64,000 nt of DNA from NCBI RefSeq assembly GCF_902826655.1, contig NZ_CADEFR010000011.1, forward strand, positions 28,214 through 92,213, given 5' to 3'. The notes below the pieces were generated by a model. It saw only the letters and a program-made list of their open reading frames with translations. It did not search any database and was not told the DNA's origin. Made by a program: the position numbers and the translations under genes. Shown here piece after piece: positions 1-64,000 of this stretch. Positions within the stretch are counted from its first letter, which is position 1; each line of letters opens with the position of its first letter. Origin of the DNA: an uncultured Methylibium sp. (GTDB lineage: Bacteria; Pseudomonadota; Gammaproteobacteria; Burkholderiales; Burkholderiaceae_C).

Positions 1-718
1 CGAACCCTACCGCATGTTCACGAGCCGCGCCGAGTTCCGGCTGCAGCTGCGCGAGGACAACGCCGACCTGCGTCTGACGGACGCCGGGCGGCAACTGGGC
101 CTGGTCCACGACGAACGCTGGGCGGCTTTCAACCGAAAGCGCGATGCTGTTTCACGTGAAACCGAGCGCCTGAAGTCGACCTGGGTGAATCCGAGAATCC
201 TGCCGGCCGACGAGGCGGAGCGTCTGCTGGGCAAGGCGCTCGAGCACGAATATTCGCTGACCGATCTGCTGCGCCGGCCCGGCGTCGGTTTCGACGTCGT
301 CGCCGAGATCGCGCGGCTCGCCCAGCCGCGGCGGACCGCCCCCGGCGCCGAGGCTTCTGCACCGACCGATCGCGCCGCCCTGAGAGGCGAGTTGGGCGGC
401 CCGCTCGCTGACGCCGTGATCGAGCAACTGGAGATCGCGACCAAGTACGCCGGCTACATCGACAAGCAGAATGACGACGTCGAGCGAGCGTCGCACTACG
501 AAAACCTGCGCCTGCCCGACGCCTTGGACTACCGCGAGGTCGCGGCCTTGAGCCACGAGGTGCGGCAGAAGCTCCAGACGCAGCGGCCGCAGACTCTCGG
601 TCAGGCTTCTCGCATCTCGGGCGTGACCCCGGCCGCGATCTCGCTGCTGCTGGTCCATCTGAAGAAGGGCCGGTTCCACGGATTCGTCGCCAAGGACCGC
701 TCCGGTGCCGCCGCATGA
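1..718 (+). CDS. mnmG: tRNA uridine 5-carboxymethylaminomethyl modification enzyme MnmG (GidA), C-terminal fragment; 5' end lies outside the window (reading frame starts at nt 2)
   Basis: Translation from nt 2 reads [26 protein letters not shown]..., the conserved MnmG C-terminal block. The TGA at 716-718 overlaps the rsmG ATG (ATGA). This is the classic mnmG-rsmG-parAB synteny. Confidence 0.95.
148..163. promoter_or_regulatory. parS-like centromere site TGTTTCACGTGAAACC (15/16 match to the TGTTNCACGTGAAACA consensus), inside the mnmG coding sequence
   Basis: Read directly from the sequence (gcTGTTTCACGTGAAACCgag). The inner 14 nt, GTTTCACGTGAAAC, form a perfect palindrome. parA and parB lie 2-6 kb downstream. 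Confidence 0.6.
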
Positions 719-1383
719 GCGGTGTCGCTGACGATCCAGGGCTGGCAGCGCGGCTGCGTGACGGGGCCGAAGAGCTCGGGATCGCGCTGGACACGGCTCA
801 GCAGCAGCAGCTGTTGCGTTATCTGTCGCTGATCGTCCAGTGGACCCGCGTCTACAACCTCACCGCCGTCCGCGATCCTGCGCAGATGCTGACGCAGCAT
901 CTGCTCGACAGCCTGGCCGTGGTCGCTCCCTTGCGCCGGATGACGGGCGGCCGGCCGGCGACTTTGCTCGATGTCGGCAGCGGCGCGGGCTTGCCGGGCA
1001 TCGTCGTCGCAGTGGCTTGCCCCGAGATCTCGGTGACCTGCGTCGACGCGGTCGGCAAGAAGGCGGGCTTCATCCGGCAGGTCGGGGCAGAGCTTGGGCT
1101 CGAGCATCTTGTCGCCGTGCATGCGCGCGTCGAAGACGTGACCGGGCAGTGGGACATCGTCGTGTCTCGGGCTTTCTCGTCGCTGGAAGACTTTGCCCAT
1201 CTGACGCGGCGCGTGCTGGCCCCGGGCGGGCACTGGATGGCGATGAAGGGGCGCGCTCCCGACGACGAACTGGCAGTTCTCCCGTCCGACATCGTTGCGT
1301 TTCACGTGGAACCGCTGCGGGTTCCCGGTCTCGACGCCGAACGCTGCATCGTCTGGATGCGTTCCAGCTTGACCGCAGCATGA
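715..1383 (+). CDS. rsmG: 16S rRNA (guanine527-N7)-methyltransferase RsmG (GidB)
   Basis: 222-aa ORF with the SAM-binding motif [14 protein letters not shown] and the typical RsmG N-terminus ([24 protein letters not shown]). It is coupled to the mnmG stop. Confidence 0.93.
1298..1313. promoter_or_regulatory. Degenerate parS-like site CGTTTCACGTGGAACC (13/16 to consensus) inside rsmG
   Basis: Read directly from the sequence. The core GTTTCACGTGGAAC differs from the 148-163 site by one A-to-G change within the 14-nt palindrome. Confidence 0.35.
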
Positions 1384-1387
1384 ATAG

Positions 1388-1418
1388 ACCAGAAAATTCA
1401 ACCAGTCTGTTTTCTGGT
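1388..1418. promoter_or_regulatory. AT-rich inverted repeat (ACCAGAAAA N13 TTTTCTGGT) in the rsmG / antitoxin intergenic region; candidate TA promoter-operator
   Basis: A perfect 9-bp inverted repeat lies in the only AT-rich stretch of this region, 17 nt upstream of the antitoxin ATG (1435). Type II antitoxins commonly autoregulate through such palindromes. Confidence 0.35.
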
Positions 1419-1434
1419 TTGAATTCTGCCCGCT

Positions 1435-1683
1435 ATGCCCCGTTCCAGCGTCGGCGCCTTCGAGGCCAAGACCCATCTTTCGGCCCTGCTCGAACGGGTC
1501 GAGCATGGGGAAGAGTTCGTGATCACGCGGCACGGCCGGGCGGTCGCGCGCTTGCTGCCCGCGGCGCCATCGGCCGACCCGTCGGTGGCCGATGCCGTGG
1601 CCCGGCTGCGCGAGCTGCGCGCCAGCTTGAACCTGGGTCCGGCCGACTGGCAGGCCCTGCGCGGCCCGAATCGCGCCCCATGA
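1435..1683 (+). CDS. Type II antitoxin, Phd/YefM family
   Basis: 82-aa ORF beginning MPRSSVGAFEAKTHLSALLERVEHGEEFVITRHGRAVARLLP, a typical Phd/YefM N-terminal fold signature. Its stop overlaps the start of the PIN toxin gene (ATGA at 1680-1683). Confidence 0.85.
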   Translation: MPRSSVGAFEAKTHLSALLERVEHGEEFVITRHGRAVARLLPAAPSADPSVADAVARLRELRASLNLGPADWQALRGPNRAP

Positions 1684-2096
1684 GCGCCGTGGTGCTCGAC
1701 GCAGCCGCGGCGCTGGCCTGGTGCTTTGCCGACGGCCCCGGCGCGACCGGCGATGCGCTGCTGGACCGCGTCGCCCGCGATGGCGCGGTGGTGCCGGCGG
1801 TGTGGCACGTCGAGCTCGCGAAGCTGCTGCTCGCGGCCGAGCGCGATGCGCGGATGACCGCCGCGCAGGTCAGCAGCGTCGTCGACAGCGTCGGGCGCCT
1901 GCCGATCAGCATCGAGGGCGTCGCGACGCCGCGGCACTGGAACGACGCCCTGCATCTGGCGCGGCAGCACGGCCTGGCCGTGCACGAGGCCTGCTACCTG
2001 GACCTGGCCATGCGTCGCCGGTTGCCGCTGGCCACGCCCGTCGTCGAGCTGCAGCGCGCCGCGCGCGACAGCGGCGTCGACCTGATCGAACTCTGA
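1680..2096 (+). CDS. vapC: Type II toxin, VapC-like PIN-domain ribonuclease
   Basis: 138 aa starting MSAVVLDAAAALAW. PIN acidic residues sit at the expected spacing (D6, E in HVELAKLL, D in CYLDLAM). The start at 1680 is in frame with the long artefactual ORF 840..2096. The gene is translationally coupled to the antitoxin. Confidence 0.85.
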   Translation: MSAVVLDAAAALAWCFADGPGATGDALLDRVARDGAVVPAVWHVELAKLLLAAERDARMTAAQVSSVVDSVGRLPISIEGVATPRHWNDALHLARQHGLAVHEACYLDLAMRRRLPLATPVVELQRAARDSGVDLIEL

Positions 2097-2110
2097 CTCC
2101 CTCGCGACGC

Positions 2111-2884
2111 ATGGCCAAGATCTTCTGCATTGCCAACCAGAAAGGCGGCGTCGGCAAGACGACCACCGCCGTCAATCTCGCGGCCGGCCTGGCGCATGTC
2201 GGGCAGCGCGTGCTGCTGGTCGACCTCGATCCCCAGGGCAATGCCACGATGGGTTCGGGCATCGACAAGCGCGCGCTGGAGCTGTCCGTCTACGACGTGC
2301 TGCTGGAGTCCGCGTCGATCGCCGAAGCCCGGCGGCGCGCCGACAAGGCGGGCTACGACGTTCTCGGCGCGAACCGCGAGCTGGCCGGCGCCGAGGTCGA
2401 GCTGGTGGCCCTCGAGCGGCGCGACCAGCGGCTCAAGACAGCGCTGGCGGCGACGGACGCCGAGTACGACCTCGTGCTCATCGATTGCCCGCCTTCGCTC
2501 AGCCTGCTGACGCTGAACGGCTTGTGCTCCGCGCACGGCGTGGTGGTGCCGATGCAGTGCGAGTACTTCGCGCTCGAGGGCCTGTCGGACCTGGTCAACA
2601 CCATCAAGCAGGTCCACGCGAACCTCAATCCGGAGCTGCAGATCATCGGCCTGCTGCGCGTGATGTTCGACCCGCGCATCACGCTGCAGCAGCAGGTCAG
2701 CGAACAGCTGAAGGCGCACTTCGGCGACAAGGTCTTCGACACCGTCATCCCGCGCAACGTGCGCCTGGCCGAAGCCCCCAGCTATGGCTTGCCGGGGGTC
2801 GTGTTCGACCCGCAGTCCAAGGGCGCGCAGGCCTTCGTCGAGTTTGCGCGCGAGATGGTGGCGCGGGTGGCCCAGCTGCGCTAG
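2111..2884 (+). CDS. parA: Chromosome partitioning ATPase ParA (Soj)
   Basis: MAKIFCIANQKGGVGKTTTAVNLA carries the deviant Walker A motif. LVDLDPQGNAT and VLIDCPPSL are also present. The ATG at 2111 is in frame with ORF 1721..2884. Confidence 0.95.
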   Translation: MAKIFCIANQKGGVGKTTTAVNLAAGLAHVGQRVLLVDLDPQGNATMGSGIDKRALELSVYDVLLESASIAEARRRADKAGYDVLGANRELAGAEVELVALERRDQRLKTALAATDAEYDLVLIDCPPSLSLLTLNGLCSAHGVVVPMQCEYFALEGLSDLVNTIKQVHANLNPELQIIGLLRVMFDPRITLQQQVSEQLKAHFGDKVFDTVIPRNVRLAEAPSYGLPGVVFDPQSKGAQAFVEFAREMVARVAQLR

Positions 2885-2905
2885 GAGGCGGCGCTGGCCT
2901 CGCAC

Positions 2906-3700
2906 GTGCCGCCGCTGCCGGGTCTGTCGCTGGACTTCGATGCCAGCCTGCTCGCGCGCATCGAGGACGCCGGGCTCAACGCCTCGGCCCCGCCCGAGCA
3001 GCGCGTGCTGGGCGGTTGGGTGCTGCGGCTGTCGCCCGGCAAGGCCAAGCGCGCACGCTGCGTGAACGCGCTCGCGGTGGGCCGCCTGCCGCTCGAGGAA
3101 CTGCTGCAGCGGGCCGAAGCGAGCTTCGCGCGGGCCGGGCTGCCGTTCATCGTGCGCATCACACCGTTCTCGCAGCCGGCGGATCTGGATGCGCGACTCG
3201 CGGCCCGCGGCCTGCCGCGCTTCGACGACACGCGGGTCATGGTCCGCATGCGACTCGACCCGACCCGGCCGATGGCGCTGCCGCCGGCCTGCGAGCTCGA
3301 GACCCCGGGCCACGGCAGCTTCGCCGACTTCGTCGGCCAGCTCCGCGGGTCGCCGCTCGCGCAGCGGCAGGCGCATGCCGAGCGGCTGCGGGCCTCGCCG
3401 GTGCCGTACACCGGGGTGCTGCTCAGGCGCGCCGGGCAGGCGCTGGCCTGCGGGCAGATGGCGATCGAGGACGACCTCGTCGGCCTCTACGACGTCTTCA
3501 CCGCGCCCGACGCGCGCGGCCAGGGCCTGGCGACGGCCCTGTGCACACACCTGCTGGCGCTCGCGCGGTCTCGCGGGGCGGCCTGCGCCTACCTGCAGGT
3601 CGACGCCGACAACGACCCGGCCCGAAGGCTGTACCGCCGACTCGGCTTCGAGGACGCCTACGCCTACCACTATCGCGGCAGCGATGCGGCGCTCGCCTGA
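2906..3700 (+). CDS. GNAT family N-acetyltransferase (two-lobed, about 264 aa); start uncertain (GTG 2906, or CTG 2894)
   Basis: The C-terminal part has a GNAT acetyl-CoA motif (VFTAPDARGQGLATALCTHLL ... RRLYRRLGFE). The ORF is in the same frame as parA, directly after its TAG stop. Confidence 0.8.
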   Translation: MPPLPGLSLDFDASLLARIEDAGLNASAPPEQRVLGGWVLRLSPGKAKRARCVNALAVGRLPLEELLQRAEASFARAGLPFIVRITPFSQPADLDARLAARGLPRFDDTRVMVRMRLDPTRPMALPPACELETPGHGSFADFVGQLRGSPLAQRQAHAERLRASPVPYTGVLLRRAGQALACGQMAIEDDLVGLYDVFTAPDARGQGLATALCTHLLALARSRGAACAYLQVDADNDPARRLYRRLGFEDAYAYHYRGSDAALA

Positions 3701-3800
3701 CGCTGACGGGAAGGGCGGCGCCCCGCAGCCGAGGGGCGCGGCGTGCGAGGCACTGCCTAGAATCGCGCCCGGCCACCGCCACGACGAGACCCACCCTCCC

Positions 3801-5342
3801 ATGCAGCACGCAGTACCGGATCGATCGGCAAGCTCCGGCACGCGGCGGGCCTGGGCTGCGCTGGCGACGGTCGTTCTCGTCGCCGGCTGCGGCGGAGGCG
3901 GTGGCGGCGGGAGCGCCGCATCGTCGCCGGCGCTCGCTGCGTCGGCCGACGCGCAGCACTGTTCGGCCAGCAACCCCTTCCGCTTCGATGCGACTGCAGC
4001 CACCAGCCCCGGCGACCTGGCGACGGAGAAGCGCTGGCTGCGCGCCTACATGGACGCGGCCTACCTCTGGTACCGCGAGATCCCGGTCGTCGACGCAGCG
4101 GCGCCCTCCTTCAGCGCCGACACCGCCGCGGGCTTCTACCCGTCGATCGACAACTACTTTGCGGCGTTGAAGACGCCGCAGGTCACCGTCAGCGGACGGG
4201 CCAAGGACGAGTTCAGCTTCACTTACCCGACGCGTCTGTGGCGGCAGCTCTCGCAGTCGGGCATCACGCTCGGCTACGGCATCGAGTGGAGCCTGCAGTC
4301 GGCGGCGCCGCCGCGCAACATCCGCATCGCCTACGTCGAGCCCAGTTCGCCGGCCGCGGACGCCGGCCTGCAGCGCGGCGACACGCTGGTGTCGGTCAAC
4401 GGGGTGTCGGCCGACGACGGCACGGATGCCGGGGTCGAGTTGCTGAACGCGGCCCTGTTCCCGACGGCCGTGGGGACCTATGGCTTCAACTTCAGCCGCA
4501 ACGGCAGCGCCCTGCCGGCGCAGGTCTTCACGGCCGGCTACATCGTCAAGCAGCCCGTGCTGCAGACGCAGGTTCTCGACGTCGGAGGCCAGCGCGTCGG
4601 CTACATCGTGTTCAACGATCACGTGATCCCGTCGGAGGCGCAGCTGATCGCCGCGGTCCAGACGCTGGCGGCGGTCGGCGTGAGCGACCTGGTGCTGGAC
4701 CTGCGCTACAACGGCGGCGGCTATCTCTACATCGCCAGCGAGCTGGCCTACATGATCGCCGGCCCGGCGCGCACGGCCGGCAGGGCGTTCGAGCGCCTCC
4801 GGTACAACGACAAGCGCAGCGCCGAGAACGTCACCGAGCCCTTCCGCAACGTCTCCTGCCTGCTGAACAGCAGCTTCAACTGCACCTCGGTCCAGCCGCT
4901 GCCGACGCTGGATCTCGGCCGCGTCTACGTGCTGGCGAGCGGCTCGACCTGCTCGGCCAGCGAGTCGCTGGTCAACAGCCTGCGCGGCGTCGATGTCGAG
5001 GTCCATCTGATCGGCGGCCGCACCTGCGGCAAGCCCTACGGCTTCACCGCCCGCGACAACTGCGGCATCTCCTACTTCCCGATCGAGTTCCAGGGCGTCA
5101 ACGACAAGGGCTTCGGCGACTACGCCGACGGCTTTGCGCCCGCCTGCGAAGCGGGGGACGACCTGAGCCAGCCGCTCGGTGCCGCGACCGAAGGCCAGCT
5201 GGCCGCGGCGCTGTACCTGCGCGCCAACGGCAGCTGCGCGCCGCCGGTCGCGGTCACGACCGGCAGCACGACGGCGCGCGCGCGCCTGATGCTGCGCGGC
5301 CCGGCGCGCGAGAACCGCATCTTCGCGCCGCAACTGCGCTGA
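3801..5342 (+). CDS. S41-family (C-terminal processing / tail-specific type) serine peptidase, lipoprotein
   Basis: Signal peptide with lipobox (VVLVAGC) followed by a Gly-rich linker. S41 signatures are DLRYNGGGY, the catalytic-Ser context GSTCSASE and the Lys context GGRTCGKPYG. The ATG at 3801 is in frame with ORF 3189..5342. Confidence 0.85.
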   Translation: MQHAVPDRSASSGTRRAWAALATVVLVAGCGGGGGGGSAASSPALAASADAQHCSASNPFRFDATAATSPGDLATEKRWLRAYMDAAYLWYREIPVVDAAAPSFSADTAAGFYPSIDNYFAALKTPQVTVSGRAKDEFSFTYPTRLWRQLSQSGITLGYGIEWSLQSAAPPRNIRIAYVEPSSPAADAGLQRGDTLVSVNGVSADDGTDAGVELLNAALFPTAVGTYGFNFSRNGSALPAQVFTAGYIVKQPVLQTQVLDVGGQRVGYIVFNDHVIPSEAQLIAAVQTLAAVGVSDLVLDLRYNGGGYLYIASELAYMIAGPARTAGRAFERLRYNDKRSAENVTEPFRNVSCLLNSSFNCTSVQPLPTLDLGRVYVLASGSTCSASESLVNSLRGVDVEVHLIGGRTCGKPYGFTARDNCGISYFPIEFQGVNDKGFGDYADGFAPACEAGDDLSQPLGAATEGQLAAALYLRANGSCAPPVAVTTGSTTARARLMLRGPARENRIFAPQLR

Positions 5343-5350
5343 GCTGCCGC

Positions 5351-5896
5351 ATGCCCGGGTCTTCCGCTGCGCTGCGCGTGCTGCTGCTGCCGGGCTGGCA
5401 GAACTCGGGCGATGCCCACTGGCAGAGCCGCTGGGAGCAGCTGTACGGCGACCATCGCGTCGACCAGAGCGACTGGATGACGCCGCGCCGAGGCGACTGG
5501 ATGGCGCGGCTGGAAGAAGTGCTGCTCGAGTCCGAGCCGCCGGTCCTGCTGGTGGCCCACAGCCTGGGCTGCCTCCTGGTAGCGGCCTGGGCCGCGCACA
5601 CCCGCCAGGCCGGTCGCGTGCGCGGCGCGCTGCTCGTCGCGCCGCCGGACGTCGAGCGCGAGGACATGCCGCCGCAGCTGCACGGCTGGAGACCGATCGC
5701 GCGGCGGCCCTTGCCGTTCGCAGCCACGACCGTGATCAGCACCGACGATCCCTACTCCAGCGCTGAACGGGCCGGCGCGCTGGCCGAGGCCTGGGGCGCC
5801 AGCCTCGTCGTCGCCGGACCGCGCGGCCATCTCAACGGCGAGTCCGGGCTGGGCGACTGGCCCGAGGGACGGTCGCTGCTGACGGCCTTGCGCTGA
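5351..5896 (+). CDS. RBBP9/YdeN-family alpha/beta serine hydrolase
   Basis: 181 aa. The sequence LLLPGWQNSGDAHWQSRWE ... LVAHSLGC (GxSxG nucleophile elbow) ... DDPY ... GHLN is typical of the YdeN family. The start lies 8 nt after the S41 stop. Confidence 0.8.
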   Translation: MPGSSAALRVLLLPGWQNSGDAHWQSRWEQLYGDHRVDQSDWMTPRRGDWMARLEEVLLESEPPVLLVAHSLGCLLVAAWAAHTRQAGRVRGALLVAPPDVEREDMPPQLHGWRPIARRPLPFAATTVISTDDPYSSAERAGALAEAWGASLVVAGPRGHLNGESGLGDWPEGRSLLTALR

Positions 5897-5941
5897 GCGG
5901 CGGCCTCGGAGCCCCGCAAGCCGCCCCGCTTGTCGGGGACA

Positions 5942-6856
5942 ATGAAGCGCATGGTCACCAAGAAACCCAAAGGCCTGGGGCTCGGCCTCGAGGCCCTGCT
6001 CGGGCCCAAGGCGCAGGACAAGCCGGCGGCGTCGGCCGCCGAGGCCGCGCCGAGCGCGCTCAAGCTCGATCGCCTGCAGGCCGGCAAGTACCAGCCACGC
6101 ACCCGCATGGACGAAGCCTCGCTGCTGGAGCTGGCCGACAGCATCCGCAGCCAGGGCGTGATGCAGCCGATCCTGGTGCGGCCGGTGGGCGACCCGAAGC
6201 AGGGCCGCTACGAGATCATCGCCGGCGAGCGCCGCTACCGTGCCGCGCAGATGGCCGGGCTGGGCGAGGTGCCGGTGCTCGTCAAGGACGTGCCCGACGA
6301 GTCGGCGGCGGTGATGGCGCTGATCGAGAACATGCAGCGCGAGGACCTGAACCCGCTCGAGGAGGCGCAGGGGCTCAAGCGACTGACCGACGAGTTCGGC
6401 CTGAGCCACGAGCAGGCCGCCCAGGCCGTCGGCCGATCGCGCAGCGCTGCCAGCAACCTGCTGCGGCTCTTGAACCTGGCAGAGCCGGTGCAGCAGATGC
6501 TGCTGGCCGGTGACCTGGACATGGGGCACGCCCGTGCGCTGCTGGCGCTGGACAAGGCGTCGCAGATCACCTCCGCGCACGAGGTCGTCGCCAGGCGCAT
6601 GACGGTGCGCGATGCCGAGAAGCTGGTGGCCCGCGCCGCCGCGCCCGGCCGGCAGACCCAGCTGCTGCGCGGCAAGCAGGCCAAGTCGCGCGACATCACG
6701 CGACTCGAGGAAGAACTCTCCGACCTGCTGACCGCAGCGGTCGAGGTGCGCGTCAAGAAACGCACGAAGCGCGGCGAACAGGGCGAAGTGGCGATCGCCT
6801 TCGGCTCGCTCGACGAGTTGTCGGGACTTCTCGACAAGTTGCGCGCCGGCCGCTGA
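5942..6856 (+). CDS. parB: Chromosome partitioning protein ParB (Spo0J)
   Basis: KGLGLGLEALL, the GERRYRAA arginine patch (CTPase motif) and a helix-turn-helix region (SHEQAAQAVGRSRSAASNLLRLL) are present. ATG 5942 is chosen; ATG 5951 is also possible, and the track ORF begins at TTG 5930. Confidence 0.92.
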   Translation: MKRMVTKKPKGLGLGLEALLGPKAQDKPAASAAEAAPSALKLDRLQAGKYQPRTRMDEASLLELADSIRSQGVMQPILVRPVGDPKQGRYEIIAGERRYRAAQMAGLGEVPVLVKDVPDESAAVMALIENMQREDLNPLEEAQGLKRLTDEFGLSHEQAAQAVGRSRSAASNLLRLLNLAEPVQQMLLAGDLDMGHARALLALDKASQITSAHEVVARRMTVRDAEKLVARAAAPGRQTQLLRGKQAKSRDITRLEEELSDLLTAAVEVRVKKRTKRGEQGEVAIAFGSLDELSGLLDKLRAGR

Positions 6857-7010
6857 GCCCGCGCACGCTGTCACACCCGCGCCAGCGCGGGACGGTGAAC
6901 CCGTGACGCGTGTCGCGCGTTGATGCAGACAGACGCCGGTTCGTCGATCGACGGAACCACCCCCGCGCGCCGGGGCTCCCAGACCACGGCTGGCGTGAAG
7001 CGCCGGAAAG

Positions 7011-7026
7011 GGGCATGCTAGTTGCA
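7011..7026 (+). promoter_or_regulatory. Candidate sigma-54 (-24/-12) promoter GGGCATGCTAGTTGCA upstream of prkA
   Basis: The sequence matches TGGCACG-N4-TTGCW at 14 of 16 positions, with the invariant GG (7012-7013) and GC (7024-7025) exactly 12 nt apart. It lies in the 362-nt parB-prkA intergenic region, about 190 nt upstream of the prkA ATG. Confidence 0.5.
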
Positions 7027-7218
7027 AGGGCCGGCCTCATGGGGCATCGTTCCGACAGCCAGGCAAAGACCCCGCTTCTGTTGCCCTCGGGGACGACAAG
7101 GATGCATGATCGTTGACACCGATCGATCGATGAAACCACAGGCAGCGCTGCACAGTGGCCTCCACCCCCGGCCGACCACGTGGCGACGCCGCCTCCTGAC
7201 CCAGGATTGGAGGACGCG

Positions 7219-9141
7219 ATGGATGTGATCAGCAGTTTCGCCGCCCGCTACGAGCGCAGCCGCGAAGAGGAACTGAGCCTCGAGGACTACCTCGCGATCT
7301 GCAAGCGCGACCCGGTCGCCTACTCGACCGCCGCCGAGCGCATGCTCAAGGCGATCGGCGAGCCGGAACTGGTCGACACACGCAACGACCCGCGGCTGTC
7401 GCGGCTGTTCGCCAACAAGGTCATCAAGCGCTACCCGGCCTTCGCCGAGTTCTACGGCATGGAGGACTCGATCGAGCAGGTCGTCTCCTACTTCCGCCAT
7501 GCGGCCCAGGGTCTCGAAGAGAAGAAGCAGATCCTCTATCTGCTGGGCCCGGTCGGTGGCGGCAAGAGCTCGATCGCCGAGCGTCTGAAGCAGCTGATGG
7601 AACACGTGCCCTTCTATGCGCTGAAGGGGTCTCCGGTGAACGAATCGCCGCTGGGCCTGTTCAACGCCGACGAGGACGGCCCCATCCTCGAGAAGGAATA
7701 CGGCATCCCGCGTCGCTACCTGAACCGCATCCTGTCGCCCTGGGCGGTGAAGCGGCTCGACGAGTACGGCGGCGACATCCGCAAGTTCAAGGTGGTGAAG
7801 CGCTACCCGAGCGTGCTCAAGCAGGTCGGCGTCGCCAAGACCGAGCCGGGCGACGAGAACAACCAGGACATCAGCTCGCTGGTCGGCAAGGTCGACATCC
7901 GCAAGCTCGAGACCTTCGCGCAGGACGACCCGGACGCGTACAGCTACTCCGGCGGCCTGTGCCTGGCCAACCAGGGCCTGCTCGAGTTCGTCGAGATGTT
8001 CAAGGCGCCGATCAAGGTGCTGCACCCGCTGCTGACCGCGACGCAGGAGAACAACTACAAGGGCACCGAAGGTTTCGGCGCGATCCCGTTCGACGGCATC
8101 GTGCTCGCGCACAGCAACGAGAGCGAGTGGAAGACCTTCCGCAACAACAAGAACAACGAGGCCTTCCTCGACCGCATCTACATCGTCAAGGTGCCGTACT
8201 GCCTGCGCATCAACGAGGAGGTCAAGATCTACGAGAAGCTGATCCGCAGCTCCTCGCTCGCCGACGCCAAATGCGCCCCGGGGACGCTCAAGATGATGGC
8301 GCAGTTCGCGGTGCTGTCGCGCCTGAAGGAGCCTGAGAACTCGTCGCTGTTCAGCAAGGCGCTGGTCTACGACGGCGAGAGCCTGAAGGACACCGACCCC
8401 AAGGCCAAGAGCTACCAGGAGTACCGCGACTACGCCGGTGTCGACGAAGGCATGAGCGGCGTCTCGACGCGCTTCGCGTTCAAGATCCTGTCCAAGGTCT
8501 TCAACTTCGACTCGAGCGAGATCGCCGCCAACCCGGTGCACCTGATGTACGTGCTGGAACAGCAGATCGAGCGCGAGCAGTTCCCCGCCGAGACCGAGCA
8601 GAAGTACCTGGGTTTCATCAAGGAGCACCTGGGCGCGCGCTACGCCGAGTTCATCGGCAAGGAGATCCAGACCGCGTACCTCGAGAGCTACTCCGAGTAC
8701 GGGCAGAATATCTTCGACCGCTACGTCACCTACGCCGACTACTGGATCCAGGACCACGAGTACCGCGACACCGACACCGGCGAGGTGTTCGACCGCGCCT
8801 CGCTGAACGCCGAGCTCGAGAAGATCGAGAAGCCGGCCGGCATCGCCAACCCGAAGGACTTCCGCAACGAGATCGTCAACTTCGTGCTGCGCGCGCGCGC
8901 CGGCAACCAGGGCAAGAACCCGCTGTGGACCAGCTACGAGAAGCTGCGCACGGTGATCGAGAAGAAGATGTTCTCGAACACCGAGGAGCTGCTGCCCGTC
9001 ATCAGCTTCAACGCCAAGGCCAGCGCCGACGAAGCCAAGAAGCACGAGGACTTCGTCAACCGCATGGTGCAGAAGGGCTACACCGCCAAGCAGGTGCGGC
9101 TGCTCTGCGAGTGGTACCTGCGGGTGCGGAAAAGCTCCTGA
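7219..9141 (+). CDS. prkA: PrkA/YeaG-family serine protein kinase (AAA+-like N-terminal domain)
   Basis: MDVISSFAARYERSREEELSLEDYL..., with Walker A LLGPVGGGKSS and about 640 aa of PrkA-typical sequence. GGAGGA lies 4 nt upstream of ATG 7219. Confidence 0.95.
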   Translation: MDVISSFAARYERSREEELSLEDYLAICKRDPVAYSTAAERMLKAIGEPELVDTRNDPRLSRLFANKVIKRYPAFAEFYGMEDSIEQVVSYFRHAAQGLEEKKQILYLLGPVGGGKSSIAERLKQLMEHVPFYALKGSPVNESPLGLFNADEDGPILEKEYGIPRRYLNRILSPWAVKRLDEYGGDIRKFKVVKRYPSVLKQVGVAKTEPGDENNQDISSLVGKVDIRKLETFAQDDPDAYSYSGGLCLANQGLLEFVEMFKAPIKVLHPLLTATQENNYKGTEGFGAIPFDGIVLAHSNESEWKTFRNNKNNEAFLDRIYIVKVPYCLRINEEVKIYEKLIRSSSLADAKCAPGTLKMMAQFAVLSRLKEPENSSLFSKALVYDGESLKDTDPKAKSYQEYRDYAGVDEGMSGVSTRFAFKILSKVFNFDSSEIAANPVHLMYVLEQQIEREQFPAETEQKYLGFIKEHLGARYAEFIGKEIQTAYLESYSEYGQNIFDRYVTYADYWIQDHEYRDTDTGEVFDRASLNAELEKIEKPAGIANPKDFRNEIVNFVLRARAGNQGKNPLWTSYEKLRTVIEKKMFSNTEELLPVISFNAKASADEAKKHEDFVNRMVQKGYTAKQVRLLCEWYLRVRKSS

Positions 9142-9172
9142 CCGCTGACCGCCGGAGGACGACGAGCACTTC

Positions 9173-10489
9173 ATGGCCCTGCAGCAGATCATCGATCGCC
9201 GGCTGGCCGGCAAGAACAAGTCGATCGGCAATCGCGAGCGCTTCCTGCGTCGTCACAAGGCGCAGATCAAGGAAGCCGTGCGCCGCGCGGTCAGCGGCCG
9301 CGGCATCCGCGACATCGAGCAGGGCGAGGACATCACGCTGCCCAAGCGCGACGTGTCGGAGCCGCTGTTCGGCCATGGCCAGGGCGGGCGCCGCGAGATG
9401 GTCCATCCGGGCAACAAGGAGTACGTCAAGGGCGATCGCGTCAAGCGGCCCGAGGGCGGCGGGGGCGGCAAGGGCGGCGGACAGGCCAGCGACTCCGGCG
9501 AGGGCGAGGACGACTTCGTCTTCCACCTCAGCAAGGAAGAGTTCATGCAGGTCTTCTTCGACGACCTGGCCTTGCCCAACCTGGTGAAGACGCAGCTCGC
9601 CGAGGTGCCCGACTACAAGAGCCAGCGTGCCGGCTACACCAGTGACGGCACGCAGAACAACCTGCACGTGCTGCGCTCGATGCGCGGCGCGATCGGCCGG
9701 CGCATCGCGCTGGGCGCCGACTCGAGGCGCGAGCTGCGCCACCTGGAGTCGCACCTCGCCGGCCTGAAGAAGCACGGCCGCTCTCGACCCGAGAGCGGGT
9801 GGGCCGACCTCGACCCGGGCCACGAGCTGCGCGAGCGCGAGATCAAGGCCCTCGAGCTGCAGATCGCCGAGCTGCGCCAGCGCGTCGCCCGCATTCCCTA
9901 CCTCGACCCGATCGACCTGCGCTACCGCAGCCGCGTCAAGGTGCCGGTACCGACGACGCGGGCGGTGATGTTCTGCCTGATGGACGTGTCCGGCTCGATG
10001 GACGAAGGCCGCAAGGACCTGTCCAAGCGCTTCTTCATCCTGCTGTACCTCTTCCTGACGCGCCACTACGAGAAGATCGACGTCGTCTTCATCCGCCATC
10101 ACACGCAGGCGCAGGAGGTCGACGAGGAAGGCTTTTTCCACTCCACCGAGACCGGCGGCACGGTGGTGTCGAGCGCGCTGGTGCTGATGGAGGAGATCAT
10201 CCGCGCGCGCTACCCCACCAGCGAGTGGAACATCTACGGCGCGCAGGCCAGCGACGGCGACAACTGGCACCACGACAGCGGACGCTGCCGCGAGATCGTC
10301 GCCGAGCAGCTGCTGCCCCTGTGCCGCTACTTCGCCTACGTCCAGGTCGCCGAGCCCGAGCAGAACCTGTGGGAGGAGTACTCGCAGATCGCCACGACGC
10401 AGCCGCACTTCGCGATGCGCAAGGTGCTGGAGCCGGCGCAGATCTATCCGGTGTTCCGCGACCTGTTCAAGAAGGAGGGGGCGACATGA
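9173..10489 (+). CDS. yeaH: YeaH/YhbH-family protein (DUF444, UPF0229)
   Basis: MALQQIIDRRLAGKNKSIGNRERFLRR..., a Gly-rich acidic linker and a C-terminal vWA-like block (FCLMDVSGSM). It follows prkA, as in the conserved prkA-yeaH-spoVR triad. Confidence 0.93.
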   Translation: MALQQIIDRRLAGKNKSIGNRERFLRRHKAQIKEAVRRAVSGRGIRDIEQGEDITLPKRDVSEPLFGHGQGGRREMVHPGNKEYVKGDRVKRPEGGGGGKGGGQASDSGEGEDDFVFHLSKEEFMQVFFDDLALPNLVKTQLAEVPDYKSQRAGYTSDGTQNNLHVLRSMRGAIGRRIALGADSRRELRHLESHLAGLKKHGRSRPESGWADLDPGHELREREIKALELQIAELRQRVARIPYLDPIDLRYRSRVKVPVPTTRAVMFCLMDVSGSMDEGRKDLSKRFFILLYLFLTRHYEKIDVVFIRHHTQAQEVDEEGFFHSTETGGTVVSSALVLMEEIIRARYPTSEWNIYGAQASDGDNWHHDSGRCREIVAEQLLPLCRYFAYVQVAEPEQNLWEEYSQIATTQPHFAMRKVLEPAQIYPVFRDLFKKEGAT

Positions 10490-12111
10490 GCCGCAAAGCC
10501 GGTGCGGGGCCGGAGGCCACGCACGACCTCTTCACCGTCGCCGACCTCGCGGCCACGGCCGCCGCGGCGCCGGTGCGCGCCGCCCGCGACATCCGCCCTC
10601 GGCCGCGCGCCGCCCAGCAGTTGCCGAGCACCAGCGACTGGAGCTTCGAGCACATCGACCAGTACCACGAGGTGATCCGCCGCACCGCGGCCAGCTACGG
10701 CCTGGACACCTACCCCAACCAGCTCGAGATCATCACCGCCGAGCAGATGATGGACGCCTACGCGTCGGTCGGCATGCCGGTGAACTACCGCCACTGGAGC
10801 TACGGCAAGGAGTTCATCGCGACGGAGAAGAACTACCGCCGCGGCTACATGGGCCTGGCCTACGAGATCGTCATCAACTCCAACCCCTGCATCAGCTACC
10901 TGATGGAGGAGAACTCGATGGCGATGCAGGCGCTGGTGATCGCGCATGCCGCCTACGGCCACAACAGCTTCTTCAAGGGCAACTACCTGTTCCGCATGTG
11001 GACCGATGCGTCGTCGATCATCGACTACCTGGTCTACGCGAAGAACTACGTCGCCGAATGCGAGGAGCGCCGCGGCCTCGACGCCGTCGAGGACCTGCTC
11101 GACAGCTGCCATGCGCTGATGAACCACGGTGTCGACCGCTACCGCCGGCCGACCAGGCTGTCGCTGGCGCAGGAGCAGGCGCGCCGCACCGAGCGCGAGG
11201 CCTATGCGCAGCAGCAGGTCAACGACATGTGGCGCACGCTGCCACGCGGCAAGGAGCGCGCCGCCGAGGAAGCCGATGCGCGCCGCTTCCCCGACGAGCC
11301 GCAGGAGAACCTGCTCTACTTCATCGAGAAGAACGCCCCGCTGCTCGAACCCTGGCAGCGCGAGATCGTGCGCATCGTGCGCAAGGTCGCGCAGTACTTC
11401 TACCCGCAGCGCCAGACCCAGGTGATGAACGAGGGCTGGGCGACCTTCTGGCACCACAAGCTGCTCAACACGATGTATGACGACGGCCACCTCGGCGACG
11501 GGATGATGGTCGAGTGGCTGAAGTCTCACACCAACGTCGTCTACCAGCCGCCGGTCGGCCATCCGGCCTACAACGGCATCAATCCGTATGCGCTGGGCTT
11601 CGCGATGTACAACGATCTCAAGCGCATCTGCGAGGCCCCGACCGACGAGGACCGCAGCTGGTTCCCCGAGATCGCCGGCGGCGACTGGCTGGCGACGATC
11701 GACCATGCCATGCGCAACTTCAAGGACGAGAGCTTCATCGGCCAGTACCTGTCGCCGCGCATGATGCGCGAGCTGCGCCTGTTCGCGGTGCTCGACGACG
11801 AGCAGGAAGACGAGCTCGAGATCTCGGCCATCCACGACGAGACCGGCTATCGCCGGCTGCGCGAGGCCTTGTCGCGGCAGTACGACCTCGGCCAGCGTGA
11901 ACCCAACATCCAGGTCTGGAACGTCGACCTGCGCGGCGATCGCTCGCTGCTGCTGCGCCACACCCAGCACAACAACCGGCCGCTGAACGACCAGACGACC
12001 GAGGTGCTCAAGCACGTGGCCCGGCTGTGGGGCTTCGACGTGCACCTCGAGAGCGTCGACGGCGCGGGCGAGACCACCAAGCGTTGGACCGTGCCCGCGT
12101 CGCGCCAGTGA
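10486..12111 (+). CDS. SpoVR/YcgB-family protein
   Basis: Contains YPNQLEIITAEQMMDAYASVGMPVNYRHWSYGKEF and AHAAYGHNSFFKGN, both SpoVR family blocks. The ATG at 10486 overlaps the yeaH TGA (ATGA). Confidence 0.93.
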   Translation: MSRKAGAGPEATHDLFTVADLAATAAAAPVRAARDIRPRPRAAQQLPSTSDWSFEHIDQYHEVIRRTAASYGLDTYPNQLEIITAEQMMDAYASVGMPVNYRHWSYGKEFIATEKNYRRGYMGLAYEIVINSNPCISYLMEENSMAMQALVIAHAAYGHNSFFKGNYLFRMWTDASSIIDYLVYAKNYVAECEERRGLDAVEDLLDSCHALMNHGVDRYRRPTRLSLAQEQARRTEREAYAQQQVNDMWRTLPRGKERAAEEADARRFPDEPQENLLYFIEKNAPLLEPWQREIVRIVRKVAQYFYPQRQTQVMNEGWATFWHHKLLNTMYDDGHLGDGMMVEWLKSHTNVVYQPPVGHPAYNGINPYALGFAMYNDLKRICEAPTDEDRSWFPEIAGGDWLATIDHAMRNFKDESFIGQYLSPRMMRELRLFAVLDDEQEDELEISAIHDETGYRRLREALSRQYDLGQREPNIQVWNVDLRGDRSLLLRHTQHNNRPLNDQTTEVLKHVARLWGFDVHLESVDGAGETTKRWTVPASRQ

Positions 12112-12217
12112 GCGACGCCCGCACCGGGCAGTGACGGAGAGCGGGCCGCAGAGCCCGTCGGCGTGCATCGAGGCAGCGCTGCCGTGGCGGCGGCGCGGAT
12201 GTGCAGAGGAGACAGCG

Positions 12218-13270
12218 ATGGCCCAGACCCTGACCGAGGCCGCGACCGCCGCCTTGCCCGGCGCCGCGATGGCGCCTGCCGCGTGGGCGGAGGCCGAGTC
12301 GCAGCGGCTGGCGGCGCTGTATCGCTACGGTGTGCTCGACACCGAGCCTGAGCCGGCCTTCGACGCGATCACCGAACTGGCGGCGTGCATCTGCCAGACC
12401 GAGGCCGCGCTGCTGTCGCTGGTGGACCAGGACCGGCTGTGGTTCAAGGCCCAGCTCGGCTTCGACCGCGACAGCGTGCCGCGCGCCCATGCGCCCTGCG
12501 CGCAGGCCATCGAGCAGGCCGACGACCGGCCGATGCTCGTCGACCCGGCCGGCGATCCGCGCTTTGCCGCGCACCCGGCGCTCGGCGCTGCGGCGGGCTG
12601 GCACCTGTACGCGGGCGTGCCGCTCGTCACGCCGCAGGGCTGGGCCGTCGGCACGCTGTGCGTGCTGGATCACGCACCGCGCGCGCTGTCGGCACGCCAG
12701 CAGCACGCGCTGCAACTGCTGGCCGATCAGGCGGTGGCGCAGCTGGAACTGCGCCGCGCCCAGGCCTTGCTGGAGCTGCAGGGCAACACCGACGAAGTGA
12801 CCGGCGCGTGGAACCGCACGGCCTTCGAACGGCGACTGGCCGAGGAGTGGGCACGCTGGAGCCGCCACGGTGGCAGCCTCGCGCTGCTCGCCATCGACGT
12901 CGATCGCTTCAAGCACTTCAACGACCTGCACGGCCACGCCGGCGGCGACGGGGCGCTGCAGCAGGTCGCCGGTGCGCTGGAGGGCACGCTGCGCGCGCAC
13001 GACGTGCTGGCGCATTGCGGGGCCGGCGAGTTCAGCGTGCTGCTGCCGGCCACCGACATCAGCGGTGCGACGGCCGCGGCCGAGCGCATGCGGCAGGCCC
13101 TGGGCCACGTGGTCTGGGCCAGCGAGCCCTTGACGGTGAGCATCGGCGTGGCGGTGAGCCTGCGCGAGGGCGACGTCGAGGCGGCCTCGCTGGCCGAGCG
13201 CGCGCACCGGGCGCTGACGCGCGCGAAGGCGCAGGGCCGCAACTGCGTGGAGGTGTGCGTCGCCGGCTGA
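12218..13270 (+). CDS. GAF-domain / GGDEF-domain protein with a degenerate active site (GAGEF) and an intact RxxD I-site
   Basis: The N-terminal GAF-like region (LYRYGVLDTEPEPAFD ... GTLCVLD) is followed by DEVTGAWNRTAFE ... DVDRFKHFNDLHGHAGGD ... RAHDVLAHCGAGEFSVLL. GAGGAG lies 6 nt before ATG 12218. Confidence 0.85.
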   Translation: MAQTLTEAATAALPGAAMAPAAWAEAESQRLAALYRYGVLDTEPEPAFDAITELAACICQTEAALLSLVDQDRLWFKAQLGFDRDSVPRAHAPCAQAIEQADDRPMLVDPAGDPRFAAHPALGAAAGWHLYAGVPLVTPQGWAVGTLCVLDHAPRALSARQQHALQLLADQAVAQLELRRAQALLELQGNTDEVTGAWNRTAFERRLAEEWARWSRHGGSLALLAIDVDRFKHFNDLHGHAGGDGALQQVAGALEGTLRAHDVLAHCGAGEFSVLLPATDISGATAAAERMRQALGHVVWASEPLTVSIGVAVSLREGDVEAASLAERAHRALTRAKAQGRNCVEVCVAG

Positions 13271-13291
13271 CCCTGACGACGCGGGCCGCTG

Positions 13292-13837
13292 CTAGCCGGG
13301 ACCCAGGACCCACACCCCCGCCGGCGGCAGATTGCCCCAGATGACCTCGCGCAGCGACCAGCGCAGGCGCGTGTCGGCCGGCAACTCGAAGGGCGCACGC
13401 GGCTGGTAGGTGTACTGCACCAGGCGGCGTGCCGGATGCGACTCGAGGAAGCCGATCAGGGCGCGCTGCGTGATGCCGCGCAGCGGCTCGGGCAGGCTGC
13501 GAAAGGGCAGCGAGGACACGAGCACCGTGTCGTCCGGCGCATCGTGATCGGCCAGCACCTCGTGCGCAGGCGCGCAGGCCACGTCGACATCGGGGAAGCG
13601 GCGTTTGAGGCCGGCCGCGAGATCGGGCTGCAGCTCGACCGCGAGCAGCGGCCGCTCGGGGACGGCATCGCGCAGTGCGGCCGTGACCGCGCCGGTGCCG
13701 GCACCGAGCTCGATCAGCGCGTCGGGGTCACCGACCTGCTCGGCCATGGCTCGAGCCAGGCGGCGCGACGACGGGGCCAGGGCCCCGACCAGGCTCGGAC
13801 GGGTCAATGCGAGGGCGACGAAGGCCGATGTGTTCAT
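13292..13837 (-). CDS. Class I SAM-dependent methyltransferase (small, phospholipid/rRNA-adenine methylase-like)
   Basis: 181 aa with the SAM motif LIELGAGTGAVTAAL and a downstream acidic loop (LLAVELQPD). Confidence 0.7.
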   Translation of the reverse strand: MNTSAFVALALTRPSLVGALAPSSRRLARAMAEQVGDPDALIELGAGTGAVTAALRDAVPERPLLAVELQPDLAAGLKRRFPDVDVACAPAHEVLADHDAPDDTVLVSSLPFRSLPEPLRGITQRALIGFLESHPARRLVQYTYQPRAPFELPADTRLRWSLREVIWGNLPPAGVWVLGPG

Positions 13838-13916
13838 GGCGTCGGTGTACTCCAGTCATCGGCGCTGTGGCGCTCGCCTTCGCAAGCAGGTGTTGCGGTG
13901 GAAGACCCGCGGTACT

Positions 13917-15332
13917 TCAGAGCTCGAAGATTTTGCCCGGATTCATGATGTTGCGGGGGTCCAGCGCACGCTTGATCTCGCGCATCAGCGCCACGCCGCC
14001 GGCACCGGCCTCGTCGAGCAGGAAGCCCATCTTGTGCAGGCCGATGCCGTGCTCGCCGGTGCAGGTGCCTTCGAGTTGCAAGGCGCGGGCCACCAGCTGC
14101 CGGTTCAGGCGCTCGGCGGTTTCCCGCTCGGCAGGCTGGGCCGGGTCGATCAGGTAGCCGACGTGGAAGTTGCCGTCGCCGACATGGCCGACGATGAAGT
14201 AGGGCAGGCCGCTCGCATCGACCTCGGCGACGGTCGCATCGATGCATTCGGCCAGGCGCGAGATCGGCACGCAGCAGTCGGTGGTCACCGCGCGGCAGCC
14301 CGGTCGCGTCTGCAGGGCCGACAGATAGGCGTGATGGCGTGCAGTCCACAGCCGTGTGCGTGCCTCGGGCGTCGTCGCCCACTCGAAGCCTTCGCCGCCG
14401 AACTCGGCCGCGATGTCCTGGACGACCTGGGCCTGCTCCTGCACGCCGGCGGCGCTGCCATGGAACTCCATCAGCAGCATCGGGGCCTCGCGCAGGCCGA
14501 GCCGGTCGTGGGCATTGACCGCGCGCACCGCGTGCGCATCGAGCAGCTCGCAGCGCGCGATCGGCACGCCGAGCTGGATCACCTGGATCGTCGTGCGAAC
14601 CGCCGCATCGACCGACGGGAAGTGGCAGACCGCGGCGCTGATGGCCTCGGGCAGCGGATAGAGCTTGAGCGTGATCTCGGTCATGACGCCGAGCGTGCCC
14701 TCGCTGCCGACGAAGAGCCGCGTCAGGTCGTAGCCGGCCGAGGACTTGCGGGCCCGCGTGCCGGTGCGGACCACTTCGCCGCTGGCCGTCACGACCGTCA
14801 GGCCGAGGACGTTCTCGCGCATGGTGCCGTAGCGCACCGCGTTCGTCCCGCTGGCGCGCGTGGCCGCCATGCCGCCGATCGAGGCGTCGGCGCCGGGGTC
14901 GATCGGAAAGAACAGGCCTTCGTGGCGGATCGCCTCGTTGAGCTGCTTGCGCGTCACGCCGGCCTGCACCGTGACGGTCAGGTCCTCGGCGTTGACGCGC
15001 AGCACCTGGTCCATGCGCGACAGGTCGATGCTGACCCCGCCCTGCACCGCCAGCAGGTGCCCCTCGAGCGAGGAGCCGACGCCGAAGGGGATCACCGGCA
15101 CGCCGTGCTGCTGCGCCAGCGCCACCGTGAATGCGACCTCGTCGGTGCTGGCGGCGAACACCACGATGTCGGGCGGCGGCACGTCGAACGGCGACTCGTC
15201 GCGGCCATGCTGCTCGCGCACCGCGCGGGCCGTGGAGCAGCGATCGCCGAAACGCGCCTTCAGCGCGTCGATCAGTGCCGGCGGCACCGGGCGCGGATCG
15301 AGTCGAGGCATCAGGTCGGCGGGGGCATTCAT
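13917..15332 (-). CDS. FAD-linked oxidase (D-lactate dehydrogenase / GlcD-like)
   Basis: An FAD_binding_4 pattern (VIPFGVGSSLEGH, GGMAATRASG, AGYDLTRLFVGSEGTLGV) and the C-terminal motif GTCTGEHGIGLHK are present. The start is set at ATG 15332 (MNAPADL), preceded by AGGAGA. The track ORF extends to 15437. Confidence 0.88.
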   Translation of the reverse strand: MNAPADLMPRLDPRPVPPALIDALKARFGDRCSTARAVREQHGRDESPFDVPPPDIVVFAASTDEVAFTVALAQQHGVPVIPFGVGSSLEGHLLAVQGGVSIDLSRMDQVLRVNAEDLTVTVQAGVTRKQLNEAIRHEGLFFPIDPGADASIGGMAATRASGTNAVRYGTMRENVLGLTVVTASGEVVRTGTRARKSSAGYDLTRLFVGSEGTLGVMTEITLKLYPLPEAISAAVCHFPSVDAAVRTTIQVIQLGVPIARCELLDAHAVRAVNAHDRLGLREAPMLLMEFHGSAAGVQEQAQVVQDIAAEFGGEGFEWATTPEARTRLWTARHHAYLSALQTRPGCRAVTTDCCVPISRLAECIDATVAEVDASGLPYFIVGHVGDGNFHVGYLIDPAQPAERETAERLNRQLVARALQLEGTCTGEHGIGLHKMGFLLDEAGAGGVALMREIKRALDPRNIMNPGKIFEL

Positions 15333-15502
15333 GGCATCTCCTGGCGACGGCTCGCGACGCGCGACCGATTCTAGGAACATGTGGCGGACCTCACGATAGC
15401 GCGCCGCCGGCACCCGGGCGGGTCGCGCGGGCTGCAAGGCTCAGGCAGGTCACGACGACTCAGGGTCATCGGGTCATGTGGCCCGCCGGACCTGGAGAGC
15501 CC

Positions 15503-16012
15503 ATGTGGATTCCGCTGCAGCGATTCATTCAAGTCATCGTCGCGAGCTTGCTGCTGGGCGCGGCGACGCTGGCGACGGCGCAGACGACGCCCACGGCCCG
15601 CATCGATGGCCGGGGTCTCGACGGCAAGCCCTTCGATCTGGTCACCCAGCGTGGCAAGGTGGTCATGGTCGTGTTCTGGTCCACGGCCTGCGCCGTGTGC
15701 CGGGACACGCTGCCTGAGCTGCGCGCCAACTACGCCGGCTGGCGCGGCAAGCCTTTCGAGCTGGTGCTCGTCGCGACCGATCCGCTGCGGCAGGACGTGG
15801 TGGACTACGAGAAGCTGCTGGAGCGCATCGTGCCGACGACGTCCCGATTCCCGAGCCTGTGGCGCGCCGAACCCGGTCACCGCGATGGCTTCGGCGCGGT
15901 CGGGCAACTGCCGGCCACCTTCGTGCTCGACCGCGAGGGCCGCGTTGTCGAGCGCTTCAACGGCCGCATTCCGACCGAGGCCTGGGACCGCGTGGCCGAA
16001 CTGTTGCCCTAG
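15503..16012 (+). CDS. TlpA/ResA-like periplasmic thiol:disulfide oxidoreductase (thioredoxin fold)
   Basis: Signal peptide (MWIPLQRFIQVIVASLLLGAATLATAQ) and CxxC motif in FWSTACAVC. GGAGAG lies upstream of ATG 15503. Confidence 0.85.
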   Translation: MWIPLQRFIQVIVASLLLGAATLATAQTTPTARIDGRGLDGKPFDLVTQRGKVVMVVFWSTACAVCRDTLPELRANYAGWRGKPFELVLVATDPLRQDVVDYEKLLERIVPTTSRFPSLWRAEPGHRDGFGAVGQLPATFVLDREGRVVERFNGRIPTEAWDRVAELLP

Positions 16013-16032
16013 GCGGCGGCCGGCGTGCGGCT

Positions 16033-16374
16033 TCAGGGACGGGCTGCCAGCGGAACCACCGCCGACCGGGCCCGGGTCGGCGCCGCCGCGGCGTCGGCCT
16101 CGCTGCGCTGGGTGAGCTTGCGGCGCAGGTAGCGCATGGCCGTGACGCGCAGGAAGGAGGCGAAGTTCGGCACCTCGCCGCGGTGCGCCAGGATCTCGTC
16201 GTGGAAGGTGGCGATGAGGCTGTTGGTGGTGCAGCTCTCCTCGAGAGCCATCTCGGCCAGCGTGTCCCAGACCATGTTCTCGAGCCGGATGCTGGTCAGC
16301 ACGCCATGGATGCGGATCGTGCGCGAGCGCGATTCGTAGAGGATGGGGTCGGCCTTGACGAAGAATTCGCACAT
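16033..16374 (-). CDS. Ribbon-helix-helix (RHH_4-like) domain protein
   Basis: 113 aa. The block SRTIRIHGVLTSIRLENMVWDTLAEMA ... FASFLRV resembles the Arc/MetJ-type RHH_4 family. It lies 34 nt downstream of the GMC oxidoreductase gene. Confidence 0.65.
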   Translation of the reverse strand: MCEFFVKADPILYESRSRTIRIHGVLTSIRLENMVWDTLAEMALEESCTTNSLIATFHDEILAHRGEVPNFASFLRVTAMRYLRRKLTQRSEADAAAAPTRARSAVVPLAARP

Positions 16375-16408
16375 GCGGGTCTCCTGGCGGGCGGGCTGCC
16401 GCGGCGGA

Positions 16409-17977
16409 TCAGATCGTTCGTGCCGTCATCTGCCTGGCGATGTAGTCGGCCTGACGGATCGCGAGGGTCACGATGGTCAGCGTGGGGTTCTCCGCGCCGC
16501 CGGTCGTGAACTGGCTGCCGTCCGAGATGAAGAGGTTGCCGATGTCGTGCGTCTGGCCGTAGGCGTTGCAGACGCTGTCCTTCGCGCTGGCGCCCATGCG
16601 GCAGGTGCCGAGGTTGTGCGTCGACGGATACGGCGGCGTACGGAAGGTCTTGACCGCGCCGGCCGCCTGGTAGATGCGCTCGCCCTGCTGGAAGGCGTGG
16701 TTGCGCATCGCGACGTCGTTGTCGTGGTCGTCGAAGTGGACGTTGGGCGCCGCGTTGCCGTACTTGTCTTTCACGTTCGGGTTCAGCGTCACACGATTGG
16801 TCTCGCGCGGCATGTCTTCGCCGACCAGCCACATGCCGGCCAGGTTCTCGTAGCGCTCCATCCACCACGTGAAGTCCGCGCCCCAGCCGCCCGGGTTGAG
16901 GAAGGCCGCCATGAAGGGCACGCCGAGAGCCAGCGTCTCCATCTCGTAGCCGCCGGCGAAGCCGCGCTGCGTGTCGTGGCCGGCCTCGTCGCGCACGATG
17001 CCTGCCATCGTCGTGCCGCGGTACATGTGCACCGGCTGCTTGAAAGCCGCGTAGACCGAGCCCGTCATGTGGCGCATGTAGTTGCGACCGACCTGGCCGG
17101 AACTGTTCGCCAGCCCGTCCTTGAACTTGTTCGAGGCCGACAGCAACAGCAGCCGCGGCGTCTCGATCGAGTTGCCGGCGACGCAGACGATGCGGGCTTT
17201 CTGGCGCTGCTCCTTGCCGGCCTTGTCGAAGTAGACGACGCCGGTGACCTTGCCGCTGTCGTCGTGCTCGATGCGTGACACGTGCGACTCCGGCCGCAGG
17301 TCGAGCTGACCGGTCGCCTCGGCCTTGGGCAGCTCGGTGTAGAGCGTGGACCACTTCGCGCCGCTCTTGCAGCCCTGGAAGCAGAAGCCCAGCTGCATGC
17401 AACGGCCGCGGCCGTCGCGCGGCTGGCTGTTGATGGCCATGTTGCCGGTGTGCACGTCCTTGTAGCCGAGCTTCTTCGCGCCGGCGTGGAAGACCTTGAA
17501 GTTGTTGTTGCCGGGCAGGCCGGGGATGCCGTGCGTGCGCGTGACGCCCATCTTGTCTTCGGCCTTGGCGTACCAGGGCTCCAGCTCCTTCAGCGTCAGC
17601 GGCCAGTCCATCAGGTTCGCGCCCGGGATGCCGCCATAGACGGTCTTGACGCGGAACTCGTGCTCCTGCAGGCGCAGCGAGGCGCCGGCCCAGTGCGTGG
17701 TCGTGCCGCCGACGGTCTTGCAGATCCACGCCGGCAGGCCGGCGAAGTCCTTGGCCACGCGCCATGAGCCGGAGGTCGTTCGCGGGTCGAGCCAGGCCAG
17801 CTGGCCGAAGGACTTCCATTCGTCGTTGATGAAGCTGGCCGGCGACTGCACGGCACCGGCCTCCAGCACCACGACCTTGATGCCCTTCTGGCACAGCTCG
17901 TTGGCCAGCGTGCCGCCGCCGGCGCCGGAGCCGATGATGACGACGACCGAGTCGTCGGTTTGCTCGAACTTGGCCAT
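16409..17977 (-). CDS. GMC-family FAD oxidoreductase (gluconate 2-dehydrogenase flavoprotein-subunit-like)
   Basis: Has the N-terminal Rossmann motif VVVIIGSGAGGGTLANEL and the C-terminal GMC block (HNLGTCRMG ... GNLFISDGS). GGAGA precedes the ATG. Confidence 0.92.
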   Translation of the reverse strand: MAKFEQTDDSVVVIIGSGAGGGTLANELCQKGIKVVVLEAGAVQSPASFINDEWKSFGQLAWLDPRTTSGSWRVAKDFAGLPAWICKTVGGTTTHWAGASLRLQEHEFRVKTVYGGIPGANLMDWPLTLKELEPWYAKAEDKMGVTRTHGIPGLPGNNNFKVFHAGAKKLGYKDVHTGNMAINSQPRDGRGRCMQLGFCFQGCKSGAKWSTLYTELPKAEATGQLDLRPESHVSRIEHDDSGKVTGVVYFDKAGKEQRQKARIVCVAGNSIETPRLLLLSASNKFKDGLANSSGQVGRNYMRHMTGSVYAAFKQPVHMYRGTTMAGIVRDEAGHDTQRGFAGGYEMETLALGVPFMAAFLNPGGWGADFTWWMERYENLAGMWLVGEDMPRETNRVTLNPNVKDKYGNAAPNVHFDDHDNDVAMRNHAFQQGERIYQAAGAVKTFRTPPYPSTHNLGTCRMGASAKDSVCNAYGQTHDIGNLFISDGSQFTTGGAENPTLTIVTLAIRQADYIARQMTARTI

Positions 17978-18013
17978 GTCCTGTCTCCGTGTCGTTCTGG
18001 GGCGCTCGCGGGC

Positions 18014-18640
18014 TCAGCCGAAGTAGGGCTTCGGACTGGCGGCTTCGGGCGGCGCCGGCAGCCACTTCAGGTCCTGGAAGCCGCGCGTGATGTAGCCGCC
18101 CTTCTCCCAGGCCGACCCGGGATAGCCCAGCGCGGTGAACGCCATGTCGTTGTCGTACAGCGAGGTCACGCACTGGCCACGCACCTTGCCGAAGAAGGGG
18201 CTGCCCTCGATGGCCTTGACCGCAGCCAGTCGCTTGGCCTCGTTGGCCCTGGCGAATCCACCGCTGGCCCGGTTCAGGCCGGCGATGCCCTCGCGCAGCA
18301 ACGTGGCCGTCGCCGGGTCGGACGAGGCCGCGCCGTCCAGGTCCTTGGCGAGGAGCGCATAGACCGCATCGGGCAGCTTGCGGTGTGGGTACAGGGTGCG
18401 GCCCAGCTTCATCAGTGCCTCGCCCTCGGCCTTGCTCAGCGTCTTGAGCTCGACGGCCCAGACCGTCGAAGGCGCCAGCGCTGCGAGCGGGCTGCCGACG
18501 GCCAGGCTGCCGATCAGCACGCCCGAGCCCTTGAGGAACTCGCGCCGGGCCAGCGGCAGGGGGAGCTTGGGAGCGGATGCCGGTGCGTCGTCGCAGCTCG
18601 CGAACGCCACGGCATCCCCGAGGATGGGGACGATCTTCAT
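18014..18640 (-). CDS. Gluconate 2-dehydrogenase subunit-3-family small subunit with a Tat signal
   Basis: A twin-arginine motif (ARREFLKGSG) lies after MKIVPIL. Its position directly upstream of the GMC flavoprotein gene is typical. The start at ATG 18640 is preceded by AGGAGA. Confidence 0.82.
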   Translation of the reverse strand: MKIVPILGDAVAFASCDDAPASAPKLPLPLARREFLKGSGVLIGSLAVGSPLAALAPSTVWAVELKTLSKAEGEALMKLGRTLYPHRKLPDAVYALLAKDLDGAASSDPATATLLREGIAGLNRASGGFARANEAKRLAAVKAIEGSPFFGKVRGQCVTSLYDNDMAFTALGYPGSAWEKGGYITRGFQDLKWLPAPPEAASPKPYFG

Positions 18641-18781
18641 GCCTTGTCTCCTGTGTTCTTCGTGGCCCATGTCGATGCCGGGCCTGCGAATCAGTATTGC
18701 ACCAGCCTTCGCGGGGCGGGTGATAGTTGGCTACCTACCAGGGTCGCCCGTTCGTCCGCAGGCCGCTGCTACGATGACCGC

Positions 18782-19360
18782 ATGGCCAATCGACTGACGC
18801 AGATCGCCACCCGCACCGGCGACGACGGCACCACCGGGTTGGGCGACGGCAGTCGCGTCCCCAAGGACCACCTGCGCGTGCAGGCCATGGGCGACGTCGA
18901 CGAGCTGAACTCGACGCTCGGCCTGCTGCTCTGCGAGCCGCTGCCGGATGCGGTGCGGGCCTTGCTGGTGACGATCCAGCACGAGCTCTTCAACCTGGGC
19001 GGAGAACTGTCGATCCCGGGCTATGCGCTGCTGAAGGACGAGGCCGTGGCGGCGCTCGATGCCGCGCTGGCCGAGCACAACGCGCAACTGCCGCGGCTGC
19101 AGGAATTCATCCTGCCGGCCGGCACCCGCAGCGCGGCGATCGCGCACGTCGGGCGGACCGTCGCGCGTCGTGCCGAGCGTGCCGTGGTGGCCCTGGCCAA
19201 CGCGGAAAGTGGCGCGGTGCGCGAGGCGGCGCGCCAGTATCTGAATCGCCTGAGCGACCTGCTGTTCGTGCTGGCGCGGGTGTTGAACCGCGCCAATCTC
19301 GACGGCCTGGGCGGCGACGACGTCTATTGGCGCAGCCCGAAGCTGGAAGCTTCGGGCTGA
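18782..19360 (+). CDS. PduO-type ATP:cob(I)alamin adenosyltransferase
   Basis: MANRLTQIATRTGDDGTTGL ... MGDVDELNS ... IQHELFNLGGEL ... FILPAG ... ARTVARRAER are characteristic PduO/MMAB motifs. Confidence 0.9.
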   Translation: MANRLTQIATRTGDDGTTGLGDGSRVPKDHLRVQAMGDVDELNSTLGLLLCEPLPDAVRALLVTIQHELFNLGGELSIPGYALLKDEAVAALDAALAEHNAQLPRLQEFILPAGTRSAAIAHVGRTVARRAERAVVALANAESGAVREAARQYLNRLSDLLFVLARVLNRANLDGLGGDDVYWRSPKLEASG

Positions 19361-19372
19361 CGCCGCGCTGCC

Positions 19373-19678
19373 CTACTTGGCCGGCGCCTGGTAGCCGAGC
19401 GCGAACTCGGTGCTGCTGAGCATGCCGTCCTTGTCGGTGTCCAGCGCCTCGAAGCGCGCGGCGATGGCCGGCAGGGCGACGGCCTCCGAGGGGCTCAGCT
19501 TGCCGTCGCTGTTGGCATCGGCGCGCTTGAAGGCGGCCTGGGCCGTGGCGTCGGCCGGCTTGGCCGCCGGCATCGTGGTCTGAGCCTGGGCCACCGCGGC
19601 GCCGGCCACCGAGAAGGCGGCCACCGTCACGCCGAGGATGCGTCGGGCCTGGGCTTGCATGGTGCGAGTGCGAGTCAT
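19373..19678 (-). CDS. Secreted EF-hand calcium-binding protein
   Basis: Signal peptide plus two canonical EF loops, DANSDGKLSPSE and DTDKDGMLSSTE. The start at ATG 19678 has AAGGA 6 nt upstream. Confidence 0.8.
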   Translation of the reverse strand: MTRTRTMQAQARRILGVTVAAFSVAGAAVAQAQTTMPAAKPADATAQAAFKRADANSDGKLSPSEAVALPAIAARFEALDTDKDGMLSSTEFALGYQAPAK

Positions 19679-19831
19679 CGTCTGTCCTTTCGGATCGATT
19701 GCGGGAACCCTCATTGCAGCCGCCAATGCCCCCTGAGGCCAGCACTCTTGCCGGGCCTTGCCTGCGTTACCCGAAGACCTGTCTTGCTTACTTGCGATAG
19801 CACACGCTCACTTTGTTGCTGAACGTCAAGC

Positions 19832-20950
19832 TCAGCCGCGACGCGCCCGGACCGCTGCGGCCAGGATGTCCAGCACCTCCAGCGAATCGTCCCAGCCGAT
19901 GCACGCGTCGGTGATGCTCTGGCCGTAGGCCAGCTGGGTCGGGTCGTCCCTGCCGGCGCTGAACTTCTGGGCACCGGCCTGCAGATGGCTCTCGACCATC
20001 ACCCCGAAGACCTGACGGCTGCCGCCGGCAGTCTGCCCGGCGATGTCACGCGCCACGTCGAGCTGCTTCTGGTGCTGCTTGCTGCTGTTGGCATGCGAGC
20101 AGTCGACCATCAGCGTCGCGGGCAGGCCGGCCTTGGCCAGTTCGGCGCAGGCCGCGCCGACGCTGGCTGCGTCGTAGTTCGGCGCCTTGCCACCGCGCAG
20201 GATGACGTGGCAGTCCTTGTTGCCGCGGGTCTCGACGATCGCGACCTGGCCGTTCTTGTGCACCGACAGGAAGTGGTGCGGGCGGCTCGCCGACTGGATC
20301 GCGTCGACGGCGATCCGCAGGTTGCCGTCGGTGCCGTTCTTGAAGCCGATCGGCGCGCTGATGCCCGAGGCCAGCTCGCGATGCACCTGGCTCTCGGTGG
20401 TGCGGGCGCCGATCGCGCCCCAGGAGATCAGGTCGCCGATGTACTGCGGCGAGATCACGTCGAGGAACTCGCTGCCCGCCGGCAGGCCCAGCCGGCCGAT
20501 CTCGAGCAGCAGCTGGCGCGCGATGCGCAGGCCCTCGTCGATGCGGAAGCTCTCGTCGAGGTAGGGGTCGTTGATCAGTCCCTTCCAGCCGACCGTCGTG
20601 CGCGGCTTCTCGAAGTAGACGCGCATCACCACCTCGAGCTCGCCTGCGTGCTTCTCGCGCTGGACCCTGAGCTTGCGGGCGTACTCGATCGCGGCCGCCG
20701 GGTCGTGGATCGAGCACGGTCCCATGATGACCAGCAGGCGGTCGTCCTGGCCGTTCATGATGTCGCGGATGCGGCGCCGGGTGCTGACCACCAGCTCCTC
20801 GACCGCCGTACCGCGCACCGGGAAGAAGCGGATCAGGTGTTCGGGCGGCGGCAGCGGCATCACGTCCTCGATGCGCTCGTCGTCGGTCTGGCTGGTCTTG
20901 TCGGCGGGCGGTGCCCATCCCTCGGGGACATTGGCGGACAGGGCATTCAT
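19832..20950 (-). CDS. 3-deoxy-7-phosphoheptulonate (DAHP) synthase, class I (AroF/G/H type)
   Basis: 372 aa with LLVIMGPCSIHD, KPRTTVGWKGLINDP, IGARTTESQVHRELASG and MVDCSHANS. The ATG at 20950 is preceded by GGAGAAG. Confidence 0.95.
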   Translation of the reverse strand: MNALSANVPEGWAPPADKTSQTDDERIEDVMPLPPPEHLIRFFPVRGTAVEELVVSTRRRIRDIMNGQDDRLLVIMGPCSIHDPAAAIEYARKLRVQREKHAGELEVVMRVYFEKPRTTVGWKGLINDPYLDESFRIDEGLRIARQLLLEIGRLGLPAGSEFLDVISPQYIGDLISWGAIGARTTESQVHRELASGISAPIGFKNGTDGNLRIAVDAIQSASRPHHFLSVHKNGQVAIVETRGNKDCHVILRGGKAPNYDAASVGAACAELAKAGLPATLMVDCSHANSSKQHQKQLDVARDIAGQTAGGSRQVFGVMVESHLQAGAQKFSAGRDDPTQLAYGQSITDACIGWDDSLEVLDILAAAVRARRG

Positions 20951-20997
20951 CGGGGCTTCTCCAGTGGCGGATCGGGGTTCGTGAGGGCGTGCGGACG

Positions 20998-21029
20998 AAA
21001 AAAAACCGCCGGGGGAGGCCCGGCGGTTT
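20998..21029 (-). terminator. Rho-independent terminator between the leader ORF and the DAHP synthase gene
   Basis: The minus strand reads AAACCGCCGGG-CCUCC-CCCGGCGGUUU followed by UUUUUU. This gives an 11-bp stem, a 5-nt loop and a 9-U run, ending 47 nt before the DAHP synthase ATG. Confidence 0.8.
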
Positions 21030-21051
21030 GGGGATTCGGCTGCGCTGCGTC

Positions 21052-21126
21052 TTAAGCGCTGGCCTCTCCTCCGCCGGGGCGGTGCGAGAACCAGAAGTAC
21101 GCAAAAAAGTAGGCGTTCGAGCGCAT
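21052..21126 (-). CDS. Candidate attenuator leader peptide MRSNAYFFAYFWFSHRPGGGEASA (24 aa)
   Basis: This small ORF is not in the supplied track (below its size cutoff). Codons 6-13 read Y F F A Y F W F. The TAA stop lies 22 nt before the terminator stem. No clear SD sequence precedes the ATG. Confidence 0.55.
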   Translation of the reverse strand: MRSNAYFFAYFWFSHRPGGGEASA

Positions 21127-21195
21127 ACGCTGGAATGTAGCACGGGGTCGGCGCCACGGCCGCGCGCTGTTGCGCCCGCGCCGCGCGGTCTTCGG

Positions 21196-22413
21196 TCAGT
21201 AGGCCGCGGCCTCGAAGCCCTGGGCCTGCAGTGCCGCAATCACGGCACCGATGTGCTCGTGGTTGCGCGTCTGCAGCACCAGCTCGACCTCGACGTTGAG
21301 TGCCGCCAGCATCGTGAAGGCGCGCTGGTGATGTACCTCCTCGATGTTGGCGCCAGCCTCGGCCACCACCGCGGTGATGCGCGCCAGCGCGCCCGGCGTA
21401 TCGCGCGCGCCGACGCGGATCCGCGCCAGGCGGCCGGCGCGCACCATGCCGCGCTCGATGATCGCGGCCAGCAGCAGCGGGTCGATGTTGCCGCCGCACA
21501 GCACCAGGCCGACCTTGCGGCCCGCGAAGCGCCGGGGATCCTTCAGCAGCGCGGCGAGGCCGGCGGCGCCGGCGCCTTCGACGAGCGTCTTCTCGATCTC
21601 GAGCAGCATCACGATCGCCTGCTCGATGTCGCCCTCGTCGACCAGCACCATGTCGTCGACCAGGGCCTTGATCAGCTCGCGCGTGAGGCGCCCCGGCTCG
21701 CCGACCGCGATGCCTTCGGCGATGGTGCTCGACCCTTGCGGATGGGTCGTGCCCTTGATCGCGTTGACCATCGCCGGGAAGCGCGAGGTCTGCACGCCGA
21801 CGATCTGCAGCGAGGGTTTCAGGGCCCGCGCGACCGTGGCGATGCCGGAGATCATGCCGCCGCCGCCGACGGCGATCACCAGCGTGTCGAGGTCGGGCTG
21901 CTGGCGCAGCATCTCGAGCGCGATCGTGCCCTGGCCCGCGATCACCAGCGGGTCGTCGAAGGGGTGGACGAAGGCCAGGCCTTCGGCCTCGGCGACGCGC
22001 ATGGCCTCGGCGCGCGCCTCGTCGAAGCTCTCGCCGTGCAGCAGCACCTCGGCGCCGAAGCCGCGGGTGCGCGCGACCTTCACCGTCGGCGTGTGCAGCG
22101 GCATCACGATCACCGCGCGCAGGCCCAGCCGTTGCGCGTGGTGGGCCACGCCCTGGGCGTGGTTGCCTGCCGAGGCCGCGATCACGCCTTTGAGGGAGGC
22201 GCCGTCCCGGGCCAGCGTCAGCAGCTTGTTCAGCGCGCCGCGCTCCTTGAAGGAGGCGGTGAACTGCAGGTTCTCGAATTTCAGGAAGACCTGGGCGCCG
22301 GTGATCTGCGACAGCGTCTTCGACTCGACGCAGGGCGTCTCCAGCACCTGGCCGCTCAGGCGCCCGGCAGCGGCTTCGACATCGGCCAGCGTGACCGGTG
22401 CCGCAACGCTCAA
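21196..22413 (-). CDS. ilvA: Threonine ammonia-lyase (threonine dehydratase, short form with one ACT-like domain)
   Basis: PLP motif FKFENLQFTASFKERGA, then GNHAQGVA, and a C-terminal ACT-like region. The proposed TTG start at 22413 has GGAGG 6 nt upstream and overlaps the tldD stop (TTGA). The track ORF 21196..23901 is an artefactual extension over tldD. Confidence 0.88.
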   Translation of the reverse strand: MSVAAPVTLADVEAAAGRLSGQVLETPCVESKTLSQITGAQVFLKFENLQFTASFKERGALNKLLTLARDGASLKGVIAASAGNHAQGVAHHAQRLGLRAVIVMPLHTPTVKVARTRGFGAEVLLHGESFDEARAEAMRVAEAEGLAFVHPFDDPLVIAGQGTIALEMLRQQPDLDTLVIAVGGGGMISGIATVARALKPSLQIVGVQTSRFPAMVNAIKGTTHPQGSSTIAEGIAVGEPGRLTRELIKALVDDMVLVDEGDIEQAIVMLLEIEKTLVEGAGAAGLAALLKDPRRFAGRKVGLVLCGGNIDPLLLAAIIERGMVRAGRLARIRVGARDTPGALARITAVVAEAGANIEEVHHQRAFTMLAALNVEVELVLQTRNHEHIGAVIAALQAQGFEAAAY

Positions 22414-23873
22414 GCCGTGCCTCCGACGGTCAGACCGTCGATGCGCAGAGTGGGTTGACCGACGCCGACCGGCACGCTCTGGCCTTCCTTGCCGCAGGTG
22501 CCGACGCCGGTGTCGAGCTTCATGTCGTTGCCGACCATCTTGACGCGCGTCAGTGCATCCGGACCGTTGCCGATGATGGTCGCACCCTTGACCGGGTACT
22601 GGATGCGGCCGTTCTCGACCCAGAAGGCTTCGCTGGCGGAGAAGACGAACTTGCCGCTGGTGATGTCGACCTGGCCGCCGCCGAAGTTGGTGGCGTACAG
22701 GCCCTTCTTCATCGACGCGACGATCTCGTCGCTGGTCTTGTCGCCGCCCAGCATGTAGGTGTTGGTCATGCGCGGCATCGGCACGTGCGCATAGCTCTCG
22801 CGGCGACCGTTGCCGGTGGGGGCGACCTTCATCAGGCGCGCGTTCATCGAGTCCTGGATGTAGCCCCGCAGGATGCCATCCTCGATCAGCACGTTGCGCT
22901 GCGTCGCGTTGCCCTCGTCGTCGACATTGAGCGAGCCGCGGCGGTCGGGGAGGGTGCCGTCGTCGAGCACGGTCACCCCCTTGGCCGCAACGCGCTGGCC
23001 GATCTTGCCGCTGAAGGCCGACGAGCCCTTGCGGTTGAAGTCGCCTTCCAGGCCGTGGCCGATGGCCTCGTGCAGCAGGATGCCGGGCCAGCCCGGGCCC
23101 AGCACCACGGTCATCTCGCCGGCCTTGGCGGGCCGGCTCTCGAGGTTGGTCAGCGCGGCGTTGACGGCCTGGTCGACATAGCCCGCGATCATGTCGTCGT
23201 GGAAGTAGCCGAGGCCGAAGCGCCCGCCGCCGCCGCTGGAGCCCATCTCGCGGCGACCGTTCTGCTCGGCGATCACCGTCACCGACAGGCGCACCAGCGG
23301 GCGCACGTCGGCGGCGATCGTGCCGTCGGCGCGCGCCACCAGCACCACGTCGTACTCGCTCGCCACGCCGGCCATCACCTGGGCGATGCGCGGGTCCTTG
23401 GCGCGCGCCATCTTCTCGACCTTCTCGAGCAGCGCCACCTTCTGCGTGCTGTCGAGCGTGGCGATCGGGTCCATCGGCGCGTAGAGCACGCGGCTGCCCG
23501 CCAGCTTGGCGGCGCCGCCGACCTTGACCTTGCGGCTCGCGCCCGAAGCCGCGATCGTCCGCACCGTGCGCGCGGCGTCCAGCAGCGCGGCCTCGGAGAT
23601 GTCGTCGCTGTAGGCGAAGGCGGTCTTCTCGCCGACCACCGCGCGCACGCCCACGCCCTGGTCGATGCCGAAGCTGCCGCTCTTGACGATGCCTTCCTCC
23701 AGGCTCCAGCCTTCGCTGCGCGTGTACTGGAAATAGAGGTCGGCGTCGTCGATGCGGTGCTCGCCGATCGTGCGCAGCGCGCCGGCCAGCTTGCCTTCGT
23801 CGAGACCGTAGGGCTCGAGCAGCAGCGTTCTGGCGACCGCCAGACGCTCGACGGTGGGTTCGCGAGAGATCAT
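22410..23873 (-). CDS. tldD: Metalloprotease TldD
   Basis: 487 aa with DLYFQYTRSEGWSLEEG, HEAIGHGLEGD (the HExxxH variant typical of TldD) and a C-terminal GxC block. Confidence 0.95.
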   Translation of the reverse strand: MISREPTVERLAVARTLLLEPYGLDEGKLAGALRTIGEHRIDDADLYFQYTRSEGWSLEEGIVKSGSFGIDQGVGVRAVVGEKTAFAYSDDISEAALLDAARTVRTIAASGASRKVKVGGAAKLAGSRVLYAPMDPIATLDSTQKVALLEKVEKMARAKDPRIAQVMAGVASEYDVVLVARADGTIAADVRPLVRLSVTVIAEQNGRREMGSSGGGGRFGLGYFHDDMIAGYVDQAVNAALTNLESRPAKAGEMTVVLGPGWPGILLHEAIGHGLEGDFNRKGSSAFSGKIGQRVAAKGVTVLDDGTLPDRRGSLNVDDEGNATQRNVLIEDGILRGYIQDSMNARLMKVAPTGNGRRESYAHVPMPRMTNTYMLGGDKTSDEIVASMKKGLYATNFGGGQVDITSGKFVFSASEAFWVENGRIQYPVKGATIIGNGPDALTRVKMVGNDMKLDTGVGTCGKEGQSVPVGVGQPTLRIDGLTVGGTA

Positions 23874-24016
23874 GGGTCGATTCTAGGCAGCTGCCCACCA
23901 CCCTGCGCTTGAAGTTTCTTTACCGCCGCGATACCGATCGCGGTCCGCGGCGGCCCGCCCCGGGCGCGTTGTGCAGACGTGGGGTCGTCCCACCGAACGC
24001 AGCGAAAGGAAACCGC

Positions 24017-24352
24017 ATGCACACCGCCCGCACCCTGGCCGCCCTTGCCCTGCTCACGCTGGCTGGTACCGGCATCGCCCAAGCCACCCCGTACCGCGCT
24101 GCCGCGCCGGACCGCCACGAGTGGCAGCAGGACCAGCGCATCCGTCAGGGCCTCGCCAGCGGCGCGCTGACGCGGCACGAAGCGCGCGTGCTGAATCAGC
24201 GCCAGGACCGCATCGACGCGCTGGAGCGGCGATTCCGCGCCGACGGTCGCTACACCCCGCAGGAGCGCCGCCAGGTCGCCCAGCTGGAGCGCGATCTCGA
24301 CCGCGACATCACGCGCGAACTGCGCGATCGCCAGACCGCCTGGCATCGCTGA
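24017..24352 (+). CDS. Small secreted helical protein of unknown function (two Arg/Glu/Gln-rich repeats, CpxP/Spy-like flavour)
   Basis: Signal peptide MHTARTLAALALLTLAGTGIAQA. AAGGAAA lies upstream of ATG 24017. The mature part contains LTRHEARVLNQRQDRI and YTPQERRQVAQLERDL. Confidence 0.6.
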   Translation: MHTARTLAALALLTLAGTGIAQATPYRAAAPDRHEWQQDQRIRQGLASGALTRHEARVLNQRQDRIDALERRFRADGRYTPQERRQVAQLERDLDRDITRELRDRQTAWHR

Positions 24353-24360
24353 AGCGCCGC

Positions 24361-25305
24361 TCAGCGCGCGCCGTCCTCGGCCTCGTCGTCGGTTCCACCG
24401 TCGGCCTTCAGGGCGAGCGCGCGCTGGTAGAGCGCATTGCGCGGCGCGCCGCTCGCCTCGGCCGCCAGCGCGACGGCCTGCTTCAGCGGCAGCGCCGCCA
24501 GCAGGACGCGCAGCAGTCGCTCGGCGGCATCGACGGGCCGGTCGGCTGCCGGCGCCGTCGTCGCGTGCAACACCACGACGAACTCGCCGCGCGAACGGTT
24601 CGGATCGGCCGCCAGCCAGCCCGGCAGCGCCGATGCCGGCAGGCGGTCGATGGCCTCGAACTGCTTGGTGAGCTCGCGACACAGCGTCACCGTGCGCAGC
24701 GGCATGGCCTCGGCCAGCGCGGCGGCTAGCGCCTCGATGCGATGCGGTGATTCCAGCAGCAGCAGCGTCTGCGACTCGGCGGCCAGGGCATTCAGCTGGC
24801 CGGCCCGCTCGGTGGCTTTGGGCGACAGGAAGCCGACGAAGCGAAAACCCGGCGACTGCGCATCGCCGGCCGCGCTGAGCGCGGCGGTCACGCTGCTGGC
24901 GCCCGGCAGCGGCAGCACACGATGGCCGGCGGCCTGCACCGCGGCCACCAGGCGGGCGCCGGGATCGCTGACGGCCGGCGTGCCGGCATCGCTGGCGTAG
25001 GCGATGCGCTCGCCGCGCGCCAGCCGGTCGACCACGGCCTGCGAAGCCTCGACCTCGTTGTGCTCGTGCAGCGCGACCAGGGGCTTGTCGATGCCGAAGT
25101 GGCGCAGCAGCGCGCCCGTGACGCGCGTGTCCTCGCAGGCCACAGCGTCGACCAGTCCCAGCACATGCAGCGCCCGCAGGCTCAGGTCGGCCAGGTTGCC
25201 GATCGGCGTGGCGACGACGTAGAGCGCGCCTTTGGGATACTGCTGCGCGCCGGCCGCACTGGCGGCGGCCTGCCGGATCAAAGAGGCATCGATGCTCACG
25301 ACCAA
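24361..25305 (-). CDS. rsmI: 16S rRNA (cytidine1402-2'-O)-methyltransferase RsmI; start uncertain (TTG 25305, GTG 25299 or TTG 25281)
   Basis: [19 protein letters not shown] ... [18 protein letters not shown] ... [12 protein letters not shown] are tetrapyrrole-methylase-fold RsmI motifs. Confidence 0.92.
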
Positions 25306-25660
25306 GGCTCGAGGCGACGAGGGGGAAGACCGTGCGCTGGCTCACCTGCAGCGCGCCGGCCTGAAGCTGGTGGAGCGCAATTATCGAGTCGCCGCCGGCC
25401 CGCGGGCCCGCGGCGGCGAGATCGACCTGGTGCTGCGCGAGCGCGACGGCACCCTGGTCTTCGTCGAGGTCCGCCGGCGCGGCGACACCCGCCACGGCGG
25501 CGCGGCCTTCAGCGTGTCCGCGGCCAAGCGGCAGCGCCTGGTCTACGCGGCCCGCCACTACCTGACGCGCTACGCATCGCCGCCGCCCTGCCGTTTCGAC
25601 GTGGTCGCGATCGACGGCGAACGGCTCGAGTGGCTGCGGGCCGCCTTCGACGCCGGCTGA
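25292..25660 (+). CDS. yraN: YraN-family (UPF0102) predicted endonuclease
   Basis: [18 protein letters not shown] ... [10 protein letters not shown] ... LVFVEVRRR ... RFDVVAI is present. AAGAGG lies 5 nt upstream of ATG 25292. The 5' end overlaps or abuts the divergent rsmI start. Confidence 0.85.
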
Positions 25661-25719
25661 CAGCTCGATACAGCTGTACGGAACCGCTGGTCGCGAAGCG
25701 GTGTCATATCATCGTGAGC

Positions 25720-26316
25720 ATGCTTGAACAACGCATCCAGCGGCATTTCTTCGACAGTGCCGACCTGAAGAACCAGTGCGCCGAGGTCCTGAGCAAGCCG
25801 ATCGCCGATGCGGTGCAGGCCGTGCTGGGCTGCATCACTGCCGGCGGCAAGGTGCTGGCCTGCGGCAACGGCGGATCCGCCAGCGACGCGCAGCACTTCG
25901 CGGCGGAGTTCGTCGGTCGCTTCGAACGCGAGCGACCCGGCCTGGCCGCCATCGCGCTCAACACCGACACCTCGATCCTGACCGCGATCGGCAACGATTA
26001 CGACTACAACTCGGTCTTCTCGAAGCAGGTGCAGGCGCTCGGCAATCCGGGCGACGTGCTGCTGGCCATCACCACGAGCGGCAACTCGGCCAACGTGCTG
26101 GCCGCCGTCGACGCGGCCCACGACAAGGACATGACCGTCATCGCGCTGACCGGTCGCAACGGCGGCAAGCTCGCCCAGCGCCTGCTGGAGACCGACGTCA
26201 ACATCTGCGTGCCGCACGAGCGGACCGCGCGCATCCAGGAAGTTCACATCCTCGCGATCCACTGCCTGTGCGATGCGGTGGACGTGCAACTGCTCGGCGA
26301 ACAGGACCCCGCATGA
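25720..26316 (+). CDS. diaA: SIS-domain protein, DiaA / phosphoheptose-isomerase family
   Basis: [22 protein letters not shown] ... [13 protein letters not shown] ... [10 protein letters not shown]. The yraN-diaA-dolP order matches the E. coli yraN-diaA-yraP arrangement. Confidence 0.85.
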
Positions 26317-26963
26317 GACCTCTCCGCTCCTCCCTCGTCCCGACCCTGCTGGCCGCGGCCTTGCTGACCGGCAGCTTGAGCGCCTGCGCGCCGCTGCTGA
26401 TCGGTGGTGCGGCGGTGGGCGGCGCGCTGTCGTACAGCGATCGTCGCACCACCGGGGCCCAGCTCGAAGACCAGTCGATCGAGCTGAAGGCGGCGCCGCG
26501 CTTCCGCGAGGCGATCGGCGACCGCGGCCACATCAACGTGACCAGCTTCAACCGTACCGTGCTGCTGACCGGCGAGGCGCCGACCGAGGCCGACAAGGCG
26601 GCGGCCGAGGCGGCGATCACGAAGCTGGAGAACGTGCGCGCCACGCTCAACGAACTGGTGGTCGCCCCCAACAGCTCGCTGGTCGACCGTTCGAACGACG
26701 CGCTGATCACCAGCAAGGTCAAGGCGAGCTACGTCGACGCCAAGGACATCTTCGCCAACGCCTACAAGGTCGTGACCGAGCGGGGCGTCGTGTACCTGAT
26801 GGGCCGCGTCACCGAGCGCGAGGCCGACCGCGGCGTCGCGATCGCCCGCGGCGTCTCCGGAGTCACCAAGGTCGTCAAGGCCTTCGAGATCATCACCGAG
26901 GACGAACTCGCCGGTTACCGCTCCAAGCCGGCGCCGCCGGCGAGCCCGACGCCGGCACGCTGA
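26313..26963 (+). CDS. dolP: BON-domain outer-membrane lipoprotein (DolP/YraP-like)
   Basis: Lipobox LTGSLSAC and two BON-like repeats ([35 protein letters not shown]). The ATG at 26313 overlaps the diaA TGA. Confidence 0.85.
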
Positions 26964-26996
26964 CCGGCACTGCGGCCGGGCTGCCGGCGGCCGTCC

Positions 26997-27896
26997 TCAG
27001 CCCAGCCGCCGGATCAGGCTCGAGGTGTCCCAGCGCCGGCCGTCCATCGCCTGCACGTCGGCATAGAACTGGTCCACCAGGGCCGTGACGGGCAGGCGCG
27101 CGCCGTTGCGCTGGGCCTCCTCGAGGCACAGGCCCAGGTCCTTGCGCATCCAGTCGACCGCGAAGCCGAAGTCGAACTTGCCGTCGATCATCGTCGGGCC
27201 GCGGTTGTCCATCTGCCAGCTCTGCGCGGCGCCCTTGCCGATCACGCCGAGCACCGCCTTCATGTCCAGGCCGGCCTTCTGGCCGAAGGCGATGGCCTCG
27301 GACAGGCCCTGGACCAGGCCGGCGATCGCGATCTGGTTGACCATCTTCGCCAGCTGCCCCGAGCCGGCCTCGCCCAGCAGCGTGACCGCCTTCGAGAAGG
27401 CCATCGCCACCGGCTGGATCTTCGCGAACGCGGCGGCGTCGCCGCCGCACATCACGGTCAGCATGCCGTTGATCGCCCCGAGGTTGCCGCCCGAGACCGG
27501 CGCGTCGATGAAGGCCAGACCGCGGGCCTGGGCTGCGGCCGCCAGTTCGCGCGCGATGTCCGCCGAGGCGGTCGTGTGGTCGACGAACACGGCGCCCGGC
27601 TTCATCCCGTGGAAGGCCCCCGCCTCACCGACGGTCACGGCGCGCAGGTCGGCATCGTTGCCGACGCAGGCGAACACGATGTCGGCGCCGGCGGCGGCCG
27701 CCTGCGGCGTGGGGGCACTCGCACCGCCGTACTCGGCGACCCAGGCCTGCGCCTTCGCTGCGGTGCGGTTGTAGACGGTCACGCGGTGCCCGGCGCGCGC
27801 CAGGTGGCCGGCCATCGGGTGGCCCATCACACCCAGGCCCAGGAAGGCCACGGTCTGCGAGGGAACGGGGTCGTAGGTCTTGCTGCTCATCGCCAT
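26997..27896 (-). CDS. NAD(P)-dependent 3-hydroxyisobutyrate-dehydrogenase-family oxidoreductase
   Basis: Rossmann motif VAFLGLGVMGHPMAGHL and the HIBADH block DAPVSGG. ATG 27890 may be the true start, since GGAGA spacing is better for it. Confidence 0.88.
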   Translation of the reverse strand: MAMSSKTYDPVPSQTVAFLGLGVMGHPMAGHLARAGHRVTVYNRTAAKAQAWVAEYGGASAPTPQAAAAGADIVFACVGNDADLRAVTVGEAGAFHGMKPGAVFVDHTTASADIARELAAAAQARGLAFIDAPVSGGNLGAINGMLTVMCGGDAAAFAKIQPVAMAFSKAVTLLGEAGSGQLAKMVNQIAIAGLVQGLSEAIAFGQKAGLDMKAVLGVIGKGAAQSWQMDNRGPTMIDGKFDFGFAVDWMRKDLGLCLEEAQRNGARLPVTALVDQFYADVQAMDGRRWDTSSLIRRLG

Positions 27897-27954
27897 CGTC
27901 TCCGGAAAGGAAAACGGCCTCGAGACGAGGCCGTCCATGCGGGCGAATGATCGC

Positions 27955-29091
27955 CTAAACGATGCTGAGATGCTCGGTGCCGGCCGCGAGGTCGGCGTTG
28001 CGCGCGCGGTTGCTGTTGAGCTTGATCTGCAGCCGCAGGTCGTTGACCGAGTCGGCGTTGCGCAGCGCATCCTCGTACGTGATCATCTGGCCTTCGTAGA
28101 GGTCGAACAGGCTCTGGTCGAAGGTCTGCATGCCGAGTTCGCGGCTGCGCTTCATCAGCTCCTTGATGTCGGTGACCTCGCCCTTGAAGATCAGATCGGC
28201 GATCAGCGGCGTGTTCAGCATGATCTCCACGGCCGCGACGCGCCCCTTGCCTTCCTGGCGCGGCACCAGGCGCTGCGAGACCAGGCTCTTCAGGTTCAGC
28301 GACAGGTCCATCAGCAGCTGGGCGCGGCGCTCCTCGGGGAAGAAGTTGATGATGCGGTCGAGCGCCTGATTGGCGCTGTTGGCGTGCAGCGTGGCCATGC
28401 ACAGGTGACCGGTCTCGGCGAAGGCGACCGCATGCTCCATCGTCTCGCGGTCGCGGATCTCGCCCATCAGGATCACATCGGGCGCCTGGCGCAGCGTGTT
28501 CTTCAGCGCCGCTTCCCAGCCGTCGGTGTCGATGCCGACCTCGCGCTGCGTGACGATGCAGTTCTTGTGCGGGTGCACGAACTCGACCGGATCCTCGACC
28601 GTGATGATGTGGCCGTAGGAGTTCTCGTTGCGGTGGTCGACCATCGCGGCCAGCGAGGTGCTCTTGCCCGAGCCGGTGGCGCCGACGAAGATCACCAGGC
28701 CGCGCTTGCTGACCGACACGTCCTTCAGGATCTGCGGCAGGCCCAGCGCGTCGATGGTGGGGATCTTGGCAGGAATCGTCCGCAGCACGAGGCCGACGTT
28801 GCCCTGCTGCATGAAGGCGTTGGCGCGGAAGCGCCCGATGCCGGTGGGGGCGACCGCGAAGTTGCACTCCTTGCTGCGCTCGAACTCCGCCGCCTGCTTG
28901 TCGTTCATGATCGACCGCGCCAGCGCGATCGTGTGCTGCGGCGTCAGCGGCTGCGGCGACACCTTGGTCACCCGGCCGTCGACCTTGATGGCCGGCGGGA
29001 AGTCCGCGGTCAGGAACAGGTCCGAGCCGGCGCGAGCGACCAGCAGGCGCAGCAGGTCGTTGACGAATTTCGACGCTTGATCGCGTTCCAT
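27955..29091 (-). CDS. pilU: Type IV pilus retraction ATPase PilU
   Basis: 378 aa with Walker A GATGSGKST, an Asp box, Walker B VILMGEIRD and the His box ETGHLCMATLHA. It has the PilU-type longer C-terminus. AGGGAG lies 6 nt before the ATG. Confidence 0.9.
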   Translation of the reverse strand: MERDQASKFVNDLLRLLVARAGSDLFLTADFPPAIKVDGRVTKVSPQPLTPQHTIALARSIMNDKQAAEFERSKECNFAVAPTGIGRFRANAFMQQGNVGLVLRTIPAKIPTIDALGLPQILKDVSVSKRGLVIFVGATGSGKSTSLAAMVDHRNENSYGHIITVEDPVEFVHPHKNCIVTQREVGIDTDGWEAALKNTLRQAPDVILMGEIRDRETMEHAVAFAETGHLCMATLHANSANQALDRIINFFPEERRAQLLMDLSLNLKSLVSQRLVPRQEGKGRVAAVEIMLNTPLIADLIFKGEVTDIKELMKRSRELGMQTFDQSLFDLYEGQMITYEDALRNADSVNDLRLQIKLNSNRARNADLAAGTEHLSIV

Positions 29092-29124
29092 CGAGGACTC
29101 CCTTTCACCACCGGCGGTCGGGGT

Positions 29125-29706
29125 TCAACCGCCGGACAACAAGGCTGACAGTCTGGCGCCGACCTGGCGCAACCGCAAGGACAAACGTCTCGCCAGCGAC
29201 GCCAGCAGGGCCAGCGCCAGCCGCGGTTCCGCGGCCATCAGGGCCTCGAAGCGCGGCGCTTCCAGGACGGCCAGCAGGCAGGGCGTGATCGTGGTGCAGG
29301 CCGAGAAGCGCGAGCCGGCGTCGAGCATCGACATCTCGCCGACCATGTCGCCGGCACGCACCTCGGCCAGACGCGTGCGGGCACCGCCGGCCGGGACGCG
29401 CTCGACGGCGATCCGCCCCTCGAGCACCACCAGCAGGTAGTCGCCCTGCTCGTCCTGGCCGATCAGCTGGGCGCCGGCCGGCACGCTGACGTAGTCGAGG
29501 AAGCCGGCCAGTCGCTGCAACTCGCCGGGGGCGAGGTCCAGCGCGTGGCTGTCGGCCTGCCACAGCTGGACGAACAAGGCCGCGCCCTGGCTGGCATCGA
29601 GGGGCCGCGCGCCGATGGCGGCGGCGCGGTCCGGCCAGCCGACCGGCGCCAGCGCGTCGTCGCCCGCGGGCTCGGCCTCGGCGTCTCGGTCAGGCGATTT
29701 CTTCAC
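29125..29706 (-). CDS. Standalone cyclic-nucleotide-binding-domain (CAP_ED-like) protein; GTG start, uncertain
   Basis: 193 aa with a beta-roll pattern: VPAGAQLIGQDEQGDYLLVVLEGRIAV ... VRAGDMVGEMSMLDAGSRFSACTT ... RRLSLRLRQ. It sits between pilT (34-nt gap) and pilU (33-nt gap) on the same strand. Confidence 0.72.
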   Translation of the reverse strand: MKKSPDRDAEAEPAGDDALAPVGWPDRAAAIGARPLDASQGAALFVQLWQADSHALDLAPGELQRLAGFLDYVSVPAGAQLIGQDEQGDYLLVVLEGRIAVERVPAGGARTRLAEVRAGDMVGEMSMLDAGSRFSACTTITPCLLAVLEAPRFEALMAAEPRLALALLASLARRLSLRLRQVGARLSALLSGG

Positions 29707-29740
29707 GACGGCACGACCGCTGGGCGAGGCGAGCCGCGGC

Positions 29741-30784
29741 TCAGCCCGGGAAGTTCTCGGGCGACTTGGCCTTGCCGCGCGCCTCGGCGGGCGTGATGAT
29801 GTTGCGGCGCACCAGGTCGGACAGGTTCTGGTCCAGGGTCTGCATGCCCATGCTGTTGCCGGTCTGGATCGAGCTGTACATCTGCGCGACCTTGGCCTCG
29901 CGGATCAGGTTGCGGATCGCCGGCGTGCCCAGCATGATCTCGTGCGCGGCCACGCGGCCGCTGCCGTCCTTCAGCTTGCACAGCGTCTGCGAGATCACGC
30001 CGATCAGCGACTCCGACAGCATCGCGCGCACCATGTCCTTCTCGGCTGCCGGGAAGACGTCGATCACGCGGTCGATGGTCTTGGCGGCGCTGCTGGTGTG
30101 CAGCGTGCCGAACACCAGGTGGCCGGTCTCGGCGGCGGTCAGCGCCAGGCGGATGGTCTCCAGGTCGCGCATTTCGCCGACCAGGATCGCGTCCGGGTCC
30201 TCGCGCAGCGCCGAGCGCAGCGCGTTGCTGAACGACAGCGTGTGCGGCCCGACCTCGCGCTGGTTGATCAGGCAGCGCTTGGAGTCGTGCACGAACTCGA
30301 TCGGGTCCTCGACGGTCAGCACGTGGCCGTACTCGTTCTCGTTGAGGTGGTTGACCATCGCCGCCAGCGTGGTCGACTTGCCCGAGCCGGTCGGGCCGGT
30401 GACGAGCACCAGGCCGCGCGGCTTGAGCGCCAGCTCGGCGAAGACCTTCGGTGTGTTCAGCTGCTCGAGCGTCAGGATCTTCGACGGAATCGTCCGGAAC
30501 ACCGCGCCGGCGCCGCGGTTCTGGTTGAAGGCGTTGACGCGAAAGCGCGCCAGGCCCTGGATCTCGAACGAGAAGTCGCACTCCAGCGTCTCCTCGTAGG
30601 CCTTGCGCTGCGCATCGTTCATGATGTCGTACACCATGTCGTGGACGCTCTTGTGGTCGAGCGGGTCCACGTTGATGCGCCGCACGTCGCCGTGCACGCG
30701 GATCATCGGCGGCAGGCCGGCGGACAAGTGCAGGTCGGAGGCCTTGTTCTTGACCGAGAAGGCCAACAGCTGGGTGATGTCCAT
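29741..30784 (-). CDS. pilT: Type IV pilus twitching-motility ATPase PilT
   Basis: MDITQLLAFSVKNKASDLHLSAGLPPMIRVHGD ..., Walker A GPTGSGKST, the AIRNLIRE motif and HLVFGTLHT. 347 aa. The ATG at 30784 is in frame with ORF 29741..31072. Confidence 0.95.
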   Translation of the reverse strand: MDITQLLAFSVKNKASDLHLSAGLPPMIRVHGDVRRINVDPLDHKSVHDMVYDIMNDAQRKAYEETLECDFSFEIQGLARFRVNAFNQNRGAGAVFRTIPSKILTLEQLNTPKVFAELALKPRGLVLVTGPTGSGKSTTLAAMVNHLNENEYGHVLTVEDPIEFVHDSKRCLINQREVGPHTLSFSNALRSALREDPDAILVGEMRDLETIRLALTAAETGHLVFGTLHTSSAAKTIDRVIDVFPAAEKDMVRAMLSESLIGVISQTLCKLKDGSGRVAAHEIMLGTPAIRNLIREAKVAQMYSSIQTGNSMGMQTLDQNLSDLVRRNIITPAEARGKAKSPENFPG

Positions 30785-30835
30785 GGATGATGGTGCAGGC
30801 GCGTCACGCGCCTCGCGGCAGAGGGCTGGAAGATT

Positions 30836-31534
30836 ATGGCGACGATCGCGAGCAAGATACAAGAAGTGAGCGGGCGCATCGCACGCGCCTGCGATGCGGC
30901 CGGCCGTCCCGTGGCAAGCGTCACGCTGCTGGCGGTCAGCAAGACGCAAGGCCCCGACGCGGTGCGTGCAGCGGTGGCGGCCGGGCAACGCGCCTTCGGC
31001 GAGAACTACGTGCAGGAGGCGCTGGACAAGATGGCCGCGCTGGCCGACCTGCGGCCGCAGCTCCAGTGGCACCTGGTCGGTCCGCTACAGAGCAACAAGA
31101 CGCGCGCCGTGGCCGAAGCCTTCGACTGGGTGCACTCGGTCGACCGACTGAAGCTCGCGCAGCGCCTCAGCGAGCAGCGCCCGGCCGCGCTGCCGCCCTT
31201 GCAGGTCTGCCTGCAGGTCAACATCAGCGGCGAGGCCAGCAAGAGCGGCGTCGCGCCGGGCGAGGTCGAGGCTTTGGCGCGGTCGATGGCCGCCCTGCCG
31301 CGGCTGAAGCTGCGCGGGCTGATGGCCATCCCCGAGCCGATCGACGGCAGCGAGGCGCAACGCCGCCCTCACCACGCCCTGCGCGAACTGCTGGAATGCC
31401 TGAACAGCCGCGGCCTGGCGCTGGACACCCTGTCGATGGGCATGACCGCCGACCTGGAGGCCGCGGTGCTGGAGGGCGCAACGATCGTGCGCATCGGCAC
31501 CGCGATCTTCGGCGCGCGGGCGCGGGTGGCCTGA
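30836..31534 (+). CDS. yggS: YggS-family pyridoxal-phosphate homeostasis protein
   Basis: TLLAVSKTQ (PLP lysine), FGENYVQE and HLVGPLQSNK are present. It is divergent from pilT, as in Pseudomonas. Confidence 0.93.
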   Translation: MATIASKIQEVSGRIARACDAAGRPVASVTLLAVSKTQGPDAVRAAVAAGQRAFGENYVQEALDKMAALADLRPQLQWHLVGPLQSNKTRAVAEAFDWVHSVDRLKLAQRLSEQRPAALPPLQVCLQVNISGEASKSGVAPGEVEALARSMAALPRLKLRGLMAIPEPIDGSEAQRRPHHALRELLECLNSRGLALDTLSMGMTADLEAAVLEGATIVRIGTAIFGARARVA

Positions 31535-31535
31535 C

Positions 31536-32528
31536 TCAGGCCTTGCGCCAGCGGCGCCAGAGCTCGGCGAACTCTCCGACCAGCCCGCGGCGGAAGGCCA
31601 GCACGCAGACGATGAAGATCAGGCCGGTGACCAGGGTCACCGACTCGCCCAGGCCGTTGAACCAGGCGATGCCGGTGGTCTCGGCCAGCGCCTTGCCCAG
31701 GTCGCCGATCTTGTTCTCCAGCGCGATGATGACCAGCGCGCCGACGATCGGGCCGATCATCGTGCCCATGCCGCCGACCAGGGTCATCAGGATCACCGCG
31801 CCCGAGGTGGTCCAGACCGCGTCGGTCAGCGTCGCGAAGCCCAGCACCAGGGTCTTGGTCGCGCCGGCCAGCCCGGCCAGCGCCGCCGACAGCACGAAGG
31901 CGACGAGCTTGAAACGCTCGACGTCGTAGCCCAGCGAGACTGCGCGCGCCTCGTTCTCGCGGATCGAGGTCAGCACCTGGCCGAAGGGCGAGTGCACGGT
32001 GCGGTAGATCAGCCAGAAGGCGCCGATGAAGATCGCCAGCACCACGTAGTACAGCGTCAGGTCGGACGCCAGGTCGAGGCCGAGGAAGTTGCCGCGCGGC
32101 ACCGACTGCAGGCCGTCCTCGCCGCCGGTGAAGGGCGCCTGCAGGAAGTAGAAGAACAGCATCTGCGCCAGCGCCAGCGTGATCATCGAGAAGTAGATGC
32201 CGCTGCGGCGGATGGCCAGCCAGCCGAAGGCCAGTCCGGTCAGCGCCGCCATCGCGGTGCCGAACAGCAGGCCCAGCGGCGCCGGGAAGCCCCAGACCTT
32301 GAGCGCGTGCCCGGCGGTGTAGGCCGCCATGCCGAGGAAGGCCGCGTGGCCGAAACTCAGCAGGCCGGTGAAGCCGATCAGCAGGTTGAAGGCGCACGCG
32401 AACAGCGCGTAGCACATCACCTTCATCACGAAGATCGGGTAGGCGCCGATCGCCGGCAGCAGCGCGATCGCGAGGAACAGCGCGGCGTAGCCGATCAGCG
32501 GCGATTTCGCGGCGGAGGGAGTCGTCAT
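31536..32528 (-). CDS. livM: Branched-chain/hydrophobic amino-acid ABC transporter permease (LivM-type)
   Basis: 330-aa polytopic membrane protein with LivM-type blocks (GLLSFGHAAFLGMAAY, REREARAVSLGY-like RENEARAVSLGYD). Confidence 0.9.
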   Translation of the reverse strand: MTTPSAAKSPLIGYAALFLAIALLPAIGAYPIFVMKVMCYALFACAFNLLIGFTGLLSFGHAAFLGMAAYTAGHALKVWGFPAPLGLLFGTAMAALTGLAFGWLAIRRSGIYFSMITLALAQMLFFYFLQAPFTGGEDGLQSVPRGNFLGLDLASDLTLYYVVLAIFIGAFWLIYRTVHSPFGQVLTSIRENEARAVSLGYDVERFKLVAFVLSAALAGLAGATKTLVLGFATLTDAVWTTSGAVILMTLVGGMGTMIGPIVGALVIIALENKIGDLGKALAETTGIAWFNGLGESVTLVTGLIFIVCVLAFRRGLVGEFAELWRRWRKA

Positions 32529-33409
32529 TTCTCTTTACCGAACAGCCCCGCCGGACGCACCAGCAGCACGATGGCCATGACGACGAACACGACGGTGCTC
32601 GAGGCCTCGGGGTAGAACACCTTGGTCAGGCCCTCGACCACGCCCAGGCCCAGGCCCGTGAGGATGGAGCCGAGGATGGAGCCCATGCCGCCGATCACCA
32701 CCACCGCGAACACCACGATGATCAGGTTGCTGCCCATCAGCGGCGAGACCTGCAGGATGGGCGCGGCCAGCACCCCGGCGAAGGCCGCCAGCGCCACCCC
32801 GCCCGCATAGGTCAGCGTGATCATGCGCGGCACGTTGATCCCGAAGGCCTGCACCAGCCGCGGGTTCTCGGTGCCGGCGCGCAGCGTGGCCCCCAGCGAG
32901 GTCTTCTCGATCAGCGCCCACACCGCCAGGCACACCACGATCGAGGCGACGACGACCCAGGCGCGGTAGTTCGGCAGGATCATGAAGCCGAGGTTGGTGG
33001 CGCCCTGCAGCGCGTCGGGCACCGGGTAGGGCTGGCCCGAGACGCCGTAGAAGCTGCGGAACACGCCCTCGGTCACCAGCGTGATGCCGAAGGTCAGCAG
33101 CAGGCCGTAGAGGTGGTCCAGCTTGTAGAGCCACTGCAGCAGCAGCCGCTCGATCAGGATGCCCAGCACGCCCACCACCAGCGGGGCCAGCAGCAGCATG
33201 GCCCAGTAGTTCAGGCCCAGGTACTCCAGCCCCATCCAGGCCAGGAAGGCCCCCATCATGTACAGCGCCCCGTGGGCGAAGTTGATGATGTTGAGCATGC
33301 CGAAGATCACCGCCAGGCCCAGCGACAGCATCGCGTAGAACGAGCCGTTCACCAGGCCCAGCAGCAGCTGGCTCAGGAACGCGGACAGCGGAATGCCGAA
33401 GATCTCCAT
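32525..33409 (-). CDS. livH: Branched-chain/hydrophobic amino-acid ABC transporter permease (LivH-type)
   Basis: 294 aa with LVNGSFYAMLSLGLAVIFGMLNIINFAHG, a typical LivH N-terminus. It overlaps the livM start by 4 nt. Confidence 0.9.
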   Translation of the reverse strand: MEIFGIPLSAFLSQLLLGLVNGSFYAMLSLGLAVIFGMLNIINFAHGALYMMGAFLAWMGLEYLGLNYWAMLLLAPLVVGVLGILIERLLLQWLYKLDHLYGLLLTFGITLVTEGVFRSFYGVSGQPYPVPDALQGATNLGFMILPNYRAWVVVASIVVCLAVWALIEKTSLGATLRAGTENPRLVQAFGINVPRMITLTYAGGVALAAFAGVLAAPILQVSPLMGSNLIIVVFAVVVIGGMGSILGSILTGLGLGVVEGLTKVFYPEASSTVVFVVMAIVLLVRPAGLFGKEK

Positions 33410-33442
33410 CGCGACCGTCTCAGTCCGTCGTCCGTTCCGGGA

Positions 33443-34663
33443 TCACTTCTTGACCAGCGGGCACTTGCTGTCGGCCAGCTTGGTGTAGGCGTCGTCGCCC
33501 GGGATCTTCTGGATCACGTTGTAGTAGTCCCAGGGCTCGGTCGACGCCGACTGCGCCTTCACCTGCATCAGGTACATGTCGTAGCGGTGGCGGCCGTCCG
33601 GGCCGATCTTGCCGCCCTTGGCGAACATGTCGTTGACCGGCGTGGCCTTCATCTGCGCGATGACCTTGTCGGCGTCGTCGGTCTTGGTCGCCTCGATGGC
33701 CTTGAGGTAGTGCATCGTGGCCGAGTAGTCGCCGGCCTGGATCATCGACGGCATGCGCTTCATCTTCTCGAAGAAGCGGCGGCTCCAGGCACGCGACTCG
33801 GCGCTCTGGTTCCAGTACCAGCCGTCGGTCAGGTACATGCCTTCGGTGGCCTTCAGGCCCAGCGCATGGATGTCGTTGATGAACATCAGCAGGCCGGCCA
33901 GCTTCATCGTCTTGGTGATGCCGAACTCGTTGGCCGCCTTGATCGAGTTGATCGTGTCGCCACCGGCGTTGGCCAGGCCCAGGATCTGCGCCTTGCTCGA
34001 CTGCGCCTGCAGCAGGAAGGACGAGAAGTCGCTGGCCGACAGGGGGTGCTTGACGCTGCCGACGATGGTGCCGCCGGCCTTCGTCACCACCGACGAGGTG
34101 TCGTTCTGCAGCGAGGCGCCGAAGGCGTAGTCGGCGGTCAGGAAGTACCAGGTCTTGCCGCCCGACTTGACCACCGCGTTGCCGGTGCCGTTGGCCAGCG
34201 CGACCGTGTCGTAGGCGTAGTGGATCGTGTAGGGCGTGCAGTCCTCGTTGGTCAGGCGCGCGCTGGCGGCACCGATCGAGATGAAGGTCTTCTTCTTCTC
34301 GGCCGCGACCTTGGCCATGGCGAGGTTGGCGCCCGAGTTGGTGCCGCCGACCAGCATGTCGACGCCCTGCGTGTCGAACCACTCGCGCGCCTTGCTGGCG
34401 GCGACGTCGGCCTTGTTCTGGTGGTCGGCGAAGATGACCTCGACCTTCTTGCCGGCCGCCATGCCCTTCATGTCGGCGACGGCCATCTTGATGGCCTCGA
34501 CGCCGCCGGCGCCGTCGATGTCGGCGTACAGGCCCGACATGTCGGTGATGATGCCGATCCTGACGACATCGCCGGAGACCTGGGCGTGCGCCGCGGTGGC
34601 GGCGACGGTGAGACCGCAGGCCGCGGAGGCGGCCAGGGCAATGCGCTTCAGGACGTGGGTCAT
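33443..34663 (-). CDS. ABC transporter periplasmic substrate-binding protein (Leu/Ile/Val-binding, LivK-like family)
   Basis: 406 aa with a signal peptide, then VRIGIITDMSGLYADIDG and later type-I PBP features. It is embedded in the liv operon. Confidence 0.9.
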   Translation of the reverse strand: MTHVLKRIALAASAACGLTVAATAAHAQVSGDVVRIGIITDMSGLYADIDGAGGVEAIKMAVADMKGMAAGKKVEVIFADHQNKADVAASKAREWFDTQGVDMLVGGTNSGANLAMAKVAAEKKKTFISIGAASARLTNEDCTPYTIHYAYDTVALANGTGNAVVKSGGKTWYFLTADYAFGASLQNDTSSVVTKAGGTIVGSVKHPLSASDFSSFLLQAQSSKAQILGLANAGGDTINSIKAANEFGITKTMKLAGLLMFINDIHALGLKATEGMYLTDGWYWNQSAESRAWSRRFFEKMKRMPSMIQAGDYSATMHYLKAIEATKTDDADKVIAQMKATPVNDMFAKGGKIGPDGRHRYDMYLMQVKAQSASTEPWDYYNVIQKIPGDDAYTKLADSKCPLVKK

Positions 34664-34703
34664 GCAGGTCTCCTTGGGGTGTTGAGCGAGGAAGCGCGTC
34701 CGT

Positions 34704-35423
34704 TCAGACGCTGAGCAACTCGTCGAGCGCTGCCTGTTGGGCGGCGAGCTCGGACGCGGGAAAGGACAGCGCCACGTGGCCGTGCTCGATCACGTGGAAG
34801 TGGTCGGCCAGCGGCGCGGCGAAGCGGAAGTTCTGCTCCACCATCACGATGGTGAAGCCCTGGGCCTTGAGGGCGCGGATCATGCGCGCCAGCGCCTGCA
34901 CGATGACCGGGGCGAGCCCTTCGGAGATCTCGTCGAGCAGCAGGATGTCGGCGCCCGTGCGCAGGATGCGCGCGACCGCCAGCATCTGCTGCTCGCCGCC
35001 CGACAGCCGCGTGCCCTGGCTGGCCTTGCGCTCGGCCAGGTTGGGGAACATCGCGTAGATCTCGGCCTCGCTCATCGCCTTGCCGCGCCCGCCCGGCAGT
35101 CGCGGCGGCAGGTGCAGGTTCTCCTCGGCCGACAGCGAGGCGAAGATGCCGCGCTCCTCGGGGCAGTAGCCGATGCCGAGGTGGGCGATGCGGTGCGTGG
35201 GCAGGCCGATGCTCTCCTGGCCGTGCACCTTGACGGAGCCCTTGCGTGCCCCGGTCAGGCCCATGATCGCGCGCAGCGTCGTGGTGCGCCCGGCGCCGTT
35301 GCGCCCCAGCAGCGTGACGACCTGGCCGCGCGGCACCGTCAGGTTCACGCCGTGCAGGATGTGGCTCTCGCCGTACCAGGCGTTCAGGTCGCGGATCTCG
35401 ATCGCGGGCGTCTCGGTCGACAT
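34704..35423 (-). CDS. livF: ABC transporter ATP-binding protein (LivF-type)
   Basis: Walker A GRNGAGRTT, signature LSGGEQQML and Walker B ILLLDE. Confidence 0.92.
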   Translation of the reverse strand: MSTETPAIEIRDLNAWYGESHILHGVNLTVPRGQVVTLLGRNGAGRTTTLRAIMGLTGARKGSVKVHGQESIGLPTHRIAHLGIGYCPEERGIFASLSAEENLHLPPRLPGGRGKAMSEAEIYAMFPNLAERKASQGTRLSGGEQQMLAVARILRTGADILLLDEISEGLAPVIVQALARMIRALKAQGFTIVMVEQNFRFAAPLADHFHVIEHGHVALSFPASELAAQQAALDELLSV

Positions 35424-35424
35424 G

Positions 35425-36195
35425 TCAGTGCGCGCCCTGCAACTCGGTCGCCTCGGTGCCCATGTAGGCCTCCAGCACCGCGGGATGCTTCGACACCGCG
35501 GCGTAGTCGCCCTCGGCCAGCACCGCGCCGCGCGCCAGCACGGTGATGCGGTCGGCGATGCTGGCGACGACCTTCATGTTGTGCTCGACCATCAGCACGG
35601 TGCGCCCTTCGGCGACGCGCTTGATCAGCCTGGTGACGCGCTCGACGTCCTCGTGGCCCATGCCCTGGGTCGGCTCGTCCAGCAGCATGAGCTCGGGCTC
35701 CATCGCCATGGTGGTGGCGATCTCCAGCGCGCGCTTGCGCCCGTAGGGCAGGTCGACGGCCTTGAGGTGGGCCATGTCGCGCAGGTCGACCAGCTCCAGC
35801 AGCTCGAGCACCTTGCCGTCGAGGCGCTTCAGCTCGCCCAGGCCGCGCCAGAACTGGAAGGAGGTGCCGGTGAAGCGCTGCAGGCCGATGCGCACGTTCT
35901 CCAGCACGCTCAGGTGCGGGAAGACGGCCGAGATCTGGAAGGAGCGGATCACGCCGCGCCGGGCGATGTGGGCGGAGTTCTCGCCGGTGATGTCGTGGCC
36001 GTTGAAGTGGATGCTGCCGCGCGTGGGCGACAGGAACTTCGTCAGCAGGTTGAAGCAGGTGGTCTTGCCCGCCCCGTTGGGCCCGATCAGCGCATGGATG
36101 TGGCCGCGCTGCACCTGCAGGTTCACGCGGTCCACGGCCGTGAAGCCCTTGAACTCCTTCGTGAGGTCGCGCGTCTCGAGGATGAAGTCGCTCAT
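35425..36195 (-). CDS. livG: ABC transporter ATP-binding protein (LivG-type)
   Basis: Walker A GPNGAGKTT, a signature-like YGRKRALEIA and Walker B LMLLDEP. The start is set at ATG 36195 (MSDFILETRDL). The stop is adjacent to the livF start. Confidence 0.92.
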   Translation of the reverse strand: MSDFILETRDLTKEFKGFTAVDRVNLQVQRGHIHALIGPNGAGKTTCFNLLTKFLSPTRGSIHFNGHDITGENSAHIARRGVIRSFQISAVFPHLSVLENVRIGLQRFTGTSFQFWRGLGELKRLDGKVLELLELVDLRDMAHLKAVDLPYGRKRALEIATTMAMEPELMLLDEPTQGMGHEDVERVTRLIKRVAEGRTVLMVEHNMKVVASIADRITVLARGAVLAEGDYAAVSKHPAVLEAYMGTEATELQGAH

Positions 36196-36347
36196 GCGGG
36201 CCGGGTCGACAAGGAGCCGCACTGTAAGCAGCGGTGTTGCGCTGCAACAGGCGGGGTTCCACTTATGCGGGTCTGCGCAGGGTCAACCCGCACCCGCGGG
36301 CGGCCGCGCGCAGCCCGGTCCGCTGGTGCGCGAAGCGTCGTCGCGGC

Positions 36348-38099
36348 TCAGTGCGCCGGCGCTGTCGCGTCGCCGGTTTCGCGCAGCGGAGACCAGGGCT
36401 GCAGTGCGTGCAGCAGCAGCACCACACCTCCCAGCAGCGCGACGACGTCGAAGCCGACCGTCGCCACCGGCCGCAGGCTGTCTGCGCCGACGCCCAGCCA
36501 GCCGGCGATCGTGTCGACGTGGTTGCGCGCATGCATGACCAGCAGCAGCAGCGCGACCCACGGCGCGACGCGCGACAGGCGCCGTGCCGTGCCGCCCAGC
36601 ACCGCCGCGCCGGCCAGCAGGAACACCGCCGAGCCGACGAAGACGAGCGTGAAGAAGATGCTGACGATGGGCCGGGCGGCGCCGGCCAGCTCCTGCCAGG
36701 TCGAGTAGGGCAGCCAGGCCAGGCACATCACCCCCAGCAGGGCCGCCAGGCCGCGGGCGCGCGGCGCCGCGGCGCCATCGGCCGCGTAGCCGCCGTCGGT
36801 ATTGGCCTTGCGCATCAGCGGGATCAGCAGCAGGCAGCTCAGGCCGAAGATCGCGTCGATCACCATCGTCTTCGGATAGCCCCAGGCCTCGATCGCGATG
36901 CCTTGCCAGATCGCCGAGTAGGCGATGGCCAGGTTCATCAGCGCCATGTAGGCGGTGAACTGGGTGCCGGCCACGCGCGGGTTGGTCACGTCCATGTACA
37001 TCGCGGCATTGGTGCCGTACATCAGGCCGTTGACCGCGTTGTAGGCCAGCGTCGCGGTCCAGAAGGCGGCCAGCAGCGCGGCCGGGACCTCGGGGCGGTT
37101 GGCGGCGTCCAGCGCCACCGGCATGATCCAGCCGGCGCCGGCCAGCACGTTGGCCAGGTACAGCACCGGCAGGCCCATCATCGCGATGTAGATGAAGTTC
37201 ATGCGGCGTCGGCCGTAGCGGTCCGACAGGCGGCCGCCGATCACCATGAAGGCCGCGTTGATGCCGCCCGAGCACAGGTTGAGCCAGGCCACCTGGTCGT
37301 CGTCCATGCCCAGCTCCACCGCCAGGTTGGATTGCAGCGCCAGGCCCAGACACATCGCGCCCGGCGGCAGCAGCGCGTAGAACAGCCCGCTGAAGGCGCC
37401 GCGCGAGCCGAGGAAGGACCGGAAGGAGCTGACCGCGAAGTCGCGCATCTCGCGTCCCGCGGCGCGCAGCTTCGGGCCGACGACCGCCGGCCGCGGCGGG
37501 CCGGCCGGCTCGCGCAGCGGCAGCACCACCAGCACGGTCACCGCGAGGATGCAGCCGGCCACGAAGAAGAAGGTCGGCTGGAAGCCCGTGTAGCCCGACA
37601 GGAACAGCACGCCGCTGCCGCCGATCACCTGGCCGATGGCCGCGCCGGCGAACATCAGCCCGTTGGCCAGCCCGCGCTCGTCCTCGTGCAGCGTGTTGAC
37701 GGCCAGCGCGTCGATGGCCACATCCTGCATCGCCGCGAAGCTGTTGTGCACCAGCAGGATCATGGTGAAGAGCGCCAGCTGCTCCGGCAGCTTGAGCAGC
37801 ACGGTGGACATCAGCGTGATCGCCATCATCAGCTGGGTGCCGAGGATCCAGCCGCGGCGCCGGCCCAGGCGGTCGGACGCGAACACGTCGATGAAGGGCC
37901 CGAACGCCCACTTGAAGGCCCAGGGCAGGTAGAACGAGCCGACGAAGAGCCCGATCTCGGCCGGCCCGACGCCCTGGCGCCGCAGCTGGGTCGCGACCGC
38001 GGTGGCTGCGAAGCCCAGCGGCAGCCCCTCGGTCAGGTAGAGGCAGAAGAAGGCGGTGAGGCGGCCACGGGTGGTGGCAAGCAGATTGGGCAGGCGCAT
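36348..38099 (-). CDS. MFS transporter, AmpG/PAT-family-like, with an extra C-terminal membrane region
   Basis: 583 aa. YLTEGLPLGF ... FYLPWAFKWAFGPFID ... RRRGW resembles AmpG-family motifs. Roughly the last 150 aa add further hydrophobic helices. Confidence 0.8.
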   Translation of the reverse strand: MRLPNLLATTRGRLTAFFCLYLTEGLPLGFAATAVATQLRRQGVGPAEIGLFVGSFYLPWAFKWAFGPFIDVFASDRLGRRRGWILGTQLMMAITLMSTVLLKLPEQLALFTMILLVHNSFAAMQDVAIDALAVNTLHEDERGLANGLMFAGAAIGQVIGGSGVLFLSGYTGFQPTFFFVAGCILAVTVLVVLPLREPAGPPRPAVVGPKLRAAGREMRDFAVSSFRSFLGSRGAFSGLFYALLPPGAMCLGLALQSNLAVELGMDDDQVAWLNLCSGGINAAFMVIGGRLSDRYGRRRMNFIYIAMMGLPVLYLANVLAGAGWIMPVALDAANRPEVPAALLAAFWTATLAYNAVNGLMYGTNAAMYMDVTNPRVAGTQFTAYMALMNLAIAYSAIWQGIAIEAWGYPKTMVIDAIFGLSCLLLIPLMRKANTDGGYAADGAAAPRARGLAALLGVMCLAWLPYSTWQELAGAARPIVSIFFTLVFVGSAVFLLAGAAVLGGTARRLSRVAPWVALLLLVMHARNHVDTIAGWLGVGADSLRPVATVGFDVVALLGGVVLLLHALQPWSPLRETGDATAPAH

Positions 38100-38169
38100 G
38101 GTGGGGGTGGTTCCGTGGCCGCGCGATTCTCTTTCAAGGGCGCGTCCGCAGCGGTCTGCAGCCTGATGG

Positions 38170-38688
38170 CTAGATCGGCAAGGCAGTGGTGTTCTTCACT
38201 TCTTCCATCACGGCGTAGGTCCGCGTCTCGCGCACGCCGGGCAGGGCCCAGATGACGCTGGCCAGCATCTCGCGGTAGGCGGCCATGTCGGCCACGCGGG
38301 TCTTGATCAGGTAGTCGAAGCCGCCGGCCACGAGATGGCACTCCAGGATCTCGGGCCGCACCTGCACCGCGGCGCGGAAGCTCTCCATCACGTCGGGCGC
38401 CGTGCGGTCGAGCATCACCTCGATGAAGACCAGCATGCCGGCGCCCAGCCGCGCCGGGTTCAGGCGCGCCTCGTAGCCGAGGATGTAGCCCTCGCGGGTC
38501 AGGCGCTTCACGCGCTCGAGCACCGCGGTCGGCGACAGGTGGACCTGCTGCGCCAGCTCGAGGTTGGTGATGCGGCCGTCGGCCTGCAGCACGCGCAGGA
38601 TGCGCTGGTCGGTGCGGTCCAGGCCCTCGATGGTCCGCACGGACGCTTCAGTGGGCGCTTCGCTGGATTTATGTCGGCTGTTGGCCAT
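38170..38688 (-). CDS. Lrp/AsnC-family transcriptional regulator, divergent from putA (PutR-like position)
   Basis: LDRTDQRILRVLQADGRITNLELAQQVHLSPTAVLERVKRL (HTH) plus a C-terminal RAM/AsnC_trans_reg domain. Confidence 0.9.
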   Translation of the reverse strand: MANSRHKSSEAPTEASVRTIEGLDRTDQRILRVLQADGRITNLELAQQVHLSPTAVLERVKRLTREGYILGYEARLNPARLGAGMLVFIEVMLDRTAPDVMESFRAAVQVRPEILECHLVAGGFDYLIKTRVADMAAYREMLASVIWALPGVRETRTYAVMEEVKNTTALPI

Positions 38689-38756
38689 GTTCTTGGCGAA
38701 AGATTCAAGGCAACTGGTCTTACGCTAACAGGATCGACACCCGACATCCAGCTGCC

Positions 38757-41700
38757 ATGCCCACCGAGTCGCCGCCGCCCGCCCGCCTGCCCTCGCCGCT
38801 GCGCGAGGAGCTCCCTGCCCTGGCCGCCCGCCTGCAGGCGCTGTCCGGTGCGCTGGACTGGTCGCGGGCCCAGGCGCTGGCGCGGCCCTGGGTGCAGGCG
38901 GTCCGCGACGAGCCGGCGCCGTTCTGGGCCATGGAGTCGCTGCTGCGCGAGTACCCGATCTCCAGTGTCGAGGGCCTGGCGTTGATGCGCCTGGCCGAGG
39001 CCCTGCTGCGCGTGCCCGACGCCCAGACCGCGATCGCGCTGACGGCCGACCAGCTGGGCCGCGCCGACTTCGAGTCGGCCGGCGGCGACGGCCCGCACAA
39101 GATGCTGGCCAGCCTGTCGGCCAGCGCGATCGCGCTGTCCAAGAAGTTCCTGCCGGACGAGGAGCGGCCGCCGGGGTTGATCAAGCGCCTGGGCGCGCAG
39201 ACCGTGGTCGCGGCGACCGTGCGCGCGATCCAGCTGCTGGGCCGGCAGTTCGTGCTGGGACAGAGCATCGCCGAGGCCCTGGACGAGGCGCGCGGCCAGC
39301 GCAAGGCGCAGCCCGCGCTGCGCTTCTCCTTCGACATGCTGGGCGAGGGCGCGCGCACCGACGCCGACGCGAAGCGCTACCTCGCGTCCTACCGTCACGC
39401 GCTCCAGGCGATCGCGGCGAGTGCTGCGCCCGGCGCCGGCCCGGAGGCGAACGACGGCATCTCGATCAAGCTGTCGGCGCTGTTCCCGCGCTACGAGGAA
39501 GCGCAGCGCGCCCGCGTCTTCGGCGAGCTGCTGCCGCGCGTGCTGGGCCTGATCGACGACGCGGCGCGCGCCGACCTCAACCTCACCATCGACGCCGAGG
39601 AGAGCGATCGCCTCGAGCTCTCGCTGGACCTGATCGACGCGGCCGCCGCGCACATCGCGGCGCGACACCCGCAGTGGCGGGGCTTCGGCCTCGCGATCCA
39701 GGCCTACCAGACGCGCGCCGAGGAATGCGTGCACGAGGTCGCGCGCATCGCCAAGGCCCACGGGCTGCGCTTCATGGTGCGGCTGGTCAAGGGCGCCTAC
39801 TGGGACGGCGAGATCAAGCGCGCGCAGGAGCTGGGCCTGACCGGCTATCCGGTGTTCACCCACAAGCACCACACCGACATCAGCTACCTCGCCTGCGCCA
39901 AGGCGCTGCTGGACCATGCCGACGTGATCTACCCGCAGTTCGCGACGCACAACGCCGGCACGATCGCGGCGATTGCGCACATGGCGCAGCTGAGGAACGC
40001 GCCCTTCGAGCTGCAGCGGCTGCACGGCATGGGCGAGGGCGTGTACCGCGAGGCGATGAAGTCGCTGGACGCGCCGCTGCGCATCTACGCGCCGGTCGGC
40101 GAGCACCGCGACCTGCTGGCCTACCTGGTGCGGCGGCTGCTGGAGAACGGCGCCAACTCGTCCTTCGTGCATCAGCTCGCCGACCCGCAGGTCGACGTCG
40201 ACGCGCTGCTGGCCTCGCCCCTGCAGCCGGCGGACGCGCCCGGCCAGCCCGCGCCCGCGGCGATGTTCGGCAGCGCGCGCCGCAACTCGGCCGGCGTGGA
40301 CCTCAGCATCGCGGCCGAGCGCGCACCGCTGCTGGCGGCCGTTGGCGCTGCCGCCGTGCCCGAGGTGCGCGAGACACCGACGACGGAGATCGACGCGGCG
40401 ATGCGGCGCCTGCACGCCGGCCACCGGACCTGGAACGACACGCCGCTGGCCGAGCGCGTGGCCGTGCTGGACCGCGCCGCCGACCTGCTGGAGGCCGACC
40501 TGCCTGCGACCTGCGGCCTGCTGGTGAAGGAAGCGCACAAGACGCTGGGCGACTGCGTCGCCGAGGTGCGCGAGGCCGTCGACTTCTGCCGCTACTACGC
40601 GCAGCAGGCGGCCGCGAACCTGGCGCCGCGCGAGCTGCCCGGCCCGACCGGCGAGAGCAACACCCTGCACCTGCACGGCCGCGGCGTCTTCGTCTGCATC
40701 AGCCCCTGGAACTTCCCGCTCGCGATCTTCGCCGGCCAGGTGGTGGCGGCGCTGGTGGCCGGCAACGCGGTGGCGGCCAAGCCGGCCGAGCAGACACCCG
40801 CCGTGGCGCAGCGTTTCGTCGAGCTGCTGCACGCGGCCGGCGTGCCGCGCGAGGCGCTCGCGATGCTGCACGGCCCCGGCGAGACCGTCGGCGCCGCGCT
40901 GGTCGCACACCCGCTGACCGCCGGCGTGTGCTTCACCGGCTCGACCCAGGTCGCCAAGATCATCCAGCGCACGCTGGCGGCCAAGGACGGCGCGATCGTG
41001 CCGCTGATCGCCGAGACCGGCGGCCTCAACGCGATGATCGTCGACAGCAGTGCCCTGCCCGAGCAGGTGGTCGACGCCGTCGTCCAGAGCGCCTTCCGTT
41101 CGGCCGGCCAGCGCTGCTCGGCGCTGCGCCTGCTGTGTGTGCACGGGGCCATCGCCGACGGCGTGATCGCGATGATGGCCGGCGCGCTGCAGGAACTGCA
41201 GCTCGGCGACCCGGCGGACTACGCCACCGACGTCGGCCCGGTGATCGATGCCGAGGCGCACGCCGGCATCGCGCGCCACGTCGAGCGGCTGGACCGCGAG
41301 GCGAAACGGCTCGCGCGACGCAGCCCGCCCGAGGGTCTGGCCGGCCACTACATCGCGCCGGTGGCCTACGAGATCGCACGCGTCGCCGAGCTGAAGCACG
41401 AGGTCTTCGGCCCGGTGCTGCACGTCGTGCGCTGGGGCCCGGGCAGTGCGGCACCGGACGTCGATGCGCTGGTCGGGCAGATCAACGCCCTGGGCTACGG
41501 CCTGACGCTGGGCGTGCAGACGCGCATCGACTCGCGCGCGCAGCGCATCGCGCAGGCGGCGCGGGTCGGCAACGTCTACGTCAACCGCAACATGATCGGC
41601 GCGGTGGTCGGCGTCCAGCCCTTCGGCGGCGAAGGCCTGAGCGGCACCGGGCCCAAGGCCGGCGGGCCGCTCTACCTGTACCGCTTCTGCGGCGAGCAGA

Positions 41701-41762
41701 CGGTGACGGTCAACACCGCGGCGGCGGGCGGCAATGCGGCCCTGCTGGCGGGCATAGACTGA
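38757..41762 (+). CDS. putA: Bifunctional proline dehydrogenase / L-glutamate-gamma-semialdehyde (P5C) dehydrogenase PutA (about 1000-aa form, no N-terminal RHH DNA-binding domain)
   Basis: PRODH barrel blocks (SFDMLGEGA, VRLVKGAYWD, NSSF) and ALDH blocks (FTGST, IAETGGLN, EVFGPVL). Confidence 0.95.
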   Translation: MPTESPPPARLPSPLREELPALAARLQALSGALDWSRAQALARPWVQAVRDEPAPFWAMESLLREYPISSVEGLALMRLAEALLRVPDAQTAIALTADQLGRADFESAGGDGPHKMLASLSASAIALSKKFLPDEERPPGLIKRLGAQTVVAATVRAIQLLGRQFVLGQSIAEALDEARGQRKAQPALRFSFDMLGEGARTDADAKRYLASYRHALQAIAASAAPGAGPEANDGISIKLSALFPRYEEAQRARVFGELLPRVLGLIDDAARADLNLTIDAEESDRLELSLDLIDAAAAHIAARHPQWRGFGLAIQAYQTRAEECVHEVARIAKAHGLRFMVRLVKGAYWDGEIKRAQELGLTGYPVFTHKHHTDISYLACAKALLDHADVIYPQFATHNAGTIAAIAHMAQLRNAPFELQRLHGMGEGVYREAMKSLDAPLRIYAPVGEHRDLLAYLVRRLLENGANSSFVHQLADPQVDVDALLASPLQPADAPGQPAPAAMFGSARRNSAGVDLSIAAERAPLLAAVGAAAVPEVRETPTTEIDAAMRRLHAGHRTWNDTPLAERVAVLDRAADLLEADLPATCGLLVKEAHKTLGDCVAEVREAVDFCRYYAQQAAANLAPRELPGPTGESNTLHLHGRGVFVCISPWNFPLAIFAGQVVAALVAGNAVAAKPAEQTPAVAQRFVELLHAAGVPREALAMLHGPGETVGAALVAHPLTAGVCFTGSTQVAKIIQRTLAAKDGAIVPLIAETGGLNAMIVDSSALPEQVVDAVVQSAFRSAGQRCSALRLLCVHGAIADGVIAMMAGALQELQLGDPADYATDVGPVIDAEAHAGIARHVERLDREAKRLARRSPPEGLAGHYIAPVAYEIARVAELKHEVFGPVLHVVRWGPGSAAPDVDALVGQINALGYGLTLGVQTRIDSRAQRIAQAARVGNVYVNRNMIGAVVGVQPFGGEGLSGTGPKAGGPLYLYRFCGEQTVTVNTAAAGGNAALLAGID

Positions 41763-41766
41763 GGCG

Positions 41767-42600
41767 ATGAGCACCTCGCCCGACCTCCTGCGAGCACCGG
41801 TCGCCTTCATCGGCGGCGGCAACATGGCCAGCGCGCTGATCGGCGGGCTGCTGAAGAGCGGTCGCCCGGCCTCGCAGGTTCTGGTCGTCGAACCGTGGGA
41901 CGAGCAGCGCGCGAAGCTGAAGGCCCAGTTCGGCATCGATGCCGCGGCCGCGGCATCGACGGCGCTGGCGCAGGCCGGCCTCGTGGTCTGGGCCGTGAAG
42001 CCGCAGTCCTTCAAGGAGGCGGCGGCGCCCTGTGCCGCCCACGTGGCCGGCGCGGCCCAGCTGAGCGTGATGGCCGGCATCCGCAGCGACGCCATCGTCG
42101 CCGCGACCGGCAGCGCGCGCGTCGTGCGTGCGATGCCCAACACCCCGGCGCTGATCGGCCGCGGCATCGCCGGCCTGTACGCGCGGCCCGAGGTCGACGC
42201 TGCGCTGCGCACCGCTGTCGAGCATCTGCTTGCACCGACCGGGCAGACCCTGTGGGTCGAGCGCGAGACCGACCTCGATGCCGTCACCGCGCTGTCGGGC
42301 TCCGGCCCGGCCTATGTCTTCCTCTTCATCGAGGCCCTGACGGACGCAGCGCGCGAGATGGGCTTGAGCGATGCCCAGGGCCGTGCGCTGGCGCTGGCCA
42401 CCTTCTCCGGCGCCACGGCCCTGGCCGAGCAGAGCGCCGAGCCGCCGTCGGTGCTGCGCGAGCGCGTCACCTCCAAGGGCGGCACGACCTACGCGGCGCT
42501 CGGCTCGATGCAAGCCGCCGGCGTGCGCGAGGCGATCACCAAGGCGGTGCGGGCCGCGCAACGGCGAGCCGCCGAACTGGGCGACGAGTTCGGCGGCTGA
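41767..42600 (+). CDS. proC: Pyrroline-5-carboxylate reductase ProC
   Basis: VAFIGGGNMASALIGGL, MPNTPALIG, SGSGPAYVF and VTSKGGTT. The ATG lies 4 nt after the putA TGA, with GAGG inside the junction. Confidence 0.93.
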   Translation: MSTSPDLLRAPVAFIGGGNMASALIGGLLKSGRPASQVLVVEPWDEQRAKLKAQFGIDAAAAASTALAQAGLVVWAVKPQSFKEAAAPCAAHVAGAAQLSVMAGIRSDAIVAATGSARVVRAMPNTPALIGRGIAGLYARPEVDAALRTAVEHLLAPTGQTLWVERETDLDAVTALSGSGPAYVFLFIEALTDAAREMGLSDAQGRALALATFSGATALAEQSAEPPSVLRERVTSKGGTTYAALGSMQAAGVREAITKAVRAAQRRAAELGDEFGG

Positions 42601-42753
42601 GCCGCAGCCCGTCCGGTGGCATGAGCCGCGCTTCCGGCCGGCATGCAAACCCGGCATGAACCCGGTGTGCGCAGGCGCGTCCCGGCGCCTAAAGTCCCGC
42701 CAGCCGCCACACCCGCGCGGCCCCCTGTCGAGACGACCCCACAAGGACCCCGC

Positions 42754-44064
42754 ATGAGCTCTGCCACACCGCATTCGACGCGCCCGAAGCAAACCTCCTT
42801 CGTCTCCTACGTCAGCCCGACGCCGACCAGCCCCTGGGGCACCTACCTGTCGCAGGTCGACCGCGTGGTGCCCTACCTGGGTCACCTGGGCAAGTGGGCC
42901 GAGACGCTCAAGCGCCCCAAGCGCGCGCTGATCGTCGACGTGCCGATCGAGATGGACGACGGCACGGTGCAGCACTACGAGGGCTTCCGCGTGCAGCACA
43001 ACCTGAGCCGCGGCCCCGGCAAGGGCGGCGTGCGCTACCACCCCGACGTGACGCTCGAAGAGGTGATGGCGCTGAGCGCGTGGATGACGGTCAAGTGCGC
43101 CGCGGTCAACCTGCCCTACGGCGGCGCCAAGGGCGGCATCCGCGTCGATCCCAAGCAGCTGTCGATGAAGGAGCTGGAGAAGCTGACGCGCCGCTACACC
43201 AGCGAGATCGGCATCATCATCGGCCCGCAGCGCGACATCCCGGCGCCCGACGTCAACACCAACGGCCAGATCATGGCCTGGATGATGGACACCTATTCGA
43301 TGAACACCGGCGCCACCGCGACCGGCGTCGTCACCGGCAAGCCGATCCACCTGGGCGGCTCGCTGGGCCGCGTCAAGGCCACCGGCCGCGGCGTCTTCGT
43401 CACCGGCCGCGAGGCGGCGCGCCGCCTGGGCCTCAAGCTCGACGGCGCGACCGTCGCGGTGCAGGGCTTCGGCAACGTCGGCGGCTCGGCGGCCGAGCTG
43501 TTCGCGCAGGCCGGCTCGAAGATCGTCGCCGCGCAGGACCACACCGGCACCATCTTCAACGCCGCGGGCCTGGACCTGGCCGAGCTGATGCCCCACGTGA
43601 AGCAGGTCGGCGGCGTCGGCGGCTTCAAGGGCGCCGAGGCGCTGGAGCCCGAGGCCTTCTGGGACGTCAAGTGCGACATCCTGATCCCGGCCGCGCTCGA
43701 AGGCGTGATCAGCGCCGCGCGCGCCAAGCGCGTGACGGCGAAGCTGGTGCTCGAAGGCGCCAACGGCCCGACCGTGCCCGAGGCCGACGACATCCTGGCC
43801 GAGCGCGGCGTGCTGGTCGTGCCCGACGTGATCTGCAACGCCGGCGGCGTGACCGTCAGCTACTTCGAGTGGGTGCAGGACTTCAGCAGCTTCTTCTGGA
43901 GCGAGGACGAGATCAACGTGCGCCTCGACAAGATCATGGTCGACGCGCTGAAGAAGATCTGGGACACCGCCGATCGCCACCAGATCACGCTGCGCACCGC
44001 AACCTTCGCGGTGGCCTGCGAGCGCATCCTGATCGCGCGCGAGGAGCGCGGGCTTTATCCATGA
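42754..44064 (+). CDS. gdhA: Glutamate dehydrogenase (Glu/Leu/Phe/Val dehydrogenase family)
   Basis: [20 protein letters not shown] (catalytic Lys region) and the dinucleotide fold VQGFGNVG. The ATG at 42754 is in frame with ORF 42643..44064. Confidence 0.92.
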
Positions 44065-44130
44065 TCCACCCCCGTTGCGGCGTCTGCCTGGTCCATGCAG
44101 TGCGATGCCAGGCGCAGTGCACACGCTCGC

Positions 44131-45522
44131 ATGCATGAACTGAGCGCCGACGAGCTGCTCACGCGCTACCGCCGTGGCGAGCTGTCGCCGGTGGACGTGA
44201 CACGGGCGGTGCTGGCCCACATCGAACGCTGCGAGCCCGCGCTGCGCGCCACCTGGGCGCTCGACGCCGAAGCCGCGCTCGATGCCGCGCGCACGAGCGA
44301 GGCGCGGTGGATGCGCGGCGAGGCGCTGCCCCTCGACGGCGTGCCGGTCACGATCAAGGAGAACATCGCGACCCGCGGCACGCCGGTGCCGCTGGGCACC
44401 GCGGCCACCGAGCTGCGCCCCGCCGACGCCGATGCGCCGCCGGCCGCGCGGCTGCGCGAGGCCGGCGCCGTGCTCCTCGCCAAGACCACGATGCCGGACT
44501 ACGGCATGCTGTCCTCGGGCCTGTCGAGCTTTCACGCGCTGACCCGCAACCCCTGGAACCCGGCCTGCAACCCGGGCGGGTCCAGCGCCGGCGCGGGCGC
44601 CGCAGCGGCGGCCGGCTACGGGCCCATCCACCTCGGCACCGACATCGGCGGCTCGATCCGCCTGCCGGCCGGCTGGTGCGGCGTGGTCGGCTTCAAGCCC
44701 AGCTTCGGCCGCGTGCCGATCCAGCCGACGACCTTCGGCCGCGTCGCCGGGCCGATGACGCGCACCGCGGCCGACGCCGCGCTGGCGATGGCCGTGCTGT
44801 CTGCGCCGGACGCGCGCGACCCGATGAGTCTGCCGCCGCAGCCGCTGCCCTGGCGGCACCTGGAGCGCGACCTGCGCGGCTTGCGGCTGGGCCTGATGCT
44901 CGATGCCGGATGGGGTCTCGACCCCGGTGCCTCCGTGCTGAGTGCGGTGCGTGCGGCGGCGCGCGCCTTCGAGTCGGCCGGCGCCGTGGTCGAGACCCTG
45001 GCGCCGTTCAGCACCCGCGACATGGCCGAAGGCATCGACCGCTACTTCCGCATCCGCTCGTGGGTGGACCTGCAAGCCCTGCCGCCGGAACGCCGGGCGC
45101 GCGTCCTGCCCTTCATCGCCGACTGGGCGGCCGGCGCGCGCGGCCTCGCGGCCGAGGACGGCTACCGCGCCTGGAGCCAGTGGCAGGCGCTGCGCGAAGC
45201 GGCGGTGGCAGCCTGCGCGCGCTTCGACTACGTGCTGTCGCCGGTCTGCCCGGTGGCGCACTTTCCCGCCGAATGGGCCGGGCCCACCAACGACCCGGCG
45301 CGTTCGCTCGAGCACATCGCCTTCACGCTGCCGGCCAACGTCGGCGAGCAGCCGGCCGTGTCGGTGAACGCCGGCTACGCCGACAACGGCGTGCCGATCG
45401 GCCTGCAGATCGTCGGCCGGCGCTTCGACGACTGCGGCGTGCTGCAGCTCGCGCGCGCCTGGGAGCAACTGCGCCCGGCGCAGCGGCCCTGGCCCGCGCC
45501 GCCGTTCGCGCCCGCCGGCTGA
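44131..45522 (+). CDS. Amidase-signature (AS) family amidase
   Basis: VTIKENI (catalytic Lys), the GGSSAGAGAAAA signature and GTDIGGSIRLPA. Start at ATG 44131. Confidence 0.88.
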   Translation: MHELSADELLTRYRRGELSPVDVTRAVLAHIERCEPALRATWALDAEAALDAARTSEARWMRGEALPLDGVPVTIKENIATRGTPVPLGTAATELRPADADAPPAARLREAGAVLLAKTTMPDYGMLSSGLSSFHALTRNPWNPACNPGGSSAGAGAAAAAGYGPIHLGTDIGGSIRLPAGWCGVVGFKPSFGRVPIQPTTFGRVAGPMTRTAADAALAMAVLSAPDARDPMSLPPQPLPWRHLERDLRGLRLGLMLDAGWGLDPGASVLSAVRAAARAFESAGAVVETLAPFSTRDMAEGIDRYFRIRSWVDLQALPPERRARVLPFIADWAAGARGLAAEDGYRAWSQWQALREAAVAACARFDYVLSPVCPVAHFPAEWAGPTNDPARSLEHIAFTLPANVGEQPAVSVNAGYADNGVPIGLQIVGRRFDDCGVLQLARAWEQLRPAQRPWPAPPFAPAG

Positions 45523-45525
45523 GTC

Positions 45526-46407
45526 TCAGGCGCGCCGCGCCAGGTCGATGGCGATGCCGGCGAACACCGCGAAGCCGACCCAGTGGTTGAGCCGGAAGGC
45601 CTTGAAGCAGCCCTCACGCGAGCGCCCGCGGATCAGCGTCCAGTGCCAGGCCACCTGCACCGCGGCCGCGGCCAGGCCGATCGCGAACGGTGCGCCCAGG
45701 CCGGCGTGCAAGCCCAGCGCGCCCCAGCTCAGCAGGTAGAGCGCGTAGAAGCCCATCACGCCGCTCACGTCGTGCCGGCCCAGCGTGATGGCCGAGGTCT
45801 GGATGCCGATCTTGAGGTCGTCGTCGCGGTCGACCATCGCGTACTCGGTGTCGTAGGCCAGCACCCAGAACAGGTTGCCGAGCAGCAGCGCCCAGGCCAG
45901 CCAGGGCACGGCGCCCTGCACCGCGGCCCAGGCCATCGGGATGCCGAAGCTGAAGGCCACGCCCAGCACCGCCTGCGGCATCGACACGTAGCGTTTCGCG
46001 TACGGATAGGCGATCGCGATCGCCAGCGCAGCGAAGGACCAGGCGATGGTCGGTCCATTGGTGGTCAGCACCAGCGCGAAGGCCGCGAGCGCCAGCCCCG
46101 CGCCGAGCGCCAGTGCCTCGCGCACCGACACCCGGCCGGCGGTCACCGGCCGCTGCGCGGTGCGCTGCACATGGCGGTCGAAGTCGCGGTCGGCGACGTC
46201 GTTGACGCAGCAGCCGGCGCTGCGCATCAGCACCGTGCCGAGCGTGAACACCGCCAGCAGGTGCCAGCCCGGGAAACCCGCGGCCGCCAGCCACAGCGCC
46301 GACAGCGTCGGCCACAGCAACAGCAGCCAGCCGGCCGGGCGGCTCCAGCGGATCAGGTCCAGGTACAGGGCCAGGCGCGACGCGGGAGGGGAGGTCGAGG
46401 CGGTCAT
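45526..46407 (-). CDS. ubiA: 4-hydroxybenzoate polyprenyltransferase UbiA
   Basis: [25 protein letters not shown] (first Asp-rich motif) and [13 protein letters not shown] (second motif). Confidence 0.92.
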
Positions 46408-46486
46408 GGCGCGGCAACTATGCTGCCACGTCGCCGGCGCTGCCCGGCGCCCGACCCGGCCGCACCTGCAGCGGATCCGCGCGCGT

Positions 46487-46987
46487 TCAGTCTTCCAGCA
46501 GGCTGCGCAGCATCCAGGCCGTCTGCTCGTGCACCGTGAGGCGCTGCGTCAGCAGGTCGGCGGTCGGCTCGTCGCTGGCCTTGTCGGCCAGCGGGAAGAT
46601 GCCGCGCGCGGTGCGCGCGACGGCCTCGTGGCCTTCGACGAGGATGCGCACCATCTCCATCGCCTTCGGCGGCGTGACCGGCGCGTCCTTGATCGAGCTC
46701 AGCTTGCCGAACTGCGCGTAGCTGCCGGCGGCGGGGAAGCCCAGCGCGCGGATGCGCTCGGCCACCGGATCGACCGCGTTCCACAGCTCGGTGTACTGGG
46801 CCATGAACATCGCGTGCAGCGTGTTGAACATCGGCCCGGTGACGTTCCAGTGGAAGTTGTGGGTCGTCAGGTACAGCGTGTAGGTGTCGGCGAGCAGGGT
46901 GTTCAGGCCCTTGGCGATCGCCGCGCGGTCCTTCTCGGTGATGCCGATGTTGATGGCAGGCGTGGCGCTCTTGCTGTTCTTGGCCAT
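46487..46987 (-). CDS. dps: DNA starvation/stationary-phase protection protein Dps
   Basis: [24 protein letters not shown] ... (ferroxidase His/Asp/Glu ligands). 166 aa. GAAGGAG precedes the ATG. Confidence 0.93.
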
Positions 46988-47036
46988 GGCGGGCTCCTTC
47001 GTGGATCGGAAGCGACGACTTTAGCGAAGGTGCACG

Positions 47037-47067
47037 AAAGAAAAAGGGGCGGCCTGACGGCCGCCCC
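47037..47067 (-). terminator. Rho-independent terminator downstream of katG
   Basis: The minus strand reads GGGGCGGCC-GUCA-GGCCGCCCC followed by UUUUUCUUU. It starts 17 nt after the katG stop. Confidence 0.8.
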
Positions 47068-47083
47068 GGGTCCGGTCGGGCCG

Positions 47084-49274
<2,191 letters not shown>

Positions 49275-49299
49275 TTAGAGAGTCGGCCGGCGCCCGTCC

Positions 49300-49326
49300 A
49301 TAGGAAAGGATTAAGCACGTCGATAG
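49300..49326. promoter_or_regulatory. AT-rich box with ATAG elements (ATAGgaaaggattaagcacgtcgATAG); candidate OxyR operator / katG promoter region
   Basis: This is the only AT-rich stretch in the oxyR-katG spacer. Two ATAG elements lie 23 nt apart, 65-90 nt upstream of the katG ATG. The OxyR consensus is built from ATAG/CTAT elements. The match is only partial. Confidence 0.3.
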
Positions 49327-49351
49327 CCGCGGCCGAAGGCGGCCGCGCGGG

Positions 49352-50272
49352 TCATGACAGGCGGGTGACGCCCGGCAGCTCGCAGGCGTAGATCGCGTTG
49401 CGCAGTGCGGCAATCGCCTCGTAGCGGGTGAAGGTGCGGCGCCAGGCCAGCACCACGCGGCGCGTCGGCACCGGCTCGCTGAACTTCACGTACCTCACGT
49501 GCGTCTGGGGCTCCTTCGGCACGCTGAGCTGCGGCACGACGGTGAGTCCCATGCCGGACGCGACCATGTGCTTGATGGTCTCGAGCGAGCTGCCCTCGAA
49601 ACTCTTGCGGATGCCCTCGGCGTCGCTGGAGAAGCGCGCGAACTCCGGGCAGACCTCGAGCACGTGGTCGCGGAAGCAGTGCCCCGTGCCCAGCAGCAGC
49701 ATGGTCTCCTTCTTCAGCTCCTCGGAGGACACGCTCTTGCGCCTGGCGAGCGCGTGGGTCGCCGGGCAGGCGACGACGAAGGGCTCGTCGTACAGCGGCG
49801 CGATCGCCAGCCCGGTGTCGGGGAAGGGCTCGGCCATGATGGCCGCGTCGAGCTCGCCGGTGCGCAGCATCTCGAGCAGCTTGACGGTGAAGTGCTCCTG
49901 CAGCATCAGCGGCATCTGCGGAAACATCTCGATCGTGTGCTTCACCAGGTCGGGCAGCAGGTAGGGGCCGATCGTGTAGATGATGCCCAGCCGCAGCGGC
50001 CCGGCCAGCGGGTCCTTGCCGCGCTTGGCGATCTCCTTGATCGACTGGGCCTGCTCGATCACCGCCTGCGCCTGGCGCACGATGTCCTCGCCCAGCGGCG
50101 TGACCGAGACCTCCGAGCTGCCGCGTTCGAAGATCTTGCAGTCCAGCTCGTCCTCCAGTTTCTTGATCGCGACGGACAGCGTCGGCTGCGAGACGAAGCA
50201 GGCCTCGGCCGCACGGCCGAAGTGCCGCTCGCGGGCGACCGCCACGATGTAGCGCAGTTCAGTCAGGGTCAT
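49352..50272 (-). CDS. oxyR: LysR-family hydrogen-peroxide sensor/regulator OxyR
   Basis: MTLTELRYIVAVARERHFGRAAEACFVSQPTLS (HTH) and the redox Cys pair in GTGHCFRDHVLEVC. It lies directly upstream of katG and dps. Confidence 0.9.
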   Translation of the reverse strand: MTLTELRYIVAVARERHFGRAAEACFVSQPTLSVAIKKLEDELDCKIFERGSSEVSVTPLGEDIVRQAQAVIEQAQSIKEIAKRGKDPLAGPLRLGIIYTIGPYLLPDLVKHTIEMFPQMPLMLQEHFTVKLLEMLRTGELDAAIMAEPFPDTGLAIAPLYDEPFVVACPATHALARRKSVSSEELKKETMLLLGTGHCFRDHVLEVCPEFARFSSDAEGIRKSFEGSSLETIKHMVASGMGLTVVPQLSVPKEPQTHVRYVKFSEPVPTRRVVLAWRRTFTRYEAIAALRNAIYACELPGVTRLS

Positions 50273-50385
50273 CGTTCCAGTTCCACGTCCGATGAGGATT
50301 CTGGCGGCATTTGGGCCGGCTGCCATGTACACCGGGGCTTGCCGCGTGCTACTGTGAAGCACGGATACGCCAGGGAGGGCGGCCT

Positions 50386-53136
50386 TTGACGGTGTGGCAT
50401 GCACTGCGGCATTGGGGTCGGCGGGTCGGCGCGACCGTGGCCATGGCGCTGGCCTTCGGCAGCGCCGGGGCGGCCGAGCCGGGCGAACTGCGCTACGGCC
50501 TGCTGGCCGACTTCCCGCCCTTCCAGGTCTGGCCCGAAGGCGCCGACCCCGGCGGGGCCGACCTCGAGATGCTGCGTCGCATCGCCCCGGCGCTGGGCAA
50601 GCGCATCCGCCCGATCCGCTACACCGACATCCAGGCCCTCGAGCGCGACCTGCGCGACGGCCGCATCGATCTCGCCTCGTCGATGGCCCGCACGCCGGAA
50701 CGCGAGGCGGTCTACGCCTGGTCGCTGATCTACGCGCTGATCGACCAGGCCGTGATCACGCGCGCCAGCGAGGTCTCGGGCTCGCTCGGGGCCGACCTGG
50801 CCGGCCGGCGCCTCGCGGTGGTCGTGGGCTACCCCTCGGAGACGCGTTCGCGCGAGCTCTTCCCGCTGGCGCAGCTGGTGCCGGTGCGCAGCATCGAGGA
50901 CGGCCTGCGCGCGGTGCAGGAGGACCGGGCCGACGTGCTGATCGAGGCCCAGCCGGTGATCGTCGACCTGATCGAGCGCCAGCGGCTCGCCGGCCTGCGC
51001 ATCGCGCGCTCGCTGGCCCTGCCGAGCGGCTCGCTGCACTTCGCCGCGCCCCGGGCCCAGGCCGCGCAGCTGGAGTCGCTGTCGGCGGCGCTGGCCGGCA
51101 TGGACGACGCGACGCGCGAGCACATCGTGCGCAGCTGGAGCGTCGAGCCGCAGTTCGTGCGCCGCGGCGGCACGCTCAGCCTGAGCGAGGCCGAACGCAA
51201 CCAGCTCGCCGCGCTGCCGCCGCTGAACGTCGCGCTGGTCGGCGCGCGCCTGCCCTTCGCGGCCTTCGACGCCGACGGCCAGCCGCAGGGCCTGTCGGTG
51301 GACGTGCTGCGCTCGATGCTGGGCCGCCTGGGCGTGCGCATCGGCCAGTTCCGGTCCGCCACCGCGTCCGAGGCCCTGGGCCTGATGCAGCGCGGCGAGG
51401 CCGACCTGGCGCTCGGGCTCCAGCAGGCCACGGCGCTCAGCGACGCGCTGCAGTTCGTCGGGCCCTACATCGAGCATCCTCTGGTACTGCTGGGCCGGCC
51501 CGAAGGCAGCGCCTGGGGGCTGGACCAGCTGATCGGCCGCAAGCTGGCGCTGCCGGCCGTGCACTTCGCGCGGCCGCTGATCGGTGCGCGCTACCCGGGC
51601 ATCGAGCTGGTGGCCTGCGACCCGCTGCCGGCCTGCGTCGACAAGGTGTCGCGCGGCGAGGCCGAGGCGGTGCTGGCCGACGTCGTCACCGCTGCGCTGC
51701 TGCTGGCCGAGGCGCCGCGCAGCGACGTGCAGATCACCGGTGCCGTCAGCGGGCTGCGGCAGGAGCAGAGCATCGCCGTCTCGACGCGCCGTGCGGCGCT
51801 GCTGCCGCTGATGCAGCGCTCGCTGGACGTCACCATCGCCGACGACCTGCTCGAGGTCAAGCGCCGCTGGCTCGCACGGCCCAGCCCGCAGCGCATCGCC
51901 GAGCAGCTGCTGTGGCGCAGCCTGCCGTGGATCGCCGCGACGCTGGCGCTGCTGTTCGCCGCCTGGTGGTGGCACAGCAGCGCGCTGCGTCGCGAAGTGC
52001 GGCGCACGCGGACCGCGCAGGCGCGGGCCGAACAGGCGCGCGCGGCGAGCGAGCGCTTCGTGACCTTCCTCGCGCACGAGGTGCGCAACTCGCTGCACTC
52101 GGTGATCGCCGGCGCCGAGCTGCTGCGCAGCGCGCGCCAGGTGCCGCCGACGGTGGCCGGCTCGCTCGGCGAGTCGGCGCGATCGACGCTGAGCCTGTTG
52201 AACAACCTGCTCGACCGCGACCGGCTCGAGGCCGGCCGCCTGAGCCTGCACCTCGAGCCGGCCCGGCTCGAGCCGCTGTTGCGCAGCGTCGCGGTCGAGA
52301 TGCTCCCGGCGGCCCTGGCCAAGCAGCTGGCGCTGCAGCACGCGGCACCGGCCTACGATCCGCTGCTGCGCATCGATGCGCTGCGCGTGCAGCAGATCCT
52401 GCGCAACCTGGTGGCCAACGCCATCAAGTACAGCGACGCGGGCGAGATCGCCATCGAGGCGCACTGCGAGCCCCTGCCCGGCGAGCCCGCGCGCTGCGCG
52501 ATCGAGGTGCGCGTGCGCGACCAGGGCCCCGGCATCGCGAAGGACGACCTGGCGCGACTCTTCGAGCCCTACTTCATGGTCGGCGGCGGCACCACCCTCG
52601 GCAGCAGCGGGCTGGGCCTGGCGCTGTGCCGCGACCTCGCCCGCCTGATGGGCGGCGAGCTGACGATCCAGAGCGAGCCCGGCCACGGCACCACCGCCGT
52701 GCTGACCTGGCAGGCCGAGGTCGAGGATGCCGCGCCCGGCCGCGCCGGCGCGCTGCCGCGCAGCTTCCTGCTGGTCGAGGATGCCGAGGTCTACGCGATG
52801 CTGCTGGAGCGCGCGCTCAGCGCCCAGGGGCTGCCGGTCACGGTGGCGGGCTCGCTGGCGCGGGCCAGCGAGCTGCTGGCCCGCGAGCGTTACGACGTCG
52901 TGCTGACCGACCTGAACCTCGGCGACGGCGACGCGCACGCGGTGATCGCCGCCGCCGGTGCGCCGCGCGGCGGCGGCGCGCCGCCGGTGGTCGTCGTCAT
53001 GTCGGCCGAACTCGAGGACCTGCAGGTCCGCGCGCTGCGCGAGGCCGGCGTGCAGGCCGTGCTCAAGAAGACCGGCGACGTCGCGCTCTTCGTGCGCCAG
53101 CTGCTGCAGCATCCGGCGCTGCGCCACGTGGGCTGA
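50386..53136 (+). CDS. BvgS/EvgS-like hybrid sensor histidine kinase: two periplasmic SBP_bac_3 domains, TM, HisKA, HATPase_c and receiver (no HPt domain seen); start uncertain
   Basis: H-box FVTFLAHEVRNSLHSV, N/G boxes (RNLVANAIKYS, DQGPGI, GSSGLGLALC) and a receiver domain (FLLVEDAE ... VVLTDLNLGD ... KK). TTG 50386 (AGGGAGGG 6 nt upstream) or GTG 50392 precedes the signal-like VGATVAMALAFGSAGA. Confidence 0.88.
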   Translation: MTVWHALRHWGRRVGATVAMALAFGSAGAAEPGELRYGLLADFPPFQVWPEGADPGGADLEMLRRIAPALGKRIRPIRYTDIQALERDLRDGRIDLASSMARTPEREAVYAWSLIYALIDQAVITRASEVSGSLGADLAGRRLAVVVGYPSETRSRELFPLAQLVPVRSIEDGLRAVQEDRADVLIEAQPVIVDLIERQRLAGLRIARSLALPSGSLHFAAPRAQAAQLESLSAALAGMDDATREHIVRSWSVEPQFVRRGGTLSLSEAERNQLAALPPLNVALVGARLPFAAFDADGQPQGLSVDVLRSMLGRLGVRIGQFRSATASEALGLMQRGEADLALGLQQATALSDALQFVGPYIEHPLVLLGRPEGSAWGLDQLIGRKLALPAVHFARPLIGARYPGIELVACDPLPACVDKVSRGEAEAVLADVVTAALLLAEAPRSDVQITGAVSGLRQEQSIAVSTRRAALLPLMQRSLDVTIADDLLEVKRRWLARPSPQRIAEQLLWRSLPWIAATLALLFAAWWWHSSALRREVRRTRTAQARAEQARAASERFVTFLAHEVRNSLHSVIAGAELLRSARQVPPTVAGSLGESARSTLSLLNNLLDRDRLEAGRLSLHLEPARLEPLLRSVAVEMLPAALAKQLALQHAAPAYDPLLRIDALRVQQILRNLVANAIKYSDAGEIAIEAHCEPLPGEPARCAIEVRVRDQGPGIAKDDLARLFEPYFMVGGGTTLGSSGLGLALCRDLARLMGGELTIQSEPGHGTTAVLTWQAEVEDAAPGRAGALPRSFLLVEDAEVYAMLLERALSAQGLPVTVAGSLARASELLARERYDVVLTDLNLGDGDAHAVIAAAGAPRGGGAPPVVVVMSAELEDLQVRALREAGVQAVLKKTGDVALFVRQLLQHPALRHVG

Positions 53137-53143
53137 ACGGGCC

Positions 53144-55183
53144 TCAGGCCGGCAGCAGCGTGCGGAACAGCCGGAAGGTGTTGCGGCCCGCCGACTTGGC
53201 CTCGTACATCGCCGCGTCGGCCTGCTCCAGCAGCACGGCCGCGGTGGCGGCGCTGTCGGGATAGACCGCGACGCCGAGGCTGGTGGTCACCAGCAGCTCG
53301 TTCGGGCCATCGACCACCGGCTGCGCCATGCGCTGCAGGATCGCGCTGGCGATGGGCTCGATGTCGGCGCTGCCCCGGATGCCGTCGAGCAGGACCACGA
53401 ACTCGTCGCCGCCCATGCGGGCCACCGTGTCCGAGGGGCGCACCGAGGCGAGCAGCCGCTCGGCGACCGCCTGCAGCAGCCGGTCGCCGGCGGCGTGGCC
53501 GAGCGTGTCGTTGATGCGCTTGAAGTGGTCCAGGTCCAGTGCCATGACCGCCACCCGCTCGCCGTTGCGCTGTGCGCGGCGCAAGGCCACGTCGAGCCGG
53601 TCCGCCAGCAGCGAGCGGTTGGGCAGCCCGGTCAGTGGGTCGTGATGGGCGAGGTGGCGGATGGTTTCCTCGGCGCGCTTGCGCTCGGTGATGTCGATCG
53701 CCAGCGCCAGGTAGCCGGTGATGCGGCCGGCGTCGGCGCGGATCGCCGACACCGTCAGGCCGACCGGGAAGCGCGAGCCGTCCTTGCGCAGGTAGGTCCA
53801 CTCGCGTTCGTCCGGGGGGCCGAGCCGCGCCTTGGCACCGAGTGCCTGCAGCGGCGTGATCGGCCGGCCGAACTCGGCCGAGAGCTCGGCCGCGCGGGCG
53901 GCCAGTTCGGCCGGGTCGTGAAGGCGCTCGGGCGTGGCGGTACCGATCAGCTCGTCGGCGCGGTAGCCCAGCATGTCGAGCGCGGCCGGGTTCACCGAGC
54001 GGATCACGCCGGTGGTGTCCACCGCGATGACGCCGAAGCCGGCGCTGTCGAGCATCGCGCGCTTCCACGCCAGGGCCTCGACCAGCTGGAGTTCGGCGGC
54101 GCGGCGCTCGCTGATGTCGAGGGCCATCACGTAGAAGCCGGTGACGGCGCCGGCGGCATCGTGCTCGGGAGTGAACTCGCAGAGGACGGTGATGCTGCGG
54201 CCCCGCACCTCGAGCGGGCTCTCGAAGCGCTGCGGCGTGCCGGCCAGCGCGGCGCGGACGCGCGGTTGCAGTGCCGCCTGCACCGCGGGCCCAAGCAGGT
54301 CGCCGATCGAGCGGCCGACGATCTCCTGCACCGGGATGCCGAAGCTGCGCTCGTACTGTGCGCTGCAGAAGCGGTAGCGCTGATCGCGGTCGACGAAGGC
54401 CACCATGGCCGGCAGCCGCTCGGTCAGCGCGCGCAGCTTGCGCTCTTTCTCCTGCAGCTCGTCGTTGCGGCTGGCCAATGCTTGCGTCATGGCGTTGAAG
54501 TCGCGTGCCAGGTCCCCGAACTCGTCCTGGGCCTGGTCATCGCAGCGCGCCGACAGGTCACCCGCATGCACGAGTTGCGTGCCGGCCTGCAGCAGGCGCA
54601 AGGGACGCAGCACACGGCGCTCGATCAGGAACGCCAGCCCTGCCAGCACCAGCATCACCGCGATCGCCGACGCGCGCACCAGCGAGCGCCGCTGCTGCTC
54701 GCTGTTGCGGCGTTGCGCCGCCAGTTCCTCGGCCACCTGGTGCACGCCGTCGGCGATGCTCTGGGTGCCGACCAGCAGGTGGTCGGCCAGCATCTCGCGC
54801 TGCGCCAGTGCCAGCGGCGTGGGGCCGGCCGCGGCCGTGGCCTCGAGCTTGGCGAAGAGATCGCGCAGGCCGGCGTGGGTCGCGCGCAGCGCCTGCAGCG
54901 TCTGCAGGGCCGACGCGGGCAGGCCGTCGCCGTCCTGCAGCGCCTGCGCCAGCGAGGCATGGCGGGTGTGCCATTGGCGCGCTGCGCGGGGGCTCTCGTG
55001 CAGCAGGTAGTCCTGGCTGAGCGCCAGCAGCGCCGAGGCCTCGCGCGCTGCGGTTTGGGCCTCGGTCTGCGCCGCATCCAGCCGGTCGGCCTCCTGCGCG
55101 GTCCGCACGCCCACGACGAAGGCGCCCGCGCACAGGACCAGCGCCGACGCCGCGGTCGCGATGAGCAGCAGGCGGATGCGCAC
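53144..55183 (-). CDS. Membrane sensor diguanylate cyclase: periplasmic helical domain, HAMP, two PAS domains and GGDEF (canonical)
   Basis: The HAMP region (RPLRLLQAGTQLVHAGDLS ... FGDLARDFNAM) is followed by two PAS regions, then HDPLTGLPNR ... DLDHFKRINDTLGHAAGD ... RPSDTVARMGGDEFVV. A GTG start at 55183 is proposed, before TM1 (VRIRLLLIATAASALVL). The upstream part of track ORF 53144..56137 is out-of-frame overlap with the SBP gene. Confidence 0.86.
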   Translation of the reverse strand: MRIRLLLIATAASALVLCAGAFVVGVRTAQEADRLDAAQTEAQTAAREASALLALSQDYLLHESPRAARQWHTRHASLAQALQDGDGLPASALQTLQALRATHAGLRDLFAKLEATAAAGPTPLALAQREMLADHLLVGTQSIADGVHQVAEELAAQRRNSEQQRRSLVRASAIAVMLVLAGLAFLIERRVLRPLRLLQAGTQLVHAGDLSARCDDQAQDEFGDLARDFNAMTQALASRNDELQEKERKLRALTERLPAMVAFVDRDQRYRFCSAQYERSFGIPVQEIVGRSIGDLLGPAVQAALQPRVRAALAGTPQRFESPLEVRGRSITVLCEFTPEHDAAGAVTGFYVMALDISERRAAELQLVEALAWKRAMLDSAGFGVIAVDTTGVIRSVNPAALDMLGYRADELIGTATPERLHDPAELAARAAELSAEFGRPITPLQALGAKARLGPPDEREWTYLRKDGSRFPVGLTVSAIRADAGRITGYLALAIDITERKRAEETIRHLAHHDPLTGLPNRSLLADRLDVALRRAQRNGERVAVMALDLDHFKRINDTLGHAAGDRLLQAVAERLLASVRPSDTVARMGGDEFVVLLDGIRGSADIEPIASAILQRMAQPVVDGPNELLVTTSLGVAVYPDSAATAAVLLEQADAAMYEAKSAGRNTFRLFRTLLPA

Positions 55184-55191
55184 GGCCGCGC

Positions 55192-56196
55192 CTACTTCAC
55201 CAGTGTGACCGCGCGGGGATCGAGCGACCGTAAGGGCCCCGGGTGCACGTAGTCGAGGTAGTCGGGGGCGCGCGCGCCGTCGACGAGGCCTTGGCGGCGG
55301 GCCCAGCGCGCCTGCGCCTCGAGGGCGCTCAGCAGCGACTGGTCGAGCGTCAGCTCGAAGCGGTAGTCGACCCAGATCGCGTCGAGCATCGCCGTGTCGG
55401 TGCCGAGCCAGTCCGCGGCCAGCGCACGGGCGCGGGCCGGCTCCTCGCGCATCATCCGCGCGGCACGCTGCATCGCGCGCAGCAGCTTCTTCAGGTCGGC
55501 GTCGCTGACCGCGCCCTTCTTGGCGACCAGGTTGAAGTGGATGTTGAAGAGCTTGGGGGTGGGCAGGAACACGGCCTGGTCGCCCAGCCGCCGGCGCGCC
55601 TGATAGCCCATGGGCTCGTAGGAACCGACCGCGTCGACCTCGCCGCGGGCCAGCAGGACGACCTGGTTGGCCGGGTCCAGCGGCACCAGCGTCACCTGCG
55701 AGGGCTCGATGCCGTGATACAGCAGGTAGCTGTCGGTGAAGTAGTGGCCCGAGGTGCCTTTGACGACGCCGATGCGCTTGCCCTTCAGGTCGGCCGGCGT
55801 GCGGATGCCGCGGTCGGCCCGCGCGACGACCTTGTTCTCGCTGGCCGAGGTGGCAACGGCCGCGACGATCGCGAAGTCGCTGCGCGCAAAGCTCGCCAGC
55901 ACGATCGGCGCGTCGGCCACGGTGGCGAGCTCGGCTTCGCCTTCCAGCAGGTGCTGCAGGCAGCGCCTGCCGTTGACGCAGCGGATGACGTCCAGCGTCA
56001 GGCCTTCGGCGGCGAAGTAGCCTTGCACCTTTGCCAGCTGCACCGGCGTGAAGCCCGGCCCGGCGGCGATCGCCAGCGTCAGAGCCGATGCCGGCGCGAC
56101 CAGGGCGCCCAGGCCGACGCCGGCCAGCAGCGCCCACGAACGGCGCCGCACCGACCGCTGCAGCGCGGCCCAGTCGGACAAGGAACCCACTGCCAT
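55192..56196 (-). CDS. Periplasmic substrate-binding protein, NMT1/SsuA/TauA-like
   Basis: Signal peptide with RRR (VRRRSWALLAGVGLGALVAPASA), then LTLAIAAGPGFTPVQLAKVQGYFAAEGL ... LKGKRIGVVKGTSGHY. It ends 8 nt before the DGC start. Confidence 0.8.
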   Translation of the reverse strand: MAVGSLSDWAALQRSVRRRSWALLAGVGLGALVAPASALTLAIAAGPGFTPVQLAKVQGYFAAEGLTLDVIRCVNGRRCLQHLLEGEAELATVADAPIVLASFARSDFAIVAAVATSASENKVVARADRGIRTPADLKGKRIGVVKGTSGHYFTDSYLLYHGIEPSQVTLVPLDPANQVVLLARGEVDAVGSYEPMGYQARRRLGDQAVFLPTPKLFNIHFNLVAKKGAVSDADLKKLLRAMQRAARMMREEPARARALAADWLGTDTAMLDAIWVDYRFELTLDQSLLSALEAQARWARRQGLVDGARAPDYLDYVHPGPLRSLDPRAVTLVK

Positions 56197-56333
56197 CTCT
56201 TGAGGCTTGTTCCAGCCACGCCGCCCAACCGGCGTGCAGTCACCCGACGTTATCGCTATCGCGGCCAGAACTGGCTTGCGACTTACCCGATCTGGACACC
56301 CGAGTTCGGCCGATGGCGGCTGCAGGCCCGGTC

Positions 56334-58508
56334 TCAGGCCTTCAGGTACTCGGCGCGGCTGCCGAGCCAGCGCTCGATCTGCGCCGACGCGGCCTGCGGG
56401 TGCGAGGCCAGCAGTCGCGGCGCCAGCTGCCGCGCCTGGTCCAGCAGGGCGGCATCCTCGGTCAGGTCGGCAAAGCGCAGCAGCGCCGCGCCGCTCTGGC
56501 GCGCGCCCATGAACTCGCCCGGGCCGCGGATCTCGAGATCGCGCCGGGCGATCTCGAAGCCGTCGTTGGTCTCGGCCATGGCCTTGAGCCGGGCCTTGCC
56601 GGTGTCGGACAGCGGCGGCGAGTAGAGCAGCACGCAGACGCTCGCCACCGCGCCGCGGCCGACGCGGCCGCGCAGCTGGTGCAGCTGGCTCAGGCCGAAG
56701 CGCTCGGCATGCTCGATCACCATCAGGCTGGCATTGGGCACGTCGACGCCGACCTCGATCACCGTGGTGCTGACCAGCACCGCCATCCTTGGGCCCCCCG
56801 GTGCGCCGCCCTGCGGCGCACCGCCCCCCGCGGAGGACGAGGACGCTCGGGAGCGGCCCGTCGCGTCCTCGGGCCCGCCGGTGAACAGCGACATCACCGC
56901 GGCCTTCTCGGCCGCCGGCATGCGGCCGTGCAGCAGGCCGACCAGCGTGCCGGGCAGGGTCTCGCTCAGCTGGGCGTGGGTCGCGGTCGCGTTCTGCAGG
57001 TCCAGCGTTTCGGACTCCTCGATCAGCGGGCAGACCCAGTAGATCTGGCGACCCTGCGCGACCTCGGCCTGGATGCGGGCAATGACCGAATCGCGCTTGC
57101 CGTCGGCGAAGACCTTGGTGACGACCGGCGTGCGCCCCGGCGGCAGCTCGTCGATGGTGCTGACGTCGAGGTCGGCGTAGTAGCTCATCGCCAGCGTGCG
57201 CGGGATCGGCGTGGCCGACATCATCAGCAGGTGGGGCTCGACACCGGCCGAGTCGAGCTTGCGCTTGAGCTGCAGCCGCTGCGCGACGCCGAAGCGGTGC
57301 TGCTCGTCGACGATCGCGAGGCCGAGCTTCGCGAACGCCACGTCGTCCTGGATCACCGCGTGCGTGCCGACCACCAGCCCGGCCTCGCCCGAGGCCACGC
57401 GCGCCAGCATCTGCGCGCGGCCCTTGCCCCTGCGGCTGCCGGTCAGCCAGGCCACCGTGATGCCCAGCGGCTCCAGCCACTGCACCAGCTTGCGGAAGTG
57501 CTGCTCGGCCAGGATCTCGGTCGGCGCCATCAGTGCGCACTGCCAGCCGGCGTCGATGGCCACCGCGGCAGCGAGCGCCGCCACCACGGTCTTGCCCGAG
57601 CCGACGTCGCCCTGCAGCAGGCGGTGCATGGGTTGCGGCCTCGCCAGGTCGCGCGCGATCTCCTCGGCGACGCGCTGCTGCGCCGCCGTCAGCTGGAACG
57701 GCAGCGCCGCCAGCAGGCGCTCGTGCCGCCCGCCGGGCAGGGCCTGCAGCGCCGGGGCGCGCAGCGCCGCGCGTTCGCGCTGGGCCTGGGCCTGCGACAG
57801 TTGCTGCGCCAGCAGCTCCTCGAACTTCAGGCGCTGCCAGGCGGGGTGGCTGCGGTCTTCCAGCGTCGCCATCGGCACGCGCGGTGCCGGGTGGTGCAGG
57901 AAGGTCAGCGCGTCCTTCAAGGTCGGCAGGCCCGGCGGCACGATGCCGGGCGGCAGCAGTTCGGCCAGCGGTGCGCGCAGCAGCGCCGAGGCCACGGCCT
58001 TGCGCAGGTAGGCCTGCGGCAGCTGGGCGCTGGACGGATAGACCGGCGTCAGCGCCTCGGCGAGCGGCGTGTCGGCGCTGACCGCCTTGACGGCCGGATG
58101 CACCATCTCGCGCCCGAGGAAGCCGCCGCGCAGCTCGCCGCGCACGCGCACGCGCGTGCCGACCGCCAGCGCCTTCTGCTGCGACGGGTAGAAGTGCAGG
58201 AAGCGCAGCACCAGCTCGTCGCTGCCGTCGTCGACGCGCACGACCAGCTGGCGGCGCGGCCGGAAGTCGACGCGGCTGTCGCTCACCACGCCCTCGACCT
58301 GCACCGCGTCGCCTTCGCGCGCGTCGGCGATGCGGGTGAGGCGCGTCTCGTCCTCGTAGCGCAGCGGCAGGTGCAGGGCGAGGTCGATGTCGCGCAGCAG
58401 GCCGAGCTTCTCGAGGGCGCGCTGCGGGGCGGACCGGGCGGGGCGGCCGTCACCGGGCCGCTGCGGTGCCGTGGCGGATTGCTCGCTGGCCTTGGACACG
58501 GGCGCCAT
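56334..58508 (-). CDS. recG: ATP-dependent DNA helicase RecG
   Basis: Wedge-domain N-terminus (LPLRYEDETRLT), Walker A GDVGSGKT, DEQHRFGV, TATPIPRT, TTVIEVGVDVPNAS and QLHQLRGRVGRG. The start is set at ATG 58508. Confidence 0.94.
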   Translation of the reverse strand: MAPVSKASEQSATAPQRPGDGRPARSAPQRALEKLGLLRDIDLALHLPLRYEDETRLTRIADAREGDAVQVEGVVSDSRVDFRPRRQLVVRVDDGSDELVLRFLHFYPSQQKALAVGTRVRVRGELRGGFLGREMVHPAVKAVSADTPLAEALTPVYPSSAQLPQAYLRKAVASALLRAPLAELLPPGIVPPGLPTLKDALTFLHHPAPRVPMATLEDRSHPAWQRLKFEELLAQQLSQAQAQRERAALRAPALQALPGGRHERLLAALPFQLTAAQQRVAEEIARDLARPQPMHRLLQGDVGSGKTVVAALAAAVAIDAGWQCALMAPTEILAEQHFRKLVQWLEPLGITVAWLTGSRRGKGRAQMLARVASGEAGLVVGTHAVIQDDVAFAKLGLAIVDEQHRFGVAQRLQLKRKLDSAGVEPHLLMMSATPIPRTLAMSYYADLDVSTIDELPPGRTPVVTKVFADGKRDSVIARIQAEVAQGRQIYWVCPLIEESETLDLQNATATHAQLSETLPGTLVGLLHGRMPAAEKAAVMSLFTGGPEDATGRSRASSSSAGGGAPQGGAPGGPRMAVLVSTTVIEVGVDVPNASLMVIEHAERFGLSQLHQLRGRVGRGAVASVCVLLYSPPLSDTGKARLKAMAETNDGFEIARRDLEIRGPGEFMGARQSGAALLRFADLTEDAALLDQARQLAPRLLASHPQAASAQIERWLGSRAEYLKA
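56800..56822. repeat. Perfect 10-bp inverted repeat GGTGCGCCGC-CCT-GCGGCGCACC inside the recG insertion
   Basis: Read directly from the sequence. A second inverted repeat, GAGGACGC (56839-56846) / GCGTCCTC (56863-56870), lies 17 nt away. Both fall within the 87-nt segment absent from E. coli RecG. Confidence 0.6.
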
Positions 58509-58627
58509 CCACTCATTCTGCCGTCCGCGGGCCGCTAGGATCGCGCGGCGGCGCTGGCGTCGCGCAGACTCAATCAACCAGAGGGAGACTTTTCCATGTC
58601 CGTTGCGGACCCCACCCCACGTCGCGC

Positions 58628-59221
58628 CTGCAGCGCCTCTTCACCGTCGTCGTGCTGGCCACGCTGACGGCCCTGGCCAGCGGCTGTGCCAGCGGCTACG
58701 TCGACACCGCGACCAGGGAAGTCGATGCCGCGCAGTTCCGCAAGCCGGCCCAGCCGCAGGCGGCGCAACTGCTGTTCGAGTTCCAGACCAAGGGGGCCTT
58801 GAACACGCGCGCGACCGACTTCCTGAAGGCCCAGGTGACGGAACAGATCAAGACCAGCGGCCTGTTCTCGCAGGTCGACGAGAAGCCCGTCGCCGGTGGG
58901 GCGCTGCTGAGCGTGACGCTGAACAACGTGCCGCTGACCGACGATGCGTTCACCAAGGGTTTCGTCACCGGGCTGACCTTCGGCCTGGCCGGCTCGCAGG
59001 TCTCGGACGGGTATGTCTGCACGGTCAAGTACGCCGGCCCCGGCCAGCCCGAAGCGCTCGTCAAGACGGCACGGCACGCGATCCACACGACCGTCGGAGC
59101 GAGCAGCGCACCGGCCAACGGCGTCAAGGCGGACAGCATCGAAGCGGCCGTGCGGACGATGACGCGGCAGGTGGTCAGCACCACCCTGGACGAGCTGTCG
59201 CGCGATGAGCGCTTCCGCTGA
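58628..59221 (+). CDS. Lipoprotein of unknown function; start unresolved (CTG 58628, GTG 58652, or frameshifted ATG 58596)
   Basis: A lipoprotein signal (RLQRLFTVVVLATLTALASGC) is followed by about 175 aa with no recognised motif. There is no in-frame ATG near the signal peptide. Confidence 0.6.
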   Translation: MQRLFTVVVLATLTALASGCASGYVDTATREVDAAQFRKPAQPQAAQLLFEFQTKGALNTRATDFLKAQVTEQIKTSGLFSQVDEKPVAGGALLSVTLNNVPLTDDAFTKGFVTGLTFGLAGSQVSDGYVCTVKYAGPGQPEALVKTARHAIHTTVGASSAPANGVKADSIEAAVRTMTRQVVSTTLDELSRDERFR

Positions 59222-59798
59222 CACGCGCCCGGCGGGCCGCGGCGTCGCGGCCGCGGCCCTGCTGGGGCTGACGCTGCTCGCGGGCGGTTGTGCACAGATG
59301 CCGCTCGGCGCCCCGGTGGCCAGCCTCGAGAACATCCAGCGCGCCCGGGTCGTCGCGCTGCAGCCGCTGGCGCTGGGCAGCTTCGGCCCGGCCGCCGACC
59401 AGGAGCGCGCGCTCGTCGACCACTCGCTGCGCGGGTCGAGCATCGTGCCGCCGCAGGGGTCGTTCGCGGCCTATCTGCGCCAGACGCTGGAGACCGAACT
59501 GGCCGCGGCCGGTCTGCTGGACCCCGCCTCGACGACCGTCGTCAGCGCCACGCTCCTGGCGAGCCGGGTCGACGCGGCGGTCGGCGAAGGCCGCGGCATG
59601 CTCGCGGCGCGCTTCGTGCACACCCGCGACGGGCGCACGCGCTACGACCGCGAACTGCAGGCCGAGGGGCGCTGGCCCTCGTCCTTCGTCGGCGTCGAGG
59701 CGCTCCCGGCGGCGTTCAACGGCTACGCGCTGCTGCATCGCGAGCTCGTCGGGCGACTGCTGGCCGACCCGGATTTCCGCCAGGCCGCAGCGCGCTGA
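59205..59798 (+). CDS. Lipoprotein of unknown function
   Basis: Signal peptide with lipobox ([14 protein letters not shown]). 197 aa. It overlaps the preceding lipoprotein gene by 17 nt. Confidence 0.7.
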
Positions 59799-59818
59799 AG
59801 ACCACCGACAGGCTCGCC

Positions 59819-60877
59819 ATGATCGCTCCCCGCCACACCCTCGCCGATTTCGACTTCGCCCTCCCGCCCGAACTGATCGCCCAGCAACCGGCCGCCGAGC
59901 GCAGCGGCTCGCGGTTGCTCGACGGCCGCGGCGAGCTGGCGGTCGACCGCGGCTTCCGCGAGCTGCCGTCGCTGCTGGCGCCGGGCGATCTGCTGGTCTT
60001 CAACGACACCCGCGTCATCAAGGCGCGTCTGTTCGGCGTCAAGGCGAGCGGCGGCGCGGTCGAGGCCCTGGTCGAGCGCGTGCTGCCCGGCGGCCACGAG
60101 GTCTGGGCCCACCTGCGCGCCAGCAAGTCGCCCAGGGTCGGCAGCACGATCCGCTTCGGCACGCCGGCCGAGTCCTTCAATGCCGAGGTGCTGGGCCGCT
60201 GCGGCCCGGAGGGCGTGCTGTACCACCTGCGGCTGCCCGAGGACCCGTTCGCGCTGCTGGCGCGCCATGGCCATGTGCCGCTGCCGCCCTACATCCGGCA
60301 TGCCGATGGCGCCGACGACGAGCGCCGCTACCAGACGGTGTTCGCGCGCGCGCCCGGTGCGGTCGCCGCCCCGACCGCGGCGCTGCACTTCGACCAGGCC
60401 GTGCTGTCGGCGCTGTCGGCGCGCGGCGTCGGCAGCGCGAGCATCACGCTGCACGTCGGCGCAGGCACTTTCCAGCCGGTGCGTGTGGAGAACCTGGCCG
60501 ACCACCGCATGCACAGCGAATGGTTCGAGGTGCCGGCGGCGACGGTCGCGGCCATCGGGCGCACCCGCGAGGCCGGCGGCCGCGTCGTCGCGGTCGGCAC
60601 GACGACGCTGCGGGCGCTGGAGTCGGCGGCACGGGGCGGGACGCTCGAGGCCGGCGCGCGCGAGACCGACATCTTCATCACGCCCGGCTTCGACTTCCGC
60701 GTGGTCGACGTGCTGCTGACCAACTTCCACCTGCCGAAGAGCACGCTGCTGATGCTGGTCAGCGCCTTCACCGGGCACGAACGCATGCGTGCGCTGTACA
60801 CGCACGCGGTGCGCGAGCGCTACCGCTTCTTCAGCTACGGCGACGCCATGCTGCTGGCGCGCGCGGCCGGTGCCTGA
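59819..60877 (+). CDS. queA: S-adenosylmethionine:tRNA ribosyltransferase-isomerase QueA
   Basis: [48 protein letters not shown] and [11 protein letters not shown]. Confidence 0.95.
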
Positions 60878-60883
60878 GCGCGC

Positions 60884-61579
60884 TCACGACTTCGACGGCG
60901 GCTGCAGCGTCATCACCGACACCAGCCAGCCCAGCAGCGCCACCGGGTAGAGCACGCCGATCAGCGCCTCCAGCATCGCCAGCGAGCGTGCGGCGGCGTG
61001 CGCCGGCGTGATGTCGCCGTAGCCCAGCGAGGTGAGGGTGACGAAGGAGTAGTAGCCGAGCTGGGTGACGATGTCGCTGTAGGCGGCCGGTTGGCCGAGG
61101 ATCAGGTAGGCGCCGTCGAAGTGCATCGCGACCAGCCGGTGCAGCTGCGCGAAGGTCAGGCCGATCAGCAGGAAGGCCGCGACCGCGCCGAGCACGCGGT
61201 GCACGTTGATGCGCCCGGCCGCCAGCGTGTAGGCCAGCGTCAGCCAGCACAGCACGCCCAGGTTGGCGGCGGCGAAGCCGGCGTCGGCGGTGCGCAGCAG
61301 CGCGTCGGGCAGCCAGACGTTGGCGATGCGCAGTGCCGCGGTGACGAAGGCGGTGACGATGAACAGCCGGCCCGGCAGCGTGTGGTCGGCCAGGATCCAC
61401 ACGCCGAGCGCCAGGCCACCGACGAACACGGCGTCGGCCACGTGGCGGTTGAAGATCCCCAGCTCGACCAGCGCCGGCACCAGCACGACCTCGGCCAGCA
61501 GCAGCAGGGTCAGCGCGGTGAGACTGCGGTCGGTGACGGCCTGGCGGGTCAGGCGGGCCCAGAGGCGTTGCAGCGGCAT
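60884..61579 (-). CDS. Potassium-channel-family membrane protein (Ion_trans_2 pore)
   Basis: Selectivity-filter signature TLTSLGYGD between two hydrophobic helices. 231 aa in total, with additional N-terminal TM helices. Confidence 0.85.
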   Translation of the reverse strand: MPLQRLWARLTRQAVTDRSLTALTLLLLAEVVLVPALVELGIFNRHVADAVFVGGLALGVWILADHTLPGRLFIVTAFVTAALRIANVWLPDALLRTADAGFAAANLGVLCWLTLAYTLAAGRINVHRVLGAVAAFLLIGLTFAQLHRLVAMHFDGAYLILGQPAAYSDIVTQLGYYSFVTLTSLGYGDITPAHAAARSLAMLEALIGVLYPVALLGWLVSVMTLQPPSKS

Positions 61580-61621
61580 GAGGACCCGAGGATACGGGCC
61601 GCAGGCTTCATTCGCAGCGTC

Positions 61622-62323
61622 TCAGGTGTCCGTCCACATCCTCAGCAGGTTGTGATACGTCCCGGTCAGGGCGACGATGGTCTCGGTGTCGCCGTGCGTT
61701 TCGCGCAGCGCGAGGATCTGCATGTCCAGCTCGTAGAGCAGCCGGCGCTGGTCGTCGCGCCGCACCATGCTCTCGAGCCAGAAGAAGCTGGCGAGCCGCG
61801 CGCCGCGGGTGACCGGCTCGACGCGATGCACGCTGCTCGACGGGTACAGCACCAGGTCGCCGGCCGGCAGCTTGACGCGCGGGCGATCGAGGGCTGGCTC
61901 GGGCGACTCGATCACCAGCTCGCCGCCGTCGTAGCTGTCCGGCTCGGTCAGGAACAGCGTGCAGGAGATGTCGGTGCGCACCCGCTTGCCGCGCATCTCG
62001 CCGAAGCGCGCCAGGCGCACGGCGTTGTCGACGTGGTTGCCGAAGGCGTTGGTCGCGCCCGCGTAGCGGTTGAACAGCGGCGGGAAGATCTTCTTCGGCA
62101 GCGCGGCGGTGAAGAACAGCAGGTTGGCCGCCAGCGCGTCCATCACGATCTGCTGCAGCTGCAGCGTGAGCGGATGGTCCTCGGGCAGCTGCTCGTTGTT
62201 CTTCACCTGCGCCGACTGCGTGCCCGCGGTGACGCGACCATCGCCCCAGGGTGCCGACGCGAGCAGCGACCGCGTCTTCGCGAGCGCTTCGGCGTCGAGC
62301 ACCTGGGGGATGTGCAGCAGCAT
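61622..62323 (-). CDS. Fe(II)/2-oxoglutarate-dependent PKHD-type hydroxylase (PiuC/YbiX family)
   Basis: [14 protein letters not shown] ..., HVDN (the HxD iron ligands), GGELV and [21 protein letters not shown]. It lies 23 nt downstream of the TonB-dependent receptor gene. Confidence 0.88.
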
Positions 62324-62346
62324 GGCGAACGAGTCTACGGCCGGCG

Positions 62347-64000
62347 TCAGAACTTGAAGATGCCCGTCATCAGGAACACCCGCCCCGGGCCGGGGATGTA
62401 GTGGCCCGACGTGTACAGCGACTCGGCATAGAGCTTGTCGGTCACGTTGTTGAGGTTGAACTTGAAGGCGAGCTGGTCGTTGGCCTTGAACTCGGCCATC
62501 AGGTCGCCGGTCACATAGTGCGGCGCCTCGAAGCCCGGGTTGCGGTTGGGCTGCATGCCGGAGCGGGCGTTCAGGCCACCGCCGACGCGCCAGGCCTGCG
62601 TCACCTGGTAGGTGCTCCAGATCGTGCCGGAGTGGCGCGGCGTCAGCGACGGCCGGCTGCCCTGGCGCTCGGAGTCGACCGGGCTCGCGGCCACGTCGAT
62701 GCTCGCCGACGGGATCCACATGTAGGAGCCGTACACCTCCCAGTTCGGCGTCAGGCGGCCGGTCAGGTCGAGCTCGAGCCCGGAGGCATGCCGCTTGCCC
62801 GACAGCGTCACGACGTTGGTGAGCAGCGGATCGGTGTTGCGCTCGTGCAGCTTGGTGGTGCGGAAGATCGCCGCGCGCGCGGTGAAGTTTCGGTCGGCCG
62901 ACTCGACGCGCGCGCCCAGTTCGGCGTTGATCGACTGCTCGGGCGGGATGTTGACGTTGGCGTTCGACAGCGAGTAGGCATCGCCCGAGGTGTTGAACGA
63001 CGTCGCCCCCGACAGGTGGAAGGACAGGCGATCGTTGGGCTGGAACAGGATCGCCGCGCGCCGGCTCACCTCGCTGACCGTCATGCGGTAGCTGGTGCGC
63101 GTCTCGGGGCCGGGCGCGGCGTTCGGGATCGCGATGGTGTCGTAGTCGCCGGTCAGGTAGTCGTAGCGCAGGCCGGCCAGCAGCTTCCAGTTCGGCAGGA
63201 ACTCGATCATGTCCTGCACGTACACGCCGCCGGCGCGGCTCGTGTACTCGCTGGTCAGGCGCAGCACGCGCAGGGATTCGTCGATCGTGGCGCCGTCGTC
63301 CGGCGTGCCGACGGTGGTGGTGGGCTTGGCCGGTACCACGCCGCCCTGGGCCGCGTTGCGTGCACCGTAGACCTGCTTCTTCTCCTGGGCCACGTCGACA
63401 CCGGCCTGCAGCTGATGCTGCATGCCGAACCACTTGAAGTAGCCGGTGTAGTCGCTCTGCGCGTGCACCGTGTCCATGTCCTGGATCTTGAGCTGCGTGC
63501 CGCGCGTGAGCACGGTGTTCGGCCCGAAGGTCTCGAGGCTCACCGGCACGCCGCCGGGTTGCTGGGCCGCCGCGGCGAAACGCACGGTGCCGGCGCGCTG
63601 GTCGCGCGTGTAGTCCCCCTTGCGCAGCTTGGTGACGAGCTCGCCGCCGCCGGCCAGGCGCCAGGTGTGCGACAGCGTCAGGATGCCGGCTGTGCCCGCG
63701 TTGCGGTCGCTGGCCATGCCGTAGTAGGCCGTGGGCGAGATCGGCAGCAGCGTGCTCGTGCTCACCGGCGAGGTCGGCGTCGGCCGGATCCACGGCATGC
63801 CGTAGTTCATGCCGTTGTCGTTGTCGAGGTAGTACAGCGTCGCGGCGAACTCGTGGCGCTCGCCGATGCCGGTGCGCCAGGCGGCGGCGACGCCGCGCTT
63901 GTCGATCGAGCTGCCGGCGCCGTTGTTGTCGGCCGCGTTGATCATGGTGCCGAAGCGCACCGCGCTCGACTCGCCGAGACGGACGTTGAAGTCGCCCACG
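62347..64000 (-). CDS. TonB-dependent outer-membrane (siderophore-type) receptor, C-terminal about 550 aa; 5' end lies outside the window
   Basis: Beta-barrel repeats and the terminal aromatic residue (…LMTGIFKF). The ORF is open to the window edge. Confidence 0.9.

Follow-up and report, generated by a model that had tools for sequence, protein, structure and literature searches.

Within the window, the 64-kb stretch of DNA analysed here, a gene for a class I DAHP synthase (aroG) lies on the minus strand, an assignment that was borne out by a match of residues 23-371 to TIGR00034 (522.7 bits against a cut-off of 173.2, E 3e-157). The protein aligns with its orthologues from the first residue onward (residues 1-372). 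With regard to the feedback subtype, it scored below the cut-off of the AroG equivalog model and above that of the AroH subfamily model. The gene downstream of aroG is convergent (PF01923), and aroG is therefore probably monocistronic. On the upstream side, the stop codon of a threonine ammonia-lyase gene (ilvA, stop at 21196) is separated, by the 69 nt originally given, from the ATG of a short leader ORF. This ORF, a terminator hairpin and several segments capable of alternative pairing precede aroG (Table 1).

Table 1. Features of the aroG leader element and the adjoining gene, in window coordinates, ordered along the minus strand
Feature	Position	Strand	Basis and remarks
Putative extended -10 box, TGcTACATT	21134..21142	(-)	TG at 21142-21141, hexamer TACATT at 21139-21134; ends 7 nt before the leader ATG
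Predicted transcription start, A of the leader AUG	21126..21126	(-)	Suggested by the -10 spacing, the base at -1 and the absence of a Shine-Dalgarno (SD) motif
Leader ORF	21052..21126	(-)	24 codons plus TAA (21054-21052); peptide MRSNAYFFAYFWFSHRPGGGEASA
Regulatory codon run, codons 6-13 (Tyr Phe Phe Ala Tyr Phe Trp Phe)	21088..21111	(-)	Sequence and codon pattern of relatives
Region 1 (CUGGUUCUC), 5' arm of the 1:2 anti-antiterminator	21086..21094	(-)	Folding and alignment; overlaps the last aromatic codons
Region 2 (CCCGGCGGAGGAGAGGCC), partner of region 1 plus spacer (1:2) or of region 3 (2:3)	21061..21078	(-)	Folding and alignment
Possible small hairpin GCGCU-UAAGACGC-AGCGC across the leader stop codon	21042..21059	(-)	Folds of the window sequence; within the antiterminator loop
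UCCCC motif (CCUC/CUCC in relatives), partner of GGAG/GAGAGG of region 2 in the extended antiterminator	21030..21034	(-)	Folds
Region 3 (AAACCGCCGGG), terminator 5' arm and partner of region 2	21019..21029	(-)	CCGCC invariant in 71/71
Terminator loop CCUCC	21014..21018	(-)	Sequence and terminator scan; unconserved among relatives
Region 4 (CCCGGCGG) and 8-U run, terminator 3' arm and U-tract	20998..21013	(-)	Sequence, scan and alignment
SD-like GGAGAA of the DAHP synthase gene	20957..20962	(-)	Sequence reading
Class I (AroF/G/H-type) DAHP synthase gene (aroG), 372 aa, proposed regulated gene	19832..20950	(-)	TIGR00034 match

Re-reading of the minus strand reproduced the leader as first described, from its ATG at 21126 to its peptide, with 7 of the 8 codons 6-13 being aromatic (Y F F A Y F W F). 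Among the short ORFs on both strands of the window, it is the only one with at least 5 aromatic residues in 8. To gauge chance, 200 first-order Markov simulations of the window (70.5% GC) were searched for stop-free stretches in any frame, and none of them reached 6 aromatic codons per 8, compared with 7 in the leader. The aromatic run is thus far beyond chance.

The 11-bp terminator stem was likewise recovered, with arms AAACCGCCGGG and CCCGGCGGTTT at 21029-21019 and 21013-21003 around the loop CCTCC, and the same hairpin was returned by a terminator scan. The distances given before, 22 nt from the TAA to the stem and 47 nt from the last T (20998) to the aroG ATG (20950), also agreed, while the T run had been miscounted as 9 and comprises 8 residues (21005-20998). 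For the hairpin in isolation, the predicted folding energy is -20.0 kcal/mol. Since the scan found 1 terminator in 4 kb against 1.3 expected in shuffled sequences, the terminator is not significant taken alone; its significance comes from its conservation in relatives.

This conservation was assessed for 80 DAHP synthase loci of related Burkholderiales. At 70 of them, the short ORF, the aromatic run, a CCGGCGG box and the terminator are shared with the same spacing, as would be expected from the original prediction, and these 70 loci together with the window form the aligned set of 71 sequences. The leader-bearing loci belong to the Comamonadaceae and the Rubrivivax/Roseateles/Aquabacterium group. 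Members of these groups, among them Variovorax, Acidovorax, Comamonas, Polaromonas and Rhodoferax, are common inhabitants of soil, water and the plant microbiome. In Ralstonia and Cupriavidus, by comparison, the element is seen in a decayed form. The shared unit consists of the promoter box, the ATG, the aromatic run, CCGGCGG-nn-GAGAGG, the stop codon and AACCGCCGG..CCGGCGGT(n), and its length is constant at 166-192 nt. The terminator is present in all 71 sequences, with GGCGGTTTTT of region 4 being invariant across the alignment, and all 71 retain an ORF of 16-28 codons. By contrast, the gene upstream of the unit is tldD at 50 of the 70 loci and ilvA at 3, with none detected at the remaining 17; the leader unit therefore travels with aroG and not with its upstream neighbour.

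A pattern scan of metagenomes, which started from the leader side, yielded 65 further leader copies. All 61 copies for which 140 nt or more of downstream sequence were available are followed by a terminator, and all 53 with 500 nt or more by a DAHP synthase gene within 400 nt, whereas only 1 of 55 chance pattern hits had either of the two. The linkage of the leader to DAHP synthase is exclusive. In total, more than 130 examples of the element were found in related bacteria.

The leader consensus of the 71 sequences reads x4-5 F-Y-F-x-Y-F-W-F-S-x2-3-GGRE..A, and the aligned relatives contain on average 4.4 Phe, 1.5 Tyr and 0.9 Trp codons per leader. The variable aromatic positions follow the pattern T-[T/A]-[T/C]: TTT and TTC as well as TAT and TAC interchange, Phe and Tyr swap, and non-aromatic codons are rare. 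Such a pattern indicates that selection acts on the Phe/Tyr class of the encoded residues, and, together with a frame that is open in all copies, it is indirect evidence for translation of the leader. Trp is represented by a single codon in the run, the UGG of which doubles as part of the conserved region 1 sequence, so that its conservation may have a structural cause. The leader may sense all three aromatic amino acids.

Concerning the origin of the transcript, the earlier reading had seen no clear sigma-70 promoter, and this holds for the -35 element, to which no match was found upstream of the leader in the window; -35-like hexamers occur in 25 of 69 sequences. It does not hold for the -10 region, as 69 of the 71 sequences have a TAnnnT box 6-9 nt upstream of the leader ATG, and all 69 of these carry TG at the extended -10 position. 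The spacing between the box and the ATG is 6, 7 or 8 nt in 68/71, and a pyrimidine occupies position -1 in 66/69. The leader ATG is preceded by an SD-like motif in only 1 of 69 sequences, in agreement with the earlier failure to see one. Given the 6-8 nt between the conserved -10 box TGnTACATT and the ATG, and the lack of SD motifs, the leader probably has its own promoter and is probably translated from a leaderless mRNA, with the extended -10 box as its putative promoter element. Readthrough from ilvA, previously considered as a source of transcription, can be dismissed: it is not needed given the leader's own conserved -10 box, and ilvA lies upstream in just 3 of the 70 relatives, the usual neighbour being tldD.

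Folding of the element gave, in silico, the mutually exclusive structures that had been postulated, namely a terminator (3:4) and an alternative antiterminator (2:3). Codons 17-19 indeed contain CCCGGCGG (21078-21071), which is identical to the terminator 3' arm and complementary to CCGCCGGG (21026-21019). The terminator formed in 70 of 71 full-length folds, and the CCGGCGG:CCGCCGG antiterminator in 71 of 71 nascent RNAs when a ribosome footprint was placed in the middle of the aromatic run. A proposed extension of this helix, by pairing of the following GGAGG with the terminator loop CCUCC, was ruled out by helix geometry and by the unconserved loop. Lying 3' of region 3, the loop cannot prolong the same helix, for which bases 3' of region 2 would need partners 5' of region 3. 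Instead, with the ribosome on the aromatic run, the helix is extended where GAGAGG pairs with a CCUC/UCC motif immediately 5' of AAACCGCC; in 67/71 sequences, this extension comprises at least 3 bp.

Besides these structures, we identified a 1:2 anti-antiterminator that the earlier reading had missed. It starts from the last Phe codon and consists of UUCUC:GAGAG and a variable upper stem that extends onto GGCGG, and it is present in 60 of 71 full-length minimum free energy folds. Mean energies are -18.0 kcal/mol for the terminator, -22.6 kcal/mol for the antiterminator and -13.3 kcal/mol for the 1:2 hairpin. Within region 1, TGGTTCTC is nearly invariant in its nucleotides, the GGCGG core of region 2 is invariant or nearly so, and GAGAGG is kept even where it follows the stop codon and is untranslated, as in Acidovorax-type leaders. 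UUCUC:GAGAG is paired in 90-91% of alignment cells and the 2:3 antiterminator in 90.3% of the cells of the 71 sequences. Pair counts reach 95% for the 1:2 and terminator helices and 90% for the antiterminator, compared with 17-62% when the partners are slid by 1-3 columns.

Changes on both sides of a pair were observed for 3 pairs of the 1:2 and terminator helices and for 2 pairs of the antiterminator. The scarcity of true covariation stems from the near-invariance of the three strands, and the structural support therefore comes mainly from conservation, energy models and one lineage. At this divergent locus (L080), region 2 has changed to GGGGCGG, region 3 to CCGCCCC and region 4 to GGGCGG, with both helices being preserved. 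Since the registers of the upper 1:2 stem differ between clades (ACCGC:GCGG, GUCC:GGAC, GCGCC:GGCG and GUUC-CCGG:CCGG-GGAC), this stem was analysed by folding each sequence and shuffling the spacer rather than by column-wise covariation. Native spacers stabilise the 1:2 hairpin modestly more than shuffled ones (mean z -0.73), in what is a weak test on phylogenetically related sequences. Furthermore, folds of the window suggest, with low confidence, a small hairpin at the leader stop codon, and many relatives show a corresponding GCG(Y)..ACGC pairing.

Two aspects of the folding bear on the role of translation. At equilibrium, nascent RNA without a ribosome formed the antiterminator in 33 of 71 sequences, among them the window, and the 1:2 hairpin in 34, so that the default state in the absence of translation cannot be derived from thermodynamics. 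Moreover, a ribosome on the stop codon masks GAGAGG but not the GGCGG core, which in most leaders ends 16 nt upstream of the stop. Blocking of the 2:3 pairing therefore depends on a ribosome positioned between regions 2 and 3 and on the coupling of transcription and translation.

We conclude that the element is very probably a ribosome-mediated (leader-peptide) transcription attenuator, which sets DAHP synthase expression according to the supply of charged aromatic tRNAs. This reading is supported by the sequence anatomy and conservation of the element, by the finding that it is linked exclusively to DAHP synthase, and by thermodynamic feasibility, and aroG would accordingly be expected to respond to amino-acid supply. 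In the proposed mechanism, the element's extended -10 promoter would direct transcription to begin at, or adjacent to, the A of the leader AUG, producing a leaderless mRNA with the 24-codon ORF. With plentiful Phe-, Tyr- and possibly Trp-tRNA, the ribosome would pass codons 6-13 and region 2 and reach the stop codon; 3:4 pairing, intrinsic termination and a transcript of ~130 nt ending at ~20998 would follow, and upon release of the ribosome, region 2 would be locked in the 1:2 hairpin. With scarce aromatic tRNA, the ribosome would stall on the run and mask region 1, leaving region 2 (CCCGGCGG..GGAG) free to pair with region 3 (UCC..CCGCCGGG) before region 4 is synthesised. The antiterminator thus formed would allow RNA polymerase to proceed into aroG.

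Other explanations of the same features are conceivable. The hairpin lies downstream of ilvA on the same strand, and one terminator-like site per 4 kb equals the shuffle expectation; it could thus be nothing but the terminator of the upstream gene, with the aromatic ORF as a chance frame devoid of a regulatory role. The hairpin may well also halt transcription arriving from upstream, but as a full account this reading is barely credible, given that ORF, promoter box and terminator form one unit at 70 of 80 loci whatever the upstream gene, that the aromatic run far exceeds chance, and that region 2 repeats the terminator 3' arm in nearly all sequences. A trans-acting small RNA and/or small protein, comparable to rnTrpL and peTrpL of Sinorhizobium and with aroG control being secondary or absent, would fit the terminated product, a predicted stable, structured RNA of ~130 nt with its own promoter. 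Trans functions of the S. meliloti trp attenuator are documented (PMC7298713, PMC6614838). Yet the exclusive linkage to DAHP synthase seen from the leader side (53/53) and a codon content that fits the pathway leave this reading with little probability, and a trans role would add to cis attenuation instead of replacing it.

A further alternative would be an arrest peptide, in which ..YFWFS..PGG.. stalls the ribosome when free aromatic amino acids or a different ligand are sensed, and not upon scarcity of charged tRNA. TnaC, the model for such a peptide, relies on Rho instead of an intrinsic terminator that has an alternative helix. The operon it induces is catabolic, a logic opposite to that of a biosynthetic gene. 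The peptide of the element is conserved beyond what a plain codon run needs, as W-F-S is nearly invariant and followed by (P)GG; the invariant residues, however, coincide with pairing nucleotides (UGGUUCUC in region 1, GGCGG in region 2). The conservation of GAGAGG where it is untranslated argues in the same direction, as do L080 and the Aquabacterium-type members, which have lost the peptide motif but kept the RNA switch. We therefore consider peptide arrest quite improbable and favour attenuation by ribosome stalling at the aromatic codons when charged tRNA is scarce.

The element is absent from the catalogues that were searched. Rfam leader families gave no match in the region 19500-23000 even at E up to 10, nor in the whole window and 10 related loci at the gathering score; the element is therefore uncatalogued and not a diverged pheL or trpL. 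An overlap with ncS54 (15.8 bits, E 4.7, with 43 bits required) was rejected as a chance match of unrelated sequence to a terminator-like hairpin; in B. cenocepacia, ncS54 lies between genes for an IclR regulator and an alkaline phosphatase, that is, unrelated genes. NCBIfam and Pfam profiles returned no family up to E 10 for 4 representative leaders, and the exact leader peptides are absent from a collection of 15 billion proteins, which thus holds no annotated copy. Literature searches, the peptide strings included, gave nothing relevant, with precedents being confined to Corynebacterium, Acholeplasma and Sinorhizobium, and they turned up neither transcriptome nor reporter data for these organisms of the leader-bearing group. 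The searchable literature contained no betaproteobacterial description of the element and none of such DAHP synthase regulation in these organisms, although an earlier mention in comparative attenuator surveys (Vitreschak/Gelfand, Lyubetsky) or RegPrecise is possible.

The mechanism itself is known in kind, from pheL and trpL of E. coli, aroR-aroF of Corynebacterium and uORFC-13-1 of Acholeplasma. Multivalent leaders such as thr (Thr and Ile) and ilvGMEDA (Ile, Leu and Val) combine, within one leader, codons for more than one end product of a branched pathway; they serve other pathways, whereas here a mix of Phe > Tyr > Trp precedes the common first step. The E. coli leaders of pheA (pheL; Rfam Phe_leader) and pheST likewise combine a short Phe-codon ORF, alternative 1:2, 2:3 and 3:4 helices and an intrinsic terminator, and they control aromatic-pathway genes through the charging of tRNA-Phe (PMC11802643). 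However, they regulate pheA or pheST and not pathway entry, contain Phe codons only and are SD-led, and Rfam models revealed no likeness in sequence or structure to them in the window and 10 related loci.

Closer in function is aroR of C. glutamicum, where a mixed Phe/Tyr leader (F-Y-F) attenuates a DAHP synthase operon (aroF). RNA-seq revealed this leader, and limitation for Phe elicits a response (PMC4046766, PMC11802643); the effect is restricted to Phe, Tyr supply being without effect (PMC11802643). This actinobacterial leader has 3 regulatory codons, compared with 7 or 8 here, and no Trp codon, and by its description the element studied here is presumably of independent origin. Also upstream of an aroF, the Acholeplasma motif uORFC-13-1 comprises an uORF with Phe codons and its own promoter, followed directly by an intrinsic terminator and the DAHP synthase gene. 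It was discovered computationally, with at least 1 Phe codon and 24 representatives (PMC8632094), but it belongs to the Mollicutes, has an RBS and is, as far as could be judged, unrelated in sequence; no Rfam hit was found here. The trpL attenuators share the 1:2/2:3/3:4 architecture but contain Trp codons only and regulate trpE(G). Of particular note is that of S. meliloti, the leader ORF of which is leaderless, as is predicted for the element; its RNA begins with the trpL ATG, a start that was mapped experimentally (PMC7298713), while the start of the present element is deduced from sequence. In enterobacteria, repression of aroF, aroG and aroH by TyrR and TrpR fits DAHP synthase to the aromatic supply (PMC5343134, PMC11802643). 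These are protein repressors that act on DNA operators and sense free amino acids, whereas the RNA switch proposed here would read tRNA charging.

A more far-reaching reading is that, in a betaproteobacterial clade at the family level, a leaderless 5'-AUG mini-gene integrates the charging of tRNA-Phe, -Tyr and -Trp at the entry to the shikimate pathway and replaces TyrR/TrpR-type repressors, and that the abundant terminated RNA of ~130 nt and/or the aromatic peptide may act in trans in the manner of rnTrpL and peTrpL. We regard this as speculative and rather unlikely in its entirety. If it were true, the cell's capacity for leaderless translation would be a further factor in the set-point of the switch, as leaderless initiation is 70S-dependent.

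For strain engineering towards aromatic products, deletion of the terminator would be an obvious route to aroG derepression. Having more than 130 examples with strongly conserved blocks, this unannotated element is ready for an RNA family model. If the predicted leaderless start is confirmed, it would be a betaproteobacterial addition to the few known leaderless attenuator ORFs. After Corynebacterium and Acholeplasma, the element would represent a third independent lineage with a leader-controlled DAHP synthase; its aromatic run is longer and more mixed than those of the other two. It provides a testable candidate regulator of the step that commits metabolites to aromatic amino-acid synthesis in the Comamonadaceae and the Rubrivivax/Roseateles/Aquabacterium group.

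The aromatic leader ORF and terminator that the original prediction placed ahead of a class I DAHP synthase gene (aroG) were confirmed by reading the sequence, as were all distances across the locus and the statement that leader codons 17-19 (CCCGGCGG) copy the 3' arm of the hairpin, while the U run comprises 8 and not 9 U. A gene with a PduO-type adenosyltransferase domain is convergent on the aroG 3' end, and aroG therefore looks monocistronic; a scan of 19500-23500 revealed no canonical terminator just past the aroG stop (19500-19831). In this window, which has a G+C content of 70.5%, an ilvA-type gene separates tldD from the leader.

Features of the aroG leader locus and its neighbors in the window
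Feature	Position	Strand	Evidence or remark
tldD	22410-23873	-	ilvA between tldD and leader in window
Threonine ammonia-lyase (ilvA-type) gene	21196-22416, stop at 21196	-	NF005600, 640 bits
Spacer, ilvA-type stop to leader ATG	69 nt	-	sequence reading
Leader ORF, 24 codons, MRSNAYFFAYFWFSHRPGGGEASA	ATG 21126, TAA 21054-21052	-	sequence reading
Spacer, leader TAA to hairpin	22 nt	-	sequence reading
Terminator hairpin AAACCGCCGGG-CCUCC-CCCGGCGGUUU	21029-21003	-	sequence reading
U run, 8 U	21005-20998	-	sequence reading
Spacer, U run to aroG ATG	47 nt	-	sequence reading
Class I DAHP synthase, aroG, 372 aa	ATG 20950	-	TIGR00034, 522.7 bits
PduO-type cobalamin adenosyltransferase domain	17960-19360	+	PF01923, residues 282-442 of mechanical ORF

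A scan for DAHP synthase relatives that covered a single genome of each species resulted in 80 loci with 73-81% protein identity, originating from Rhizobacter, Roseateles, Variovorax, Polaromonas, Acidovorax, Rhodoferax, Ramlibacter, Aquabacterium, Comamonas, Hydrogenophaga, Limnohabitans, Rubrivivax, Ideonella, and others. The orthologue alignment proposed in the original prediction showed that the leader-terminator unit is kept upstream of the gene in 70 of these loci, all of which harbor both a short ORF with the consensus x4-5-F-Y-F-x-Y-F-W-F-S-x2-3-G-G-R-E-..-A and a terminator AACCGCCGG...CCGGCGGT(n), with the unit spanning 166-192 nt between -45 and the last T of the run. When these 70 loci were aligned with the window (71 sequences), conserved blocks comprised TGTGCTACATT, the ATG, TTTTAnTTTnnnTACTTTTGGTTCTC, CCGGCGGAnGAGAGGC, GCGCGTAA, a CCTC-like motif, AAACCGCCGG, and CCGGCGGTTTTTTT.

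Metagenome contigs were also searched from the leader side with the pattern TGGTTCTC-N5-16-GGCGG-N2-3-GAGAG, and 65 of 120 matches carried the aromatic run in frame. A terminator was present in all 61 of these leaders with at least 140 nt of downstream sequence, and the DAHP synthase gene lay within 400 nt in all 53 with at least 500 nt, compared to only 1 of the 55 chance matches with either feature, which is a copy with a truncated 5' end. This ties the element specifically and exclusively to the DAHP synthase gene. No such link exists to the gene upstream, which is tldD in 50 of the 70 genome loci and of the ilvA type in only 3; the arrangement of the window, with ilvA between tldD and leader, occurs in only these 3 genome loci and 2 metagenome loci.

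Considering both strands of the window, the aromatic run is the sole short ORF with at least 5 aromatic residues in 8, and 200 Markov simulations did not reach 6 of 8 in any frame (observed, 7 of 8). The ORF is probably read as codons: it is open in all copies, and the codons at variable aromatic positions of the aligned leaders fit T-[T/A]-[T/C], with TTT, TTC, TAT, and TAC freely exchanged, including swaps between Phe and Tyr, and non-aromatic codons being rare (e.g., 27 Phe, 21 Tyr, and 3 others at position -6 from the last Phe). None of 10 representative peptides corresponded to an annotated protein in a collection of 15 billion proteins, and no Pfam or NCBIfam model matched. In genomes of approximately 65-70% G+C, 46 of 51 leaders use TTT for the Phe codon that lies two positions ahead of Trp, and Tyr is frequently encoded by TAT; this preference could mean that rare codons make the response sharper, or it could reflect base pairing between UUUUGG and the GCGAG segment in the outer part of the 1:2 hairpin. 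The U-rich run UAC UUU UUU GCG (within 21088-21111, minus strand) is also potentially slippery, a property reported for E. coli pheL (PMC3082878).

In 68 of 71 sequences, the leader ATG follows at 6, 7, or 8 nt from the end of a TAnnnT hexamer, which is TACATT in 50 sequences and in every case has a TG in front of it at the extended -10 position. A -35-like hexamer was found in no more than 25 of 69 sequences, and the window lacks one. Furthermore, a pyrimidine lies just 5' of the A of the ATG in 66 of 69 sequences, and a Shine-Dalgarno (SD)-like motif precedes the leader in 1 of 69. The original prediction had seen neither SD nor promoter; the comparison settles both points, bearing out the lack of an SD and revealing an extended -10 candidate. 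Most simply, transcription would start from an extended -10 promoter at or beside the A of the AUG, so that the leader mRNA would be leaderless and probably translated as such. A leaderless start of this kind, predicted here for the aroG leader, has been mapped for the Sinorhizobium meliloti trp attenuator RNA, the 5' end of which is the ATG of trpL (PMC7298713).

Folding of all 71 sequences predicted the mutually exclusive structures proposed originally. With regions 1-4 denoting the leader RNA strands, the minimum free energy structure of the full-length leader RNA contained the terminator (3:4) in 70 and the 1:2 hairpin (anti-antiterminator) in 60 sequences. The latter has a conserved lower stem, UUCUC:GAGAG, in which UUC is the last Phe codon, and an upper stem between the GGCGG box (3' arm) and the variable codons after Ser (5' arm), with a register that differs by clade (ACCGC:GCGG in the window; GUCC:GGAC, GCGCC:GGCG, or GUUC-CCGG:CCGG-GGAC elsewhere). 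In nascent RNAs, cut before region 4 and with a ribosome footprint masking the aromatic run, the antiterminator (2:3) formed in 71/71 with the footprint mid-run, in 65/71 with it on the first aromatic codon, and in 40/71 with it on the last; a GAGAGG:CCUC extension was found in 67/71. The GGAGG originally proposed to pair with the terminator loop CCUCC cannot extend this helix, as it lies 3' of region 2 and the loop is on the wrong side of region 3; moreover, the loop is not conserved.

Mean energies were -18.0 (terminator), -22.6 (antiterminator segment), and -13.3 kcal/mol (1:2), with -20.0, -32.6, and -17.3 kcal/mol for the window. Counted by alignment column, 95.2% of pairs were standard for 1:2 plus terminator and 90.3% for the antiterminator, compared to 17-62% when partners were slid by 1-3 columns. 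True covariation is sparse, since each of the three strands is constrained by the other two and their core, GGCGG / CCGCC / GGCGG, is invariant. Shuffling the UUCUC-GGCGG spacer weakened 1:2 on average (mean z -0.73; sequences not independent), which lends modest support to this hairpin. At equilibrium and without a ribosome, nascent RNAs were split between antiterminator (33/71) and 1:2 (34/71), and the basal state without translation is therefore not predictable.

With its A site on codons 6-12, a ribosome extends no further than approximately 21078, thus covering region 1 (21094-21086) and leaving region 2 free, and GGCGG is still free with a ribosome on the last Phe codon. At the stop codon, the ribosome sits between regions 2 and 3, covering GAGAGG and everything up to approximately 21040 but not the GGCGG core, whose last base is 16 nt upstream of the stop codon in most leaders; the outcome would rely on the ribosome tracking the polymerase closely, as in other attenuators. 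Any of the three aromatic amino acids may be sensed; Phe codons dominate (means of 4.4 Phe, 1.5 Tyr, and 0.9 Trp codons per leader), and the single Trp codon, UGG, doubles as a piece of the conserved region-1 sequence.

The most divergent copy, from an uncultured Burkholderiales MAG (L080:2770-2944), has a leader MKNFLQFGFFKNFL... with Phe as the only aromatic codons (MKNFLQFGFFKNFLTAPGAAQRV), and its coordinated changes in regions 2 (GGGGCGG), 3 (CCGCCCC), and 4 (GGGCGG) keep both helices. Acidovorax-type leaders (L008, L022, L023, and L049) have only 18 codons, with a C-to-U change turning CGA into UGA right after GGCGGA; GAGAGGCGAGCGCG is untranslated past this UGA yet still conserved, which argues for a role at the RNA level. 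Their region 3 ends with GA instead of GG and region 2 begins with bases other than CC, which shortens the two alternative helices in parallel. Aquabacterium-type leaders (L015, L020, L028, L041, and L046; ..FYFWHFH(L/I)P..) have His codons among the aromatic ones, and regions 1 and 2 are altered to CUCC and GGAG(U)G.

The Rfam scan suggested originally matched no leader family: Rfam 15 gave no hit to the region even at E up to 10, chance matches aside, and the gathering score was reached nowhere on either strand of the 64-kb window or in ten related loci; a weak ncS54 match was dismissed as spurious. The element is of the same classic leader-peptide kind as the pheA, pheST, and trp attenuators. 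Its closest functional relatives are the Corynebacterium glutamicum aroR leader (F-Y-F) before aroF, which reacts when Phe is limiting but not when Tyr is (PMC4046766, PMC11802643), and the uORFC-13-1 motif before aroF in Acholeplasma (PMC8632094), whereas in E. coli TyrR and TrpR act as repressors of the DAHP synthase genes (PMC5343134, PMC11802643). In the searchable literature, queried with peptide strings as well (subscription-only comparative surveys and RegPrecise being outside this scope), no description of the element was found. With loop pairing and U count corrected, the attenuator reading is supported, and the element represents a new and well-populated example of leader-peptide attenuators.

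The leader is absent from 10 of the 80 loci. Upstream sequence was too short to judge in L043 and L060, aroG directly follows tldD in four Polynucleobacter loci (L069, L072, L075, and L079) and L065, and L031 has neither leader nor recognizable neighbor. In Ralstonia pickettii (L073:2790-3000) and Cupriavidus necator (L066:1500-1710), the aromatic run is lost relative to the window (20951-21175, minus strand), while approximately 35 nt, GTCTCGCACCGCC[C/G]CGG[T/C]GG[A/G]GGAG[A/C]GGGCCGCGC, stay close to the region 1-2 hairpin of the window, from which a 27-nt core in Ralstonia differs by one base. Both also have an ATGCGC-AGC-CAG-GCC start, resembling the first leader codons (MRSNA) of the window; the terminator is a different one in Ralstonia and is missing in Cupriavidus. 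These remains look like a relic of the attenuator after decay, with which the upstream gene partly overlaps at its 3' end. This suggests that the attenuator is older than the clade still using it and has decayed in some lineages.
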